Positions 1 to 64,000 of a stretch of DNA of 64,000 nt are shown here, one piece after another. The notes under the pieces are model-generated. The model saw only the letters and a list, made by a program, of their open reading frames with translations. It was not told the origin of the DNA and ran no database searches. The DNA is taken from the NCBI GenBank assembly GCA_017654855.1, contig CM030332.1, forward strand, positions 5,580,001 to 5,644,000. Reading direction: 5' to 3'. This DNA comes from Podospora anserina. Taxonomy: Eukaryota. The first letter of the stretch is position 1. Every line of letters starts with the position of its first letter. A program made the position numbers and the translations under genes.

Positions 1-757
1 TTGCTTTCCGCTTGTTCTTGTTTTTCATCCCGACCGGGAGATGATGCCGGCGCCCTGCTGGGAACTGGATGATGGCGGGGACGATGGCCCGAGGATGGGG
101 TGCTGTCGATGTTCAGGCTGCTGCGCCCAGCGAGTCTAGAGATGGCGGGGTGCGGGCAAGGCGGGTCGCAGAGGGGAAAGCGCAGCAGTAACAGCGTCCA
201 TGCGTTGGGCGCTGCGACATCACGCAGAACAAGCGGGCGGCGCATGGTGAGTGGGCGGGAGCTCCCAGGGTAGGTAGGCGACGAGGGATGGACTGGACCC
301 GCGAATATTTTGTTGTGCTGTGTGTGGCTCTAGTGAGCTGCAAACAGGTCTTGCATCGTCGCACCATCCTCCGACCCCCCTCTTACCGCCTTCCGACTCC
401 CTTTCCCACCCGCCCGCCAGAAGAACTGCTGCCGTTGTCGTCAATCTGTATCAACACCAACCAGCACGCCTCCGATATTTTGACAGTCTCCACTAGCGCT
501 CGCCTTGCCCAACGCTCCTCGATATGAAAACGATGCTAAAGACAAGGTCCCCGCTTTTTCCTTTTGTAACAAAGCCCGCCTTCCCCATTATCGGGCCGCC
601 GAAAGTTCGGCACCTGTGCACAAACAGACCCGCGCCCAGCCAGCGTGCCCGCCCGACCCCGCCACCTGCCTTTGCTGCTCTGCTGCGCTGCGCAACCCTT
701 CTTTGAGATTGCGCGATTGCTTCTTGCCGTTCATGTTGATGCTGTCATGGCATGTAG

Positions 758-2467
<1,710 letters not shown>

Positions 2468-3498
2468 AGCCGGATTTTGGGTAGCACTCGAGAAGACGAT
2501 AATGACCAGGGCTGTTTTTTTTTGTTGCGGGAACGATGATGTGGTCGATATACATGAGGATAAGTATACAAAGGAGCCAAATGGGGTTTGGGGCGGGGGT
2601 GATGTGGTTTTATCAAGCGGGGTTTGAAGAAAAAATCAGTGTCGATCGTTCTCTCTCTATCTCTGGGGTGGGTTGTGGTTGGGGCTGGGGTTGTGGTTGT
2701 GTATTCTGTCATGTTGTTGTTTTTTTGATGTTGTTTTTTGGCCTTAAACTCCAGCGAAATTCTGTTTGCGATTCTGAGACTATTTTTGTTTTCTGTTTTG
2801 TTCTTGTCTTTATTTTTTGCTGTCCCCTCCCTTCCTTCCATGTCATGATGGGTTCTGCGGTTGATGATCTAAGGCAAGCAAAGCGCATGCATGCAGGGCA
2901 AAAAATGAATCGTTCGTTTTGGGATGTTTTATACCTTGTTGCCTTGTTGTTGTTGTTTTGGGTAAGAAGGGAGGGAGGGTGACGGGGCGGGTTTAGATAG
3001 ATGAGAGAACGGTTTATACTGAAGAGATGACGACCCTGTTTTTGAGACACTACTTCCCTTATACAACATGCAGAAAGAAGGGTTTTGATTATGTGGTGTT
3101 TTGTCTATCTGGAGTTTATATATATTCGCTGGAATTTTTTTTGGCGTTTGTTGTAGCAAAAGGAGTTTTGTATGTTTTGCGAGGTGAGGGAGAGGGCGAG
3201 GGAGTATAACAAAATTAACGATTTTCGTTTTTGCGTGGGGGATATGAGATGGAGCAAACACTGAGATGTTTGAGTGCTACCCTACCTAGATCCTGGTGAA
3301 GTTGAAGGCCAAAAGACCACCATTACAGAGCTTCTATATCACCCACAAACCACAGCAGCATATCGTCGACGAGCCTACTCAGTAAAGACAGCAAATGCCC
3401 TCTCGCGCTGAACAAGTGGCGCGAAGCTACCCTCGAGATGGACACTTCTCAAAGCTTCCCTAACATGTAAGCAACAAAAAGACAGCATTCCCAAGAAC

Positions 3499-3518
3499 CA
3501 CACACACACACACACACA
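3499..3518. repeat. (CA)n microsatellite
   Basis: About 10 CA units seen directly. Confidence 0.9.
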
Positions 3519-3856
3519 TGATACGCAGAAAAGACATGATGGATAGATGCATTATTATTTATTTCCTCTCAGTTCAATCTCAAAAGTTGCAACGCCGACT
3601 GATCAACCCTTCTCCAAACTCCCAACAGGTTCTAATTCCGTGGTTCTTCTGCCTTCACCGTCCCTGGCTTTTACTTTTTTTTTACATTATCATGAATACA
3701 CAAAATCCCCAGTCGCGACTTTATCAATTTGCTTCGCGGAAAAGGAATAAAACACCGAATGCTGTGGTAGACACATACCTACCTAGGCTGAAAATGCAGA
3801 TGCGTGCCTTTGCAGCCTTTACCACCCCCACTGCCAACCTCTTTCAGACGCTCGGC

Positions 3857-5268
3857 CTAAGCTTTCCTCCCCTTATTCTTCTGCGTCATCTTCCTAAACG
3901 CCTCTATGCCACCAGCACCAATGGGCCTGTGTTCGCTCGACCGAGCCGACCCATCGTATGTGCTGCGTGGAGCAATGGTGTAGCTGGTAGGCAGACCAGC
4001 AGGTTGCGCGCGGTTGGTCTTGGTCTCGGGCGCAAGAAGTCTCTCGCGCTCGAGCTCGAACCGGGACTTATTGCCGGCTGGTCGCTGGGTAAGCGTAATC
4101 TGGGAGCTACCCATCGCTGTTTCTTGACGCTGAGCCATTTTGGCCGCACTGTTTAAGCAGAACGTTAGTAGTGTTTTGACACAGACTATTTGGATGAATA
4201 CGTACGCAATGTCAAAGTCGCGAGTCTCGATTTGGCGTTTCTTGTAATCATCAGTCCTCTTCAGGATCGGACGACTCCATTCACCCACAAGACGCTCTGC
4301 AATGCGCTTGATGCCAATCTCGGGTCGCTTGCTTTTGGTGTAAAAGTAAACTACCTTGCCAATGCCGCTGCTGAGAAGCACCTCTTTGTTGACTGGAAGC
4401 TTGGTGAGAGCATTGAAGATGTCGCGCTGAATATTGTAAGCGGGGAGACTGCCGTCGTTCAGGGGCTCCAAGAAGTATTTGACAGCTTGGAGGAAATTGG
4501 TTTCAGGGTCGAGAATGGAATCTTGAACGGCTGTCCGGTTGAGAAGCGCTGTGACTTGAGGGAGAAGTTGAAGCTTGTGGGTGGCCGCAATGCCATCCTC
4601 ACGGGCTTTGTTGTCAGCCACACAGGCGTTTTCCATGGCGACTTTGAGATTGGCAATTTGTTCATCGATTTCGTCCTCGAGATCCTGGACATGCGAGTTA
4701 GATACAGAGACAGGGCTAACGTCACCAAGTCAACAAGAGGCAAACATACGATATCATCCTTCTTGCGTCTCCGTTTGGTAGTGGGTTTGAGAGCGGCATC
4801 CATGGCACGCTCGAGTGCCCGACGCCGCCTCTCCTCTGGTGTGAGATTCTCCTCTGGAATCTCTTCTTGCCTGGGAGCCTCCTTCTTGCCTGATCGGCGG
4901 CCCGATTCACCTGCGCGCGCCTTGCGCGGTCGACGGTCACCATCCTCGATAATGTCATTCGCATCCAGGTCGTCATCATCCTCTCCTCTTGTCCGCTTTT
5001 TTGGCCTGCGGCCTTCTTTAGGTTTCTTGTTGGTCACGCTGTCGGTGATCTTCCTTCTGCTGGCTTTAAGTCCCTTGGTAATATTCTCGTCGATGATAAT
5101 GTTGGACGTCTGTCTCTTCTCCATGTCGGGTTCATAGTGCTCGAATTCGCCTTCGTCGATTTCGGAAAGAATGTCATCGGACTCGTTGCCCGCATCACCG
5201 GCACCATCGTGCGAGTCCACGGAGGCGTCATCCCTGCGCTCCTGGGGCGGAGAGCCAGCGTCAGACAT
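3857..5268 (-). CDS. iws1: Transcription elongation factor IWS1/Spn1; introns 4685-4749 and 4149-4205
   Basis: Acidic/basic N-terminus (LTPEERRRRALERAMDAAL) plus TFIIS-N-like core (FLEPLNDGSLPAYNIQRDIF, SSGIGKVVYFY, LVGEWSRPILKRTDDY). Confidence 0.93.
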
Positions 5269-6460
5269 GGTGCTGTATTGTGAGATGTGTGGAAGGAGTC
5301 GGTCGCAAAGTCGCAGTCAAGAATTGGCAAGGCTGAATGAAGGGAAGTTCGATGGTTGGTTTGTCTTTTGCGATGGCAAATTTTCGGTGCAAGCGTCAAG
5401 CACCAAAAAAAGTCTTCGAAAAACCACAGGAAGAGCCTTTGTAATAGATGATCTGGCGAAGATGGAAACGCTGGCGATGGTGGTTGGATTCGGAAAAAAG
5501 TGGACGAACTGATCACGGTTTATCGACAGCCAGGCAACTTTGAGAGTGGCCGACGTGATGAAAGGCGTGCCAGGCGCAGGGAACCGTGCAGCAAGTCGGC
5601 CGGAGTTTCCCCGTGGGACTTCGCTGGGGTGGTCGTTATCCAGGCCCACGGTCCCCACTTGCAAGTCATCAAACACTTGCCACACTTTCAACAGCCAAAA
5701 GTCGTAACTTTATCGGGTTTAAACGTACAAAGACGGTTTAAATTGGGAGAGAAGTGCGTATAGCGTAAAGCGCTATTTAGATTGATCAATATCGATTTAT
5801 CTTCTCAAAAAAAGGCTGTTGACTTTGGCATTGTGAAGATTTTAGACGGCCCGTGTGTTTTTAAGATGACTGTGAGCTTTGATTGGTGGGGGTAAGCCTT
5901 GGCGTGGACCTGGATAACGAACAGCCTTCGCTGTTGAAAGACACAGCTGGAGGTGGAGACGGAACAGGCCAGGGCTGACCTGATGTGGGCCGTTCCAGAA
6001 AAGTCCAGCTTTATTTGCCAGTATTTACATTCGCAGGCTTCCTTTTGTATTGGTTGCCACTGACAACAGCAATCCTCCATCAAGCTCTCTACCTCCCGTC
6101 CCAAGAAACATTGTAAAAGAGTGCGCCGCCCATCTCTCCACACTCCACCGGCTGCCCCGAAACTCTATGCGATCACAACACGAAGTCTGTTGTACTGCCC
6201 AACAGTTTTCACTTGTCTGCGACCGCATCTTGCACCATGGACCATCGAGGAACGGAAGGCCTCATGGACTGGGAGCCAGAACGCAAGCATGCTATTGACC
6301 CCTCCAGTCCCTTCGCAGCTCTGCCCAAAAAGTTCACCCTCTGTAAGTTCTCCTCCATTGCTCTCGCGCTACCCCGCCTGCAAAACAATAATAACGTTGC
6401 CGGCTACATGCCAACACATCAATTTTCACCTTTTTATACAAGCCCTTCAGCGTCATCACG

Positions 6461-7897
6461 ATGGCATCAACTGACCGCGCGCCTTTCCCCATAGCTTCAT
6501 TTGAAACACCCGTCTCACGATTCAGCAAAGTCAGCAATGACCCATTCGCGAGCGCGGTGCGCAAGAGCTCACCACTCAAACAAGACCACCCGGCCCCCCC
6601 ACATGCCTCATTCTTTTCGCCGCAGCTACAGAACAAACCATCAGGCCCCGCGTTTCGGAATCCAGCGTTCACCACACCGCAGAAACGCTTCGAGGATGTA
6701 CCAATGTCCGAAGTTTCTGACGCCGAATCAAGTCCCGCTATGACCGACACTTCGATTTTGCCAGCCGACACGCCAGACATTGAACACATCGGGATGAAGT
6801 CCGCTGCCACCCCCTCACCCATCAAACTGATGTGGAACCGGAACCTGGATCGGAATCGAACTGCCGGAAAGGGGGAGCTCCCTAAATCTGGAGCTCGTGA
6901 TAAGGTCAGGAAGAGGAAAAGGCTTTTCGGCGACAAAGATGTCGGCAGTGTGAGGTCCCGCCTCGCCCACGACTTGGATGACTCAGATAGCGATATTCCA
7001 GAGAGCTCCAAGGCGCTGGTGACGAGTTCAAAACAGAAGGATAAGAAACGAGGCTGGTTGAGCAACTTCCTCGCGACTCTGAGCGACAACCCCAATGCGC
7101 CAGCTATTCTGTCCAGGTGGTTGCAACTTGGGGCAAATATCCTTCTCATGTGCCTTGCATTCATCATTGTCTTCGAAATGATCAAGCAAGTCCGGTCAGA
7201 TTTATCGCACGAGGCTGGCAAGGCTATAGCGGCATTGCAACAGGAGATCAGGCAATGTGCAGAGCAGTTCACCCAGAATGCTTGCTCGCCCAAGGCAACT
7301 CGCGCACCTTATATGGAAACGGTGTGCACCCAATGGGAAATATGCATGCAACAGGACCCTCACGGCATTGCAACCACCAATATCTCGGTCCGCAAGGTAG
7401 CTGAGATCCTCAACGAGTTTGTTGGCGTTATATCCTACAAGACCTGGGTAAGTTTCTGTTGCTTTCGCTTTGCTGGGCCCACGTGCTCTAACATGTTGGT
7501 ACCAGGCCTTCCTTCTTACAATATTCCTCGCCACCCTTCTTGCTACCAACATGGGCTTTGGTCGTCTTCGGGACACTGGCTCGTTCCAACATCCCCGTGC
7601 ACCGGCACCTGCGCCCCCACTACAGTCACCTCCAGCTATGGCTCCGATGCTTCCAGTCTCGTCGGATGGCTTTTTCTGGGCGCCTGTGGGTATGACACCC
7701 AAGAGTGTACGGAAACAACTTCTCAGCGAAGAAACAGAGACAGAGACCGATAGCACCCCGATGATGAGAGCCATCATGCCGCCACAAACCCCGTCAATGA
7801 GGAGGAGTCCCAGCAAAGAGTACCGAGATAGGGAGCGAGAAAGAGACAGAAGTCCGTCCAAGGGTTTCAGACAAAGGAGCCCCAGCAAGAACTACTG
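6461..7897 (+). CDS. brl1: Nuclear envelope / NPC biogenesis protein Brl1/Brr6 family; intron ~7448-7505
   Basis: TM helix (WLQLGANILLMCLAFIIVF), four-Cys luminal loop (QCAEQFTQNAC...METVCTQWEICM), AEILNEFVGVISYKT, then a second TM helix after splicing. Confidence 0.88.
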
Positions 7898-9545
7898 AAC
7901 GAACAACACACCGGTTTCTTTTGTTTATTTTCGCCATCGAGTTTCTGACAAGTGCTGGCAATTGCTGCCACGACCGTGTCACTGCATGTACTTATTCTTT
8001 TCTTGTTCTCATCTTATTCTGCTTTCATAGGCACTTTGGGAGCACGGAGTCTGCTTGGTATGTGGGTTGGTTGGGCTGGTTACGTTGGCGTTGAGCAGGC
8101 GTGCTCTAGTGGGGGTATTCGACATAATTTAATTCTGTCCCTTATACAATGCACTTCTATGACAAGTCATTGTGCTCGGATGCTGGCTCCGGATGCGGCC
8201 TCTATCCACGCCTCCTAGGCTTCCTAGTCGAGACTATGTCCGTCCTTATGAAGTTCCAGATTTTTGCGCCCGCTCTACCAGCACTCTGAAAGCTTGAAGT
8301 CTAGCTTCAAGTCGATGGGTGTGTACTAATCCCCACCATTCTGGGAGCTGACATGATGCCAAGTTGAAGGTCCCACAGCGGGCCGGGACTCGCTGGCACC
8401 CCGATTGGTAGATAGACGTTGAAATGACGATTGCCCATAACGTCACTTACACACAAGATCGAAAGCCTAGATCTGACATCTTACTATTCGAGCAGATTTG
8501 AGACGTTGAGGCGCAGTTCTTACCAATAATTCAGAGCCAGTAATTCCAGCGTGCAGTTCTCTTCTCGAACCCCGTTCCGTTTCCGGAATGTAACAGCGAA
8601 CCCGGAAGCAAGACAGCTAATCACCGATTTTCAAGAAAAAGGGGCGGTTCATTTTGACATGCAGCGTCGCTTTGAGGTCACTCCAGACGCTGACTGGCTG
8701 CAACAGGACGACTTGCTTGGACCAGATATCTTACCGTAACCGCCGTGCCAATTGCTATGTAATTTGGATATGGTGTATACTTGGATATAAACAATCTATG
8801 CAGAGGCAGCATTGGTCTATCATTGCCATGTATGCCACTGTAGATATCATAATGCAAGAAACCTCTTTCATCTCTACGTTGATCCTGACATAAGATATAG
8901 TCACCCCCACATGTTTGTGGGATGGTGGTCCTAGCTCCCTGGGGTGTGGGGCCGCCTTTCAAGGTTGGACCTTTAATTGTTCTGGTTTTTCGACCATGAT
9001 CCATCCAAGCTCTTTGCCGGCCGGTTTCTTAAGGACGCGGTCGTCGAGCTGCCCAAATTGCCATCATACAAGACGCAGCACTGCGAGGAGCCCCAGGCAA
9101 GCCCGAGCGCGCATTGCGTGTCGTTTGAGTTTGGCTTTCGACTCCCCTTCTCTATATTTTCCTCACGAGGCGTCCCATAGCCACCCAGCCCTTCGAACTG
9201 CCCCAACTGGCCTATCCGGCATGAGCATTTCCTACATGTCGTCTTCACATTCCCTCTCGCCCGTCCAGTTCCAGCACGTACGGGATTCCTTCACGACGCA
9301 GACCTGTCCGGACAACCCTCGACCCATACGATAGCAACTTGGAAGGAGTAGGAATCATCAGTCCACATTTGACGCGCGCTCTTGCACAGTTCGATGGTCC
9401 AAGAGCTCTGACCCCGCCACTCGGAATCTGTACAATTAGTGTTCCCTGTTGTTAAGCATGTTGGCGCACATTACCGTAGCTTTTCCAGATATTACCTTGC
9501 TGGCTCCGTGAGGCGGAGAGACAACAATCATAGACGACGGTCGCC

Positions 9546-12307
9546 ATGGATCCAATGGACGAAGACCCGGACGGCGGCCACCCCGGGCCCTCGCTGCCAC
9601 CGCCCACGCCTGGTGGGACCAACCCTGCGCCAGCCCATAGTTCGTCGTCGGCTGCTACTCCATCGTCCGTCTCGGCGGTTGGTCCTGCTTCTCAGCACTC
9701 CGGCGTGTCCAAGAGGAGGAGAGGTCTTGGGGTTGTGACACCGAATGCTTGCACCGAATGTCGCAAGAAGCGTGCAAAGGTTTGTGCTTCCAGCTGACAA
9801 TCGTCGTCCTATAGGTCCTGGCCCCTAAGCTGACTGTTGATGTCACCACCTAGTGCGACGGGCAGAGACCATGCGGTCGATGTAAAACTCAGAAGGACGT
9901 GGAGTGTATATATGAAATCCCAGTCCGACAGTCCAAGGAGAACCTTCGAAACGAAATAGAACAGCTCCGGAAGGCGCAGCGCTGCAACGACAAGGTCTTC
10001 ACGGCTCTCACCCGAAGCGACCACTGGGAAGATGTTCTCAAGCGGCTGCGAAATGGCCAAAGTGTGGAAGACGTGTCCGAATGGCTGCATAGTCTTCACT
10101 CCCAGCAAGGGGCTGGCGCGCTTCCTCCCATCAGCCGCATCATGGGCTCTGCGGGCGTTGGTTACGGCAGCGTGCCTCCGCGCGGACTGACTGGGTTTCC
10201 CGCTGGACCGTCGACCGGTTACATGCCGTTATCTTCCGCGTACCATGCTGTTAGCCCGGTGTCCAGCCATGCCCCGTATAGCACTCAGCCTGAAGACCAC
10301 CAGAGTCCTTGGGGCGGTCATTTTTCAACCCAAAGCCACACTACCCGCAGTGATTCGGCCCCAGACATAATGAACTGGAGCTCTTCGGATACAATTCGAC
10401 CGTCTCACCACTCCCGAGTAGGGTCGTGGATTGAAAGCCAGGGCACTGCTCCTCCTAATCCTGCTCGATTTCGGGGACTGGATAGCGTCTTGATTCCCGA
10501 TTTTGAAGGGATACGGGTCCCGACGGCAACATGGACCAACATAACATCAGACCCAGCCCTTGTTCAGCATCTTCTGGCGCTGTACTTTTGCTGGGAATAT
10601 CCCACCTTTGCGTCACTGAGCAAGGAGCATTTTCTGCGGGATTTCACCGACGGCCGGCCAAGATTCTGTTCCTCCATTCTTGTTAACGCGCTGCTTGCAC
10701 TTGGGTGCAGATTCTCGAGCAAACCAAACACTCGGTCCAACCCAGATGATCCCTACACATCTGGAGATCACTTCTTCAAAGAGTGTCAGCGCCTTTTTCA
10801 TCTGGAAACTGACCACCACAGTTTAACGACCATCCAGGCCCTTGGAATAATGTCCATCAGAGAGGCCAGCTGCGGGAGGGACTCGGAAAGTTGGTATTAC
10901 GCTGGCCAGAGCATTCGTCTGGCTATTGAGATGGGGCTTCATCGTGTGGAAGACGACGGCAAAGATGACGACCTGGCTGCTGTCCAAGCAGCCACATTCT
11001 GGGGGGCGTTTGCCCTGGACCAGTAAGAAATCATTTCCACTTGTTGTTTTGCTTTTCACCCCTTTAGGAAAACTAACGTCACATTCAGCGCATGGTCTTT
11101 GGCGACTGGAACTCTGCCTCAATGCTCCTGCTTTCCACGGCTCCCGCCAAAACCCGCGATTATAGACGACATTGAGGCCTCTCTGTGGATTCCCTATACA
11201 GATGATGGTAAGGGGATCACCATACCCGGACCACCAACAACCGATGGAAGGCTAAACTCAACATCAGGCACACCGCTCGAGAGGTCGTGTGAGCAGCCCT
11301 CGAATGTACGGTCGGTCTACAAATGTTTCTGCGAGCTCAGTGAGCTTGTTCACCAATCCCTGTACATTATGCATTCCCCTGGGCGGCCACTCACCAGCAA
11401 AGACCTGCTTGCTATTTACACGCAGTATTTGGACTGGTACGATCGAATACCGGAGGTTCTCCGCCTGGGCCACAACTTCACCCCGGCGGTCTTGTTTGCC
11501 CAGTACGTTTTCTTGTTGGTCTTTTGCGTCAACTTTTGGATTCTTGCTCATACGGTTCTGTTTGGCAGCATGTACTACCATTTTGCCATTCTACTTCTGT
11601 TCCGGCCATTGATCAGGCTTCGTATCATTGGCTCGGGGGTCTCTCCCCGGGACGTGTGCTCCCAAGCATCAGACGCCATTTCTGGCCTTCTGCGCTCATA
11701 CTCGCAGCTGTACACGCTGAGACGAACACCCTCATTTGTTCCCTACTTTGTACTTACCTCGTCAATCATGCATCTTGCCATTGGAGCGGCACGGTCAGAG
11801 GAGAGAAACAGGGCCCCTGAGGCCGGTGGCGATCTTACCCAGTCTCTCAAGAGAGCGGCACAAATAGATCCCCGTGTTGCTGATGCGCTCAGCCGCGGTA
11901 TTGCTGACCTGACAGAGATGGCACCATGTCATCATTTTGCAGAACAAGCTCTCAACATTCTCCGGTTTCTTGCCAAAAAGTGGGACATCAATGTGGACAT
12001 ACAAGTTGCTAAAGGGGAAGCGAATGTGAGCGCGGAACCAGAGATGATCGATTCAGCAACTCGCCCATCAACAAGCAGCCTCAACTTTTTTGCCCCCAAC
12101 TTCGCCAAGTCTGACTTCAACTGCACGTGGGGCGAAGGCGACGGAACGGCACCCGGAACAGGGAAGGGACAAGAGGGCAAACCGGCGGGCGCCGAGAATA
12201 CATCCAGTAGCATGGAGAATCCTCTGTTCTGGCCCTTTCCAATGCAAGGCCGTCCGATGTTGGCCAGCGGGAAGGAATTGGAGGAGGCAGGCTTCGAGCT
12301 GCTGTAA
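9546..12307 (+). CDS. Zn(II)2Cys6 fungal transcription factor with Fungal_trans domain (NirA-like family); introns 9780-9853, 11023-11088, 11208-11267, 11503-11568
   Basis: Zinc cluster ACTECRKKRAK|CDGQRPCGRC...C after splicing; middle homology region HLLALYFCWEYP, TTIQALGIMSIREASCG, AIEMGLH, TFWGAFALD. Confidence 0.9.
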
Positions 12308-13912
12308 CAGCACACCTGTGACTTTGCTGATAAGTCATAGGTCACAAGGCCTCTTGAGCTTGAGATCAGTATGTCCGAACAACGGAAATGGGATGGTCCA
12401 GACGTGACTTGTTGAACTTGTGTGGGATTTTTGAAGCATCGGTTGTCATTGCTGTGCGGCGTTCAAGGCAAAATGTCCGGATGGCACAGCGTTTGGCTTA
12501 CGACAAGATACCCCGATATACACTAATAACAAAATATGAGAAACAAGACATCGCCTGTCCCTCTCCCGTCTTTGCTGTGGATCCGTCCATACCCATTCCC
12601 AGGAGTCCTAAGAGCCGCAAATAATGGTTCCATTCTCTCCCGTTCCCCGCTTCCTTCCGGGTGGAAGGTTTGGGCTGGCCCGGCAGGCTCGGTGATGTTA
12701 TCCAGTCGTCTTTCGCCCCCCGAAACACCACCCGCTGCTGGGGCACGGCTCACAGCTGATACGGAGAGAAGAGGCTTGTCCGAGTCAACACGCAATAGGA
12801 AGCTGCTGGCTCGGAGGTGGCTTAAGTCTAGAGGTAAGGCAATGCACAGGCCGGTCCAAGTTGATCGAGTTTCATTCTTTTCTTCTTCCACGATATCGGG
12901 CCCAGGCTTGGTGGCACCGGAGGGGCCCGCGACGTTGTCGTTATTACACCCACATTAACAGCCCCTTAGCCCCCCTGCCTACACGTGGTGTCTGGGGTCT
13001 GATGAAAATCTCTTTGAGCCTTGAGGGGGGACAGCAGGTTCTCGATGCTGGGCGTGATGATGGGATGGATGTGTGGAGAGATATGAGACTCTCGGGACAA
13101 CCCTTCGCAACCCCTTCTAATAAGTGTCGTCGTCGAGGGGAAGCGAGGCCCGAGGGGCAAACAATGGACGAGGGGAGCCAACATCCCCACACGCGTGGTG
13201 ATTGGATGACAGGCTGCAGGCTTGGTGTTTCGAAACGCCAGAACCAGCAGCTTCCATGGTGCGGTGTTGCCTCCGGGGGTCGTTTCAGGTGGTCAGCCCC
13301 TCCAAACGCTTCCCCAATCAGAAAGGCTTGTCTTTGCTGAAGAAGCTTGGGCGAGCACCTGCCCTACGATCTCCCGCACCCTGTCCTGTCTGTCTCTTTT
13401 TTCGCTGCCAGGTGTGCGGCCCAATGCCTGCTCGAGGTGTCCTTTTTGCTGCTTGACTGACGTGGTTGCCATTGCTTGTTCTCACAGTGTTATTTTTTCC
13501 CCCTTCTTGCTTCCATTTTGTTGCTCCCCCGATGCGTCGGTGCCTCCGCCCAGACCAATTCCACCCCCCTGGTCCCTGTCTTGTTGGTTAGAGTTGCACC
13601 ATCCGATTTCCCTATTCCTATCAACACAAGACAAGAGCTCGAAGCTCGTCCCCTCCTCGTATTATATCCTCCAGTCTCCCGCCAGGCACGCGCGCCTTGT
13701 CGGCTTGATCACCTTTTTTTTCCTCCTTTTCGCGAAATCTTGCAATTGGCAGCTGCCATGACGGCCTGGTAGACCGGCCGCTTCTCTTCTTCCCACGTTT
13801 ACCTTTACGCGTCTTCAATTCGAATTGTTTTCCTTGCCTTCTGAGCTCAGTTATTTCCTTACGTTTCAATTCCTGCCTTAGCTACAGCTTTTTCATCTGA
13901 TTATCTTTCTTG

Positions 13913-16015
13913 ATGGATCCGTTTGGGGAACCGGCCGCCGACACCTTGGCCGCGGCTCGTCTTCACGTCCAAGCCCTGACCGACTGTGGATTACCCCGCG
14001 AGGCTCTTTTGCGGGCTCTTCTGGAAAACTATGGCGATGGTATGTTGGCGCGCCAAGTTGGCGGTTGATTGCGAGTGTTAACGTGAGAATAGGGTCATCA
14101 ACTGGGACTGGAGCCACCACCGTGGCGCCTGTGGGGATGGAGATGGGCGGCTACTCTCAACAATCGCAACAGCAGCTCCACCAACAGCAACAACAGCAAC
14201 AGCCACACCCACAATTACAGCAGCAACAGGCGCTTCCTTCACCACAGTTGCCGTCGCAGGTGAACCAGCCAATCATTCCGGGGAAAATGATGCAGCACAA
14301 CTTTGGTTACCATCATGGCACACGGCTGTCGATATCGACTACCTCGAGCTCGCAGTCATCAGCTTCCGGGAGGGCCAGCATACTATCGACGGCAACCACC
14401 ATGAGCTCCGTCTCGTCTCAAGCAGCAGGAGGACAGGATATTGCGCCGCTTCCCACGCCGCCTGCGCCGCCCGTAAAGAGCAACAACCGGGGCACTTCCA
14501 AACCGCAAGGCGCATACTGGTGCACCTTTTGTGACGTTGCTTTCCAGCGCAAGTTTGACTGGAAAAGACACGAGGACGAGTTCCACGAGAGATATAAGCG
14601 CTATCCGTGTCCCAACTGCAATCGGATCTTCTGGGGAGCCAATACGTTCAATCAGCACCACAAGAACGCCCACGGCTGCACGACATGCCCGCACGCGGAT
14701 CGGGTGGTGCGCTACACACAGCGCAAAACAGCATGGTAAGTTCCGTCCTTCATTTTGCTTTCTTATTTCTGCGCCTTCAATGTTTCTGAAGGTGGGGTAA
14801 GCAGCAGGATTTCTGTCCCGATCCTTGCTCAGCTGCCCGCCCCCAAATAAGGCTGCCAACATGGCGGCCAGAGTTGAACACTCGATCTGGTCAGTGAAGC
14901 GGACCAGAACGGACCACTGACGTGCTGTTTTCAGGGCCTGCGGATTTTGCGGAGGTTTTCTTGCCAGCCGCGATCGGTATTTCGACCATGTCGCCCGCCA
15001 TTATGAGGATGGATGCAACAAGGGACACTGGAACCACTCACTCGTAATCTACGGCCTACTTCACCAACCTTCGATCAGCAATGCATGGAAGGAGCTCAAT
15101 GCTGCACTCTACGGTCATTTACCACGCGATCAGCAGCCAATGCTGGAATGGGATGCCAAGGTGACTGGCAATGCGCCCGGCTTCCTGGAGGGTGAAAGCC
15201 CCGGCAAACTCCAGGATTTACTCGAATTCTTTAACGAAAGTAACGACGACCCGAGATTTCTTGCACGACTCGCCCACGACCAGGCGAAGATTCGATTCCG
15301 GCATGAGGTACTGCAGCCTGGCGGCATGTCTCCCACCGACATGGCGTCACGGCCTATTTCGGAGCCCCCGAAGCTGAAGTCCTCTGCTTCAGCTCAGACA
15401 CTTTTGTCAAACAAGCACATGTCCTCGCCGCAGCCCTCGGGGGGGTCTGATGGGCCACCACCTGCATACGACAGTAGTTCTGTACAGCATGTCTTGAAGA
15501 AGCAGCGAAGCATGGCTCCTTCACTGGATGCATCGTATTCGAAGCCTCATATGTTTAGCACACCAACACCGCAACAACAGCCGCTGCCACAACCACCACA
15601 ATTACCTTCTCAAAAGCTGATTAACAACCCGTTTCTTACTGCAGCGCCGGAACCTCAACCTCCCAACCTGCTGGGGATTCAACTGGAAACTACGACGTCT
15701 GGAGGATTTTACGACTTGACGCTTACACATGTGCACCCGCACATTCAGGGGCACAGTATGAGTGATATTGCACAGCAACAACAACAACAACAACAGCAGC
15801 AACAACAACAGCAACAGCAACAGCAATTATTACAGCAGCGGCAGCAGCAACTATCGCCGCAAGAACACCAGCCACAGTTCCTGCCGCAGATTAACCCGAT
15901 CAATTTATACGACGACTGGAGTAGCATGGTGGGGACGATGGTAGACGACGGGTCGGGGACGACATGGTGGCAGACGACACAACATCCAGGTACACATCAA
16001 GGACCACCGCAGTGA
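13913..16015 (+). CDS. C2H2 zinc-finger protein, Q-rich, putative transcription factor; exons 13913-14039, 14093-14735, 14935-16015
   Basis: Fingers YWCTFCDVAFQRKFDWKRHEDEFH, CPNC...HHKNAH and WACGFC...HVARH. First exon MDPFGEPAAD... joins in phase 1 via a gtatgt..aatag intron. Confidence 0.85.
15773..15826 (+). repeat. CAA/CAG trinucleotide tract encoding Q18
   Basis: 18 consecutive CAA/CAG codons. Confidence 0.92.
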
Positions 16016-18321
16016 TTTTTCCAAGTCGCTCTTCATATCACAGCACTGTTTTTTTTTCCCCCGCTACATCACAAAAACCTTTTTCTTTGTTTGGAAACCC
16101 TCGGATTTGGACACGGTGCTTGAAAACAGGCAAGGCGTTATTCTGGGCAGCTGTTTTTCTTCTTTCCTCGAATACCCTTCTGAACATTTCTCTTCTTATA
16201 CCCCCCTTTTGCGGGCCTGTCATTACTATATCATTTTTTTCGCACACTTTTGGAACCATTTACCTGTCGATTAGGTTGTCTTTTTTTTTTTGGTGTTTTT
16301 TGTTTTGGATTTTGGACCATTTGGGTTTATATACGACATGGGTTGGACAGGAAGGAAGGCAAGGCATTGGAGGGGAAATGGGCGGAGGTCAAGCAAGCAA
16401 GCAAGGTGAATTTTGCGATGGAGGCATAAGTGGTTTGGGAAAAGGGTGTGCGGAGGTGGTGAAAGTTTCTGGATTTGTTCCATTTGGAGATTAGGCGTTC
16501 CATTATTGAGTACGGGAGATGAAAAAGTCTGACCGGGATGGCGAAAGTAGAGGGTTGTGGGGTTGAGAGAGAGGACTGGAAGGGGGGGGGACAGGGGATG
16601 TTGTTTTGTATTATATATTTGCTCCGGTTCCCAAAGCATGGTGTGTGCCCCCCCTTGGGAACCTGGAAAGCAAGGTAACGGAGAGATTTCGGACTTGGGG
16701 AAAATAAAATTCTTGAATCTGTCACCTTTGTCTTTTTTCCATGCTGCAATACTGGATGGATCCCGGGGCCACAAGGAGTATGATGGGACGGATAGATTGT
16801 GTATACCATGTCCCAATCTCGGAACCGTTCCAACACTCCGGTACCGATATTCATCAACTGGGCAGCCTTTGCTAACTTGGGGAGGAATCCACAGTTTGAC
16901 CGTTGCCCAGAAGCATGTGATCGACAGATCTGCCTTGTCTGCCGGGCGCGGTGGGTTTTGGCGGTGGTTGTGGAGAAGAAGGTAAAGGCCGGGGGTGGAG
17001 GGGGTGTTTTGGGGCGGCTCCGCAGAGCTCCGCAAACCCCGTTGTAATAAAACGGTGTTAGGGAGTGGAAGTGGGAAGGGTAGGCTGAACCAAGCGTGGG
17101 TCCGGGATATGGCGGGGGTAAGGAAAAGTCTGGTGGTGTTGGGTAGGGAAGTTGGGGGGACTAGGTTGGTTGTTGGTGATTCGGTTTTGGAGAAAAGTAT
17201 ATTGTAGAGCTGGATAAGTTGGATAGTACCTGAAGTGTGCTGGTCTTAGAGGTGACATGTGGCTTTTAAGCTACCAGGTTGGATATTCGGTTTGTAAGGG
17301 TTGTTTCTGAAGATGTGGTCATGTAGTTGAATATCTTGCGTGATGCTACTAGCAAAATGTCACATTGCTGATGATATCTCTAACCGGTAAACTGGATTTT
17401 CATCTCAACTTTTGTTTTGGTTCATTGATAAGCTGTTAGAAGCACAAAAGATCAGCTGAGCTTTGGGAGAAAAAGGAAGGGAGTATAGCTGGTATGGTTG
17501 CTCCTTCCCTACACTCGCACAACAACGTCACTGCACACACTCACCAATCTGCGTCACACATTTCTTTCAAAAATACCCCGCGTCGAACAGAGTATTAGAA
17601 ATCAGCCCGCGTTATTACAACTATTCCCATCAACAAGTTAGTAACTCGGAGTTTTCAACCCCCCGAGTTATGAATCATGGACTCGCCTCTAACCCCCAAC
17701 CCGACCTGCAAAAGATCTTCACAGCTCCCGGGACCTCACACATACCATCCGGCCTCATCGTCAAGAAGAAGCATGACAAAGCATACCAAGACATGGCCCA
17801 TACCTTCACCCCGATCCCCGGGGTGGTCCAGACCCAAGTCATACCGGTTTTCTCCCAATCTAACCACGCCACACAATATACATCACGCATGGCGTTGCTA
17901 GAACAACAACAAAACGGCCCAAGGAAAAACGTACATGTAAGCGACCCTTTTTTAAAAAGCGGGAAAACAAAAGGGGAACTGTCGCGATTCGCCCAACCAA
18001 ACTTTACACCATGCGTTTTATTCGCTTGGCGCAGGTAAGGTAGGTTTGGGATTGCCTGCCGGGTTGGTACAAGCCGATATGCATGGAGCTATGTGTGTGT
18101 GTGCTTACTGTGCAGTGGGTTGATATTAGCCAACCGATTGTCCCGACTCGGGGAGGAATTATTGGGTGGGCGTCGTGGTGGTGGATGGGAGGCTATTTGT
18201 GGATGGCAGGGGTTGTTGAATCTTGATGGTTTCGGAGAGGTGTATATAAGTAGTGATAGTCTCGGACTTTTTGGGAGCTTGAAAAAGGTGTAACGGGGCT
18301 CTTCAAGGCTCGTTGAACAAG

Positions 18322-20177
18322 ATGGCGAGGTTGCTGCTGTGTTCTGTTCAGCTGCTTGTGGCGAGGATCGTGGGGGTTGGAGCTCAGGCGCCGGGTGGTA
18401 GTACGTATGATTATGTGAGTGTTTCACCGTGTTGCTTGGAAGACCTCTGGCTGATTTATGACAGGTTATTGTGGGAGGTGGTACGGCGGGCCTTGCTCTT
18501 GCTACTAGGTTGAGTCTTGGTTTGCCCAGTGCCAAAATAGTTGTTATCGAGGCTGGGCCTTCTGGCCTGCATGAGGATGGTATCAACGTTCCTGGTTTGA
18601 AAGGGAGCACGATCGGAGGAAAGTATGACTGGTACTTTCCGACTGTACCCCAGAAAGCCTTGAACAATCGGGTTGTTTTCAACCCCCGTGGTAAAGTACT
18701 TGGTGGCTCGTCCGCCCTGAACTTGCTCACTTGGGACCGTCCGGCGGCGAGGGAGATTGAGAAGTGGAAGGAGTTGGGCAATCCGGGATGGGGCTGGAAG
18801 GAGATGGAGGCGGCTATGGAGAAGGCCGAGACGTTTGTGGGTGGACCGCCTGGCTCAGGGACCAAGGGTCCGATATATGCGCTGTACAATCGACAGCAGG
18901 CGCCTTTCCTGAATGCTGTTGCCCCCGCAGTTTCGAGTCTCCATGGTATCCCGCTGAACTCGGACTCGATCCAGGGGAATCCCATCGGCATCGGGTACCA
19001 GCCTACCAATGTGAACCCGACGTCCTACAACCGGTCCTACAGCGCGAATGAGTATCTTTCCAAGGCAAAATCAAACCTGGTGGTCTTGACCGAAACTCGC
19101 GTCGCCAAGGTCAACTTGAAGAAAAGCGGCAAGCTTCAGCGGGCAACTGGTGTTACCCTTACTGACGGGACCGTCATCACAGCCCGCAAGGAGGTTATCT
19201 TGTCTGCGGGATCCATACAGTCGCCAAACCTTCTCGAGTTGTCAGGTATTGGCGGGAGTGACATTCTCAAAGCTGCCAAAATCAAACAGCTCATCGACCT
19301 CCCTGGAGTTGGGGAGAACTATCAAGAGCACCTCCTGGTGTCGATCAGCTATCAAGTTCGAGACGACTTCTTTACCGGTGACCGAGTCAACTATAACTCA
19401 ACTTACAGAGAAGAACAATGGAACCGCCGCCTCAACAACCTGTCCTCTTGGTTCGACGACGCTCGCTTTTCAATTCTGTTCGCCAACTGGAAGCAGATCA
19501 TTGGTGGTTCTGACAACGCCCAGGTCGCCCTGGCTCGCTCTCTTCTCGCTGGGTCGAAAGATGTTGGCCACAAGTGGAAGCTAGAGCAGCTTTCCGACCC
19601 CAAGATCCCCCAAATCGAGATGATCTTTACCTCTCGGTATTTTGGCAATAAGGGATACCCCCCTGTTGGATCCCCCTTGAATGGAAAAGGCTTTATGGCC
19701 ATCATCGTCGGCCTCATGCACCCCCTCGCAACAGGGAGCGTGCATATCGACCCTGCCAACGCCACCCTTGGGAGCCCAATTATTGATCCAAAGTTTCTCA
19801 ACAACGAATATGACATCCAGGGATTGATTCACGCCTTGAAGTTTGCGAGGAAGATCTTCCAGACGGAGCCGCTCAAGTCGGTGGTGGTGAGCGAATATGA
19901 ACCCGGGCTGGATGCGGTCAAGACGGATGCTGAGTGGAGGGCGTATTTGTTGCGGAATATGGGGATCATTTTTCATCCCATGTGCACTGCGGCGATGCTG
20001 CCGAAGAAGGACGGCGGGGTGGTGGATCCGAAGCTGGTGGTGTATGGAACGGAGAACCTGAGGGTTGTGGATGCGAGTGTGATTCCGGTCCAGATATCGG
20101 CGCATCCGCAGACGGTGGTGTATGGGATTGCGGAGAAGGCGGCGGAGATTATCATCAAGGAGGGGAAGGGGAGGTAA
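18322..20177 (+). CDS. Secreted GMC oxidoreductase (CAZy AA3_2-type, glucose dehydrogenase / aryl-alcohol oxidase-like); intron 18415-18464
   Basis: Signal-like N-terminus; YDY|VIVGGGTAG FAD motif; RGKVLGGSSALN; GVGENYQEH; His/His active site (FHPMCT ... SAHPQ); LRVVDAS. Confidence 0.93.
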
Positions 20178-20561
20178 CAAGGAAGGGAGACGGGCAGGAT
20201 GTGGGAAACATATGAAAACGGGTACATAAGGGAAGATTCGAGGGGTTCGGGGCATGTTCAACAGAGATGCCTTTGACAGTAACACTGTGCAAGTCCCCGT
20301 AGCTTCTCTGACGTCTACTGCTCGTGTGATAGCCATGTGATGCTTGCTGAATAATAATGTGGGATATCAAAACTGAATAGGAGGCAAAGACAGGAAAGGT
20401 ACGAGCAAGATCCAAGCCCTAACATGAATGAGGTGTCTACTCTAGAAAAAAGCAATGCTCAGCTGAAACGCTCACTGATGCACTGTAAATGCCACCGTCT
20501 TTCCATCCCATCTATCCTTCAGTTGCACTTCTTTGGGGTGACACAATGCAGGCAATTTCCT

Positions 20562-21986
20562 CTAATTCTCCCGGGTGATCTTCTCTACAAAGCTACGGGA
20601 GAGGTCGTGCGACACGCCCAAGTCTTCCATCAACTGAGCGAAATCCCGCCCCAAGCGCTCTCCCCGCGTCTCCTGCCCAACCACCGTCACCCGCTGGCTC
20701 TCTCGTGACTTCTGCAGCAATCGACCCAGCGTGACCTCGAAGCGACCATCCGACTTGCACGCCGAAACCTCGACAATGGTAGCGCCAATCGTGAGCCACC
20801 CCAACACCATATCGATGCTGGTGGATCCTTCCATGAAACGAAATTCTATTGTTCTCGGATTGGTTCTTGCCCGTTCGTCCTCAAGGCCAAAAGCGCTGAA
20901 GTTGAAGCCCAATCGTCGGTGCATTCGAGTATCGCCAGAAAGCAGCTTTCCGAGCTCTTCGTGGGAGGTTTTACTCCAAATCTCCCGAAAGGCAGCCAGT
21001 TCCTTTGCCGAGACAGTCTTTTGCCCGCATATTGCTCGGACGATCTGCCTATCGGAGATGTCATGTGCCTGTCGGGCGACGGCCTGGCGGGTGAGAAGGC
21101 CTTCCAACCCGTCGAGACTCCTGGCCAGCCGACTGTGCTTCACGAGCTCGAATCCCCACGAGTAAATGTTGTCATAATTGGGAGACTTGGGGTCCCTGGT
21201 GCTGCGGAGGGTGGGTTCAGATACCCAAAGGATGGTTGCGAGTCTCTTCAGTGTCGACAGAGAGTAGGGTTGGTCATCGATGCGTCCGAGATGGCAGTGC
21301 GTATCACAACTTCCGTTGATAACCAGCCGGTGTTTCGACATCAACGCCTTTAGAACCCTTTGAACACGGTGGCGGGTTTGGCGGTCGTTAGCCAGCATTT
21401 TGGGTGAGCAAATCTCGGCCGACGCCCATGTATATCCTTTCAGCAACTTTTCCTTCTCCAAAGGCTCTGGGGACCCGGCTTTCTTCACGATCCATGCCGA
21501 CGCCCAGAACTCGCTTTCCTTCTGGCCTCCTTCCTCAATCTCGGCTTTGGTGATGGCGTTCTCTCCCGTCTCTTTGATTGTTTGGGCCAAGAGGGCTAAA
21601 ACCTGCTGTTGACTAGCGGGCTTGTCGCCAGGATACAACGCCGTCTGGAGAGGTCGCGGATCGTTTGGCTCGGGATCAGAACACCCCGGAATCAGGAGCG
21701 GGTAGAGATACTTGAGCTCAACCGCCAGAGTGACGTCTTCCAGTCTGTCCTCAGACTCATCGTTCTCCACCTCGATGTCCAACTTGGGGCTGTCGTGGTA
21801 ATGGTGACCGGTGTGATGGTTGAAAACGTAAGGGATTCTCTCCGAGTTTGGGGTTCCTTTCACGGCTCGACAGAAGCACCCCAAGAAGGCCCAGATACCG
21901 CGCGTCTTAAGTTCTTGCTCCACAACCACGGTGGGCGTGGGCAGATCCATAGGCCAACTACCCATGGCACCGAGCTGCCGTCTCAT
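20562..21986 (-). CDS. Putative amidoligase-like (COOH-NH2 ligase type 2) protein; start uncertain
   Basis: About 470-codon ORF with family-like motifs VTLAVELKY, W..AEICSP, SCDTHCHLG, FNFSAF, RTIEFRFMEGS. Confidence 0.7.
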   Translation of the reverse strand: MRRQLGAMGSWPMDLPTPTVVVEQELKTRGIWAFLGCFCRAVKGTPNSERIPYVFNHHTGHHYHDSPKLDIEVENDESEDRLEDVTLAVELKYLYPLLIPGCSDPEPNDPRPLQTALYPGDKPASQQQVLALLAQTIKETGENAITKAEIEEGGQKESEFWASAWIVKKAGSPEPLEKEKLLKGYTWASAEICSPKMLANDRQTRHRVQRVLKALMSKHRLVINGSCDTHCHLGRIDDQPYSLSTLKRLATILWVSEPTLRSTRDPKSPNYDNIYSWGFELVKHSRLARSLDGLEGLLTRQAVARQAHDISDRQIVRAICGQKTVSAKELAAFREIWSKTSHEELGKLLSGDTRMHRRLGFNFSAFGLEDERARTNPRTIEFRFMEGSTSIDMVLGWLTIGATIVEVSACKSDGRFEVTLGRLLQKSRESQRVTVVGQETRGERLGRDFAQLMEDLGVSHDLSRSFVEKITREN

Positions 21987-24900
21987 CTGATCTGGCAGCA
22001 AATTGAATTGATATTTTGGCTGAACACAGAATATTTGGTACTCCAGTCACCCTCATGCCCATCCGCATTCCTTGGTTGCGAAGCTTCTGGCATCAACAGA
22101 GAAAGGAGAGCCACCTCGACAGAATACTTTCTAGGTCACAACAGCAAAACCTGGCACTCTAATATTCTGGCAACATTCAGACAAGAGAACACTTCGGGAC
22201 ATTGGGCGTCAGCAGAGCAACTAGCCGGTATGACAGGTCAACGAATCTTACCAAAGGGAGCTGCGGCGAGCCTCACGAATCAAGATAAGATCCAACGCTC
22301 TCCCTCCAAGTACCCAAGAACCCGAGTTCGGGGCGAAGAGCATGTAATGCGAGTCAGCATGCCGCAAGAAAACGTGGGGAGTTGATGTCCCACAAGTACC
22401 TGGAAGCCCCGTGTCACCCCAATAATCGAATAAACGCCTAGACAAACCGAAAACTACCAACAACTCGAGCCCGACCGGACAGCTCGGTAGGTAAAGTGAC
22501 AAGTCATCTCTGGCCCCCCTCTTATTCATAATCCATGACTGTTGGTACCTAATGACAGTGGTGTACTTGTCCAGATTGAGGGAATTCCCGGCAGGCCATG
22601 GCGCATTGGAGTGTGCCGTTGGCTACGATCAAGACAAGAGGTCCTTTGGATCCGGACGGCCTTGGCCTCTTTCGGGTGTTTCAATAAGCACGAAAACACC
22701 AAGAGTCTGCAGACAGGGGGGCTGCATGACCCCGTGCATGCTTGATACATCACTAGACTCCCACTTTTGCACCTCAAGTCGAGCGCTGTTCCTTGTCGTA
22801 CAAGGTGTCATTTGTTGCGCGCTCGGTTGAGACCCCTATAACGCCATTCACATTGCTTCTTGGTAGGAGTAGTCCCCCCTTTCTCTTCTCACACCGCAGG
22901 TCTGCACTCACCTATCCCAGCCAACGCATCCCGTGACGAGTTCGTGTGGGATTTGTGGGTCGTCGCCGATAAGAGCAACGATGAGTTCGCCATCTTGTAG
23001 CAGATGGCCACGATGGACGACCCACACACAGACTCGGCACAGTGAGAGCCATGAAATCCAGAGAGCGGTCAAACCCTCCATTTTCAGACATTTATTGACC
23101 AAACAAAATGTCTCTCCCACTCATTTTCACACCACTACCCCCCATGCTTGGATAGCCCTGCCCCCACACTGCTCGTGTTTTGCTCCTCTCCCGCTGTGCC
23201 GTACGATGGTATTCCTGGGCGAGGATGGGGTTGATTGGAGAAGGAAGATGCCGAGACAAAAGCCGGGCCGGACGTCAATCGAATCTAACACTTTCGCAGA
23301 AGTTGCTGAAATCGAAGAGGATGACACGACTCGCAACATCAACCATAAAAGAGCTTTGTATGAGCCGAGAAGGAAATCAAAGCATTCAATTCAACTTAGA
23401 TCATGGCGGGACGGGCTTATTTCAGGCAAAGTCAAAGCCCAATCCAACCCGGCATATATACGATATATCTTCTCCCACACACCAAGTCTTCGGGTTTTTC
23501 CAAGTTACGCCAGGTTTTCTCGATCTGGTTCGATGCGCGGCAGGTGCCGAGGAGGAAGGTAAGGAGGGCGGCACCGCGGACGCCGCCCCGCCCGTTCCGC
23601 CTGCACAGACTCTGCTTGACTGCAACCCGGCGAGTGTACCGCGTATGCGTGTTATGCTGTTTGTTGCTGCTGTACATATGCAACGGCGTAGAGGAGGACG
23701 GTGGTGGTGGTTGGCAGGTGTCATTCGGTGTTTTGGGTCTGGAGGGTTGTAAAGGAGGGCGGTATTATGCTCATCATTCTCTTTTTCCTGTTGCTGATGT
23801 GTGCTTGCGTGATTGATGTAAGGATCAGACATTGATTGATACCCTACCTTACAGTGTTGTGTGACCTTTTCCTTTTGGTTGCTTTCGGATGTTAGACACC
23901 GGCAGATGGAAAAAGGGTGAGAATGGCGGTGGGTCGTAACTGAAGCGGATATCAGCACGACATGGTTTTTTTACGGTGGACAGGAAAGGTAAGGTAGATG
24001 TGGTGTGTTTGTGTAACGTGGGGAACTTGGTTGATTTTTTTCTGGGTACCTATCTTTTTTGGCCCGGCTGACGGCAGGGTTGACTCCAAGATGATGTGAT
24101 GTGTGACAAGGGTGAGCAGGGGTGGATTTGCTGATATGTCAGTGTCTGTTTGGGAATTCATGTGATGGGGCTGGACTGTTCTATTTGATGTCAAGTAATA
24201 AGGTATGGTGTTTTCTGTTGGTTGGACGTGCGCTTGTCTCAGTGGGAGAAGAGGTGGTGGTGGCGGTTGGGTGTGACACGTATGTAGAATGTGAGCTGGA
24301 TACTGGAAGGGGTAAGCCGGGAGGGTGTATGGGTGCTTTTGGAGCGAGAATTTGTGTAACGGGGTGTTGGGAGAAGGAGAAAAGAGCGGCTTGCAATTGG
24401 AGGGGAAGGATATGTTGCAGAGAAACCCAGGCTAGCCCGCAAACCTTCTTTTTTTCCCCTTTAATTATCTTGCGATTACGTTAGCTACAAGGATGAGTTA
24501 CTAGTGTTGACTTAGTTCGACCTCAGCTTCGTGAGAGCTGCCCTGTTTTATATTGAAGTATCCACGTGCTTTATAGAGGAATTTAGCTTGTTACTGACTA
24601 GTAGCCTAATACCTACGTATCTAGATAGATGAACTGGTGTTCAGTGCTTTCGCTTGAGACTTAAGCTCTGAAATTCTTCAACCAGCTTTAGTTGGTCAAC
24701 CCATGATCAAGGTGCCTGGTAGTCAAGGACACCTACGTTGGTTAGCTATCTATGCTCGCGATTTCAAGTTCCGAGTCGGCCTTTCTTCCCAGAACCTACG
24801 TATTGTCTTATTTAATCGACACAAGTTGGTATGCAACAAGAGAAAATGAGCATCTGGGATTGATTTATGTTCGATGTCGTAGGTCAAGATGACTGCCGTG

Positions 24901-26797
24901 AACTTGATATCTCACTGATCATACATATGATTCCAGGGTCTTTTGATGTTGCGTGCTATGATAATGTACCAACGTCTTCAACGATATTCACATTGAGGCA
25001 TTGAATTTGTCGTAGTCTGAAGCAGGGGAGATCACTAGTCAGGAGATCGGCTGAAGTTGGCAAACAGCAAACACTTGGATTTACATTAGATGGTCTGTTT
25101 GTCGAAGACTTCTAAACCCCAGAGTTCCGCCTCATCCATCGCTTCCCCTCCCCCTTGACCGCCGCCTTTTAGCTGCATAGAAAACCAGACGAAGATGATC
25201 CCACCAATTTGTGCTGGCGAGCATGGTGGAGCTGAAAGGGAATAGCACACCACGCTGGACTTGTGTCATCATGGTCCAGACGGGGGCCACAACTCGAAGG
25301 CATCAACTAGTGCGAGGCCTGCCCCTTAGCAAGTAACGCCACCAGGGCAGCAGTCCTTGGAGCAGTTGGCAATGCAGAACTGGTCGGTAACGCTGCCTCT
25401 GCGGCAGCCGGGGATGCAGAAGAGTTGATGGCAGAGGCAGAGGAGAGAACGAAGACTTTATACCTATTCTCCTCAGGTCGCTCTGGTATCAAGACCACTT
25501 GCCTGCTCCATACAGATACTACATCGACGACGACAGCAATCTCGACCAGCTCATCGGCCCACTGGGACAGTATCTATCCCAGATCATAGTGTGTGCAGCT
25601 TGCCATCGAGTGTTTAGCGATGCTGTGGTCAGATTTTCACAACAGCTAATCATCAAGGCTTTTACTTTGTTGCCTATGCTAACTGATATCCACCATGCCA
25701 CTTCAACACTGCCAGCAGTCCGGAGCCGAGCATTACTCCACCACGGCAGCGGCCAGGTCGGCTCTACAATCTCACCGTTCGCAGTCCGCTGCACTTAATC
25801 GGAATACGGCCCGAGCCGGCATGAAAATCGCAAGCCATGGCATGAAACAGCCGGGGCCGGACTTTTGATCGGTCGGTAAACTGGGGTAGGGGTTTACTGG
25901 GCACTCGCTTCAAGCGAGACCAAGCAGGGCTGACGCCGAGATGGACGGCCCGGATCTTGGGTGGAGACTTCAGTCCTCGTAAATTATCCCAATCATTATG
26001 GAGCGAAGTATCGGAATCGCGGGTCGCGATACCGTTTTCCACCGCCCTCTCAAGGCAGCAGGATTCCTTCTTGGCAAGGCAGGTTTTTGTTTTCACAGTT
26101 TGCTGCTCACCAATTAACCCAGACTTCAAAGACCATCAGGTTAAATTCCAGGATAATGAATCTCACGTTTGGTATTGATTGAATCTTACAGTTGCTTACC
26201 GGGAGGTTATCAGGAGAGAGCTGCTGGCATCGTAGACTTGTTGAAACTGAGAAGTTGCTAAGAAGGAGAGCTGTGGAAAAGTAGAGAGTTGCTGAGCGTT
26301 ATGCAGAGACGCCCATTCATTCTACATGAAAGAAGAATTGAGCAGAGTATACTCCGTATATGTTGTTCTCAATGAAGCATGTTGATTATCCAGCATCTGA
26401 GATGGAGCTCCAAGCATTATCAATGACACACCCGTATAAATCAGATCAGAAAAAAACAGAAATAATATCAGACCAAGGATCTCACTCACCATCATTACAA
26501 CCCGCAGCACGAAGAAATACCACTATCTGCTACTTTGCAGTTCTAGAAATCAACTCGCCCCCATATACATATACTACACTCTACAACACCAAAGAACACA
26601 GCTTGTAATGTATAAAAGAAACAAAAGCTAACCGTGTTACTAGCCACCGGGTGTATAAGTAATGCACTGGCTTGCAAACCCCGAGAAAGAAAAAACAAAA
26701 GAAAAAAACGCCATGCAAACCCGCCCACCTACCGGTTTTAAAACACGGACATTGCCTTCCACATCTTTGATAAAAAACAAACCCACAAATCTCATTC

Positions 26798-26799
26798 CA

Positions 26800-26831
<32 letters not shown>
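26798..26831. repeat. (CA)n microsatellite downstream of btgC (3' side)
   Basis: Near-perfect CA run seen directly. Confidence 0.9.
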
Positions 26832-26832
<1 letters not shown>

Positions 26833-26956
26833 GTTCCTGCCTGTCTACACATATCTCCACAAAAGTCCCAACCCGGCCATCATTACAGAAATTCCACACA
26901 TTTCATATCCCATATAAACCCATTCCCAAAAGTTCCATCACACATTACACCCATAA

Positions 26957-29113
26957 TCAAGCAACCCTCTTCCCTCCGCAATCCGGAATCGTCACCCCCG
27001 GCTTCAGATTCCTATTCACATCCATCAACCCCCACTGATCCTCCCACTCCTTCCCTGGTTCATTAAACGCAATCTTCCACGGCTCATCAAACGCCGAAAA
27101 CCAAAAGTAATTGATATCCTCATCCAACGCCCTGCAAACCCAGTCCTCCAACAGCTCATTCATCTCCTCGACCCCCGCCACCGCCTTCTGAGGACAGTCC
27201 GTCTCAAACGCATTCCCGCACCCCATCCCACCCGCCGAAGGCCACCCAATCTCCGAAATAATATTCATACTGTTGTCCTTCTTGAGAAAAGTCCCCGCCT
27301 TGTTCTCCCAAAAAGTCAACGTCCAGTTCGCCGCATTCCTCGCAGGCTCGCCGGCAAAGAAAGGGTGGATATTCCCCATGATAGCGTCAGACTGCGCAGC
27401 CAAAGAAGAATCCCACTTGTCTCCCAAATCAGACGTAGCGACCGGCAGACTGAGACCCTTGGCCGTGAGATTGGTGCGCACCTCGGCCAAAAGATTCCCC
27501 AGCGCCGTGAGCGTCATTTGCTCACGAAACAAAATCTCATTGGCAACAATAATGCCCTTGAAATAACTATCGCCATACTGGTCGAGAATGTCCCACATTT
27601 GATCCAGCTGGCGCTTGTTGGTCGTGCTGTTAGCATCCTGCCAAACACCCAGCCAAATCTTGACGTCATCCTTGAGCTTGAGCTGGTCAACGGCGTGGAT
27701 GAGCATCTGGGTCTGGTTGCAATCGGTTCCATAGAGACGGACAACGTTGGTTAGCTGGGAGAGGACGGCCAAGTCGCGAGTGACATTGTTTTGTGATGGC
27801 GGAAACTTGACGCAGTCGGGATACTGTGAGTGAATCGGGGTATAGTCCATGCCGGGGAAAACCTTCTTCAGGTCGGTGTTGCCCATTAGGGCCTGGATCT
27901 CGGCCGAGTTGATGTTGAGGTCGCCGTTGTTAGCAAAGTCGTCCTCCGCTGACCCCCCCGGACTAGCCTTATCGCCACCGCCTTTTTTGTTGAACACGGC
28001 ACCGAAGAGGACACCAACTACAATGCCGACAATCGCAAGAATGGCCACAATGATGATGATGGCGAGTCGCCACTTTTTCCCGTTGCTCTTTGCAGGCTTC
28101 TCCTTGTACAGATGGCCGTAACCAATGCCCCTTCCAGAGCCTGGTGACACATCGCCACCATTGTTGACAGGCGCATACTGGTTGTTGATGTTACCGCCGC
28201 TCCCGTTACGACTCGCTAGACCCGACATAGCACCGGCAGCCATGACACCGCCGGCAACGCCGCCAGCAGCAGCGCCCATTCCTGGCCCACTCCTATGGCT
28301 GGATCCCAAGCTCAACATGCTCGTCCGTGGTCCCTTCTTTGGGCCATAGTGAAGCCCATCATCGCCATCATCCTCGATCTCCAGGGGATTAACCACGCCA
28401 AGATTGGGATCTGAAGGGCGCACATATACCTGAGTTGGATCATCCGTGTAGGGATCACTCGCAAAGCCGTACGGACTCCTGGACGGCGTCGTGTCCCTTT
28501 GGTGGTTGTGATGTGCTGCCTGTGAACTAGACCTCGAGCTCCATCCCTCGCCAGGGTGGCCGTTCGGCCCCAACCGACCTCTCTCACCGTGACCCTGTCC
28601 CTCTTCTTGCCATTGCCCTTGCTGCCGGTAGGCTTGTTGTGGATAGTTGGGATCCCGCGCGTTCTGGTCCGCAACGTTCATGGCGATGCCCGCCATACCT
28701 CCGGCGGCCGCGGCGTTGCCAAAATTGTCGGCTCCGGGGGTGACGTTGCTTTGCGGAGCTGGACGCTGAGGTGGATAAGCAGGCTGGTTGCTGGCCCAAG
28801 ACCTTCCGTCTCCGGCCGTGTTGGTGCGGTGCGGAGGTGGCTTTGGTGGAGAATATCCGACTTGTTGTGGTTGTCGGTAGCTGTCGGGTGTCGTCGCATA
28901 TGCTCCCCTGACAGCCGGCTCTTGGCTCTGTCGTCGCTGGTGTCGAAGGTGGTTAAAAGAAGAATCGGGATGGGCGCCGGGACGAGTTCTCGGCGAAGAT
29001 GGATTGTAAGGGTCTTGTGGGTAGTTGTTTCGGTGCGGCGAAGGGGGATTCGGGTGACTTAGAGGTTGGCGTTCAGCCATATGGTCCTCTGTATAATATC
29101 TTGGCTGCGCCAT
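26957..29113 (-). CDS. btgC: Membrane-anchored glucan endo-1,3-beta-glucosidase, GH17 (BtgC-like)
   Basis: Long disordered N-terminus, single TM helix (WRLAIIIIVAILAIVGIVVGVLF), GH17 motifs VRLYGTDCNQ, IIVANEILFR, IISEIGWPS, AFDEPWK...WEDQWGL. Confidence 0.92.
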   Translation of the reverse strand: MAQPRYYTEDHMAERQPLSHPNPPSPHRNNYPQDPYNPSSPRTRPGAHPDSSFNHLRHQRRQSQEPAVRGAYATTPDSYRQPQQVGYSPPKPPPHRTNTAGDGRSWASNQPAYPPQRPAPQSNVTPGADNFGNAAAAGGMAGIAMNVADQNARDPNYPQQAYRQQGQWQEEGQGHGERGRLGPNGHPGEGWSSRSSSQAAHHNHQRDTTPSRSPYGFASDPYTDDPTQVYVRPSDPNLGVVNPLEIEDDGDDGLHYGPKKGPRTSMLSLGSSHRSGPGMGAAAGGVAGGVMAAGAMSGLASRNGSGGNINNQYAPVNNGGDVSPGSGRGIGYGHLYKEKPAKSNGKKWRLAIIIIVAILAIVGIVVGVLFGAVFNKKGGGDKASPGGSAEDDFANNGDLNINSAEIQALMGNTDLKKVFPGMDYTPIHSQYPDCVKFPPSQNNVTRDLAVLSQLTNVVRLYGTDCNQTQMLIHAVDQLKLKDDVKIWLGVWQDANSTTNKRQLDQMWDILDQYGDSYFKGIIVANEILFREQMTLTALGNLLAEVRTNLTAKGLSLPVATSDLGDKWDSSLAAQSDAIMGNIHPFFAGEPARNAANWTLTFWENKAGTFLKKDNSMNIISEIGWPSAGGMGCGNAFETDCPQKAVAGVEEMNELLEDWVCRALDEDINYFWFSAFDEPWKIAFNEPGKEWEDQWGLMDVNRNLKPGVTIPDCGGKRVA

Positions 29114-31240
29114 AGTTGAACTCGGACTGAGGCGCAGCGCAAGCGAAATCGATGATTGCAGCAGGCGTCACCTGAGAATGGACAGCCCTCCCAAAGAGTT
29201 CGTGTTGCCCAGTGGGTCGCACTGTCAGATGTTGTCGTGGTTTGCCCTGGTGTGTTGGAGAATCGAAAACGGATTCTGGGGCCTGAATGTTCTCAGTGTT
29301 CCAGCAGAAGAGAACTGCGCCCGGATTTTGAATAGGGGGTACACCGGATTTGGGACTGGCAGTGAGACAGTGGCCGGGACACAGATGTGCCGTGTTTGCG
29401 GCGTCGAGTCTCGTGGAGGTGTTGATCCCCGAGCCCCACCAAGGTGTCGCAGTTTGTTTCGCCTTGCCCAGGCTGTTGCTTTTCGCGGCAGACGAAGTGC
29501 GCCGTCAGCAGCGCGCAAAAAGAGCTCAATGTCGAGCGAAGTCCCTTGCCGTCAAGCAAAAGACGTAAAGGTCGAATGATGTGATTTTGGCAAAGTATTT
29601 TTGCCGTTGTGGGCGCCGTGTGGGAAACTGCTCAGTCAGACACGGGGTCTCGTATATTTGGGCTGTGTTGCGTTGCCGTTGCCCCCCTGGTTGTCGCCGT
29701 TGCCAGGTTAGTTCCAGACTCTCGCCAGCTTTCGTGAATCCCTCAACTGCAACGTTGTTCCCAAAGCGCAAAAACACAAACTCCCGCAGACGTTGCCGGA
29801 AGGAAGAAGCGATTAACGACGGTCTCGGCAGAAGACTGAGAAGAAACGAAGGAAAGTGGAACACGAAAAGAAGCAGGCAGGTTGGTGAGCAGGCACACGA
29901 AAGCAAGAATCAGGAGGAGAGGAAATCAGATCGACGCCACAACAGGGGTCTGCATACCGGATTTAGAGAGCGAAAATGCGGCTGGCAGCCTGCAGCAAGC
30001 AACAGCAACGGCCTTTTGCGCCTGTCAAGAAAAGGGGATCCGACGACTTCCCGTCGGCCTCAACGCCCATCAGCCCGGCCACCGTCGCGCACCAGAAGGG
30101 GCCAAGCGCCGAAAAACAGTGGTGGTTGGTGGTGGCTCCCACGCTTCAATTGGCCAGATGTGGTTGGCGGGACAGGACCACGACACTGCACCAGTAGTGT
30201 GCCACCACTCAGCTGCTTCCAGCCACCGGTGACTGTGGCTCGATTTTCCTCCTGCTTTCCAGCCATTTCCCCCTGTGCTGGTTGATAACCGTTTCAGCGT
30301 CTGTAGGCAGGATTTTCCCCGCCGCCATATGTTGTGGAGTTGATCGCCAGCTTGGAGAACTTGGCTACAGATACCACGTCAAATCAGTCCCGCTCTCGAT
30401 CCGATCTCCAACACCAAGAGATGGGGTTATCAAGGCATGGCTTGTTGGAGGGCGGGCTGCTGGTCGACCGTATACAGACCTCATCGCGGTCGCCGTCTGT
30501 TCGTCCTCTATGCGAATGGGCTGCGGGTGGTTCCTCCCGTCCTCTTGTCGTCTAATCTTTTTCGAGGCGTCTTTGATCAAGATAGGGAAGTATTTGACCA
30601 TGAGGAGGTGAACTGCGGCCGCCCTTGGCAATCCCGCTTTTTGGTAAAACATACCCCACTATATTACATCATGCCATGTTCCTGGAAGGCTTCGATAACT
30701 TTGGCCTTGGTTGCGACAATTTTGAGGCTCGGGTGACGCGTTGGTTCTTCACTGTCAAAGCAGCTGGGGTTCCTGGCCCAGCTCTTTGAGCAGACGATGA
30801 CTCCACAGCATCCGGCACGCCGTATGCCGGCGGTGTCCACTTCTCCGGCCATAGCCTCCGGTAGCTAACCTCACAGTGCTGCCGGCTCGGCGCGGACCCG
30901 GAGGCCTGGTCCGGACCAGCACTGCGCTTGGCATCTCCGTCCGAACCTGCAAAACATCACATAGGGTCTTCCTGGAGAGCTACATAGCACTCTGCTTATA
31001 TTACATTACATTATAAAAAGTGGCTCTCTGATATCATGAGTCTCTCAGTAGGTTTTGTCCATCCACAGTCGATGATGTATTTGCTTAAGTCACCTTGACA
31101 TCATCGATATTGATGTATATCAGTCGAATACCTACAGTAACGAGAGCACTGATCTTCTCTCCAGTCGTTGGACCTTTTGTCACACAAACTTGTACTACTG
31201 TTCACTCCCAGAATTTATCACACAGCAACTGTCCCACACA

Positions 31241-31851
31241 ATGTCTGCGAACCCTGATTCCGTCGGTAACCAAGGCGAGTTCCGCTCAAGAGTGCCTCCC
31301 TCGAGGCCAATGGATACCCATGGCGTAAGCGACTTTGACAAGACCTCTCATTAATTAACTGAGCTAACACAGCTTTGCAGCACCAAATCGGTCAGCCCAT
31401 CGGTAGAGAAGCTATCCCCGAGTTCCATGCCAAAACCTACCCGCCCGGCTCGGCGCCCAAAGAGTCAACCTTCTATCCCAACCCCATCCATGAGATTCCC
31501 GGCCAAGCAATGAACCCAAACATGGACCCTTCGCTACGTACAAGTGCTCTCGACATCCCTGGCGCCGACAGCAAAGAAATCTACAATGAGTCCGGTGCCG
31601 GTTCCCGCCCGATCGAAGGCCAGACAGCCAACGAAATTAGACACGAAAAGGCAAGAAAGACGGATCGGTTGGGCATCGCTGCTCATGGTGGCACAGACAC
31701 AACTGGCGATGGTTCGATCGAGGGGACTATGAGAGAGAGGGGCATGGAACTTCCGGGAGATAAGGAGAGGAAGGTGCTTGGGAGGGGTATTTCGGCCACG
31801 GAGAGAGATGCGACAACATCGGAGGAGATTGGGTCTGGTGGGAGAGGCTAG
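31241..31851 (+). CDS. Fungal hypothetical hydrophilic protein; intron 31325-31380
   Basis: ATG in cacacaATG context; exon 1 MSANPDSVGNQGEF...; gtaagc..gctaac..cag intron joins in frame to HQIGQPIGREAIPEFHAKTYPPG. Confidence 0.8.
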
Positions 31852-31966
31852 TTCGAGGTGCGAGACGTGTCATGTATGTTGAGTGTTGTGTAGACGGATC
31901 AAATGTTCCTACTGTTTGCTTAATATGAGTGATGAATTTCATGAAGTTTACATGATCCCTTTGAAA

Positions 31967-32037
31967 GCATCAGTGGTTTAGTGGTAAAATCCATCGTTGC
32001 CATCGATGGGCCCCGTGTTCGATTCACGGCTGATGCA
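31967..32037 (+). tRNA. tRNA-Gly (anticodon GCC), intronless
   Basis: GCATCAG/CTGATGC acceptor stem, D-arm TGGTTTAGTGGTAAAA, anticodon arm CATCG-TTGCCAT-CGATG, T-arm CCGTG-TTCGATT-CACGG, followed by a T-run. Confidence 0.97.
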
Positions 32038-33098
32038 ACCTTTTGCTTTCTACCTCTAACCACCGTAAGCTGTTGGTCCTTTTTTGGAACAACCTGCAGC
32101 ATATATTTTAATGTTAGCATAAGTCGGTCACACCTTTAGCATAACGAATGTGTTGATGATGTATAAGGGGAGAAGGATGTCAGTCTAAGGAAGGGCAGTT
32201 ATGCTGCTTGTTCCACATAAAGTGTTCAGAACGGCGAGTGAATTGTCTTCGTCATCCATCCAGCTTCAACATATCAGTTTGGGAGGACATGGGATACGAG
32301 CTTTTGGTCTTACCGATGTTTACCGATGTGCCAGGGAAAGCATAGACTTTGCCAGCTCCTAAATGTTTCATGAAATGACAGAACGCACACTCAAATAAAT
32401 CTACTTCAGATCATCCATCAGAACTGGGTATATTATATACATTTGTCTTGTGGTAGGCAACCTGCAGCCCGTTCGAGCATACATATCGATTGATCCCAAA
32501 ACGGTACGCCGTTTGCCGTGCGAGTCAACTCCGAGATACCAACACCCAACGAAGCAGAACGATGATACGCCAGGGTCTGCAACCTATACAGAAAGGTACC
32601 ACACCAGATCCTTCACTCATCTCTCTCTTCGTGGGGCCCTCAGAGGTGTTCGAGAATACATGTCCAAACACGCGCCGTTGTGTCCCTCCACCCCCAGGGT
32701 TGTGTGGTGAAAGCGGGGTACCACCACTAACACGCCATTGGTCAATGGCCAGCAACATCTACTTTCAGGGTCCTACGAACAAGCAAACATCCGGACAAAG
32801 GAAACCTGGAACGGTACCAACAAACAATTGGTTGTAAAACACCAGAAACGGTTTTCTGGTGAGAAAATGTTGTGCCTCAATCACCCCTGCAGGGATCTCC
32901 TTTCAGAATGCGGGGCTCCTTCCCCAGATCCCTTTCCAATTGCTCTCTATGACATCACTGGCGTTGATGGAGCCTGCTCGACTCGCCCAGCACGTGAAAG
33001 GAGAAGTCGGGCTTCTGCCTGATCACCAGCACAGGTCAGTAGGATAACTTGCCCCTTTTTCATCTCCTCTACATAGCCAAAGAGAGCAATCATCCAAG

Positions 33099-34379
33099 AT
33101 GACCACCACGACGAGATCCTCGGCCAAGGAGCGCGGCAACTCCACCAACGAGGGAGCCCCTCCCGCCTCAAAAGCCGAACCTGGTTCCAAGCACAAGGTC
33201 GAGGAAGGAACCAAGTCCCCGGAACCAAAGCGGCCCAAGAAGTCGGATGAGAAGGAACAGAAGACTATTGAAGAGACAATCGGCGGGTAGGTAATGCTCA
33301 CCAATGCGTGATTGTCTCATGTTCTGACACTACCAAGCAGCGAACAAACCAAGCAGGAGCAACAGGCAGAGCAGCAAGAGCAGCAGGAGAAAATAGCCAA
33401 GGACAGTGAGAAAGAAGATGTTGCCAAAGCCGAAAAGGAAACCGCGACTGGCGATGCCGAGGAGCCTCGTGAAGATGCCAAGGACATTCCCTCCAGCATT
33501 CTAGAAAAGGGCATCATCTATTTCTTTTTCCGTGGACGGGTTGGTATTGATCGGCCTTCCGACGTCGACGAGATTGCCCGGAGCTACATCATCCTCAGAC
33601 CGATTGCCAAAGACGCCAAGCTTGGCAGCGGTCCCATTGGCGATGCAGGCAACAGCAGAGTATGCGTTGTGCCCAAAAAGGTGCTCCCAAAGACGGGCAA
33701 AGACAGGTGGATTTCTTTTGTTGAGAAGACCGGCGCCTCTTTCAGCGAGCTCAAGGACGAATTTCTCAAGTCAAACGACTATGAGACCAAGACTGCTGGG
33801 ACAAGACACTCCCCGGCCGCTACACCTGTTGCGGAAGGCGTGTATGCTATTACCAGCACTGGGAAGGACAGTCACCTGGCATACATTTTGACTCTTCCCG
33901 ACAAGCTCGGTGAGGTGCAAAAGGAGATTGGCTTGAAGGAGAAGGGCAGCTTCATCATCAGCACAAGGAATCCCCAGTATGAGCCTCCCAAGAATGCCAG
34001 GCTTCCTAAGGGACCAGAGTATCCTAAGGAGTAAGTTGAAGCTGGGCTATGCCTCCTGATCTTGACGCTGACTGTTTCATGTTACAGGCTTCTCGAAGAG
34101 TTTCGCTCTCTCCGGTGGGCTCCAACTCAACCCCGTCATCTCGACTACGTGAACACGCAGTTCCTGCTCGTTGGCGAGTCTTCTGGCATTGCCAAAGCCT
34201 TGGAACAACAGAAGAAAGACCAGAAGGAAGGAAAGAACGAGCCCGCCGAGGAGTTGGAGCAGTTGGAAGAAGAGGACGCGCAGCGGATGCAGGATCTTGA
34301 CGACGACGACGCGGCTCGTATTTTTGCGGATTTGCAGGCCGATGCGGGCCATTACCCCAAGCTTCCCACCACTTTCTGA
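33099..34379 (+). CDS. Conserved fungal hypothetical protein; introns ~33287-33340 and ~34031-34087
   Basis: Three ORF pieces joined by GT..AG introns; globular core ILEKGIIYFFFRGRV...HLAYILTLP...GSFIISTRNP...LDYVNTQFLLVGE; function not identifiable from sequence. Confidence 0.85.
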
Positions 34380-35092
34380 TGCATGAGGGTTCAAAGCCCT
34401 GAAGATTAGTATTGCGTAATAGACATGGCTGGCATCTAATAATTGGCGGGCAGGAGACCTTGTGACCTCATGGCTGAACTGTGTTATCTCATGGCTCGAC
34501 TGCGCGAGTACTGTGCGAGTTAGATTACTAAACCATGACCAGATAGAAGAAATAGTTACGCTCTTACATTAGTGTGGTGGACTGTCCCAGTGAAGCGAGG
34601 AAGTTTTCAACTACCAAGGCGGGCAGATAGATATCCGCTGATGGGTTTATACCTCGACACTTTGAAGCTATTTGCCGGCCGTCGTGAAGGTGATGCATTC
34701 AAGTGAAGAGGCGAAGACTGTCGATTTGAATGAATATTGGTATTCTTCTCTGCAACTTGGAGTAATCCAACGGTTCCTGTAACGGACACCCGGAAAGTCT
34801 GCCGGGACGAAGTGCAGTCTAGGTTGGGGCGAGCCACGCCTCCAACGCCTCAAAACGCCCATCAGACTTCAACTCCAATCGATCAAAAAGCCGGGAAATC
34901 TGGCTCTGGACGTTTGGCTTTCCAGACAAGACTATAAAAGTCAGTCTGCCAGAAAACTCTGTCCTGGGGCTCTTCCTTCGTCTCCTGGCTCTTAACTTCT
35001 CGGTTGACATTGCCTATATCATTTCGTCTTCTTTGCTCCACGAAATTCTTTTCCCTTGCCATTTCAGCTCAAGAATCAAGAAGCAAAAGACA

Positions 35093-35708
35093 TGTTTCTG
35101 CTGGCCGTCCTGCTCTTGCTCGCCTCTGCGGCCAACGCTGCCGCCGTGGGTCCACGGAATACGACTTACGACACGGCCTACGACACGACGCTCACACACT
35201 TTACCGCTGCTCTCAATCCACCAAAGCTCGACAGTGGCCCGCATTGGCCACACCCATCGCACAAGGTAGGGATTTCTAGTCCGATTTTATGGAGTCGAAA
35301 GATGGGATTGCTGACCCTTGGGGATAAAACGGATAGATTGACTGCGATGTAACCTTTCAGCGCTACAACAATTATGCTTACCTCTGGACGCTTGTAAGGA
35401 TACAGGTCGAATGGATCAGAGAGGAAGGGCCCAAGTATTGGACGCTCCCCGAGGGTACACCAAAGGGGACTTTGGTCAGGGTTGGTTGCTGCAACGGGGC
35501 TTCGTACAACATTGTTGTTCAGGAAACCCTCCAAAAGCCCATCGCCATCGCGGGTGCGGAGGTCACCACCATGGGACTGGCTGCGGCGGACCACTGCAAG
35601 CAGGGTGACCGGACCAAAGGCAGGGCGTGGGCGCAGAACAGGCTTTTCACCATCGAGGTCTTCCAAGATGAACACAAGTGCGGAAAAAAATGCTGGCAGG
35701 GGGACTAG
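35093..35708 (+). CDS. Small secreted Cys-containing protein (~180 aa); intron ~35265-35336
   Basis: Signal peptide MFLLAVLLLLASAANAA; gtaggg..gctgac..atag intron gives a continuous frame IDCDVTF...GCCNGA...DHCKQ...KCGKKCWQGD*; TATAAAA at ~34933. Confidence 0.75.
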
Positions 35709-37041
35709 TTGTGCTTAGGCGTTGGATGGGCTTTTGGTATTGAGGTCTCTTGTCATTACGGATTGGGAGCACTGGGGAGACAGCATGTCTGATTTCTAGT
35801 CAAGACAGATGAATAAAGGGTCCTTCCTACAGCACACTCGTCCTGGTAGATTACTGATAATCTGTTTTTCCCCAATATCTTGATCCGGTCCAACTCGTCA
35901 CATTTCCGATGTGTGCGGAGAGTGGCTTGAAGTTTCGCAAACTGTAAGCACCTGTTCTACCATCAGATACGCCACACAGTCCGACCCATGAAGCTCGAGC
36001 TTCTTAACACACCGCAAAAAAGAAGACAGATCATCCACTTCTGCCTAAAAGCCATCAGCAGCAGATATCAATCACGTTGCTTCGTGTCCCGCCGGAAAGG
36101 GGCCCGCCAGGCAAGCCCCGTCCCACTCTCACGAACAACAGACAGCGGGTGCAACGTTATCGTGACACTATCGTGGATCCATCCTGCCTCTGGACACGCC
36201 AGCGGTCGACAAGCCTGCGATGATCTGTGGACAGCCTGAGCGGTTTTGTGTGCTGATGTGTTGAACACGGATGGACTTTGGCGAGGGGCAAACGCCAGCT
36301 GATGCTCAAAATTTCTTATCAGTGACGCTACCACACACGCACAGTCTAGCAAAGCTTTTTATCTGATTTGATTTACAGATTGTGGTCGTGGCATGTGGTA
36401 GGACTTGATACACTCGACCGTTCCTTCCTTCTCCTTCTCCTTCTACCTGTCCTCGACAGCAGCAACAACGCACCAGAGCCCTACCTAATTCGCATTAGTC
36501 AGTCAACCACGACGATGCCCTCTTCAGAATTATCAAACATATAATCCTTCCCGCTGTTTGGTTTGACATTGTCTTTTTGTATTCAGAGATGTGAGACCCT
36601 CACGCAAATGTGTGGGACTTGATGTCTACGTCAATCATCGGTAGTACATCCTGCCACGCTGGCACTCTCCTGCTTCTTTTCAGTTTTCTCGCGTTGCTTC
36701 CTTGCCTTGGCTGACGTTCCAGGAGACGTCCCCATATCCGCCCGAAGATGTGCGATCCCGTCCGTCCCGTCCCCTCACGGTCTTTCGGGTAGTTTGTTTT
36801 GGCCTGTTCGTTGATGACTCTCCTTGCCCTGCTCGTTTAAATGTTGGCTCGTATCACAAGATTCCGCAGCTGCTCATATAGATTCGCAATCCCATCGTTT
36901 TTTTGCATCCCATGATGGGGTGATCTCTGTCTTTCTCCGGCACGTTTGTTTCAGCTCACCAAGGTTTGGCCATCATCACCCTCCCACAGGGGTTGGTTTG
37001 ATCCAAAGTACAGCCCGGCTCTGTCGAGCCCCTCCGCAATC

Positions 37042-38326
37042 ATGGCATCCTTAACCACCTCCAGCTTACATTACCTCACAAGCCTCGCAACTGAAACCGG
37101 CGATGTCGCGACGTCAACCACCCAAGCAAGCGGCCCATCCTACACTGGAGACCCCGTCTCCTACGATGACGGTTACTACCGGAGCAACACTCCCATGGTA
37201 TACCCCTTCACCACCTCCTCCTTCCCCTTGGCCCTAACCACAGCAATCCTCTTTTTGATCCTCACCATCCTGCACGCGTACCTTTGCTTCAAGAAGAAGA
37301 CTGTCTTTTTCGCCATCACGATCTACGCCTCCCTCGGTTTGTTTTGTCTTGCCCTCCGGTTTGCTAGTCACTGCTGACATGCATGCATCCAGCAATGGCA
37401 ACCTCCCAAACAATGAAATGCTACCTCGTCCAACTCCAAACCATCATCTTGCACTCCACCAACCTCTCCTCCTCTACCATCAACCAGCTGGAACGTGCCG
37501 ACGTCGTGCTTGTTGTGATGGACCTCTTGGAGGCGATTCCCGCGTCTGCGATGGGGTTCTTGCTCATGATGACGTATACCAGGTTGACGTGGTTTATCAT
37601 CCCCAAATCGGGGAGGAAGAACGGGAGGGTTTTTGGCTTGCCGGCGAGGTGGCAGACGAGCTTGCTGGCGTTGGGGCAGATGGTGGGGGATGGGTTGGTC
37701 GGGGTGGGTCACTACTATGGGCTGGGGTATTTGCAGAGTCTTGGAGGGGTGGTGGGATTGATGACATGGGGGGTGTTGGGGGGTTTGGTGGTTAGGGCGG
37801 GGAGGGTGGAGGTGAGGGAGGAGGTGAAGGAGGTGAAGAGGTTCGTTTGGGCGGTTGGGGGGGCGGTTGGGTTGCTGATTGTGAGTTTTTTTCTTTTCTT
37901 TTCTTCAGTTGTGTGATGATGGATGGAGAAAGGGGATTGCTAATGGGATGCAAATAGGGGTGTGCCACCGCGAGAATCATCAGACGGGAGGCGGTGGCGT
38001 ATTTTTTGGCTGAGGCCCCGTGGTGGTCGAGTGAGTATGGGGTGTCAGAGACGTTCGCCATGTCGGAGTGGCCGGTGTATGTGTTTCAGCATTTGCCGAT
38101 TTTGTTGATCTTGGTGCTTATGGCGGTTTACCACCCGGGAGCCTACCTTCCCAGGCGGTTGACTGGTTGGAGGCTCAACACCAAGAAGCTGTTGAGAGAG
38201 GAAAGGATGAGAGAGGACGTGGAGAACTTGAAGGTGTTGGCGAGGAAAGATTCAAAGGCGTTGTCTGTACAGGGGAGTGAGCTGGATTGCTTTGAGAGGG
38301 TTGACCTTGACAAGGAGACCAAGTAA
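37042..38326 (+). CDS. RTA1-like multi-pass membrane protein; introns 37337-37392 and 37881-37957
   Basis: About 7 hydrophobic segments; C-terminal EWPVYVFQHLPILLILVLMAVYHPGAYLP resembles the RTA1 family end motif. Confidence 0.72.
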
Positions 38327-38554
38327 AACAAAGTAGGGAAAGGGGCTATGGGGACGGTTGTGGACGGAGGCGTGGCGCCATATTTCGTGTTTGTTCGGAT
38401 GATGAGTTTAGGTACCTTGGGCAGGTAAGACTTTTGGAGTTATGGAATCGGATAGGTTTCATAGAACAGAAAACAGCCTCCAAAACGGCTGGTCTAACAT
38501 GATTTGATTTAGAGCGTTCCCGATGACCTTTGAATCTATCCCATGATACCTGTC

Positions 38555-39463
38555 TTAAACCGCCTCATCCAACGACGGGTCAGCCGGCCAGAATATCCAA
38601 ATCACCACCACAATCAACTTCAACCCAGCCGCTGCCCACAACGCCCCGGCGACCCCAAACTCTGTGTTCGCCAGCTTCCCTCCCAAAAACGCACCGAGCA
38701 GCAGCGACAGCGGCGCCGCCACCCTCCGATTCCGTTCCGCATTGTGCACCGCGAACAAGTCCGCATCGGAGAACAAGTCACAGTAGATGCTCGTTAGCAC
38801 CACGCTGGTGAGCGCATTGTACTTGAGCGCCCGGCTCATGACAGCCTGCCCGCAGCTCTGAAACGCCACCAGCGCGATGGGCACGAGGACGTACCAGGCG
38901 ACCGACTCCGGGTGCACGTCCGAGCCGGCCAGCGTGACCATGCAGGCGGCCGCAACGATGAGGAGGAGTTGGGCGGAGAAGGACGCGCAGAGGACCCAGC
39001 GGCGTTTGGCCGAGAAGAAGCGGTGGAAGCGGGAGAAGAGGAAGGATCCCAGGAGGAAGGAGAGGAGGGAGGTGCCGGATTTGAGCCAGCGGGTCGAGGC
39101 CGAGGGGTCGGCCAGGCCGAGGCCGATGTAGACGGTGTTTCCTTGAACGGTGTGTCAGTTTTTATATGGGGGTTTAAAAAAATGGAGGGAAAATGTGCGT
39201 GTCGTACCCGTTTGCATAGACACAAAACTCCCCCATACTGATATCGAGGCGCTGTCGAGGAGGCCGGTGATGAGATAGCAGAGGATGAGAATGAGATCGG
39301 CCCAATCACGGCTCACGTCCACCGTGAAGTAATCCCGCCATTTTTGAAGCGTCGGCACGGCATCGTCTTTTGGCGGTCCCATTCTTTGCGATTGTGGCAG
39401 GAGAGGGCTCTCTTCGTTGGCGTGGGCCACAATCTCGTTGTTGAGGATGGTTGATCGCGTCAT
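38555..39463 (-). CDS. DUF1275 (YoaK-like) multi-pass membrane protein; intron 39142-39207
   Basis: ITGLLDSAS...GSFVSMQT|GNTVYIGLG after splicing; AFQSCGQ...LTSVVLTSIYCDL...RRVAA...GAFLGG are DUF1275-type motifs. Confidence 0.85.
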
Positions 39464-40352
39464 GGCGGGCAAAAAAAAGGGCAGGGTTGAGTTTTTATAT
39501 TGTATTCTTTATGTCTTGAAAACGCCCTCGGGCAGGGGTCTCGACCAACAGAATCTCTTCCAGTGAGTCAACAGAAAAACTGTGAAGCGGGACTTGGCGG
39601 CATCACCCTTTTGGGCATTTGGCGAAGACGTGATCGCGGGAGGCGGCCAGAAACCCCCATGTTCTAGTCTTCAGCTTCGTTGTCGGTCCGTTGCCCCTGA
39701 GGTAAGGGAAGTTTTGACAAAGTGAGTGAATCGCTGGTGCCGTGACCCGGTGTCGGCGCGGGGGGGGAGCTTCATGAAAAAGCCGTGGGATAGATGGGAT
39801 CTTTATCCACTGACGGCAGGGCTGAGGATGGCCAATCAGGGGCTGGGTTCATGATGTCATTAACGCCTAGCCAAGAGAGGAACTCAATCGTCGTGGTTGA
39901 CCTTTCACCTTTCCACTGAAGAGTAACAGCTTCTGCGAAAGTTCATCCCGACAACGCCGATGTTTGAAGAGATTCCATCAATCATGAGGCTGCAATGAGT
40001 GTGGACGGGAATCTCTCGGTGGCGCTCGGCATCGTGGAAACCAATTGGACTTGCGAACACAGTTCTCTTGCATCAGTGATCGCTACGATGTCCAACTTGG
40101 GATGAGCCCCTCACACTTTCAAGGAAGGTAGGAGCTGCTCCCGGGAAATAGTAGAGCTACCCCTCTATCCGATTCCCGAGTGGTGATGCCATAGAGAAGA
40201 AAGAATTGGTCACCGAGAAGCCGTGTACCCGGATGCGATGGCTGTAGTCAGCAACCATGCGGTGGGATGAAGTGGTATAAAACCCGGATATGATCAATTG
40301 ATATGGTAGATTACTTCTTCAACCTCGTGTTTGTGTGCCTGGGTTGTTCAAA
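39464..40352. promoter_or_regulatory. Divergent promoter region shared by the DUF1275 gene and oxalate decarboxylase
   Basis: TATAAAA at 40276-40282 (+) and a minus-strand TATA at ~39492-39500; GCCAAG at 39870 and its reverse at 39593; TGAGTCA at 39564. Confidence 0.5.
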
Positions 40353-41786
40353 ATGCGTTTCTCCAGCAGTTCCCTTCTTCTCGGAGCAGTAGCCCTGGTC
40401 TCTGCCTTTCCCGTCCAGGACAGTCCTCGCCAGAGGCTTCTCGACGGCAAACCGCTTCCTGGCAAATACCGGAGCAAGAATCCATATACCCCCGGCTATC
40501 GTGATCCCTATGACACAGCCGTGGATTCCATCGGGAAGGGCCTCGACCCCTTGCCCTGGCGCAATGGCGATGGCGCCTCAGTTCTTGGTCCGTGGAACAG
40601 AGAGCGAGCAAGACAAAATCCAGACCTCGTCCGTCCCCCTTCCACAGACAGCGGCAACATCCCCAACCTCCGCTGGAGTTTCGTAGACTCCCACATCAGA
40701 ATCGAGGCATGCCTGCCCCCCCTTCCCCTTACCACACCTTTATCACTAACTTTTCCCCCCAAGGAAGGAGGCTGGACCCGGCAAACCACCATCCGCGAGC
40801 TCCCCACCTCGATCGAGCTCGCCGGCGTAAACATGCGCCTCGACCACGGCGCCATCCGCGAGCTCCACTGGCACAAAGAAGCCGAGTGGGCCTATGTCTT
40901 GTCAGGCTCCGTCCGCGTGACAGCCCTGGACTACGAAGGCGGCAACTTCATCGACGACCTCTCCCAAGGCGACCTGTGGTACTTCCCCTCCGGCGTCCCC
41001 CATTCCCTCCAAGGCCTCGACCCCAACGGGACCGAATTCCTCCTCATCTTTGACGACGGCCGCTTCTCGGAAGAAAGCACGTTTATCCTCACCGACTGGT
41101 TCGCGCACACGCCCAAGAGCGTGATAAGCAAGAACTTCCACCTCGCCCCCGAGGTGTTTGAGAGGGTGCCCAAGAGGGAGAAGTACATCTTCCAGGGGAG
41201 CAAGCCGGGGAGCATAGAGGAGGAGGAGCCAAAGGGGAAGAATGTCAAGAAGAGCAAGTACCAGTTCACGCATCGGATGCTGGAGCAGGAGGCGCACGTG
41301 ACGAGCGGGGGGAAGGTGAGGATTACGGACTCGAAGAATTTCCCGATCAGCAAGACGGTGGCGGCGGCGCATCTGGACATGGAGGTGGGGAGCCTGAGGG
41401 AGATGCATTGGCATCCTGATGCGGACGAGTGGAGCTTTTTCATCAGGGGGAGGGCGAGGGTGACGGTTTTTGCGGCCGAGGGGACGGCGAGGACGTTTGA
41501 CTACCAGGCTGGGGACGTGGGCATTGTGCCGAAGAATATGGGGCACTTTATTGAGAATATTGGGGATGAGCCGTTGGAGGTGTTGGAGATTTTTAGGGCG
41601 GATGAGTTTAGAGATTTCTCGCTTTTCCAATGGTTGGGCGAGACGCCGAGAAGGATGGTGGTTGATACCTTGTTTGCGGATGACAAGGAGGCCGGGGAGA
41701 AGTTTTTGAAGGAGATAAACAATCCGGTCAAGGACGAAATTACGCTGCCAGATATTAAGAATGACGAGGAAGAAGACGACTTGTAA
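40353..41786 (+). CDS. oxdC: Secreted oxalate decarboxylase (Mn bicupin); probable GC-AG intron 40707-40763
   Basis: Signal peptide; two cupin motifs IRELHWHKEAEWAY...GDLWYFPSGVPHSLQ and LREMHWHPDADEWSFF...GHFIEN; lid segment FSEEST. Confidence 0.95.
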   Translation: MRFSSSSLLLGAVALVSAFPVQDSPRQRLLDGKPLPGKYRSKNPYTPGYRDPYDTAVDSIGKGLDPLPWRNGDGASVLGPWNRERARQNPDLVRPPSTDSGNIPNLRWSFVDSHIRIEACLPPLPLTTPLSLTFPPKEGGWTRQTTIRELPTSIELAGVNMRLDHGAIRELHWHKEAEWAYVLSGSVRVTALDYEGGNFIDDLSQGDLWYFPSGVPHSLQGLDPNGTEFLLIFDDGRFSEESTFILTDWFAHTPKSVISKNFHLAPEVFERVPKREKYIFQGSKPGSIEEEEPKGKNVKKSKYQFTHRMLEQEAHVTSGGKVRITDSKNFPISKTVAAAHLDMEVGSLREMHWHPDADEWSFFIRGRARVTVFAAEGTARTFDYQAGDVGIVPKNMGHFIENIGDEPLEVLEIFRADEFRDFSLFQWLGETPRRMVVDTLFADDKEAGEKFLKEINNPVKDEITLPDIKNDEEEDDL

Positions 41787-41961
41787 GGGGGACACTGGGG
41801 AGAAGAATATTGTTCATGTCATTATATTGAGAGGCTTTATATACCGAGAACATATCTTGCACCAGAGAAAGAACGCAACGTGATGTCCCTTATCACCGGC
41901 CTGACCCACAAGCCCGCAAACGCCATGCTTCCATATCCCAAGCCACAGAAAGACAGTAAGA

Positions 41962-44142
41962 TTACATGTAGTGCATCATCTGCTGAGGAGCACCAGGCCG
42001 CTTCTTCTCAATGATGAGGACCGTCTCAATGAACTGCCGCTCCAAGGTGTCGCTCTTCCTTCTCCTGGCCAACAAGCTTGCCGTCTTGAGCACGTTCTTG
42101 ATCTGGCGACCATTGAGCTTGAGCTCGGAAAGCTCACTGATGTCCTTGTCAGTGAGGTTGCTCTTGATGGTCGAGTTCCGGAGGAAGTTCTTCCAGATGA
42201 TCTTGCGAGCAGACACCGTAAGATCAGGGTACTCGATGCTCACGTGGATACGCGACTGGAAGGCCGCATCGATCTCGCCGCAGCGGTTAGTCGTCAGGAA
42301 CATGATGCCCTCATAGTACTCCAAGGTCCGGAGGAAGATGGTGACGATCTTGTTGCGCTCAATCTCGTGGTTGCTGCGGGCCTCGAGGAAGACATCGCAC
42401 TCATCGAGGAGCAAGACGGCGTTCCATCTCGAGACCAACTCCAAGATGGAGTTCAGCTCCCTCTCGACCTCCCATGGATCAGACCCAAGATCACCAGAGC
42501 TCAGCATGTGAAGTGGCACCCTGAGGTTCTCCGCCACGGCCTCAGCTGTCAACGTCTTACCAACACCAGGAGGACCAGAGAGCAGGCAGATGATGCCCTT
42601 GCCCTTGCCGGCGATGATATCGTCGAAGCTGTCACCCGCGAGCTGGGCTTCGGTGAAGGACAGGATGAGCTCCTTCTGGTCGGCGGGAAGCACCAGCCTG
42701 TCAAAGGCAGTAGTGTTCCATCTCACGTCTGTGATCTGTTCCAGGAAAAAGTCGACCCACTTCTTGTACTTCAGACTGTACCCGCGGGTTCGCGAACGGC
42801 AGAGCATCTTGTAGTAGTCAGGCATGACAAATTCCTCGGACTCGATGCCGCTCTCGACCTTGTGCTTGTTGAAGCGCTCGATGTCGGTAGCGTTGAAGTC
42901 ATTGAGGTACCTCACCCGCCAAGGGCTGAAGCGGTTGAAGCTTTCGATATCCACCACGATTCTCCCAGTAATCTGGATGTCGACCTCGTTGCCTTCTCTG
43001 TTCCAAGTAATGGCGCGTCCAGAGTATTCCCTATAGTGGTGACCAGCCAGCTTCTCGAAGATGGTTCCACGCTTGAGAAGCTGGGCGGTGATCTCCTCTT
43101 TCTTCTCGTGGAAGTGGAAGGGGTAAACCTTGAGACCGGTGATCTTCTTAGTGCCGAGGAATTCAGGGATGTTGATGGCCTCCTGGTAGCGGCCGAATTC
43201 CTTGCCGCCATAGTCGACACAGTCGCAACGGACCTGAAGGAACTTGCCGCAGTTGTTGGCCATGTACTCGGTCTCTACCATCTCGAAGCCGGACATGGGA
43301 CCGAGGTAGGCAGAGAGGACAATGGTTCCGGGCTGGAAGATCATCCACAGATCCTTGAAGCAGACAACACCATTCTTGACATAGTCCTGGAAAGTCTTGA
43401 TGTTGTCGCCGATCTCGTAGTTGAGGATGTCGTAGAGGATCTTCATGTGCTCCTTGGTCTTCTCCTCGAGGTCGGGCTTCTCCATGTACTTGGTGAACTC
43501 GGCCCATCGGTGAACAAAGGGCTTGAAAGGCGCCTCAAACTCTAGCCGGCTGAGCTCGCAGGCAACACCGGGATAGTCGGCCATGATCTCGGAGAGAGCA
43601 TCGCGGAGCCATGGGCTCTGCACCACGATGCTGTGCGCCTCCAGCTTCTTGCGGCTGTCCTGACTCTTCATGTTGCGGACAACGACAGCGTAGGTGGCCG
43701 TCTCCTCATTCTCAGCAGCCTCCTCGACACCATCTGGATACTTGTCGACCCAGGTCCACTCTCCATCTTCCACTGGACCCTTGTAGATGTCCTTCCTTTG
43801 ACTGATGCTCCCTACTTGAACTTTGGGTTTCTCCTCCTCCTCCTTGTCCTCATCGCTCTTCTCCTCGTCCTTCTTCTCTTCTGTCTTTTCCCCTGTCTTG
43901 TCCTCTTCCTTCTTGTCTTCCTTCTTGTCTTCCTTCTTGTCTTCCTTGTTCTCCTCTGTCTTCTCCTCCTTCTTCTCCTCCTCCTTCTTCTCCTCCTTCT
44001 TCTCCTCCTTCTTCACCTCTGCTTGCTCCGTCTTCGACTTGTCGGCGGCGGTGGACCCGGAGGTGAGGGAGGTAGCGGACCCACTCTTTGCCGATTTCTC
44101 GGCGGCGCTCTTCTTGGAGCGGCGGGGCCAGCAACGAACCAT
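41962..44142 (-). CDS. Fungal AAA+ ATPase with a K/E-rich N-terminal tail
   Basis: Walker A GPPGVGKT, Walker B LLLDECDVF, sensor FLTTNR, Arg finger AFQSRI, LNGRQIKN; single exon. Confidence 0.92.
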   Translation of the reverse strand: MVRCWPRRSKKSAAEKSAKSGSATSLTSGSTAADKSKTEQAEVKKEEKKEEKKEEEKKEEKTEENKEDKKEDKKEDKKEEDKTGEKTEEKKDEEKSDEDKEEEEKPKVQVGSISQRKDIYKGPVEDGEWTWVDKYPDGVEEAAENEETATYAVVVRNMKSQDSRKKLEAHSIVVQSPWLRDALSEIMADYPGVACELSRLEFEAPFKPFVHRWAEFTKYMEKPDLEEKTKEHMKILYDILNYEIGDNIKTFQDYVKNGVVCFKDLWMIFQPGTIVLSAYLGPMSGFEMVETEYMANNCGKFLQVRCDCVDYGGKEFGRYQEAINIPEFLGTKKITGLKVYPFHFHEKKEEITAQLLKRGTIFEKLAGHHYREYSGRAITWNREGNEVDIQITGRIVVDIESFNRFSPWRVRYLNDFNATDIERFNKHKVESGIESEEFVMPDYYKMLCRSRTRGYSLKYKKWVDFFLEQITDVRWNTTAFDRLVLPADQKELILSFTEAQLAGDSFDDIIAGKGKGIICLLSGPPGVGKTLTAEAVAENLRVPLHMLSSGDLGSDPWEVERELNSILELVSRWNAVLLLDECDVFLEARSNHEIERNKIVTIFLRTLEYYEGIMFLTTNRCGEIDAAFQSRIHVSIEYPDLTVSARKIIWKNFLRNSTIKSNLTDKDISELSELKLNGRQIKNVLKTASLLARRRKSDTLERQFIETVLIIEKKRPGAPQQMMHYM
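43825..44015 (-). repeat. Degenerate 12-nt tandem repeat encoding KKEE/KKED units
   Basis: Repeated ttcttctcctcc / ttcttgtcttcc units on the + strand. Confidence 0.8.
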
Positions 44143-45386
44143 GGTCAATGCTTTGGTGGGGTCGTTGTGTGTAAGTGATAACGTGGGAAGAGAGGAAGTG
44201 AAGAAACCCCGAGGAAGATGGGGCCTTCAATTGGTGTTGTAGATGATGATGATGAAAGCCTTGTGTTTAACTTGATTTCTGAAGGTTGGAATGCGTCCCT
44301 TTATCTATGTGCTCAGAACAGCAAGCCTCGTCCATTGCAAAGTTCAGCTTTTGCACGGTACAAGAAGCCAAACAGGCAGCACAGGGCCCTAATCTCCACT
44401 TCCGGGGCCTGAAGCGGCTAGTGACTCACTGCGGTAACTGGGTCCACCGACGGCCGAGTGAGCTTGCAGCGGCTGCCTCCACCGGCTGCCGTCCTCAGAT
44501 CCCATCACAACAACCAAACGAGTCCTTGTTTGCATGGATTGGTATGCAATGCGAAGGTGTAATTTGTCCAGTCCTCAAAGGCAAACTGCGAGGAGAACTC
44601 GAGGAATCCGCTTTTCTCATCCAAATCTTCAAAAGTCACTCGCCGAGTGCGGGGTCAAGGGCTGAGTCGCCCAGCGAAGGGACCGGGAAGCCATCCTCTT
44701 CAGAGGCCCCCCGAAGATCCCCGCACGCCACATCTCCAACTCAAACGACAAAAACCAAGCTTCGTCACCGCTTCCAGGCCATGGATGCTATCACCATCCA
44801 ATCACCAATCCGCACGCACGAGGCCTCTGCAGGCCACCCAGTTGGAAGCCTAGCGCTCCAGGCATGATTACTCCGTAAAGGCAGGAAGAAAAGCAAGCAC
44901 TGCGTATGCAAGACAACGGCCCTCAGGGCTGGCTATCCGACCTTCCCCTAACCGCCACGTCTTGATGCCAAGCGCCTCGTCTCACATCAGCACCATGAAT
45001 TCGCCATCGTTGATATCTTTCCAATAGAGGATGGGCATCTGTCAATTGCTGATTCAACGGCGAGGTGTGTTTACATGTATGTTCGCGCTGATAATCTACA
45101 CATTTTCGGTGCCATCAACACATCAGCAGTCCCATGACTCTCATGCTGGACAGAACGAGCGGTGGACCTGCATAGTATACTTCGTACGCAGCATGGATCC
45201 TCGGATGATTCCCCCATATCCTGATGAGGCTTGGGGTCCCACAAGGCTGAGCCTCTGTCCTGCAGCACCCCATCGGCTGTGTTACTTTGTCTTCACATCG
45301 GTTCTGGATAGGCTATGAGAACGACCTCCTGCCGCGATATGGAACCACCACTAGCATTGCCTCTTTCCCTGTCCCTGTCTGTCCTT

Positions 45387-45999
45387 TCATAAACATCGCC
45401 AACCGACAAACCCGAGGATAAAGTCTGCTTTTCCCAATGGCACGCCTTTGGCTCGCAAGATCGAGTAAGCAGTAGTGACATGGAAGATAAAGTTGGGTAT
45501 CCCATGGAATTGGACCGCTTCGGTCACAGTGACCTTGAGGGGACGACCTCCCGCCACGCTGGCCAACATTAACATCACGGCTCAGGAAACATGCCCTCAA
45601 GATTACTCACATGTCTACAAGGTCTTCGTCCCTCTTATGAGGACGCTCCTTCATCAACTCTCTCACCTCGAGCTGAGCCATCGAGACTCTCATCTCCAAT
45701 TCCTCGAATGTCTTCTCGTTGTTGTTGAAAGGGCCGTCCAGGTCCCACTGGTTACCTGTCATTCTGTCGAGATTCATAAAGACTGTTCTGATAGCATTTT
45801 GAACCTGGAAAACGAGCGGGAGCTGGTCGTCTATCAATCGTGCTTGGACATACACTTTGTCCCCGTTGAGGCCCTGTTTGTTTGCAAATCTCCTGCCTTC
45901 CTCCAAAATATGAAGAAGAGCACCTAGACCGTTGCGAAAGATGGGGAGTGCGAAGTCGCAGAGCGAGAGCGGGAGAGGATCTGAAGACGGCGCGGGCAT
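45387..45999 (-). CDS. DUF1993 (DinB-like helical bundle) protein; intron 45559-45610
   Basis: LGALLHIL, ARLIDDQLPLVFQVQ, EKTFEELEMRV, and after splicing IPNFIFHVTTAYSILRAKGVPLGKADF. Confidence 0.9.
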
Positions 46000-46808
46000 T
46001 CTGAAGACGGCGGGCGGTATGTATGAGTTCGGAGAGGGTTAGGCTTTCTCAGAGTTCAAATAGGGAAGATGTGTATCGAAGACTACTGTCATTGAATTGC
46101 TCAGCTTCCTGATATCTGGTTTGTAGTCGGCACCAGTTGTAGAGATCCTTGTTGGACGCAATTGGCCAATCGGCAACATTAATAAGCTCCGAAAACTGCC
46201 CTTGGGAAACCTCAACAGATGCCTTCTACTGGGTACCTTATATATACAACAGAATGAACATGTGTGCGACAAATTAAGATGTAAACGTCAATCAAGTGGT
46301 GCGTGTCACGCCGTCAAGCATCCCAATTGCTATCACAAACTCGCGACCAAGGAGTGTCGAACGCCTGATCAATGACTCCGTCAGGTATGGAGGAAAGTGA
46401 CTATTTGCATCATAACGACAAATTCCGCTGTACAAAATGTACCACACATCTCCATTAGTGTCAAGTGTGTCGGGAAAACCCTGTCCCAGTTCTACAAATG
46501 TTGCTTGGTCCATACTGAAGACACTCAGGGGCTTCTGTACTGCATATTCGAGTTGCAGACTTCATCCGCATAGCGGCCATGTAGGAGCTATATGCTGGCC
46601 ATATTGGTCACACGCAAACTGTTCAGTGGAAAGTTCAAGAGTCACCAAGCCAGTGTCAAAGATGTGGCTGCCAAAACTAAAATGTCGATGACTCGCGAAC
46701 CTCAACGGCGCCACAAAGCCAACCGCCTTCCAACATGTCTATAAATTTCCTGGCCCAATTCCACTGTTTTCCCTTCTTCCTCTCAGACTCTCACACCAGA
46801 CAACAACA

Positions 46809-47616
46809 ATGACCTGCCTCAACAGCGAGATAAGCCTCACCGAACGATTACCTTCTCCATCAAAACAAGAAGAATAATCCTAGGAAGACACCCGTGATCG
46901 ACCAGACACAATGGCCGTCCAGCCCAAGTCCAAGATCACCGTTGCCGGTACTCGCGCCCAGGTCCAAGCCCTCCTCGCCCACTCCCTCTCCCCTGACAAC
47001 AAGCGCAACTTCCTCGAGACGGTCGAGTTGCAATTCGGCCTCACCAACTACGACCCCGCCCGCACCAAGCGCTTCTCCGGCTCTGTCAAGCTTCCCTCAG
47101 CGACCAGCACGACCTCGGTCGTGCTAAGCACCAGGGCCTGGATAGCATGTCGTTTGACAACCTCAAGAAGCTGAACAAGAACAAGAGGCTCATCAAGAAG
47201 CTAGCGCGCTAGTACGATGCGTTTGTCTGCTCGGATACCAAGGTTCGGGAGATCCCCAGGGTTTTGGGACCGGGCTTGTCAAAGGGTAAGTTGAGACCCC
47301 TCCTTGCCACCTCCCATGTAGCACTGAATACTAATTGCATGTCATGAACACAGCCGACAAGTTCCCCACAACGGTTTTGCACAGCGAGGACCTCGCGGAG
47401 AAGATAATCGACGTCAAGTCCACCATCAGGTTCAGGCTGCGCAAGAACCTCTGCATTGCCATGGCCATTGGTAATGTGGACATGACCACGGAGCATTTGG
47501 TGGCCAACATCATGATCACCATCAACTACCTGGTGTCATGCCTCAAGAAGGGATGGTCCAACGTCAACAGCACTGTCATCAAGTCGACCATGTCGCGTCC
47601 CCGTTATCTTTTCTAA
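46809..47616 (+). pseudogene. rpl1: Disrupted paralog of 60S ribosomal protein uL1 (L10a/Rpl1); intron 47286-47353
   Basis: SKITVAG...[29 protein letters not shown], then a frameshift at ~47100 into [10 protein letters not shown]...[20 protein letters not shown] (TAG 47210-47212); exon 2 KFPT...VKSTIRF.L.K.LC.A.AIGNV...NYLVS.LKKGW.NV. Confidence 0.88.
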
Positions 47617-48040
47617 GACAATCATTTCGCGGCTGCGCTTCTACATTTTGAGTAAGCACGCCGTGGGGGAAGCACGGGGTAGGCTGGGAAGGATTTCAGT
47701 GTGAAGTGGGCAAGTCTTTGACAGATTTGAATGGGGGCATCAGCTTAGCCGCTGTATGCTTGTCCAGCTAGAGAACATTTAGCTACTGTAGACATCCAAT
47801 AGACTCATCTTCACACATACCTAGAGCTCCTTTGGTTCTTTTAGGCGACCAATGATAGGGATAGCAAGACAATAGCCTCCAGACTAAAGAGCATATGCGG
47901 TTGCTTGGGGCAGACCACTGGGTATCAAATGTACATTGAAACAAAAGAACAATGAAAACAAAACTCACCGACTCTCCCACACAAAGCCTATCAACCAACC
48001 CCATGAACAGTAGCACCTCCCTCAGGCCTACCGTCCCTAC

Positions 48041-49100
48041 CTAGTAGTAATAACTATCCCGATAACCACTCGGATGCCCTGACCACCACCTTGAATAGCT
48101 GCTTGTATCTGTCAACAGTGTCAGTATGAAAAACCTCTTTCAACAAGCCGTACATGCACGCAACAACATACCTCTAACTGGACTAATCCCCAACTGCTCC
48201 GCCACATTGACATACCCACCACCATCCGCGCTCCTCTTGCCCTTCTCCCTGTTCACCTTCTTCATCATCTCCCTCTCCGACTCCTTTTCCCACACGCTCC
48301 TACAATACGGACACGTCACCTCCCCTCTGCCTTGCCCCCGTTTGGTAGCAGCCCACATGTCAAAACATTGCTTGTGGACGTTCTGTCCGCAGGCGGCTTT
48401 GCACCAGACAATCTCCTCCTTCTTTGTTGCTGTGTCAAGCTCCTCGAAGCAAATAGGGCAATCTCCTTCGACTGGTTTGCGTTTGCCGTCTTCTTCGTTG
48501 TTGTTGTTGTTGTTGTTTGCGCTGCCAGAAACGATGGGTGGAGCCCCAGCAAAGATTTGGTTGAGCTCGGTGGTGAGAAAAGCGAGTTGGTAGACTAGAT
48601 GGGCAGGGCAGCGGAGGACGCGGGAGAGGACGTAGATGATGTGTTTGCACTGCTGGTTTGTTCTTGCAAAGTGGGGGCAGGTGCAGGTGGGGAGGAGGGA
48701 GATGAGGATGGTGTAGATGTTGCCTGTTGAGCCCGTGAGTTCAATTGTTTCGGATGGGGGGCTGAATTCGAGGGATGAAGGGGTGGTGCGGTGGCGGGAT
48801 AGGACGAAGAAGCGTTGGGTTAAGGCGCGGGCGTAGAGGTCGTGGAAGGATTGGGGAGGTTTGGGCCGGAAACTGGAGGGGCGTATTAGTCATGAATGAG
48901 GGGAAAAGGGGGGATGAATGGGGGGGTTGGTACCGGCGAAGGCGTTTCTCTTCCTTGGGTTGGGAGAGACGTTGTTTTTTAGTAGGGGTTTTGGAATCGT
49001 CATTGTTGCTGGCAGAGGCGTGGGGTTGCTTGCGCTTGGTGGATGATGGAGTTGTGGTTGATGACGTCGTGGGGACAGTGGACTTTTGGGGGGCACCCAT
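48041..49100 (-). CDS. SWIM zinc finger + RING finger protein (putative E3 ligase); introns ~48873-48932 and ~48111-48171
   Basis: Spliced frame gives ELTGSTGNIYTI..CTCPHF....CKHIIYVL (SWIM) and CPICFEE...WCKAACGQNVHKQCFDMW...CPYCRSVW (RING). Confidence 0.88.
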
Positions 49101-49628
49101 TTTGCCGCTGAGTGCGCAAGTTTGGCGCAATGGTATCAAGAGTTACAACCCGAATCTATTTCGAAGACTGTGTCACTTCCTGGATGGGAAAACGCAGTTG
49201 TTCAAAGGAAAAAGGGTGGCGGAGAATTGGATGGCCGCGATTGATGCTGAAATGATAAGCTCCACTTTTACTGTTAGTGTGGCGAGCGGGGTGTCACGGA
49301 GCTCTCGCGAAGTCACATGACGGTGAGCTCGGCACAGTAACCCTAATCCACTTACATCGAAGCGACCACAGCCACCATGCAAAGCAACGCCAGGATCAAC
49401 CTGATGAACTTGACCAATATATTCAATATATAGCTAATGATTCTAATTTGGTTGAAATTGTCAGTATCTAGTAATGAAACAGCATCTTCGTCTTTTCTCA
49501 GAGCCTAACCCTTATGCGCTCATGTCGGTCAGGGTTATCTATGGCCTATCTTTGACTTGAAGATCAACAAATCTTGGCATCATCCTCCTCTATGAAGATT
49601 GATACGCATCATGCACCATATTCATGGC

Positions 49629-49651
49629 TTTTTTTTTTTTTTTTTTTTTTT
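49629..49651. repeat. Poly-T homopolymer (~23 nt)
   Basis: Seen directly in the intergenic region. Confidence 0.9.
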
Positions 49652-50951
49652 GGATATCTGATTATGATCCCACTGCTAGCCATTATCCAAGCCTCTAATG
49701 GTACCATGTAGGACCATAAATTCACAATGCTTGTACGGGTTAGGTTGTCCAGTGCCCAGTTTGACAGTTGAAGTTACCTATAGACCTGCGTTACTACATC
49801 CTATTACTTATGACTTTTCACAGTAATGTTCAGGGTAATGATGAGCCACAACTTTGTGTTGTGGAACTCAAGTCCTCTTTTTCACTCCAGAGGCTCAGAC
49901 AGTGAAGCTCGAATTTGATCTGCAGCTTCACATAAAGAGGAAAGAACCGAGTGACCACCTGACTTCGTAATCCCTCTAGGTAGGATATTGGAAGGTACGG
50001 AGAACGGAAATACTGGATGTCAGGTGATCGGTATTTCCATTCTACCCACCCCTCTATTTGCTGGGACAAAAGGTCAATCAGAACAATAGGATTGCATCTC
50101 ACCAGCCAACTCCATCTTACATATTCTCGATCACTTCTGCCAATATCCTGACACATCCAATGTCACCCCTTCATTCTTGTCTTGCTCAGATGCGCTCGTA
50201 GACGCTTCACATCACCTACGCATCCACCACAACTACTCTTGACAACCCGTCTTCACCAAATGTCGGGTCGATGAGGTTGTGTGTGATCTGGATCGGACGG
50301 AAAGGTACGTTTGTCAACGTTTCATCTCTTCAAGGCGCCTCATAGGGAACAGATATTGAGGGCAGCTTAATTTCTTGGCTTTACCGCTCTACTTCAGAAT
50401 GCCGTTGAGGACAAGATCACTCTGGAACCCTTCGGTCGGTACCTAATTCTTCAAACCGTCAAGTGGCAGCTCTGCAGGGTTTTCAGAGTCATAACCTGTG
50501 GAATCATGGGTAGCTGCAAGCAAACACATAACCAAGCGATTTTCCGACATGGATTATTTGCCTCCCGTTGTTTTCAAACTGTGAGAGCACTGGGCAAGTG
50601 TTCCTATTTGGCGGGATGGAGGGCAATGGTATGCGGGCCGGTTGCCTGCATCAGAACCCCTCCACTCTTGTTCCTTCTTATTTGAAGTCGGCCTTTGATT
50701 CTTATTTTCCTACTCTCGAGCATATTGCTCCTTCCCTCTCACGTTTCGTTTCGTCGCCCCTCCAACTGCACCGAACACCCCCGCCAGCATTTTCCAATTT
50801 CCCAACACAAGATCTCTAGATACAGACAAAGCACAACTTTCTCTTCACGTCGTCGTTGACTGAGCCTCTCCTCACAATCACTAAACCCCACGTCATCAAG
50901 GGGAGTTCAATCTGCCCGACTCTGTCTGTCAAGAGGACACACACAATATCG

Positions 50952-53900
50952 ATGGCTTCTCCTTCTGAGGAGAGGCAAGCGGCCTCGGAAGCAAGTAACC
51001 CTCTCCAGGCGACTTACCCCTACATCTCTTCTCCCGGGTGGACTTTCTAACATGCCTGCAAACAGACTGCCTTTTCAATAATCGAAAAGCACGTATGCTA
51101 CCGGCCAGCGGAGGGCCAGGGCTGGAAGTCCATGCCAGTGCTTCCAACTCCGCAGGAGGTGTTGGAGCCGACCAGCGTCGATCCGCCAATCAATCCTGTG
51201 GATCGGCCATGGTCTTCCAAGGAGGAGTACCTCACTGCTCAGTATAGCCTGCTAAGGTTGGATGCTATCGAAGGCCTGCGGTTCTCGGTCACGAGATACG
51301 TTGATACCTGCCGAACAGGCGCCAGAGTGATTTTTGATGATGAATATTGCAGCGTCTACGACGAGGTATGCAAGTTCAAGGCATGTCAATGGCGGGGCGT
51401 GGTGCTAATACTTTCAACGTACAGGTCCGGGTCAAAGGCTTTTTCATGGCCAAGATTGCTCCGTTCTCCAGAGTTGAGTTCTCAACGCCGTACAATGTAC
51501 AGTGGAAAACAACGAAGCGCCTCATGGATGGAGCCGTCGTGGCTCTGTCAACCAAGAAAGACAACTTCCGGACTATTTGCAAGATCGCAACAGTGGCCCA
51601 GCGTCCGTACGCTGTTGGGAGAGATTTCGATTCGACGGTTGCGGTAGCGGTAGATTTGATCTGGGCAAATCCAGAGGATGCTGTTATCGACCCAGCTCTG
51701 GAGATGGTCATGATTGAGTCGCGGAATGGATACTACGAAGCGTCGCGTCACACGATGCTGGGCCTTCAACATGTCGCAGAAACCACGTAGGTCACTGTTC
51801 TATCCATTTCATGTCGTTGCATTTCATGCTAATAATTTGGCAATGAAGATCCGCGCTCGACAAGTATATCATAGGTGCCCATACCGCGGACACTGTGCCA
51901 GAGTTCATCCGCACCAACCCCACCATGGACTTATCATCTTTGGTTCCTGTGACGGCAAGCAATGGCTCCCAGGCACTCCTCGACGTGAAAGAGTCGCTCA
52001 AGAATTACGATATCGTGAAGAAAGGCTTCCCCACTCTCGAGGACGTTGCAGTTCTGGACGAATCCCAACTGGATGGTCTCCATCGTATCATCTCGAACGA
52101 GCTCGCCATTGTACAGGGACCACCGGGCACAGGCAAGACATTTACCTCGGTTCAAGCTCTCAAGGTTCTGGTTGCCAACCGGCGGAAGCATGGTGGCCCG
52201 CCTATTATCGTTGCAGCTCACACCAATCACGCCCTCGACCAGCTGCTTACATTCTGTCTGGAATTCGAAGTCCTGCGGTTGGGCGGCTTCACAAAAAATG
52301 AGGACATCAAGAAGTGCACCGTCTTTGAGAGACAACGGGCCGAGAGAGGCGGTCGGCAGTCCGATATCAAGTCAAGAAACAACGAGAAGCGAAGGCTAGA
52401 GAAGCGACAGAAGGAGCTCATTCAAGACCTCAAGATCATGCAACAAGATGTTTTCGGCAAACGTCTAATTGATCCCGATAGACTGCTGGAGGTTGGTGTC
52501 ATCACTCAAGAACAACACGACTCGTTGAAAATCTTTTCCGGATCAACCAACCCTCTTGCATCCTCGACCGCCACTTTCGAGCCATGGCTGGGTGAGAGCC
52601 TTGTTCGCATGGAGATTTTGCGCAGTGCCACCAATACCAGGTTTGAGCTGGACGAGGATGAACTCTTCAGGCGTGAAGAGGAGTACAAGCTGGATGAGAA
52701 CGACTTGGTACATGCTGCAAGTGATCAGGAAGAGGAGCAACTGCGCATCAAGGGGGAATGGGTTCCGCTGGAGCATGTCTGGTCAGCAAAATCGGCAGCT
52801 GGTCTGTCAAGTTCGACTCGTGCTGCCCAGAGAAGCTTGAAGGAGGAGGACTTCTATTCGATTAAGAAAAGCATTCGGGGCGAGGTTTACCGGCATTTGC
52901 AGACTGAGTTGTTGAAGCATATTACCCTGAAGTTTGCCAGCCTTCTTGAGCAATACAACAACGTTTGCAAGCAGCTCAAGGCGCTGACTGATTTGCAAAA
53001 GTGGGAAATGGTCCAGAGACAGAAAATCGACATTGTTGGCTGTACCATGACAGGTCTCGCCAAATACCGTGGCATCCTTGCGGCCCTTCAACCAAAGTCA
53101 CTTCTGGTGGAGGAGGCGGCGGAAACTCGGGAGGTAGACATTGTGTCTGCTTTATATCCATCGATCCAACAGCTCATCCTCATTGGCGACCATCAACAAC
53201 TCCAGCCCAAATGCAACATCTTGTGGCTTGGCGCGCCTCCCTTCAACTTCACCGTTTCACTGTTTGAGAGGTTTGTGAACCTGAGGATGCAATATACTAT
53301 GCTTCGCCAACAACGCCGTATGAAACCGGAGCTGCGACGGATCCTGGACCCATTCTACCCTGGGCTACTCGACCATCCTGTCGTTTTGTCCCCCGACAGC
53401 CGTCCAGACATCCCAGGAATGGGTGACAAGTCCTCTTGGCTCTTCCACCACGAGTGGCCGGAAGAGACAAGCTCGGACTCGAGCAAGTTCAATCGTGAAG
53501 AGGCCAGGATGATCACCCACTTTGCTTCCTATCTTGTCAAGAATGACACACCCCCGGCAAAGATTACGATTCTGACCTTTTACAATGGCCAGCGCACGCT
53601 GTTGAACAAGATCAAAGAGTACGACTACAAGATTTCCACGGTGGACTCGTACCAAGGAGAGGAGAACGATATTGTGATTCTGTCACTTGTTCGAAGCCCA
53701 GGAGAATATCGTCGATGGAGGTGCGGGTTTTTGGAGGACAAACACCGTGCAGTAGTCGCAATCAGTCGCGCTCGTCGGGGGTTTTATGTTTTTGGAAACT
53801 TTCTGAATGTTCTCAATACGCGTTCAGCCCAGTCACTCTGGGCAGACATCTGGAATGGCTTTGCCCACCAGAAAAGGATTGAAGAGGGCATTCCCTTGAC

Positions 53901-54798
53901 TTGCAAGGCCCATCAGAATGAAATCTGGGTGAGGACGGTGGATGACTGGGGTGACAATGCCGGGGGGTGCGATGAGCCATGTGGACAGACACGGCCATGT
54001 GGCCACCCATGCACTCTCAAGTGCCATCAGTATGTACACTTACGGCCTGTGTTATTTCAGAACAGTTCACTAACCTATTGAGCCAGAACTGATCACAGCC
54101 GTCTACGTTGCAGTCAGCCCTGCCTCGAAAAGCTCCCCTGTGGGCATGGGTGTCAGAACTTCTGCAGTCAAGTTTGCGCTTGTGACTGCGCCGCCTTTCG
54201 AACTTTGTCCGCTGGCATTGTGGCAGTTGGAATATCGAGACCAACCAGGACATCGATGTCTTTGGAGCAGCGAATGCAGAGTATCAGCGTTGAGGGGGTT
54301 GGCGAGTCTAGTAAGGTAGTGGTGCGAGGTTCGACTCAGGCATCGACTGAATGGCGACAATTCCCTGCCAACGTTCAACGTCAGGACGCCAATCTGCACC
54401 GAGGACGGGCCTCTCAAACTGTGCAGAATGGTTCGACCTCCAATGTTCGAGACACATACCAGCAAACCACAGTGGTGAATGGTCGTCGTTCCAACCTCGG
54501 CCCTCGAAACGTTCGTGCCATTAAGGCGAGCAAGTCGTATCGTCAGCCGCCTCGAGCTAAATCAGCATCGCCTAGCATACCAGACACGGCCAGTTTGCAA
54601 AACAATACAACCCAAGTTCCTGCCACCCAACAACAACTGAACACGGTGTTGAGCTCAGCCCCAGTGCCAGACCTACTTGGAGATCTTGACGGTGTAACCT
54701 TCTCTCAATCTGTCATGGTAAATCGTGTTGCAGGAGAGGCGCCAGTTGTTGTGGGACAGGCAGCTCCGGAGGACGAGGAGCTATTGATAGAGCTTTAA
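50952..54798 (+). CDS. hrr1: Upf1-like SF1 RNA helicase of the ZNFX1/Hrr1/SAD-3 family with NF-X1-type Cys/His repeats; introns 50991-51065 (GC-AG), 51366-51424, ~51788-51849, ~54030-54086
   Basis: Y..LLRLDA..GLR, QGPPGTGKT, HTNHALDQLL, VEEAAE, IGDHQQLQP, QQRRM, TVDSYQGEE, VAISRAR, GGCDEPCGQTRPCGHPCTLKCH...CSQPCLEKLPCGHGC. Confidence 0.9.
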
Positions 54799-55186
54799 GT
54801 TGTCATACCCACAGTTATCGCAGCCACTATGTCATGCTATTAGTCTTGTACTTATAACAGTTCATAGACATTGTGTCTATTACCATTACTTCCTGACCTG
54901 GCAGTCTTCTGCCCGTGGTCACCCAATGAGTGATAGACTTTGTCCTCCACGAGCACTGGTGACACAAAGCCTGGTGGTATCTGTTCAACGACAAAACGCT
55001 ATCCGATTTGGGTATTATCCAGATAATGAACGCCTACAACTAATCCAATAGCAACCTGCTTGTACCCCCCACATCACCCACCCATTCTTTGCTTTCCACG
55101 CTGTAATTCCAACAAACACACCCACAATTTTTCCCTTGATTCTTACGTAAACCCCAACAAGAAAGAAAGAACATCTATTCCATTAC

Positions 55187-57361
55187 TCAGTTATTCGCAT
55201 GAATCTCATAACCCACCAGCACCTCGGTATTCGTCCCATCCCACCCCCTCGTCCCCGCGGCTGAGATCATGATCCGGGAAGTAGGATCTATATACAAGCA
55301 GCTGATCACGCCTGCCCTCGGCGGCCCCGGAACGATCGTGAACGGAACTTTGCTGTGCTTTTGCGCTTTCAGGTCGGTGTCATACTGCAAGTCGTACAGC
55401 CTGAGAATATCATGACTGGCGCAGATGATGTGCCGCCCGTTGGGCATCGGCCTCACCGCCGACACGGCGCCGGAGCCGTTGGGGAGCTTGAGAACCCGTT
55501 CTGGCTGCCAAGACGAAGAAGCCTTGTGGATGGAGAATTCCTCCACTGTTCCGTTGCGGCGGCCGGTGTAGATCTCGTTGCCTGAGAGGGACCAGCAGGC
55601 GCCCATGCACCAAGGGGGAACGCCGCGGCGGTTGTTGATCCGGGCTACGGGTTCGGGGACGCGTTTGTCCCAGATGCGGAGGGTGCCGTCTATGGAGGCG
55701 GAGAGGAAGGTTGACGGGTTGGAGGTCGAGGGGTCCTGGGCGGTGGAGGTGGCAAAGGAGATTGTAGGGGGTTGTGGTTGGGAAGGGGCGTCGGGGAGGG
55801 AGGTGTCGGCCGTTTGTTGGGTGGAAGAGGGGGGGTTGTTAGGGGGCGGGTCGGTGGTGGTGGAGAAGTCAAGGGACATTGTTATGCTTTCGTCTAGGTT
55901 ATTGGTGTTGTTGCTGCCTTGGAGGGTGTGACTACTGGTTTCGGATACGGTGTTGGCATCCGCTGGGTTCGTGGTGATGCCGTTTTGGGCTGGAGGTGGT
56001 GCTGTATTGGCGTCTATTGGGTTGGTATCTTGTTGGCTGGGATCGGTACTGGTGACATCTAGAGGGGGAGCATTGGACATGTCGACGTCGTCGAGGGAAA
56101 AGTCGGCTGATTGGCCCATGCCGTTGCTGTGGTTGTTCATTTCCATGTCCATCGCACGTGAGAACTCGTTGTCATCATCATCACCAAAGGCACCACCTCC
56201 GCCTCCTATTGTTTCGTTGTCGCCAAACAGAGAACCCGCTGGACTGCCAAACAGAGACTCGTGCTCAGGCGACCCCGTGTTTTCCGCACCATCTGGCTGT
56301 GCCGTCGCACTGGCACCCATCATCCCTCCACCAGGCGCAGTGCTATAAAAGTTGCCGATTGGTGGCTTGTCGTTGTTGCTCTGAAATGTATCGCTCTGGA
56401 CCATCACCTCGCTTGCTTCCGCTGGGATCGGAGCCGCGCCAGTAGGTCGGAGCTCGATAGCCGAAATCTGACTGGTACTGCCATCAAACCTCCGGACAAT
56501 CTGCCCGTTATTGAGATCCCAATCCAAACATGTCTTGTCCCAACTTCCACTCAAGACACTCTTCTCATCTGGAGCCAGCTGCAACACGCTGACAGCATTG
56601 GTATGCCCTCCCTCCCGCAGGCAGACAATCCTCTTACCCTCGTCATGCCTGACACTATACAAATTAATCCCACCACTCTCCAACCCACTCAACAACCACA
56701 ACGCCTCGCTGTGAACAGCCAAGCTATACACCGGGGATAACACCGCCTCCTCAGCCCTCGCCCCCGGCGGCAGCGGCTCCTCATTCCCCCAATACCCCAT
56801 CAAGATCCCCGCCTTGACCACACTGTCGACAAAAGGGTGCCTCTGCGCAACCGTCAACTGTTGCTTCCCATTGATGGTCCCAATCCCATCATACTTCCTC
56901 ACGTACCCATCCGACCCCCCCGTCATCCAATACCTCTGATCCGGTGTGATAGCAATAGCATTAATGCTCGTCGCCTGCGGCGCCGCCATGGTAGGCACAA
57001 TATCGTAAAACGCAGCGGTCGTATACTCTGGCCGTATCACCGGCCGGTACTTCATCCCCCCCGACACACTCCCGCTCGCGGCAGAGGCGCGCCTAGTCCC
57101 CGGATGTTGGTGGTGGTGATCGTCGCCGCCGTCGCGTGTTGTGCCGGCGCCATCGGGGGCAGACTGGGAATTATCATAGGCTTCATTCTCGGCTTCTGGT
57201 TCTGGCTCGGCCTCGGCGTCGCCTTCAGCTTCCTCCTCGTCGTCTTGCTCGTCATCGTCGTTCTCGTTATCGTCTTCGGCGTCGTTGTCGGCTTCGATGT
57301 CTTCGACTTCCTCCATGAGTTCGTCGGCCTCGTTCTCGGAGGTCGCGTAATCGTCGTCCAT
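55187..57361 (-). CDS. spt8: SAGA complex WD40 subunit Spt8
   Basis: Acidic N-terminus; YDIVPTMAAPQATSINA; GGSDGYVRKYD; LTVAQRHPFVDSV; SPVYSLAVHS; PPWCMGACWS; IVPGPPRAGVIS; SAAGTRGWDG. Confidence 0.93.
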   Translation of the reverse strand: MDDDYATSENEADELMEEVEDIEADNDAEDDNENDDDEQDDEEEAEGDAEAEPEPEAENEAYDNSQSAPDGAGTTRDGGDDHHHQHPGTRRASAASGSVSGGMKYRPVIRPEYTTAAFYDIVPTMAAPQATSINAIAITPDQRYWMTGGSDGYVRKYDGIGTINGKQQLTVAQRHPFVDSVVKAGILMGYWGNEEPLPPGARAEEAVLSPVYSLAVHSEALWLLSGLESGGINLYSVRHDEGKRIVCLREGGHTNAVSVLQLAPDEKSVLSGSWDKTCLDWDLNNGQIVRRFDGSTSQISAIELRPTGAAPIPAEASEVMVQSDTFQSNNDKPPIGNFYSTAPGGGMMGASATAQPDGAENTGSPEHESLFGSPAGSLFGDNETIGGGGGAFGDDDDNEFSRAMDMEMNNHSNGMGQSADFSLDDVDMSNAPPLDVTSTDPSQQDTNPIDANTAPPPAQNGITTNPADANTVSETSSHTLQGSNNTNNLDESITMSLDFSTTTDPPPNNPPSSTQQTADTSLPDAPSQPQPPTISFATSTAQDPSTSNPSTFLSASIDGTLRIWDKRVPEPVARINNRRGVPPWCMGACWSLSGNEIYTGRRNGTVEEFSIHKASSSWQPERVLKLPNGSGAVSAVRPMPNGRHIICASHDILRLYDLQYDTDLKAQKHSKVPFTIVPGPPRAGVISCLYIDPTSRIMISAAGTRGWDGTNTEVLVGYEIHANN

Positions 57362-58408
57362 CGCGTCGGAGGCGGGGAGGTGGGTTCTGGTGAGTAACGC
57401 AAAGTATTATAGCTGTCCGAAACTTGTAGAATTATGGTAAAAAGAGGGTGCCAAAAAATACAAGTGTTTGAGTAGTAGAGTGCGAAAACGAAGAAAGCCA
57501 ATGATGTGTGTTGTTGATCGAGGATTTGGCAATCAAGAAGAAGGTTGCTGGTAACCCAAAGAGCTCTCGACCAGGATCCCCGGCAGGCTTGTTTGCGACA
57601 GGATCGGTACGTACCTCTGTGGGGGACTTGCACCCCGCAACTGCATATTCCTGCATCAATAAACATCAGGGGCTCGATCATTCAGGGTCACTGACACGCA
57701 GAGAGAAGAGGATGCTCAGAATTAAAGCAACAGGTATTATTTTTGGTGTAATTATTTTTGGTCACCGCCGTTCTTTAAACCCCCTGTGAAAATGCAGTCC
57801 GGAATCCGTACCTTACAAGACCAACACCCAAATCGGGAAATATGTACCAACGCTTAAAGGGATAAGTAAATACTCGACTCCAGAATAATAGCAATCAGAA
57901 ATCCCTGGGTTGACCAATCCTCGTCTATAACCGAGCCAAACATAACCTCTTTTGCCCGTATGCAACCCGAGCAGGCAGAAATACTCTGTAACTGAATAGG
58001 GCCGCCGCAAACCCGACGATAGCTCAACCTGATAACTCAACCTCAAGAACGCCCAGTTGTCTTCCTCGCACTGATTCTATTCATGGCAGATCGACGGAGG
58101 AACTCTCCCAGTTCCAGCTTGTCAGCATTCTCTATTTCGGTGACACAAGAAGAATCCGAGGGTGGTTTCCTATTTTCTTGACGATTGGGATGCAGCCCCA
58201 AACGAGCTGTGAATGGACGAGAAGTGGCGCCTGGGTTAGCTGAGGTATTCTTGACTCGAGTTCGGAGCGGAGAATAGCTGAGCAGAAGATCAGTGTTCTG
58301 ATCCACGAGAGACTGAGCTGGATTTTCGGCACCTGAGTCGTCCACAGTTGAGATGATGATGCTTGGGGTGGCAGGGGATGGGGAATCGTTTGGGTGAGCA
58401 GGCTCCTC

Positions 58409-59527
58409 CTAATCGGCACTACTACCCGGCGCCCCTCCTCTCCAAAGACCATAGAACCCCTCGCAGTTCTTCCACATTTTGATGGTTCCATCCTCGGACC
58501 CTGTGGCATACAGGTTTCCATCTGGAGAGAAAGCAATGGACCAGATGGGACCGTGGTGACCCTTGTGGACATCCAGCTCCTTGCCATCCTCCCAGCTGTA
58601 AACATGCGCCCAGGTTCCAGGTTCTTCTCCCACCACAAACTTCCTGCCTTTAAGATCCAGGCCCACACTAGCAATGCCATGGGACAGCTTGAACTGCTTG
58701 AGCTCATCTTGTGCCTTCAGCCCGCCCCAAAAGCAGGCGGTCTTGCCAGCAGCAACCGCAAGCACGGGCTGACCACCGCCAATATCAGTGGGGGAGCTGT
58801 GCGATGGCGCAAGAGAGACAAGTTCGCAAGACTTGATCTCGGCTTCGAGTTTGATGGCACGTGTGCACTGCCTGGTAGGCAAATCAAACCATCGAAGCGT
58901 GTCTCCCGAGGCCGTAATCAGCACGCTGGGGTCCTTGGCCCAGACAATAAACTTGATGGGCTGTGTATGCACACCTTCGCCGATTTCAAACGCTTGGGAA
59001 GTCGGGATAGTAACCGGGCTAGCGGCGCCCTCGGACGTTGGTGGCTGCTCCTGCAAGTCAAAGATGCGGAGCTTCTTCTCGAAGCCTCCGGTGGCAAGCA
59101 TCCTGGACTGGTCGAAGGGGTAGGCAACGGCGCGGACGATATGATCATGCTGAAGAACATACAGCAGCTCGCCGGTATGTGTATCCCAGACCTTGGCGGT
59201 AAAGTCTGCAGAGGCAGTTGCGGCAGTGGTGGCATCTGGGCTGAGTCTACCTTGCCATACCGCACCCTTGTGGCCAAGGAAGGTACCTATCCAGTCGCCG
59301 GTCTGTCCATCACGAAGCATGGGGTTACCATCTGAGAAAGAAGCAAGTTGTTAGTCCTTTGTTGATCAGATGAGAGGAGACAGGATGAACTAACCCTTGC
59401 AGGCAGAAATCATGTAGTAAATGTCCTGATTTTCCAACGGAGAGAAGCTGATATGGGGAACTGGGCGCGAGTGACCGTGGCAGGTCAACGGGACACATGA
59501 TGGACGGGGGGTCGAAGCGTCACCCAT
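58409..59527 (-). CDS. STRAP: WD40 serine-threonine kinase receptor-associated protein (STRAP/UNRIP); intron ~59332-59394
   Basis: PLTCHGHSRPV, ISACK|DGNPMLRDGQTGDWIGTFLGHKGAVW, ASADFTAKVWD, KGHHGPIWS..FSPDG..YATGSEDGTIKMW. Confidence 0.93.
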
Positions 59528-60782
59528 TTTGAGAGGCTCGGGTATGGAGTATCGAGATGATGGTTATGGGAGAGGAGTCGTCAAGCGGAGGATGAGTTGA
59601 GTTGGGCAGCGAGGAAAAGTGCAGAGTTTGGCGAGCGAAGAGGTACAAAGCCGAATGGGTAGGGCAAACCGATGACCGATGGACAAAGTTGAGAAGATAT
59701 TTCTCTTTTTGTGGGAGACGGTGGGAATCTAGAGGCGAAACACAAGCGACGAAAGAAAAATGAGCGAAAAAGAGTCGTAACAGGTCGTCAGAAAAAATCG
59801 TTAAGGAATCGTGAGATTAGGAGGGCAGGATGGTTGCCTCCCGCAGAGAGCCAAATTTTGCGGTGGACGGGGAAAGATCAATGTCGACTCTGCGACGACA
59901 TGGAAACCCTCTTTGCGACGTCTGCTCGCTGTTGGGCGGGGTGTCCGGTGCCAAGACCCGCGGCCGTACCCCTCGTTGATCTGGGCGTTCAAGTCAGGGG
60001 CTGTCACTCCCCCGCAGCAGTCAGATCGATGGTGCAAGGGCAACACAACGTTGTGTGAACAATTGGACGTGAAGTGGCGGCAAGCATAAGGTCAGGTAGG
60101 TTTACGACGGGAAGCAACAGCTCAGTTTGGCTTTCAGCCAATCTGCAAGTATGGCTGGTGTCCTCCAGCAACATTACGACATCAGAGACATCAGCGAGCA
60201 TCAGAGGATCGCTCGGCAACCATCCTGGCTCTAACCTTATCTGACTTCCTAGGTACCTGGAAGACTATGAATATGGAACATAGTCTTGTAGACATCCCAA
60301 CAAAACCCTGAAACCTACAAGGGCCCATATATATGTAGATATTGCTATGATGAGACGAAAGAAAAAACATGCCTCCTTGTTCTGCATGTAGGCCACCTCA
60401 TGATATTGAAGCCTGACAGATATGGAGCTCCAAGAAGGCCCGTGCTGGAGATGGGAGCTTCCCCTGGGACCCGTCACCCCATCCGCAGCCACGCCGCTGT
60501 TCAACCCCTCCAGGAGCAACCAGCTTGCGGACTTTGGTCTTCCAACCATTTCCATTCCCACTATTCACTGTTAGCCTTACAAATCGGCAGCTCCATTACT
60601 CGAGTTTCCCAGTCAATCTTTTTTCATAAACCATCTCGAGTTATCGCAGGAGCTGCATCGACAACCAGCCTCGCGACGAACACCTGCTGCCGTCACTGCT
60701 CCACCAGCACTTTCATTGACTGACACCCATCGCTACGATACCCCGCCTACCTAAGCTCCCAGAGAGCCCAACCGAGATCGCG

Positions 60783-63315
60783 ATGCCGGACTTCAAGCTC
60801 TCGGCCCAACTGAAGGGGCACGAAGCTGATGTGCGTTTCTAACTGATTTCTTCATGACTCGTTCAACTAACGACCACTTAGGTTCGTGCCGTTGCGTTCC
60901 CTTCCGCGAATCTCGTTGTCTCGACCTCCCGCGATAGAACCGTCCGTCTCTGGCGCAAGACTGCCCCGCAACCCCCGACATTTGATGAAACTATCGCCAG
61001 CCAGGGACATGGCTATATCAACTCGGTTGCTTTCTTGCCGCCATCTTCGGAGTGGCCCGAGGGCCTAGTCATTTCCGCCGGGTACGAGGCCATCATCGAA
61101 GTCAAGCGCCCAAGCCTAACTTCAACCGACAATGCCGATCGCCTTCTCGTAGGCCATGGCCACAACGTCTGCACCCTTGATGTTTCTCCGGCCGGGAAAT
61201 ATCTGGTGTCCGGAGGGTGGGATGGCAAAGCCATCATTTGGGGAACGGACAAGTGGGAGCAGGCTGCCCAGCTTGCCCATGATGGTGAAGTGAAGACCAT
61301 CTGGACGGTCTTGGCATTCGATGAGAACACGGTCATTACTGGCAGTGCCGATGCCCACATCCGCATCTATGACATTCGAAAGGTCAACAATAACAACGAA
61401 GTAGAACCAAGACGCACTCTCACAACCAATTCCGTTGTGCGCGCCTTGTGCAAACTTCCAACTGGTCTGAAGAAGCACCCAAGTGGGGCCGACTTCGCCA
61501 GCGCCGACAATGACGGCATCATCAGGCTGTGGAAGTTAGACGGTACAGAGGTCGGAGAACTGCGTGGCCACGACAGCTTCATCTACTCCCTCGCTTGTCT
61601 TCCCAACGGCGAGATCGTCAGTGGTGGTGAGGACCGAACAGTCCGGGTATGGAAGGGGTCAGAGTGTGTCCAAACAATCACGCACCCTGCGATCTCAGTA
61701 TGGACGGTAGCCGTGTGCCCTGAGAATGGAGACATTGTGTCAGGTGCCAGTGACCATACCGTCCGAGTTTTTACGCGTAACCCCGACCGGGCGGCGGATG
61801 CTGAGGCTTTGGTCCAGTTCGAAGAGGCTGTTCGTACATCGGCGATACCACAACAGCAGCTTGGGCCTTCGATCAATAAGGAACAGCTGGATCCCCACAC
61901 TTGGCTCCAAACCAACGTGGGCCAAAAAGATGGGCAAGTGAAGACGGTTTTGGAGGAGAATGGCACAATCGGTGCCTACCAGTGGTCACGAGGTCAGATA
62001 TTTGACATGATATGCAACTCAGGAGCTCAGACACTAACGTCAAACAGGTGAGCAGCGATGGGTCCATGTCGGCACAGTCGTCGACTCGACTGGCAGCACC
62101 GGCCGCAAGGTTCCATATAACGGCCAAGAATACGACTATGTTTTCGACGTTGATATCAAGGAGGGGGCACCGCCACTCAAGCTCCCTTACAACCTTTCTC
62201 AAAACCCTTACGAGGCAGCAACCAAGTTCTTGGGTGACAACGAGCTGCCAATATCATATCTCGACCAAGTGGCCCAATTTATCACTTCGAATACCCAAGG
62301 TGCGACGATTGGCCAATCCTCAGGGTTGGCTGATCCGTATGGGACAGAAGCCCAGTCCGCAGCTGATCAATCATCACAACCGTCGACCAAGTTTTTGCCG
62401 CATACAGACTACCTCGCCCTTACGGTAGCCAAGTCTGAGCCTGTGTTGAAGAAGCTCAAAAGCCTTAATGAGAAGCATATTCTTGCTGGCAATAAGCACA
62501 TTTCCATGAACCCGAGTGGCCTCAACATTGTCGAGCATGCTCTCCAAGCTACCATGGGAGTGCAAGCTGCGAGTCAGAAGGGGAAGTTACCCCCAGCGCT
62601 CAACGACGCGACCCAGAGCGTTTTGAGCATCGCCACACAGTGGCCGTACAACGATCGACTTCCTGCTCTCGACGCACTTCGGTGCTTGGTCACCTGGCCG
62701 GGTGTCTCCACTGTGACCGATCCCAGAGGCGGCGATATCGCTAACACTGCGCTCAGAAGCGCGCTCGATGTTCAGTCCCCAATTCAAACCGACACCCCTT
62801 TAACCGAGTTAGCTCACGGGGTTGATGTGTCTACCGTCAACCCCAACAATGTCATGATGGCACTCCGGACCATTACCAACCTGTTCACTACACTCGAGGG
62901 GAGACAGCTGGTTACATCGGACGCTACCAACATCACGACCGTTCTCGGCAGAATTGCTGGTCTCGGAGAAGGCCTAAGTCCCATTGGGGCAGAGAACAAT
63001 AACGTCCAAATCGCCTTGACGTCCGCAATTTTCAACTTTGCTTGCTTGGGCTTCAACGAACGCAGCACGGTCAACTTCACCGTCATCTCCAACATCTGTG
63101 AGATTGCTGCGGCTGTTATCAGCAGACAGAGGGATGCTGAGGTCCTCTTCCGCGCAGTCATGACGCTTGGCATGGTTCTTTCCACCGGTGGCCAGGCCCA
63201 GCAGGTAGCCAAGGCCCTCGAGGTTGGGGAGGCGATTGGTGAAGCGGCCAAGAAGTCGGGAGAGGAGAGGATCAAGTCGTTGGCAAAGGAGTGCTATGGT
63301 TATCTGAGGCAATAA
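60783..63315 (+). CDS. doa1: Doa1/Ufd3/PLAA ubiquitin-Cdc48 adaptor (WD40 + PFU + PUL); introns 60831-60881 and ~61993-62047
   Basis: FKLSAQLKGHEAD|VRAV; WD repeats; THPAISVWTVA..NGDIVSGASD; PFU YDYVFDVDI..GAPPLKLPYN..NPYEAA..FL..NELP.SYLDQVAQFI; PUL WP..DRLPALD.LR. Confidence 0.95.
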
Positions 63316-63577
63316 GTGTGACACGTGGTGAATGAAGTGTGAGGGAATATTGTATATATGAGGTTACCCAGCTACCTCTAATGCTTTGCTAGTACAGCAG
63401 AGGTCCGACGCGGAGGGTGAAAAGGCAAGGGATGGAGGAAAGAGTTACAGTACTTAGGGACAGAGATTAGAGCCTTTGATGTTACAGACATGGGTTAGTA
63501 GGAGGCAACGAGATGTTATCCCACTTAGTTTCAGTATAGTGACAGTCTGCTCTTGTCTCACGTAGTCGCTATCAAGT

Positions 63578-64000
63578 TCAGTCGCCTTTCTCGCTCACCT
63601 GTTCGGGGGTGAAGATGCCTTCCCGTTGCTCTACGAAAATAGCCCCTGAAGCCACCCGGCTCCCCCGGTTGTCTATGTCAGACATCAGGAAACTTGACTT
63701 GCGGTACTGTTGTTGGTTGGTGTGGTGGGTGGTGATGTGAGAAGTGTATCTGCTGGCGCCCGACGCAACGGTGACGGAAAACGTGATTTGAGCCGCTTTA
63801 CTCCCTAAACTGAACACGCCACTGAAACCGAAACCTGGGCGGAGAAAGCTTGTCACTTTAATCCGGCATTTGGGCGGCGGCTGATGAGGGGGTTTTGGTG
63901 CTTCAGGGTTGATGCTGACTCTGTCTGCTACAGCTTTCTCACACTGGGGAGGACTCTTGGGTGGTTTACTGGATGGTTGGATGGATGGGGTTCCCGAAAT
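63578..64000 (-). CDS. Possible 3' end of a gene running in from beyond the window
   Basis: Frame is open from the window edge (ISGTPSIQPSSKPP...) to TGA at 63578, 141 codons; no recognisable domain. Confidence 0.4.
   Translation of the reverse strand: MSGTPSIQPSSKPPKSPPQCEKAVADRVSINPEAPKPPHQPPPKCRIKVTSFLRPGFGFSGVFSLGSKAAQITFSVTVASGASRYTSHITTHHTNQQQYRKSSFLMSDIDNRGSRVASGAIFVEQREGIFTPEQVSEKGD

Follow-up and report, generated by a model that had tools for sequence, protein, structure and literature searches.

A conserved open reading frame beyond the UAG stop codon of STRAP in Sordariomycetes suggests a C-terminal extension made by stop-codon recoding

A STRAP gene in the window, the 64,000-nucleotide stretch of DNA analysed here, raises the question of whether the open frame behind its UAG stop codon is ordinary 3' UTR or encodes a C-terminal extension that is translated when the stop is recoded. 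Pfam WD40 and propeller families matched the product of this gene, a seven-bladed WD40 propeller, and a homologue search returned 2587 STRAP homologues, those with names being STRAP. The best protein matches came from Sordariales, a lineage with documented sexual-stage editing, with 97% identity to the STRAP of Cercophora samala; the N-terminus encoded by exon 1 agreed with that of an orthologue (P0003), and the annotated end of the protein fell at an identical position in all 11 orthologues fetched. The STRAP frame, which lies on the minus strand, closes with GAT (58414-58412) and TAG (58411-58409), and 121 sense codons (58408-58046) then follow in the same frame before TGA (58045-58043), encoding the peptide EEPAHPNDSP...KTTGRS. 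Both the coordinates and the peptide agree with an earlier sequence-only reading of this DNA, which had proposed that the UAG lies in a hairpin loop and is edited to yield an extended STRAP in the sexual stage. The features of the locus are collected in Table 1.

Table 1. The STRAP locus and its candidate extension, in window coordinates
Feature	Position	Strand	Evidence
STRAP exon 1	59395..59527	-	ATG at 59527-59525; exon-exon joint in 4/4 RNA contigs
STRAP intron, 63 nt, GT..AG on minus strand	59332..59394	-	RNA-contig joint
STRAP exon 2, WD40 propeller and short Sordariomycete-type tail ...GAPGSSAD	58412..59331	-	Pfam WD40/beta-propeller
Canonical UAG stop; candidate edited A = 58410 (plus-strand T)	58409..58411	-	Sequence
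Predicted hairpin with UUAG in loop	58392..58427	-	MFE structure
In-frame extension, 121 codons, predicted mostly disordered	58046..58408	-	Orthologous frames open
Conserved motif 1, T-D-L-L-L-S-Y-S-P, extension residues 39-47	58268..58294	-	Codon views
Conserved motif 2, E-F-L-R-R-S-A-x3-I-S-A-R-K, residues 102-116, predicted helix	58061..58105	-	Codon views
UGA closing the extension	58043..58045	-	Sequence
Remainder of 3' UTR to poly(A) site near 57715-57722	57715..58042	-	RNA contigs

Transcription of the extension was assessed using contigs from sequencing runs. Six runs were presumed to be RNA, none being so recorded, and four were examined, one run from each of four studies (X15, X16, X18 and X19), with X17, X20 and the DNA runs left out. 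In all four contigs 59331 was joined directly to 59395, the 63 nt between them being absent and having plus-strand ends CT..AC, and the runs therefore represent spliced RNA. The contigs carried no other splice joint and ran unspliced from 59331 to 57715-57722, spanning the whole tail; the 3' UTR of the STRAP mRNA, about 690 nt long and unspliced, contains all 121 extension codons. X18 retained a trace of poly(A), visible on the plus strand as 8 T in a loose run ahead of 57722 and corresponding to poly(A) on the mRNA strand. The transcript thus continues beyond 58043, as an extended product would demand, with mRNA ends near 57715-57722 and no polyadenylation before about 58100. At 58410 all four contigs, whose tissue and stage are unstated and which as contigs drop minority variants, carried the genomic letter, with no A>G change. 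Among related loci, L004 is an intron-less contig reaching 715 nt beyond the stop, and one HSP covered its match to the STRAP of Thermochaetoides thermophila, at 99.7% identity.

Considered alone, the window made the open tail seem a matter of chance. The frame stayed open in 445 of 20000 dinucleotide shuffles of the tail itself and in 107 of 20000 shuffles of the 709-nt downstream region, and the earlier chance estimate of 0.003 was accordingly somewhat too small; such window-only p-values (0.005-0.02) would be unremarkable at the scale of a genome's full gene set. Seven of the 82 stop-to-stop ORFs of at least 150 codons in the window had at least 121 open codons downstream, a null that is not clean because the other cases viewed were in-frame introns or antisense frames. 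The window tail had a GC3 of 0.47, below the 0.60-0.61 of the CDS, and in most orthologues too the tail was lower in GC3 than the CDS. The pairing described in the sequence-only reading was present in the MFE fold of the window, with UUAG and the candidate edited A in a 9-nt hairpin loop, but the hairpin had no excess stability (-19.2 kcal/mol versus a shuffle mean of -19.0, z -0.07; 84 of 200 shuffles folded at least as well). Related DNA reversed this reading.

We collected 80 metagenome STRAP loci and kept the 16 distinct ones with a Sordariomycete-type end, which together with the window make 17 (L002, L008 and L027 were left out as duplicates and L018 as having no C-terminal match); the outgroup set comprised 45 distinct STRAP loci, 44 of them complete. 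The tblastn match overran the first stop in 8 of the 80 loci, all of them outgroups, and the stop scored there is the later one. TAG was the stop at all 17 Sordariomycete-type loci, compared with 26 TGA, 15 TAG and 4 TAA stops among the 45 outgroups; with the loci counted as roughly 7 orders, TAG everywhere would arise by chance with a probability of about 5e-4. Directly past the TAG, the frame was open for 42-165 codons (median 98.5) in the 12 complete Sordariomycete-type loci and open to the contig end (18-131 codons) in the 5 truncated ones, whereas the 44 complete outgroup loci had 0-76 open codons past the stop (median 11.5). As the sequence-only reading had anticipated, neither a frameshift nor an early stop was found in the tail of any Sordariomycete-type relative. 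Shuffle p-values Fisher-combined over loci gave 3.7e-9, and a Mann-Whitney comparison of open-codon length with the outgroups gave 3e-8, both of which overstate independence because the loci are phylogenetically related. Paired comparison of frames gave p 7.6e-6 for frame 0 against frame 2 and p 0.0099 for frame 0 against frame 1.

The outgroup STRAP proteins terminate at or near ...YGLWR with no homologous tail (45 distinct loci with short post-stop frames), and among the 117 listed homologues with a GLW motif, 5-22 residues followed the motif in 116 and 47 in one. Since outgroup STRAP ends before the position of the stop, the tail is an addition and not a restored ORF, nor is it an ancestral ORF broken by the stop. 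Editing that corrects a premature stop, as in a functional pseudogene, was rejected on the same comparison, the outgroups having no coding homology 3' of the stop.

The tails also carried marks of constraint at the level of protein. Counted per 100 codons, stops in frames 0, 1 and 2 numbered 0, 1.22 and 3.99 in the tails and 0.55, 1.93 and 3.67 in the CDS, and were flat beyond the tail's own stop (3.95, 3.36 and 4.09); the off-frame stop pattern of the tails looks like that of coding sequence. Similarity between tail peptides of the window, L001, L004 and L009 was best in frame 0 in all six pairs (z 3.1-9.8, versus 0.5-3.0 in frame 1 and 0-1.1 in frame 2), with z 3.1-6.7 for the window tail against the other three. 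No similarity to the window tail was found outside Sordariales (L010, L011, L013, L015, L016, L022 and L045; p 0.24-1.0). Within Sordariales, two motifs kept their residues while their codons changed mainly synonymously at the third position: motif 1, its codons differing synonymously, occurred also in L005, L006 and L009 and twice in L007, and motif 2 in L001, L004 and L009, with codons varying at the third position. Indels in nucleotide alignments of the tails measured 30 nt (L001/L003) and 3, 6, 2+4, 6 and 6 nt (L015/L045), sizes that keep the reading frame. Values of dN/dS were 0.45 and 0.26 in the tails, versus 0.035 and 0.098 in the CDS. The tail values come from 54 and 76 codons, whose alignment in protein space biases dN downward; the sequence-only reading had named an open frame in orthologues with dN/dS below 1 as a check of its proposal. 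AF2 modelling of the Thermochaetoides-like orthologue (L004) gave the extension a pLDDT below 50 and the propeller one above 90, predicting a largely disordered tail, and a modelled helix at residues 475-488 of that protein (pLDDT 53-63) coincided with motif 2.

Protein databases were searched for the tail as well, although annotation conventionally closes a protein at its TAG and empty searches, expected either way, therefore say little. The tail was found in none of 183 candidate proteins of 239-762 aa, and a profile of 8 tails found none among 7999 longer candidate proteins (weak evidence by the search's own rating). Pfam returned just a sub-threshold CYLD_phos_site on the tail (E 0.029). 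The sole tail match in 1.84 billion proteins, P0123, consisted of summed weak matches of a repeat protein and was discarded.

We then turned to the stop codon and its surroundings. RNAalifold of 8 Sordariales sequences around the stop gave no conserved helix (-1.11 kcal/mol, 4 pairs), and the hairpin described earlier thus stands as a predicted fold of the window and not as a conserved consensus structure, a weaker argument than the sequence-only reading had made of it. The stop A nevertheless lay in a hairpin loop at 12 of 17 loci, more often than did background UAGs (46 of 129) or the TAG stops of the outgroups (3 of 15) (binomial p 0.0036, Fisher p 0.0054), and this recurrent loop placement was the only structural signal around the stop. 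The context of the window stop is U-A-G-G-A-G, in which the U at -1 is a given, being part of every UAG. A purine after the stop is associated with efficient termination, and the known readthrough contexts are UGA-CUAG and UAG-CAR-YYA; neither context was present at the 17 Sordariomycete-type loci. The base right after the UAG was G at 12, A at 4 and C at 1 of the 17, a purine in 16, and the UAG was followed by GAG, GAA or AAG at 15. Fungal editing sites are described as enriched for G at +2 and for A or G at +3 and +4 (PMC4817773), and the base following the UAG of STRAP fits this preference, as does the context in the window.

Programmed ribosomal readthrough of the UAG, constitutive at a low level or conditional, would produce the same protein with no editing. 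It accounts equally well for all the comparative signs that the tail is translated, and the UAG was unedited in the four RNA contigs. The purine that follows the stop at 16 of 17 loci and the absence of the leaky contexts named above argue against it, as does the end of the tail, ...TTGRS, which has no PTS1-like targeting signal. Also against it, all 17 loci stop with UAG and none with UGA, the stop described as relatively leaky (PMC4817773), and the combination of TAG and a long tail is confined to a class in which UAG-to-UGG editing is documented (PMC11156358, PMC13123824). We consider readthrough unlikely as the means of recoding. A further alternative grants the edited tail and denies it any sequence-specific role, the tail being tolerated noise or generically destabilising and its motifs accidental. 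This would agree with the predicted disorder, with the loss of similarity outside Sordariales and with the destabilisation of GFP by generic stop-loss tails (PMC13123824). Pure noise, on the other hand, would leave unexplained the TAG at 17 of 17 loci, the 42 or more open codons in every one of the 12 complete loci, the two motifs with synonymous codon turnover and the dN/dS below 1, and we regard this alternative as quite improbable; a generic degron role is compatible with the conserved length and disorder and forms a sub-case of the explanation that we prefer.

Judged against its relatives, which keep the UAG, the open tail and shared motifs, the open frame after the STRAP UAG is not chance. 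An origin by chance within ordinary 3' UTR would suit the window-only shuffle p-values, the low GC3 and the lack of any database protein resembling the tail, but is contradicted across species by the combined tests (p 3.7e-9 and 3e-8) and by the motifs, indels, frame-0 similarity and stop pattern, leaving it very improbable. Hardly credible at all is an alternative intron that deletes the stop and fuses the CDS to the downstream frame. GT-bearing codons (GGT AGT, GGT AAC) do lie shortly upstream of the stop at several loci; yet the 63-nt intron was the sole joint in the four RNA contigs, L004 has no GT there (TCG AAC AAT AAC ACC GAC TAG) and its tail is still open, and at every locus the frame is open straight from the TAG, which splicing would not require.

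Our preferred explanation, which we hold to be probable, is a conserved C-terminal extension translated conditionally by recoding of the UAG, most likely through sexual-stage A-to-I editing. In vegetative cells the STRAP mRNA would terminate at the UAG and give a 351-aa WD40 protein; recoding of the UAG as a sense codon would lengthen the product to about 473 aa. In the sexual stage A58410 may be edited to I by the ADAT-type system known in Sordariomycetes, converting UAG to UIG, which would be decoded as Trp. A-to-I editing is documented in Sordariales, for example in Neurospora, Sordaria and Chaetomium (PMC13123824, PMC5381528). The added tail would be mostly disordered and would carry a DLLLSY-type motif and, near its end, a helical EF(I/L/M)RRSA..I.A. 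From the related sequences a longer STRAP is probably made, most likely via RNA editing, and here the extended STRAP of the sequence-only reading gains strong comparative evidence; that editing and not ribosomal readthrough is the recoding step, and that it is confined to sexual development, is what we infer. Candidate roles for the tail would be recruitment of a partner through the motifs or control of dosage by a destabilising disordered tail, the latter as published for DBF2 (PMC13123824). A broader proposal, in which the STRAP recoding switch is Sordariomycete-wide, works by editing of the UAG in fruiting bodies and adds a tail whose short linear motifs let the propeller bind a new partner, regulate itself or act as a degron, is more tentative and, taken jointly, falls a little short of probable; within that joint reading the switch is probably ancient in the class.

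Standard annotation halts at the TAG and so keeps isoforms of this kind out of all the protein databases searched. Catalogues for Fusarium and Neurospora list hundreds of stop-loss editing sites, none with a reported function in the account given by PMC11156358 (2024). STRAP, a housekeeping WD40 scaffold, would provide a concrete and genetically testable example of selection on the extended product, with the UAG fixed across the class, the frame open everywhere and two motifs under synonymous codon turnover. If this is true, STRAP would be among very few stop-loss extensions with residue-level conservation, and hence a clean test case in the current dispute, in which stop-loss editing in fungi is taken either as adaptive or as error. 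The STRAP extension would be a further case of a known phenomenon, fungal stop-loss recoding; literature searches found no main text in which STRAP is named as an edited gene, and the site lists, which lie in the supplements, may include an orthologue.

Programmed stop-codon readthrough, in work of 2014 by Stiebler et al., reportedly yields peroxisomal isoforms in fungi. There too a second isoform arises from a conserved frame that continues past the canonical stop, but those cases are said to use a leaky UGA and a short PTS1, whereas STRAP has UAG mostly followed by a purine, a long tail and no PTS1. PUK1-like 'functional pseudogene' editing resembles STRAP in that an in-frame UAG is read as Trp with coding sequence beyond it, and differs in that this downstream sequence is described as ancestral coding sequence, while the STRAP tail is an addition (PMC4817773, PMC13684035). 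White collar 1 of Sordaria macrospora, also of the Sordariales, gains an extension of 131 aa through UAG-to-UGG editing, close in length to the 121 aa in STRAP; the WC-1 extension is backed by peptides (PMC6794485) and the STRAP tail is sequence-based so far. DBF2 of Fusarium graminearum and other Sordariomycetes undergoes stop-loss A-to-I editing, a case dissected in 2026 (PMC13123824), whose generality was challenged at once (PMC13684035; reply, PMC13684032). For DBF2, editing was measured (70%) and genetically tested (PMC13123824), whereas the STRAP case is known from comparison of sequences. Both genes prefer TAG in Sordariomycetes (94% for DBF2, 17/17 for STRAP), often place the A in a hairpin loop (82% and 12/17, respectively) and have a disordered in-frame tail longer than in other fungi (PMC13123824). 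The DBF2 tail is 24 aa long and described as of low sequence conservation (PMC13123824), whereas the STRAP tail spans 42-165 aa and carries two conserved motifs in Sordariales.

The STRAP gene of the window is a two-exon WD40 propeller gene of the STRAP family on the minus strand. Among named homologues, the best match is the Cercophora samala STRAP of 351 aa (97% identity), and the remaining top matches are likewise from Sordariales, which would place the window in a fungus of this order close to Cercophora and Podospora. The C-terminal end, ...G-x-x-(S/T/A)-(D/E), is identical in position in 11/11 STRAP orthologues compared, indicating that the annotated stop is ancestral for the order. The sequence-only reading had claimed that the frame continues past this stop; 121 codons were indeed found, and their translation gave the peptide it had quoted.

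Coordinates of the STRAP gene and its open frame in the window
Feature	Position	Strand	Remark
STRAP ATG	59527-59525	-	sequence
STRAP exon 1 end	59395	-	
STRAP intron, 63 nt, GT..AG	59394-59332	-	
STRAP exon 2 end	58412	-	
STRAP stop TAG	58411-58409	-	
Closing TGA of the tail	58045-58043	-	after 121 sense codons, STRAP frame

The same reading placed the UAG in a hairpin loop. The proposed pairing is the minimum-free-energy fold, but its stability was no better than that of shuffled sequence (-19.2 kcal/mol; shuffles average -19.0; z -0.07). Of 20000 dinucleotide shuffles of the tail, 445 left the frame open, as did 107 of 20000 shuffles of the 709-nt downstream region; an open frame by chance is thus a matter of a few per cent or less for one gene and unremarkable genome-wide. 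GC3 was 0.47 in the tail versus 0.61 in the coding sequence (CDS), and searches of predicted proteins returned nothing resembling the window tail. Taken alone, the window evidence looked ordinary, and before related loci were considered chance was held to be the likely explanation. Further long in-frame continuations past stops at 11024, 54079, 43543, 5135, 18091 and 56738 were inspected, and no second stop-loss candidate was seen among these six. The stops at 11024 (TAA within a GTAAGA donor) and 54079 each lie in an apparent intron of a plus-strand gene; the frames at 43543 and 5135 seem to run antisense to coding sequence.

Six sequencing runs were guessed to be RNA, none being recorded as such, and four were examined, one per study (X15, X16, X18 and X19). 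Each yielded one contig of ~2.1 kb that skips exactly 59332-59394, identifying these contigs as spliced transcripts. All four continue from 59331 down to 57715-57722 without any further joint, and in X18 a loose run of eight T precedes 57722 on the plus strand, corresponding to a trace of poly(A) in the mRNA. The contig ends and this trace define a STRAP 3' UTR of ~690 nt, long for a filamentous fungus, that contains the entire open frame. Polyadenylation before ~58100 would have spoken against an extended product; the mRNA runs to 57715-57722. About 320 nt of the 3' UTR (57715-58408 as a whole) is left beyond the extension's own stop. At 58410, the candidate edited A, all four contigs carry the window's base; as contigs drop minority variants and the samples may be of any stage, the unedited letter neither shows nor excludes editing. 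Where the window has CATCGGT CATCGGT in tandem in the STRAP 5' UTR (59655-59675), 4/4 contigs are 7 bases shorter, at 59668, which looks like a difference in copy number of a 7-nt repeat between the assembled strain and the run strains. No other letter differs from the window in the remaining 2 kb.

Metagenome contigs were scanned with a STRAP alignment, giving 80 loci, and for each a script walked from the C-terminal match to the stop and on to the next in-frame stop. Nineteen loci were placed among Sordariomycetes by their nearest named proteins: L004 (99.7% identical to the Thermochaetoides thermophila STRAP protein), L001 and L003 (Chaetomium-like), L005 to L009 (like Podospora aff. communis or Lasiosphaeria), L010 (Microdochium-like, 95%), and others nearest Phialemonium, Colletotrichum, Fusarium, Lomentospora, Biscogniauxia and Grosmannia. 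Exclusion of duplicates (L002, L008, L027) and of L018, which lacks the C-terminus, gave 17 distinct loci including the window. The stop was TAG in 17/17. The frame beyond it was open for 42-165 codons (median 98.5) in the 12 complete loci, and up to the contig end in the other five. The 45 distinct outgroup loci, with proteins that end around ...YGLWR and never exceed 63% identity to a named Sordariomycete protein, used TGA (26), TAG (15) or TAA (4), followed by 0-76 open codons (median 11.5); in eight of them the match overran the first stop and the listed stop is a later one, which leaves the Sordariomycete group unaffected. The L004 contig (1-1896) is intron-less and extends 715 nt beyond the TAG, including the entire 144-codon tail; its source is a transcript or a gene that lacks introns.

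With about seven orders as independent units and one third of outgroup stops being TAG, TAG alone would be expected by chance at ~5e-4. Per-locus shuffle probabilities combined by Fisher's method to 3.7e-9, open lengths in the Sordariomycete group exceeded those of outgroups (Mann-Whitney p 3e-8), and within loci the continued STRAP frame (frame 0) stayed open longer than either alternative (paired p 7.6e-6 for frame 2, 0.0099 for frame 1), all values in which kinship among loci overstates independence. Off-frame stops per 100 codons in tails were 1.22 (frame 1) and 3.99 (frame 2), versus 1.93 and 3.67 in CDS, while the 300 nt past the tail's stop were flat across the three frames (3.95, 3.36 and 4.09). 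Frame +1 past the TAG is also stop-poor in Sordariomycete-type loci (median ~40 open codons, maximum 159), which mirrors the CDS pattern rather than marking a second reading frame.

Within Sordariales, the window tail was colinear with those of L004 (z 5.9-6.7), L009 (z 4.2-4.6) and L001 (z 3.1-3.5), and frame 0 scored highest in 6/6 pairs among these four. The tails of the window, L005, L006 and L007 (twice) carry a motif T/S-D-L-L-L-S/N-Y/F, seen in degenerate form in L009; a second, E-F-(I/L/M)-R-R-S-A-x3-I-x-A, lies near the tail end in the window, L001, L004 and L009. Codons under both vary mainly at third positions (e.g. CGT/CGG, TTC/TTT, GCC/GCT/GCG, CTT/CTC/CTG). Indels in closest-pair nucleotide alignments (one of 30 nt in L001/L003; 3, 6, 2+4, 6 and 6 nt in L015/L045) preserve the frame. 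Tail dN/dS was 0.45 and 0.26 versus 0.035 and 0.098 in adjoining CDS, values from few codons and a protein-guided alignment. Tails outside Sordariales are open, with no detectable similarity to the window's; a similar lack of detectable sequence similarity is reported for the DBF2 extension (PMC13123824).

How the stop is passed was considered next to these data. Plain UAG readthrough would make the same isoform and is considered a less likely route: none of the 17 loci stops at UGA, known readthrough motifs and targeting signals are absent, and the base 3' of the UAG is mostly a purine (G in 12, A in 4, C in 1 of the 17 loci), a strong-termination context. Removal of the stop by alternative splicing is not supported, the 63-nt intron being the single joint in the four RNA contigs and codon views being likewise unsupportive. 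Restoration of an ancestral open reading frame was rejected because outgroup proteins end before the tail, a point that matters for the argument in PMC13684035. The stop A falls in a hairpin loop in 12/17 loci, versus 3/15 outgroup TAG stops and 46/129 other UAG triplets of the same loci (binomial p 0.0036 against the latter), with no consensus helix conserved around the stop. In published fungal stop-loss editing, UAG is the favoured triplet, G is in excess at +2 and A/G at both +3 and +4, and hairpin loops hold 62% of sites (PMC4817773); for DBF2, TAG is given for 94% of Sordariomycetes versus <37% elsewhere and loop placement for 82% versus <34%, with longer, disordered tails (PMC13123824). 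The stop triplet, flanking bases and long tail of the STRAP site match these published features, and loop placement recurs. We consider a conserved, recoded and extended STRAP isoform probable; editing would be the likeliest route to it.

Stop-loss editing itself is already known: published work counts 323 to 403 genes for F. graminearum and 47 sites for S. macrospora protoperithecia, and peptides support 15 transcripts (PMC4817773, PMC13123824, PMC5381528, PMC6794485). STRAP is unnamed as an edited gene in the main texts found; site lists sit in supplements, so an orthologue may be listed there. For STRAP, the comparative signature across the class and the conservation of the tail motifs appear to be new.

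An AlphaFold model of the 499-aa L004 read-through protein, with an alignment (A2) as input, gave pLDDT >90 for the propeller, <50 for tail residues 337-474, and a helix at 475-488 on the conserved C-terminal motif (pLDDT 53-63). The tail is thus predicted to be a long disordered segment with short linear motifs. DBF2 and six other extensions are reported to lower protein stability when tested (PMC13123824), and by analogy the STRAP tail may do so in the sexual stage; motif conservation suggests an additional, sequence-specific role. The two motifs seem separable, since in L005, L006 and L007, which have no EFxRRSA, the tail stops a few residues past a DLLLS(Y/F)-type motif. Upstream of EFxRRSA, the tails of Chaetomium-like L001 (~4225-4260) and Lasiosphaeria-like L009 (~4040-4075) carry a C-T-C-x-x-C-P-x-H cluster, absent from the window tail, that might bind metal.
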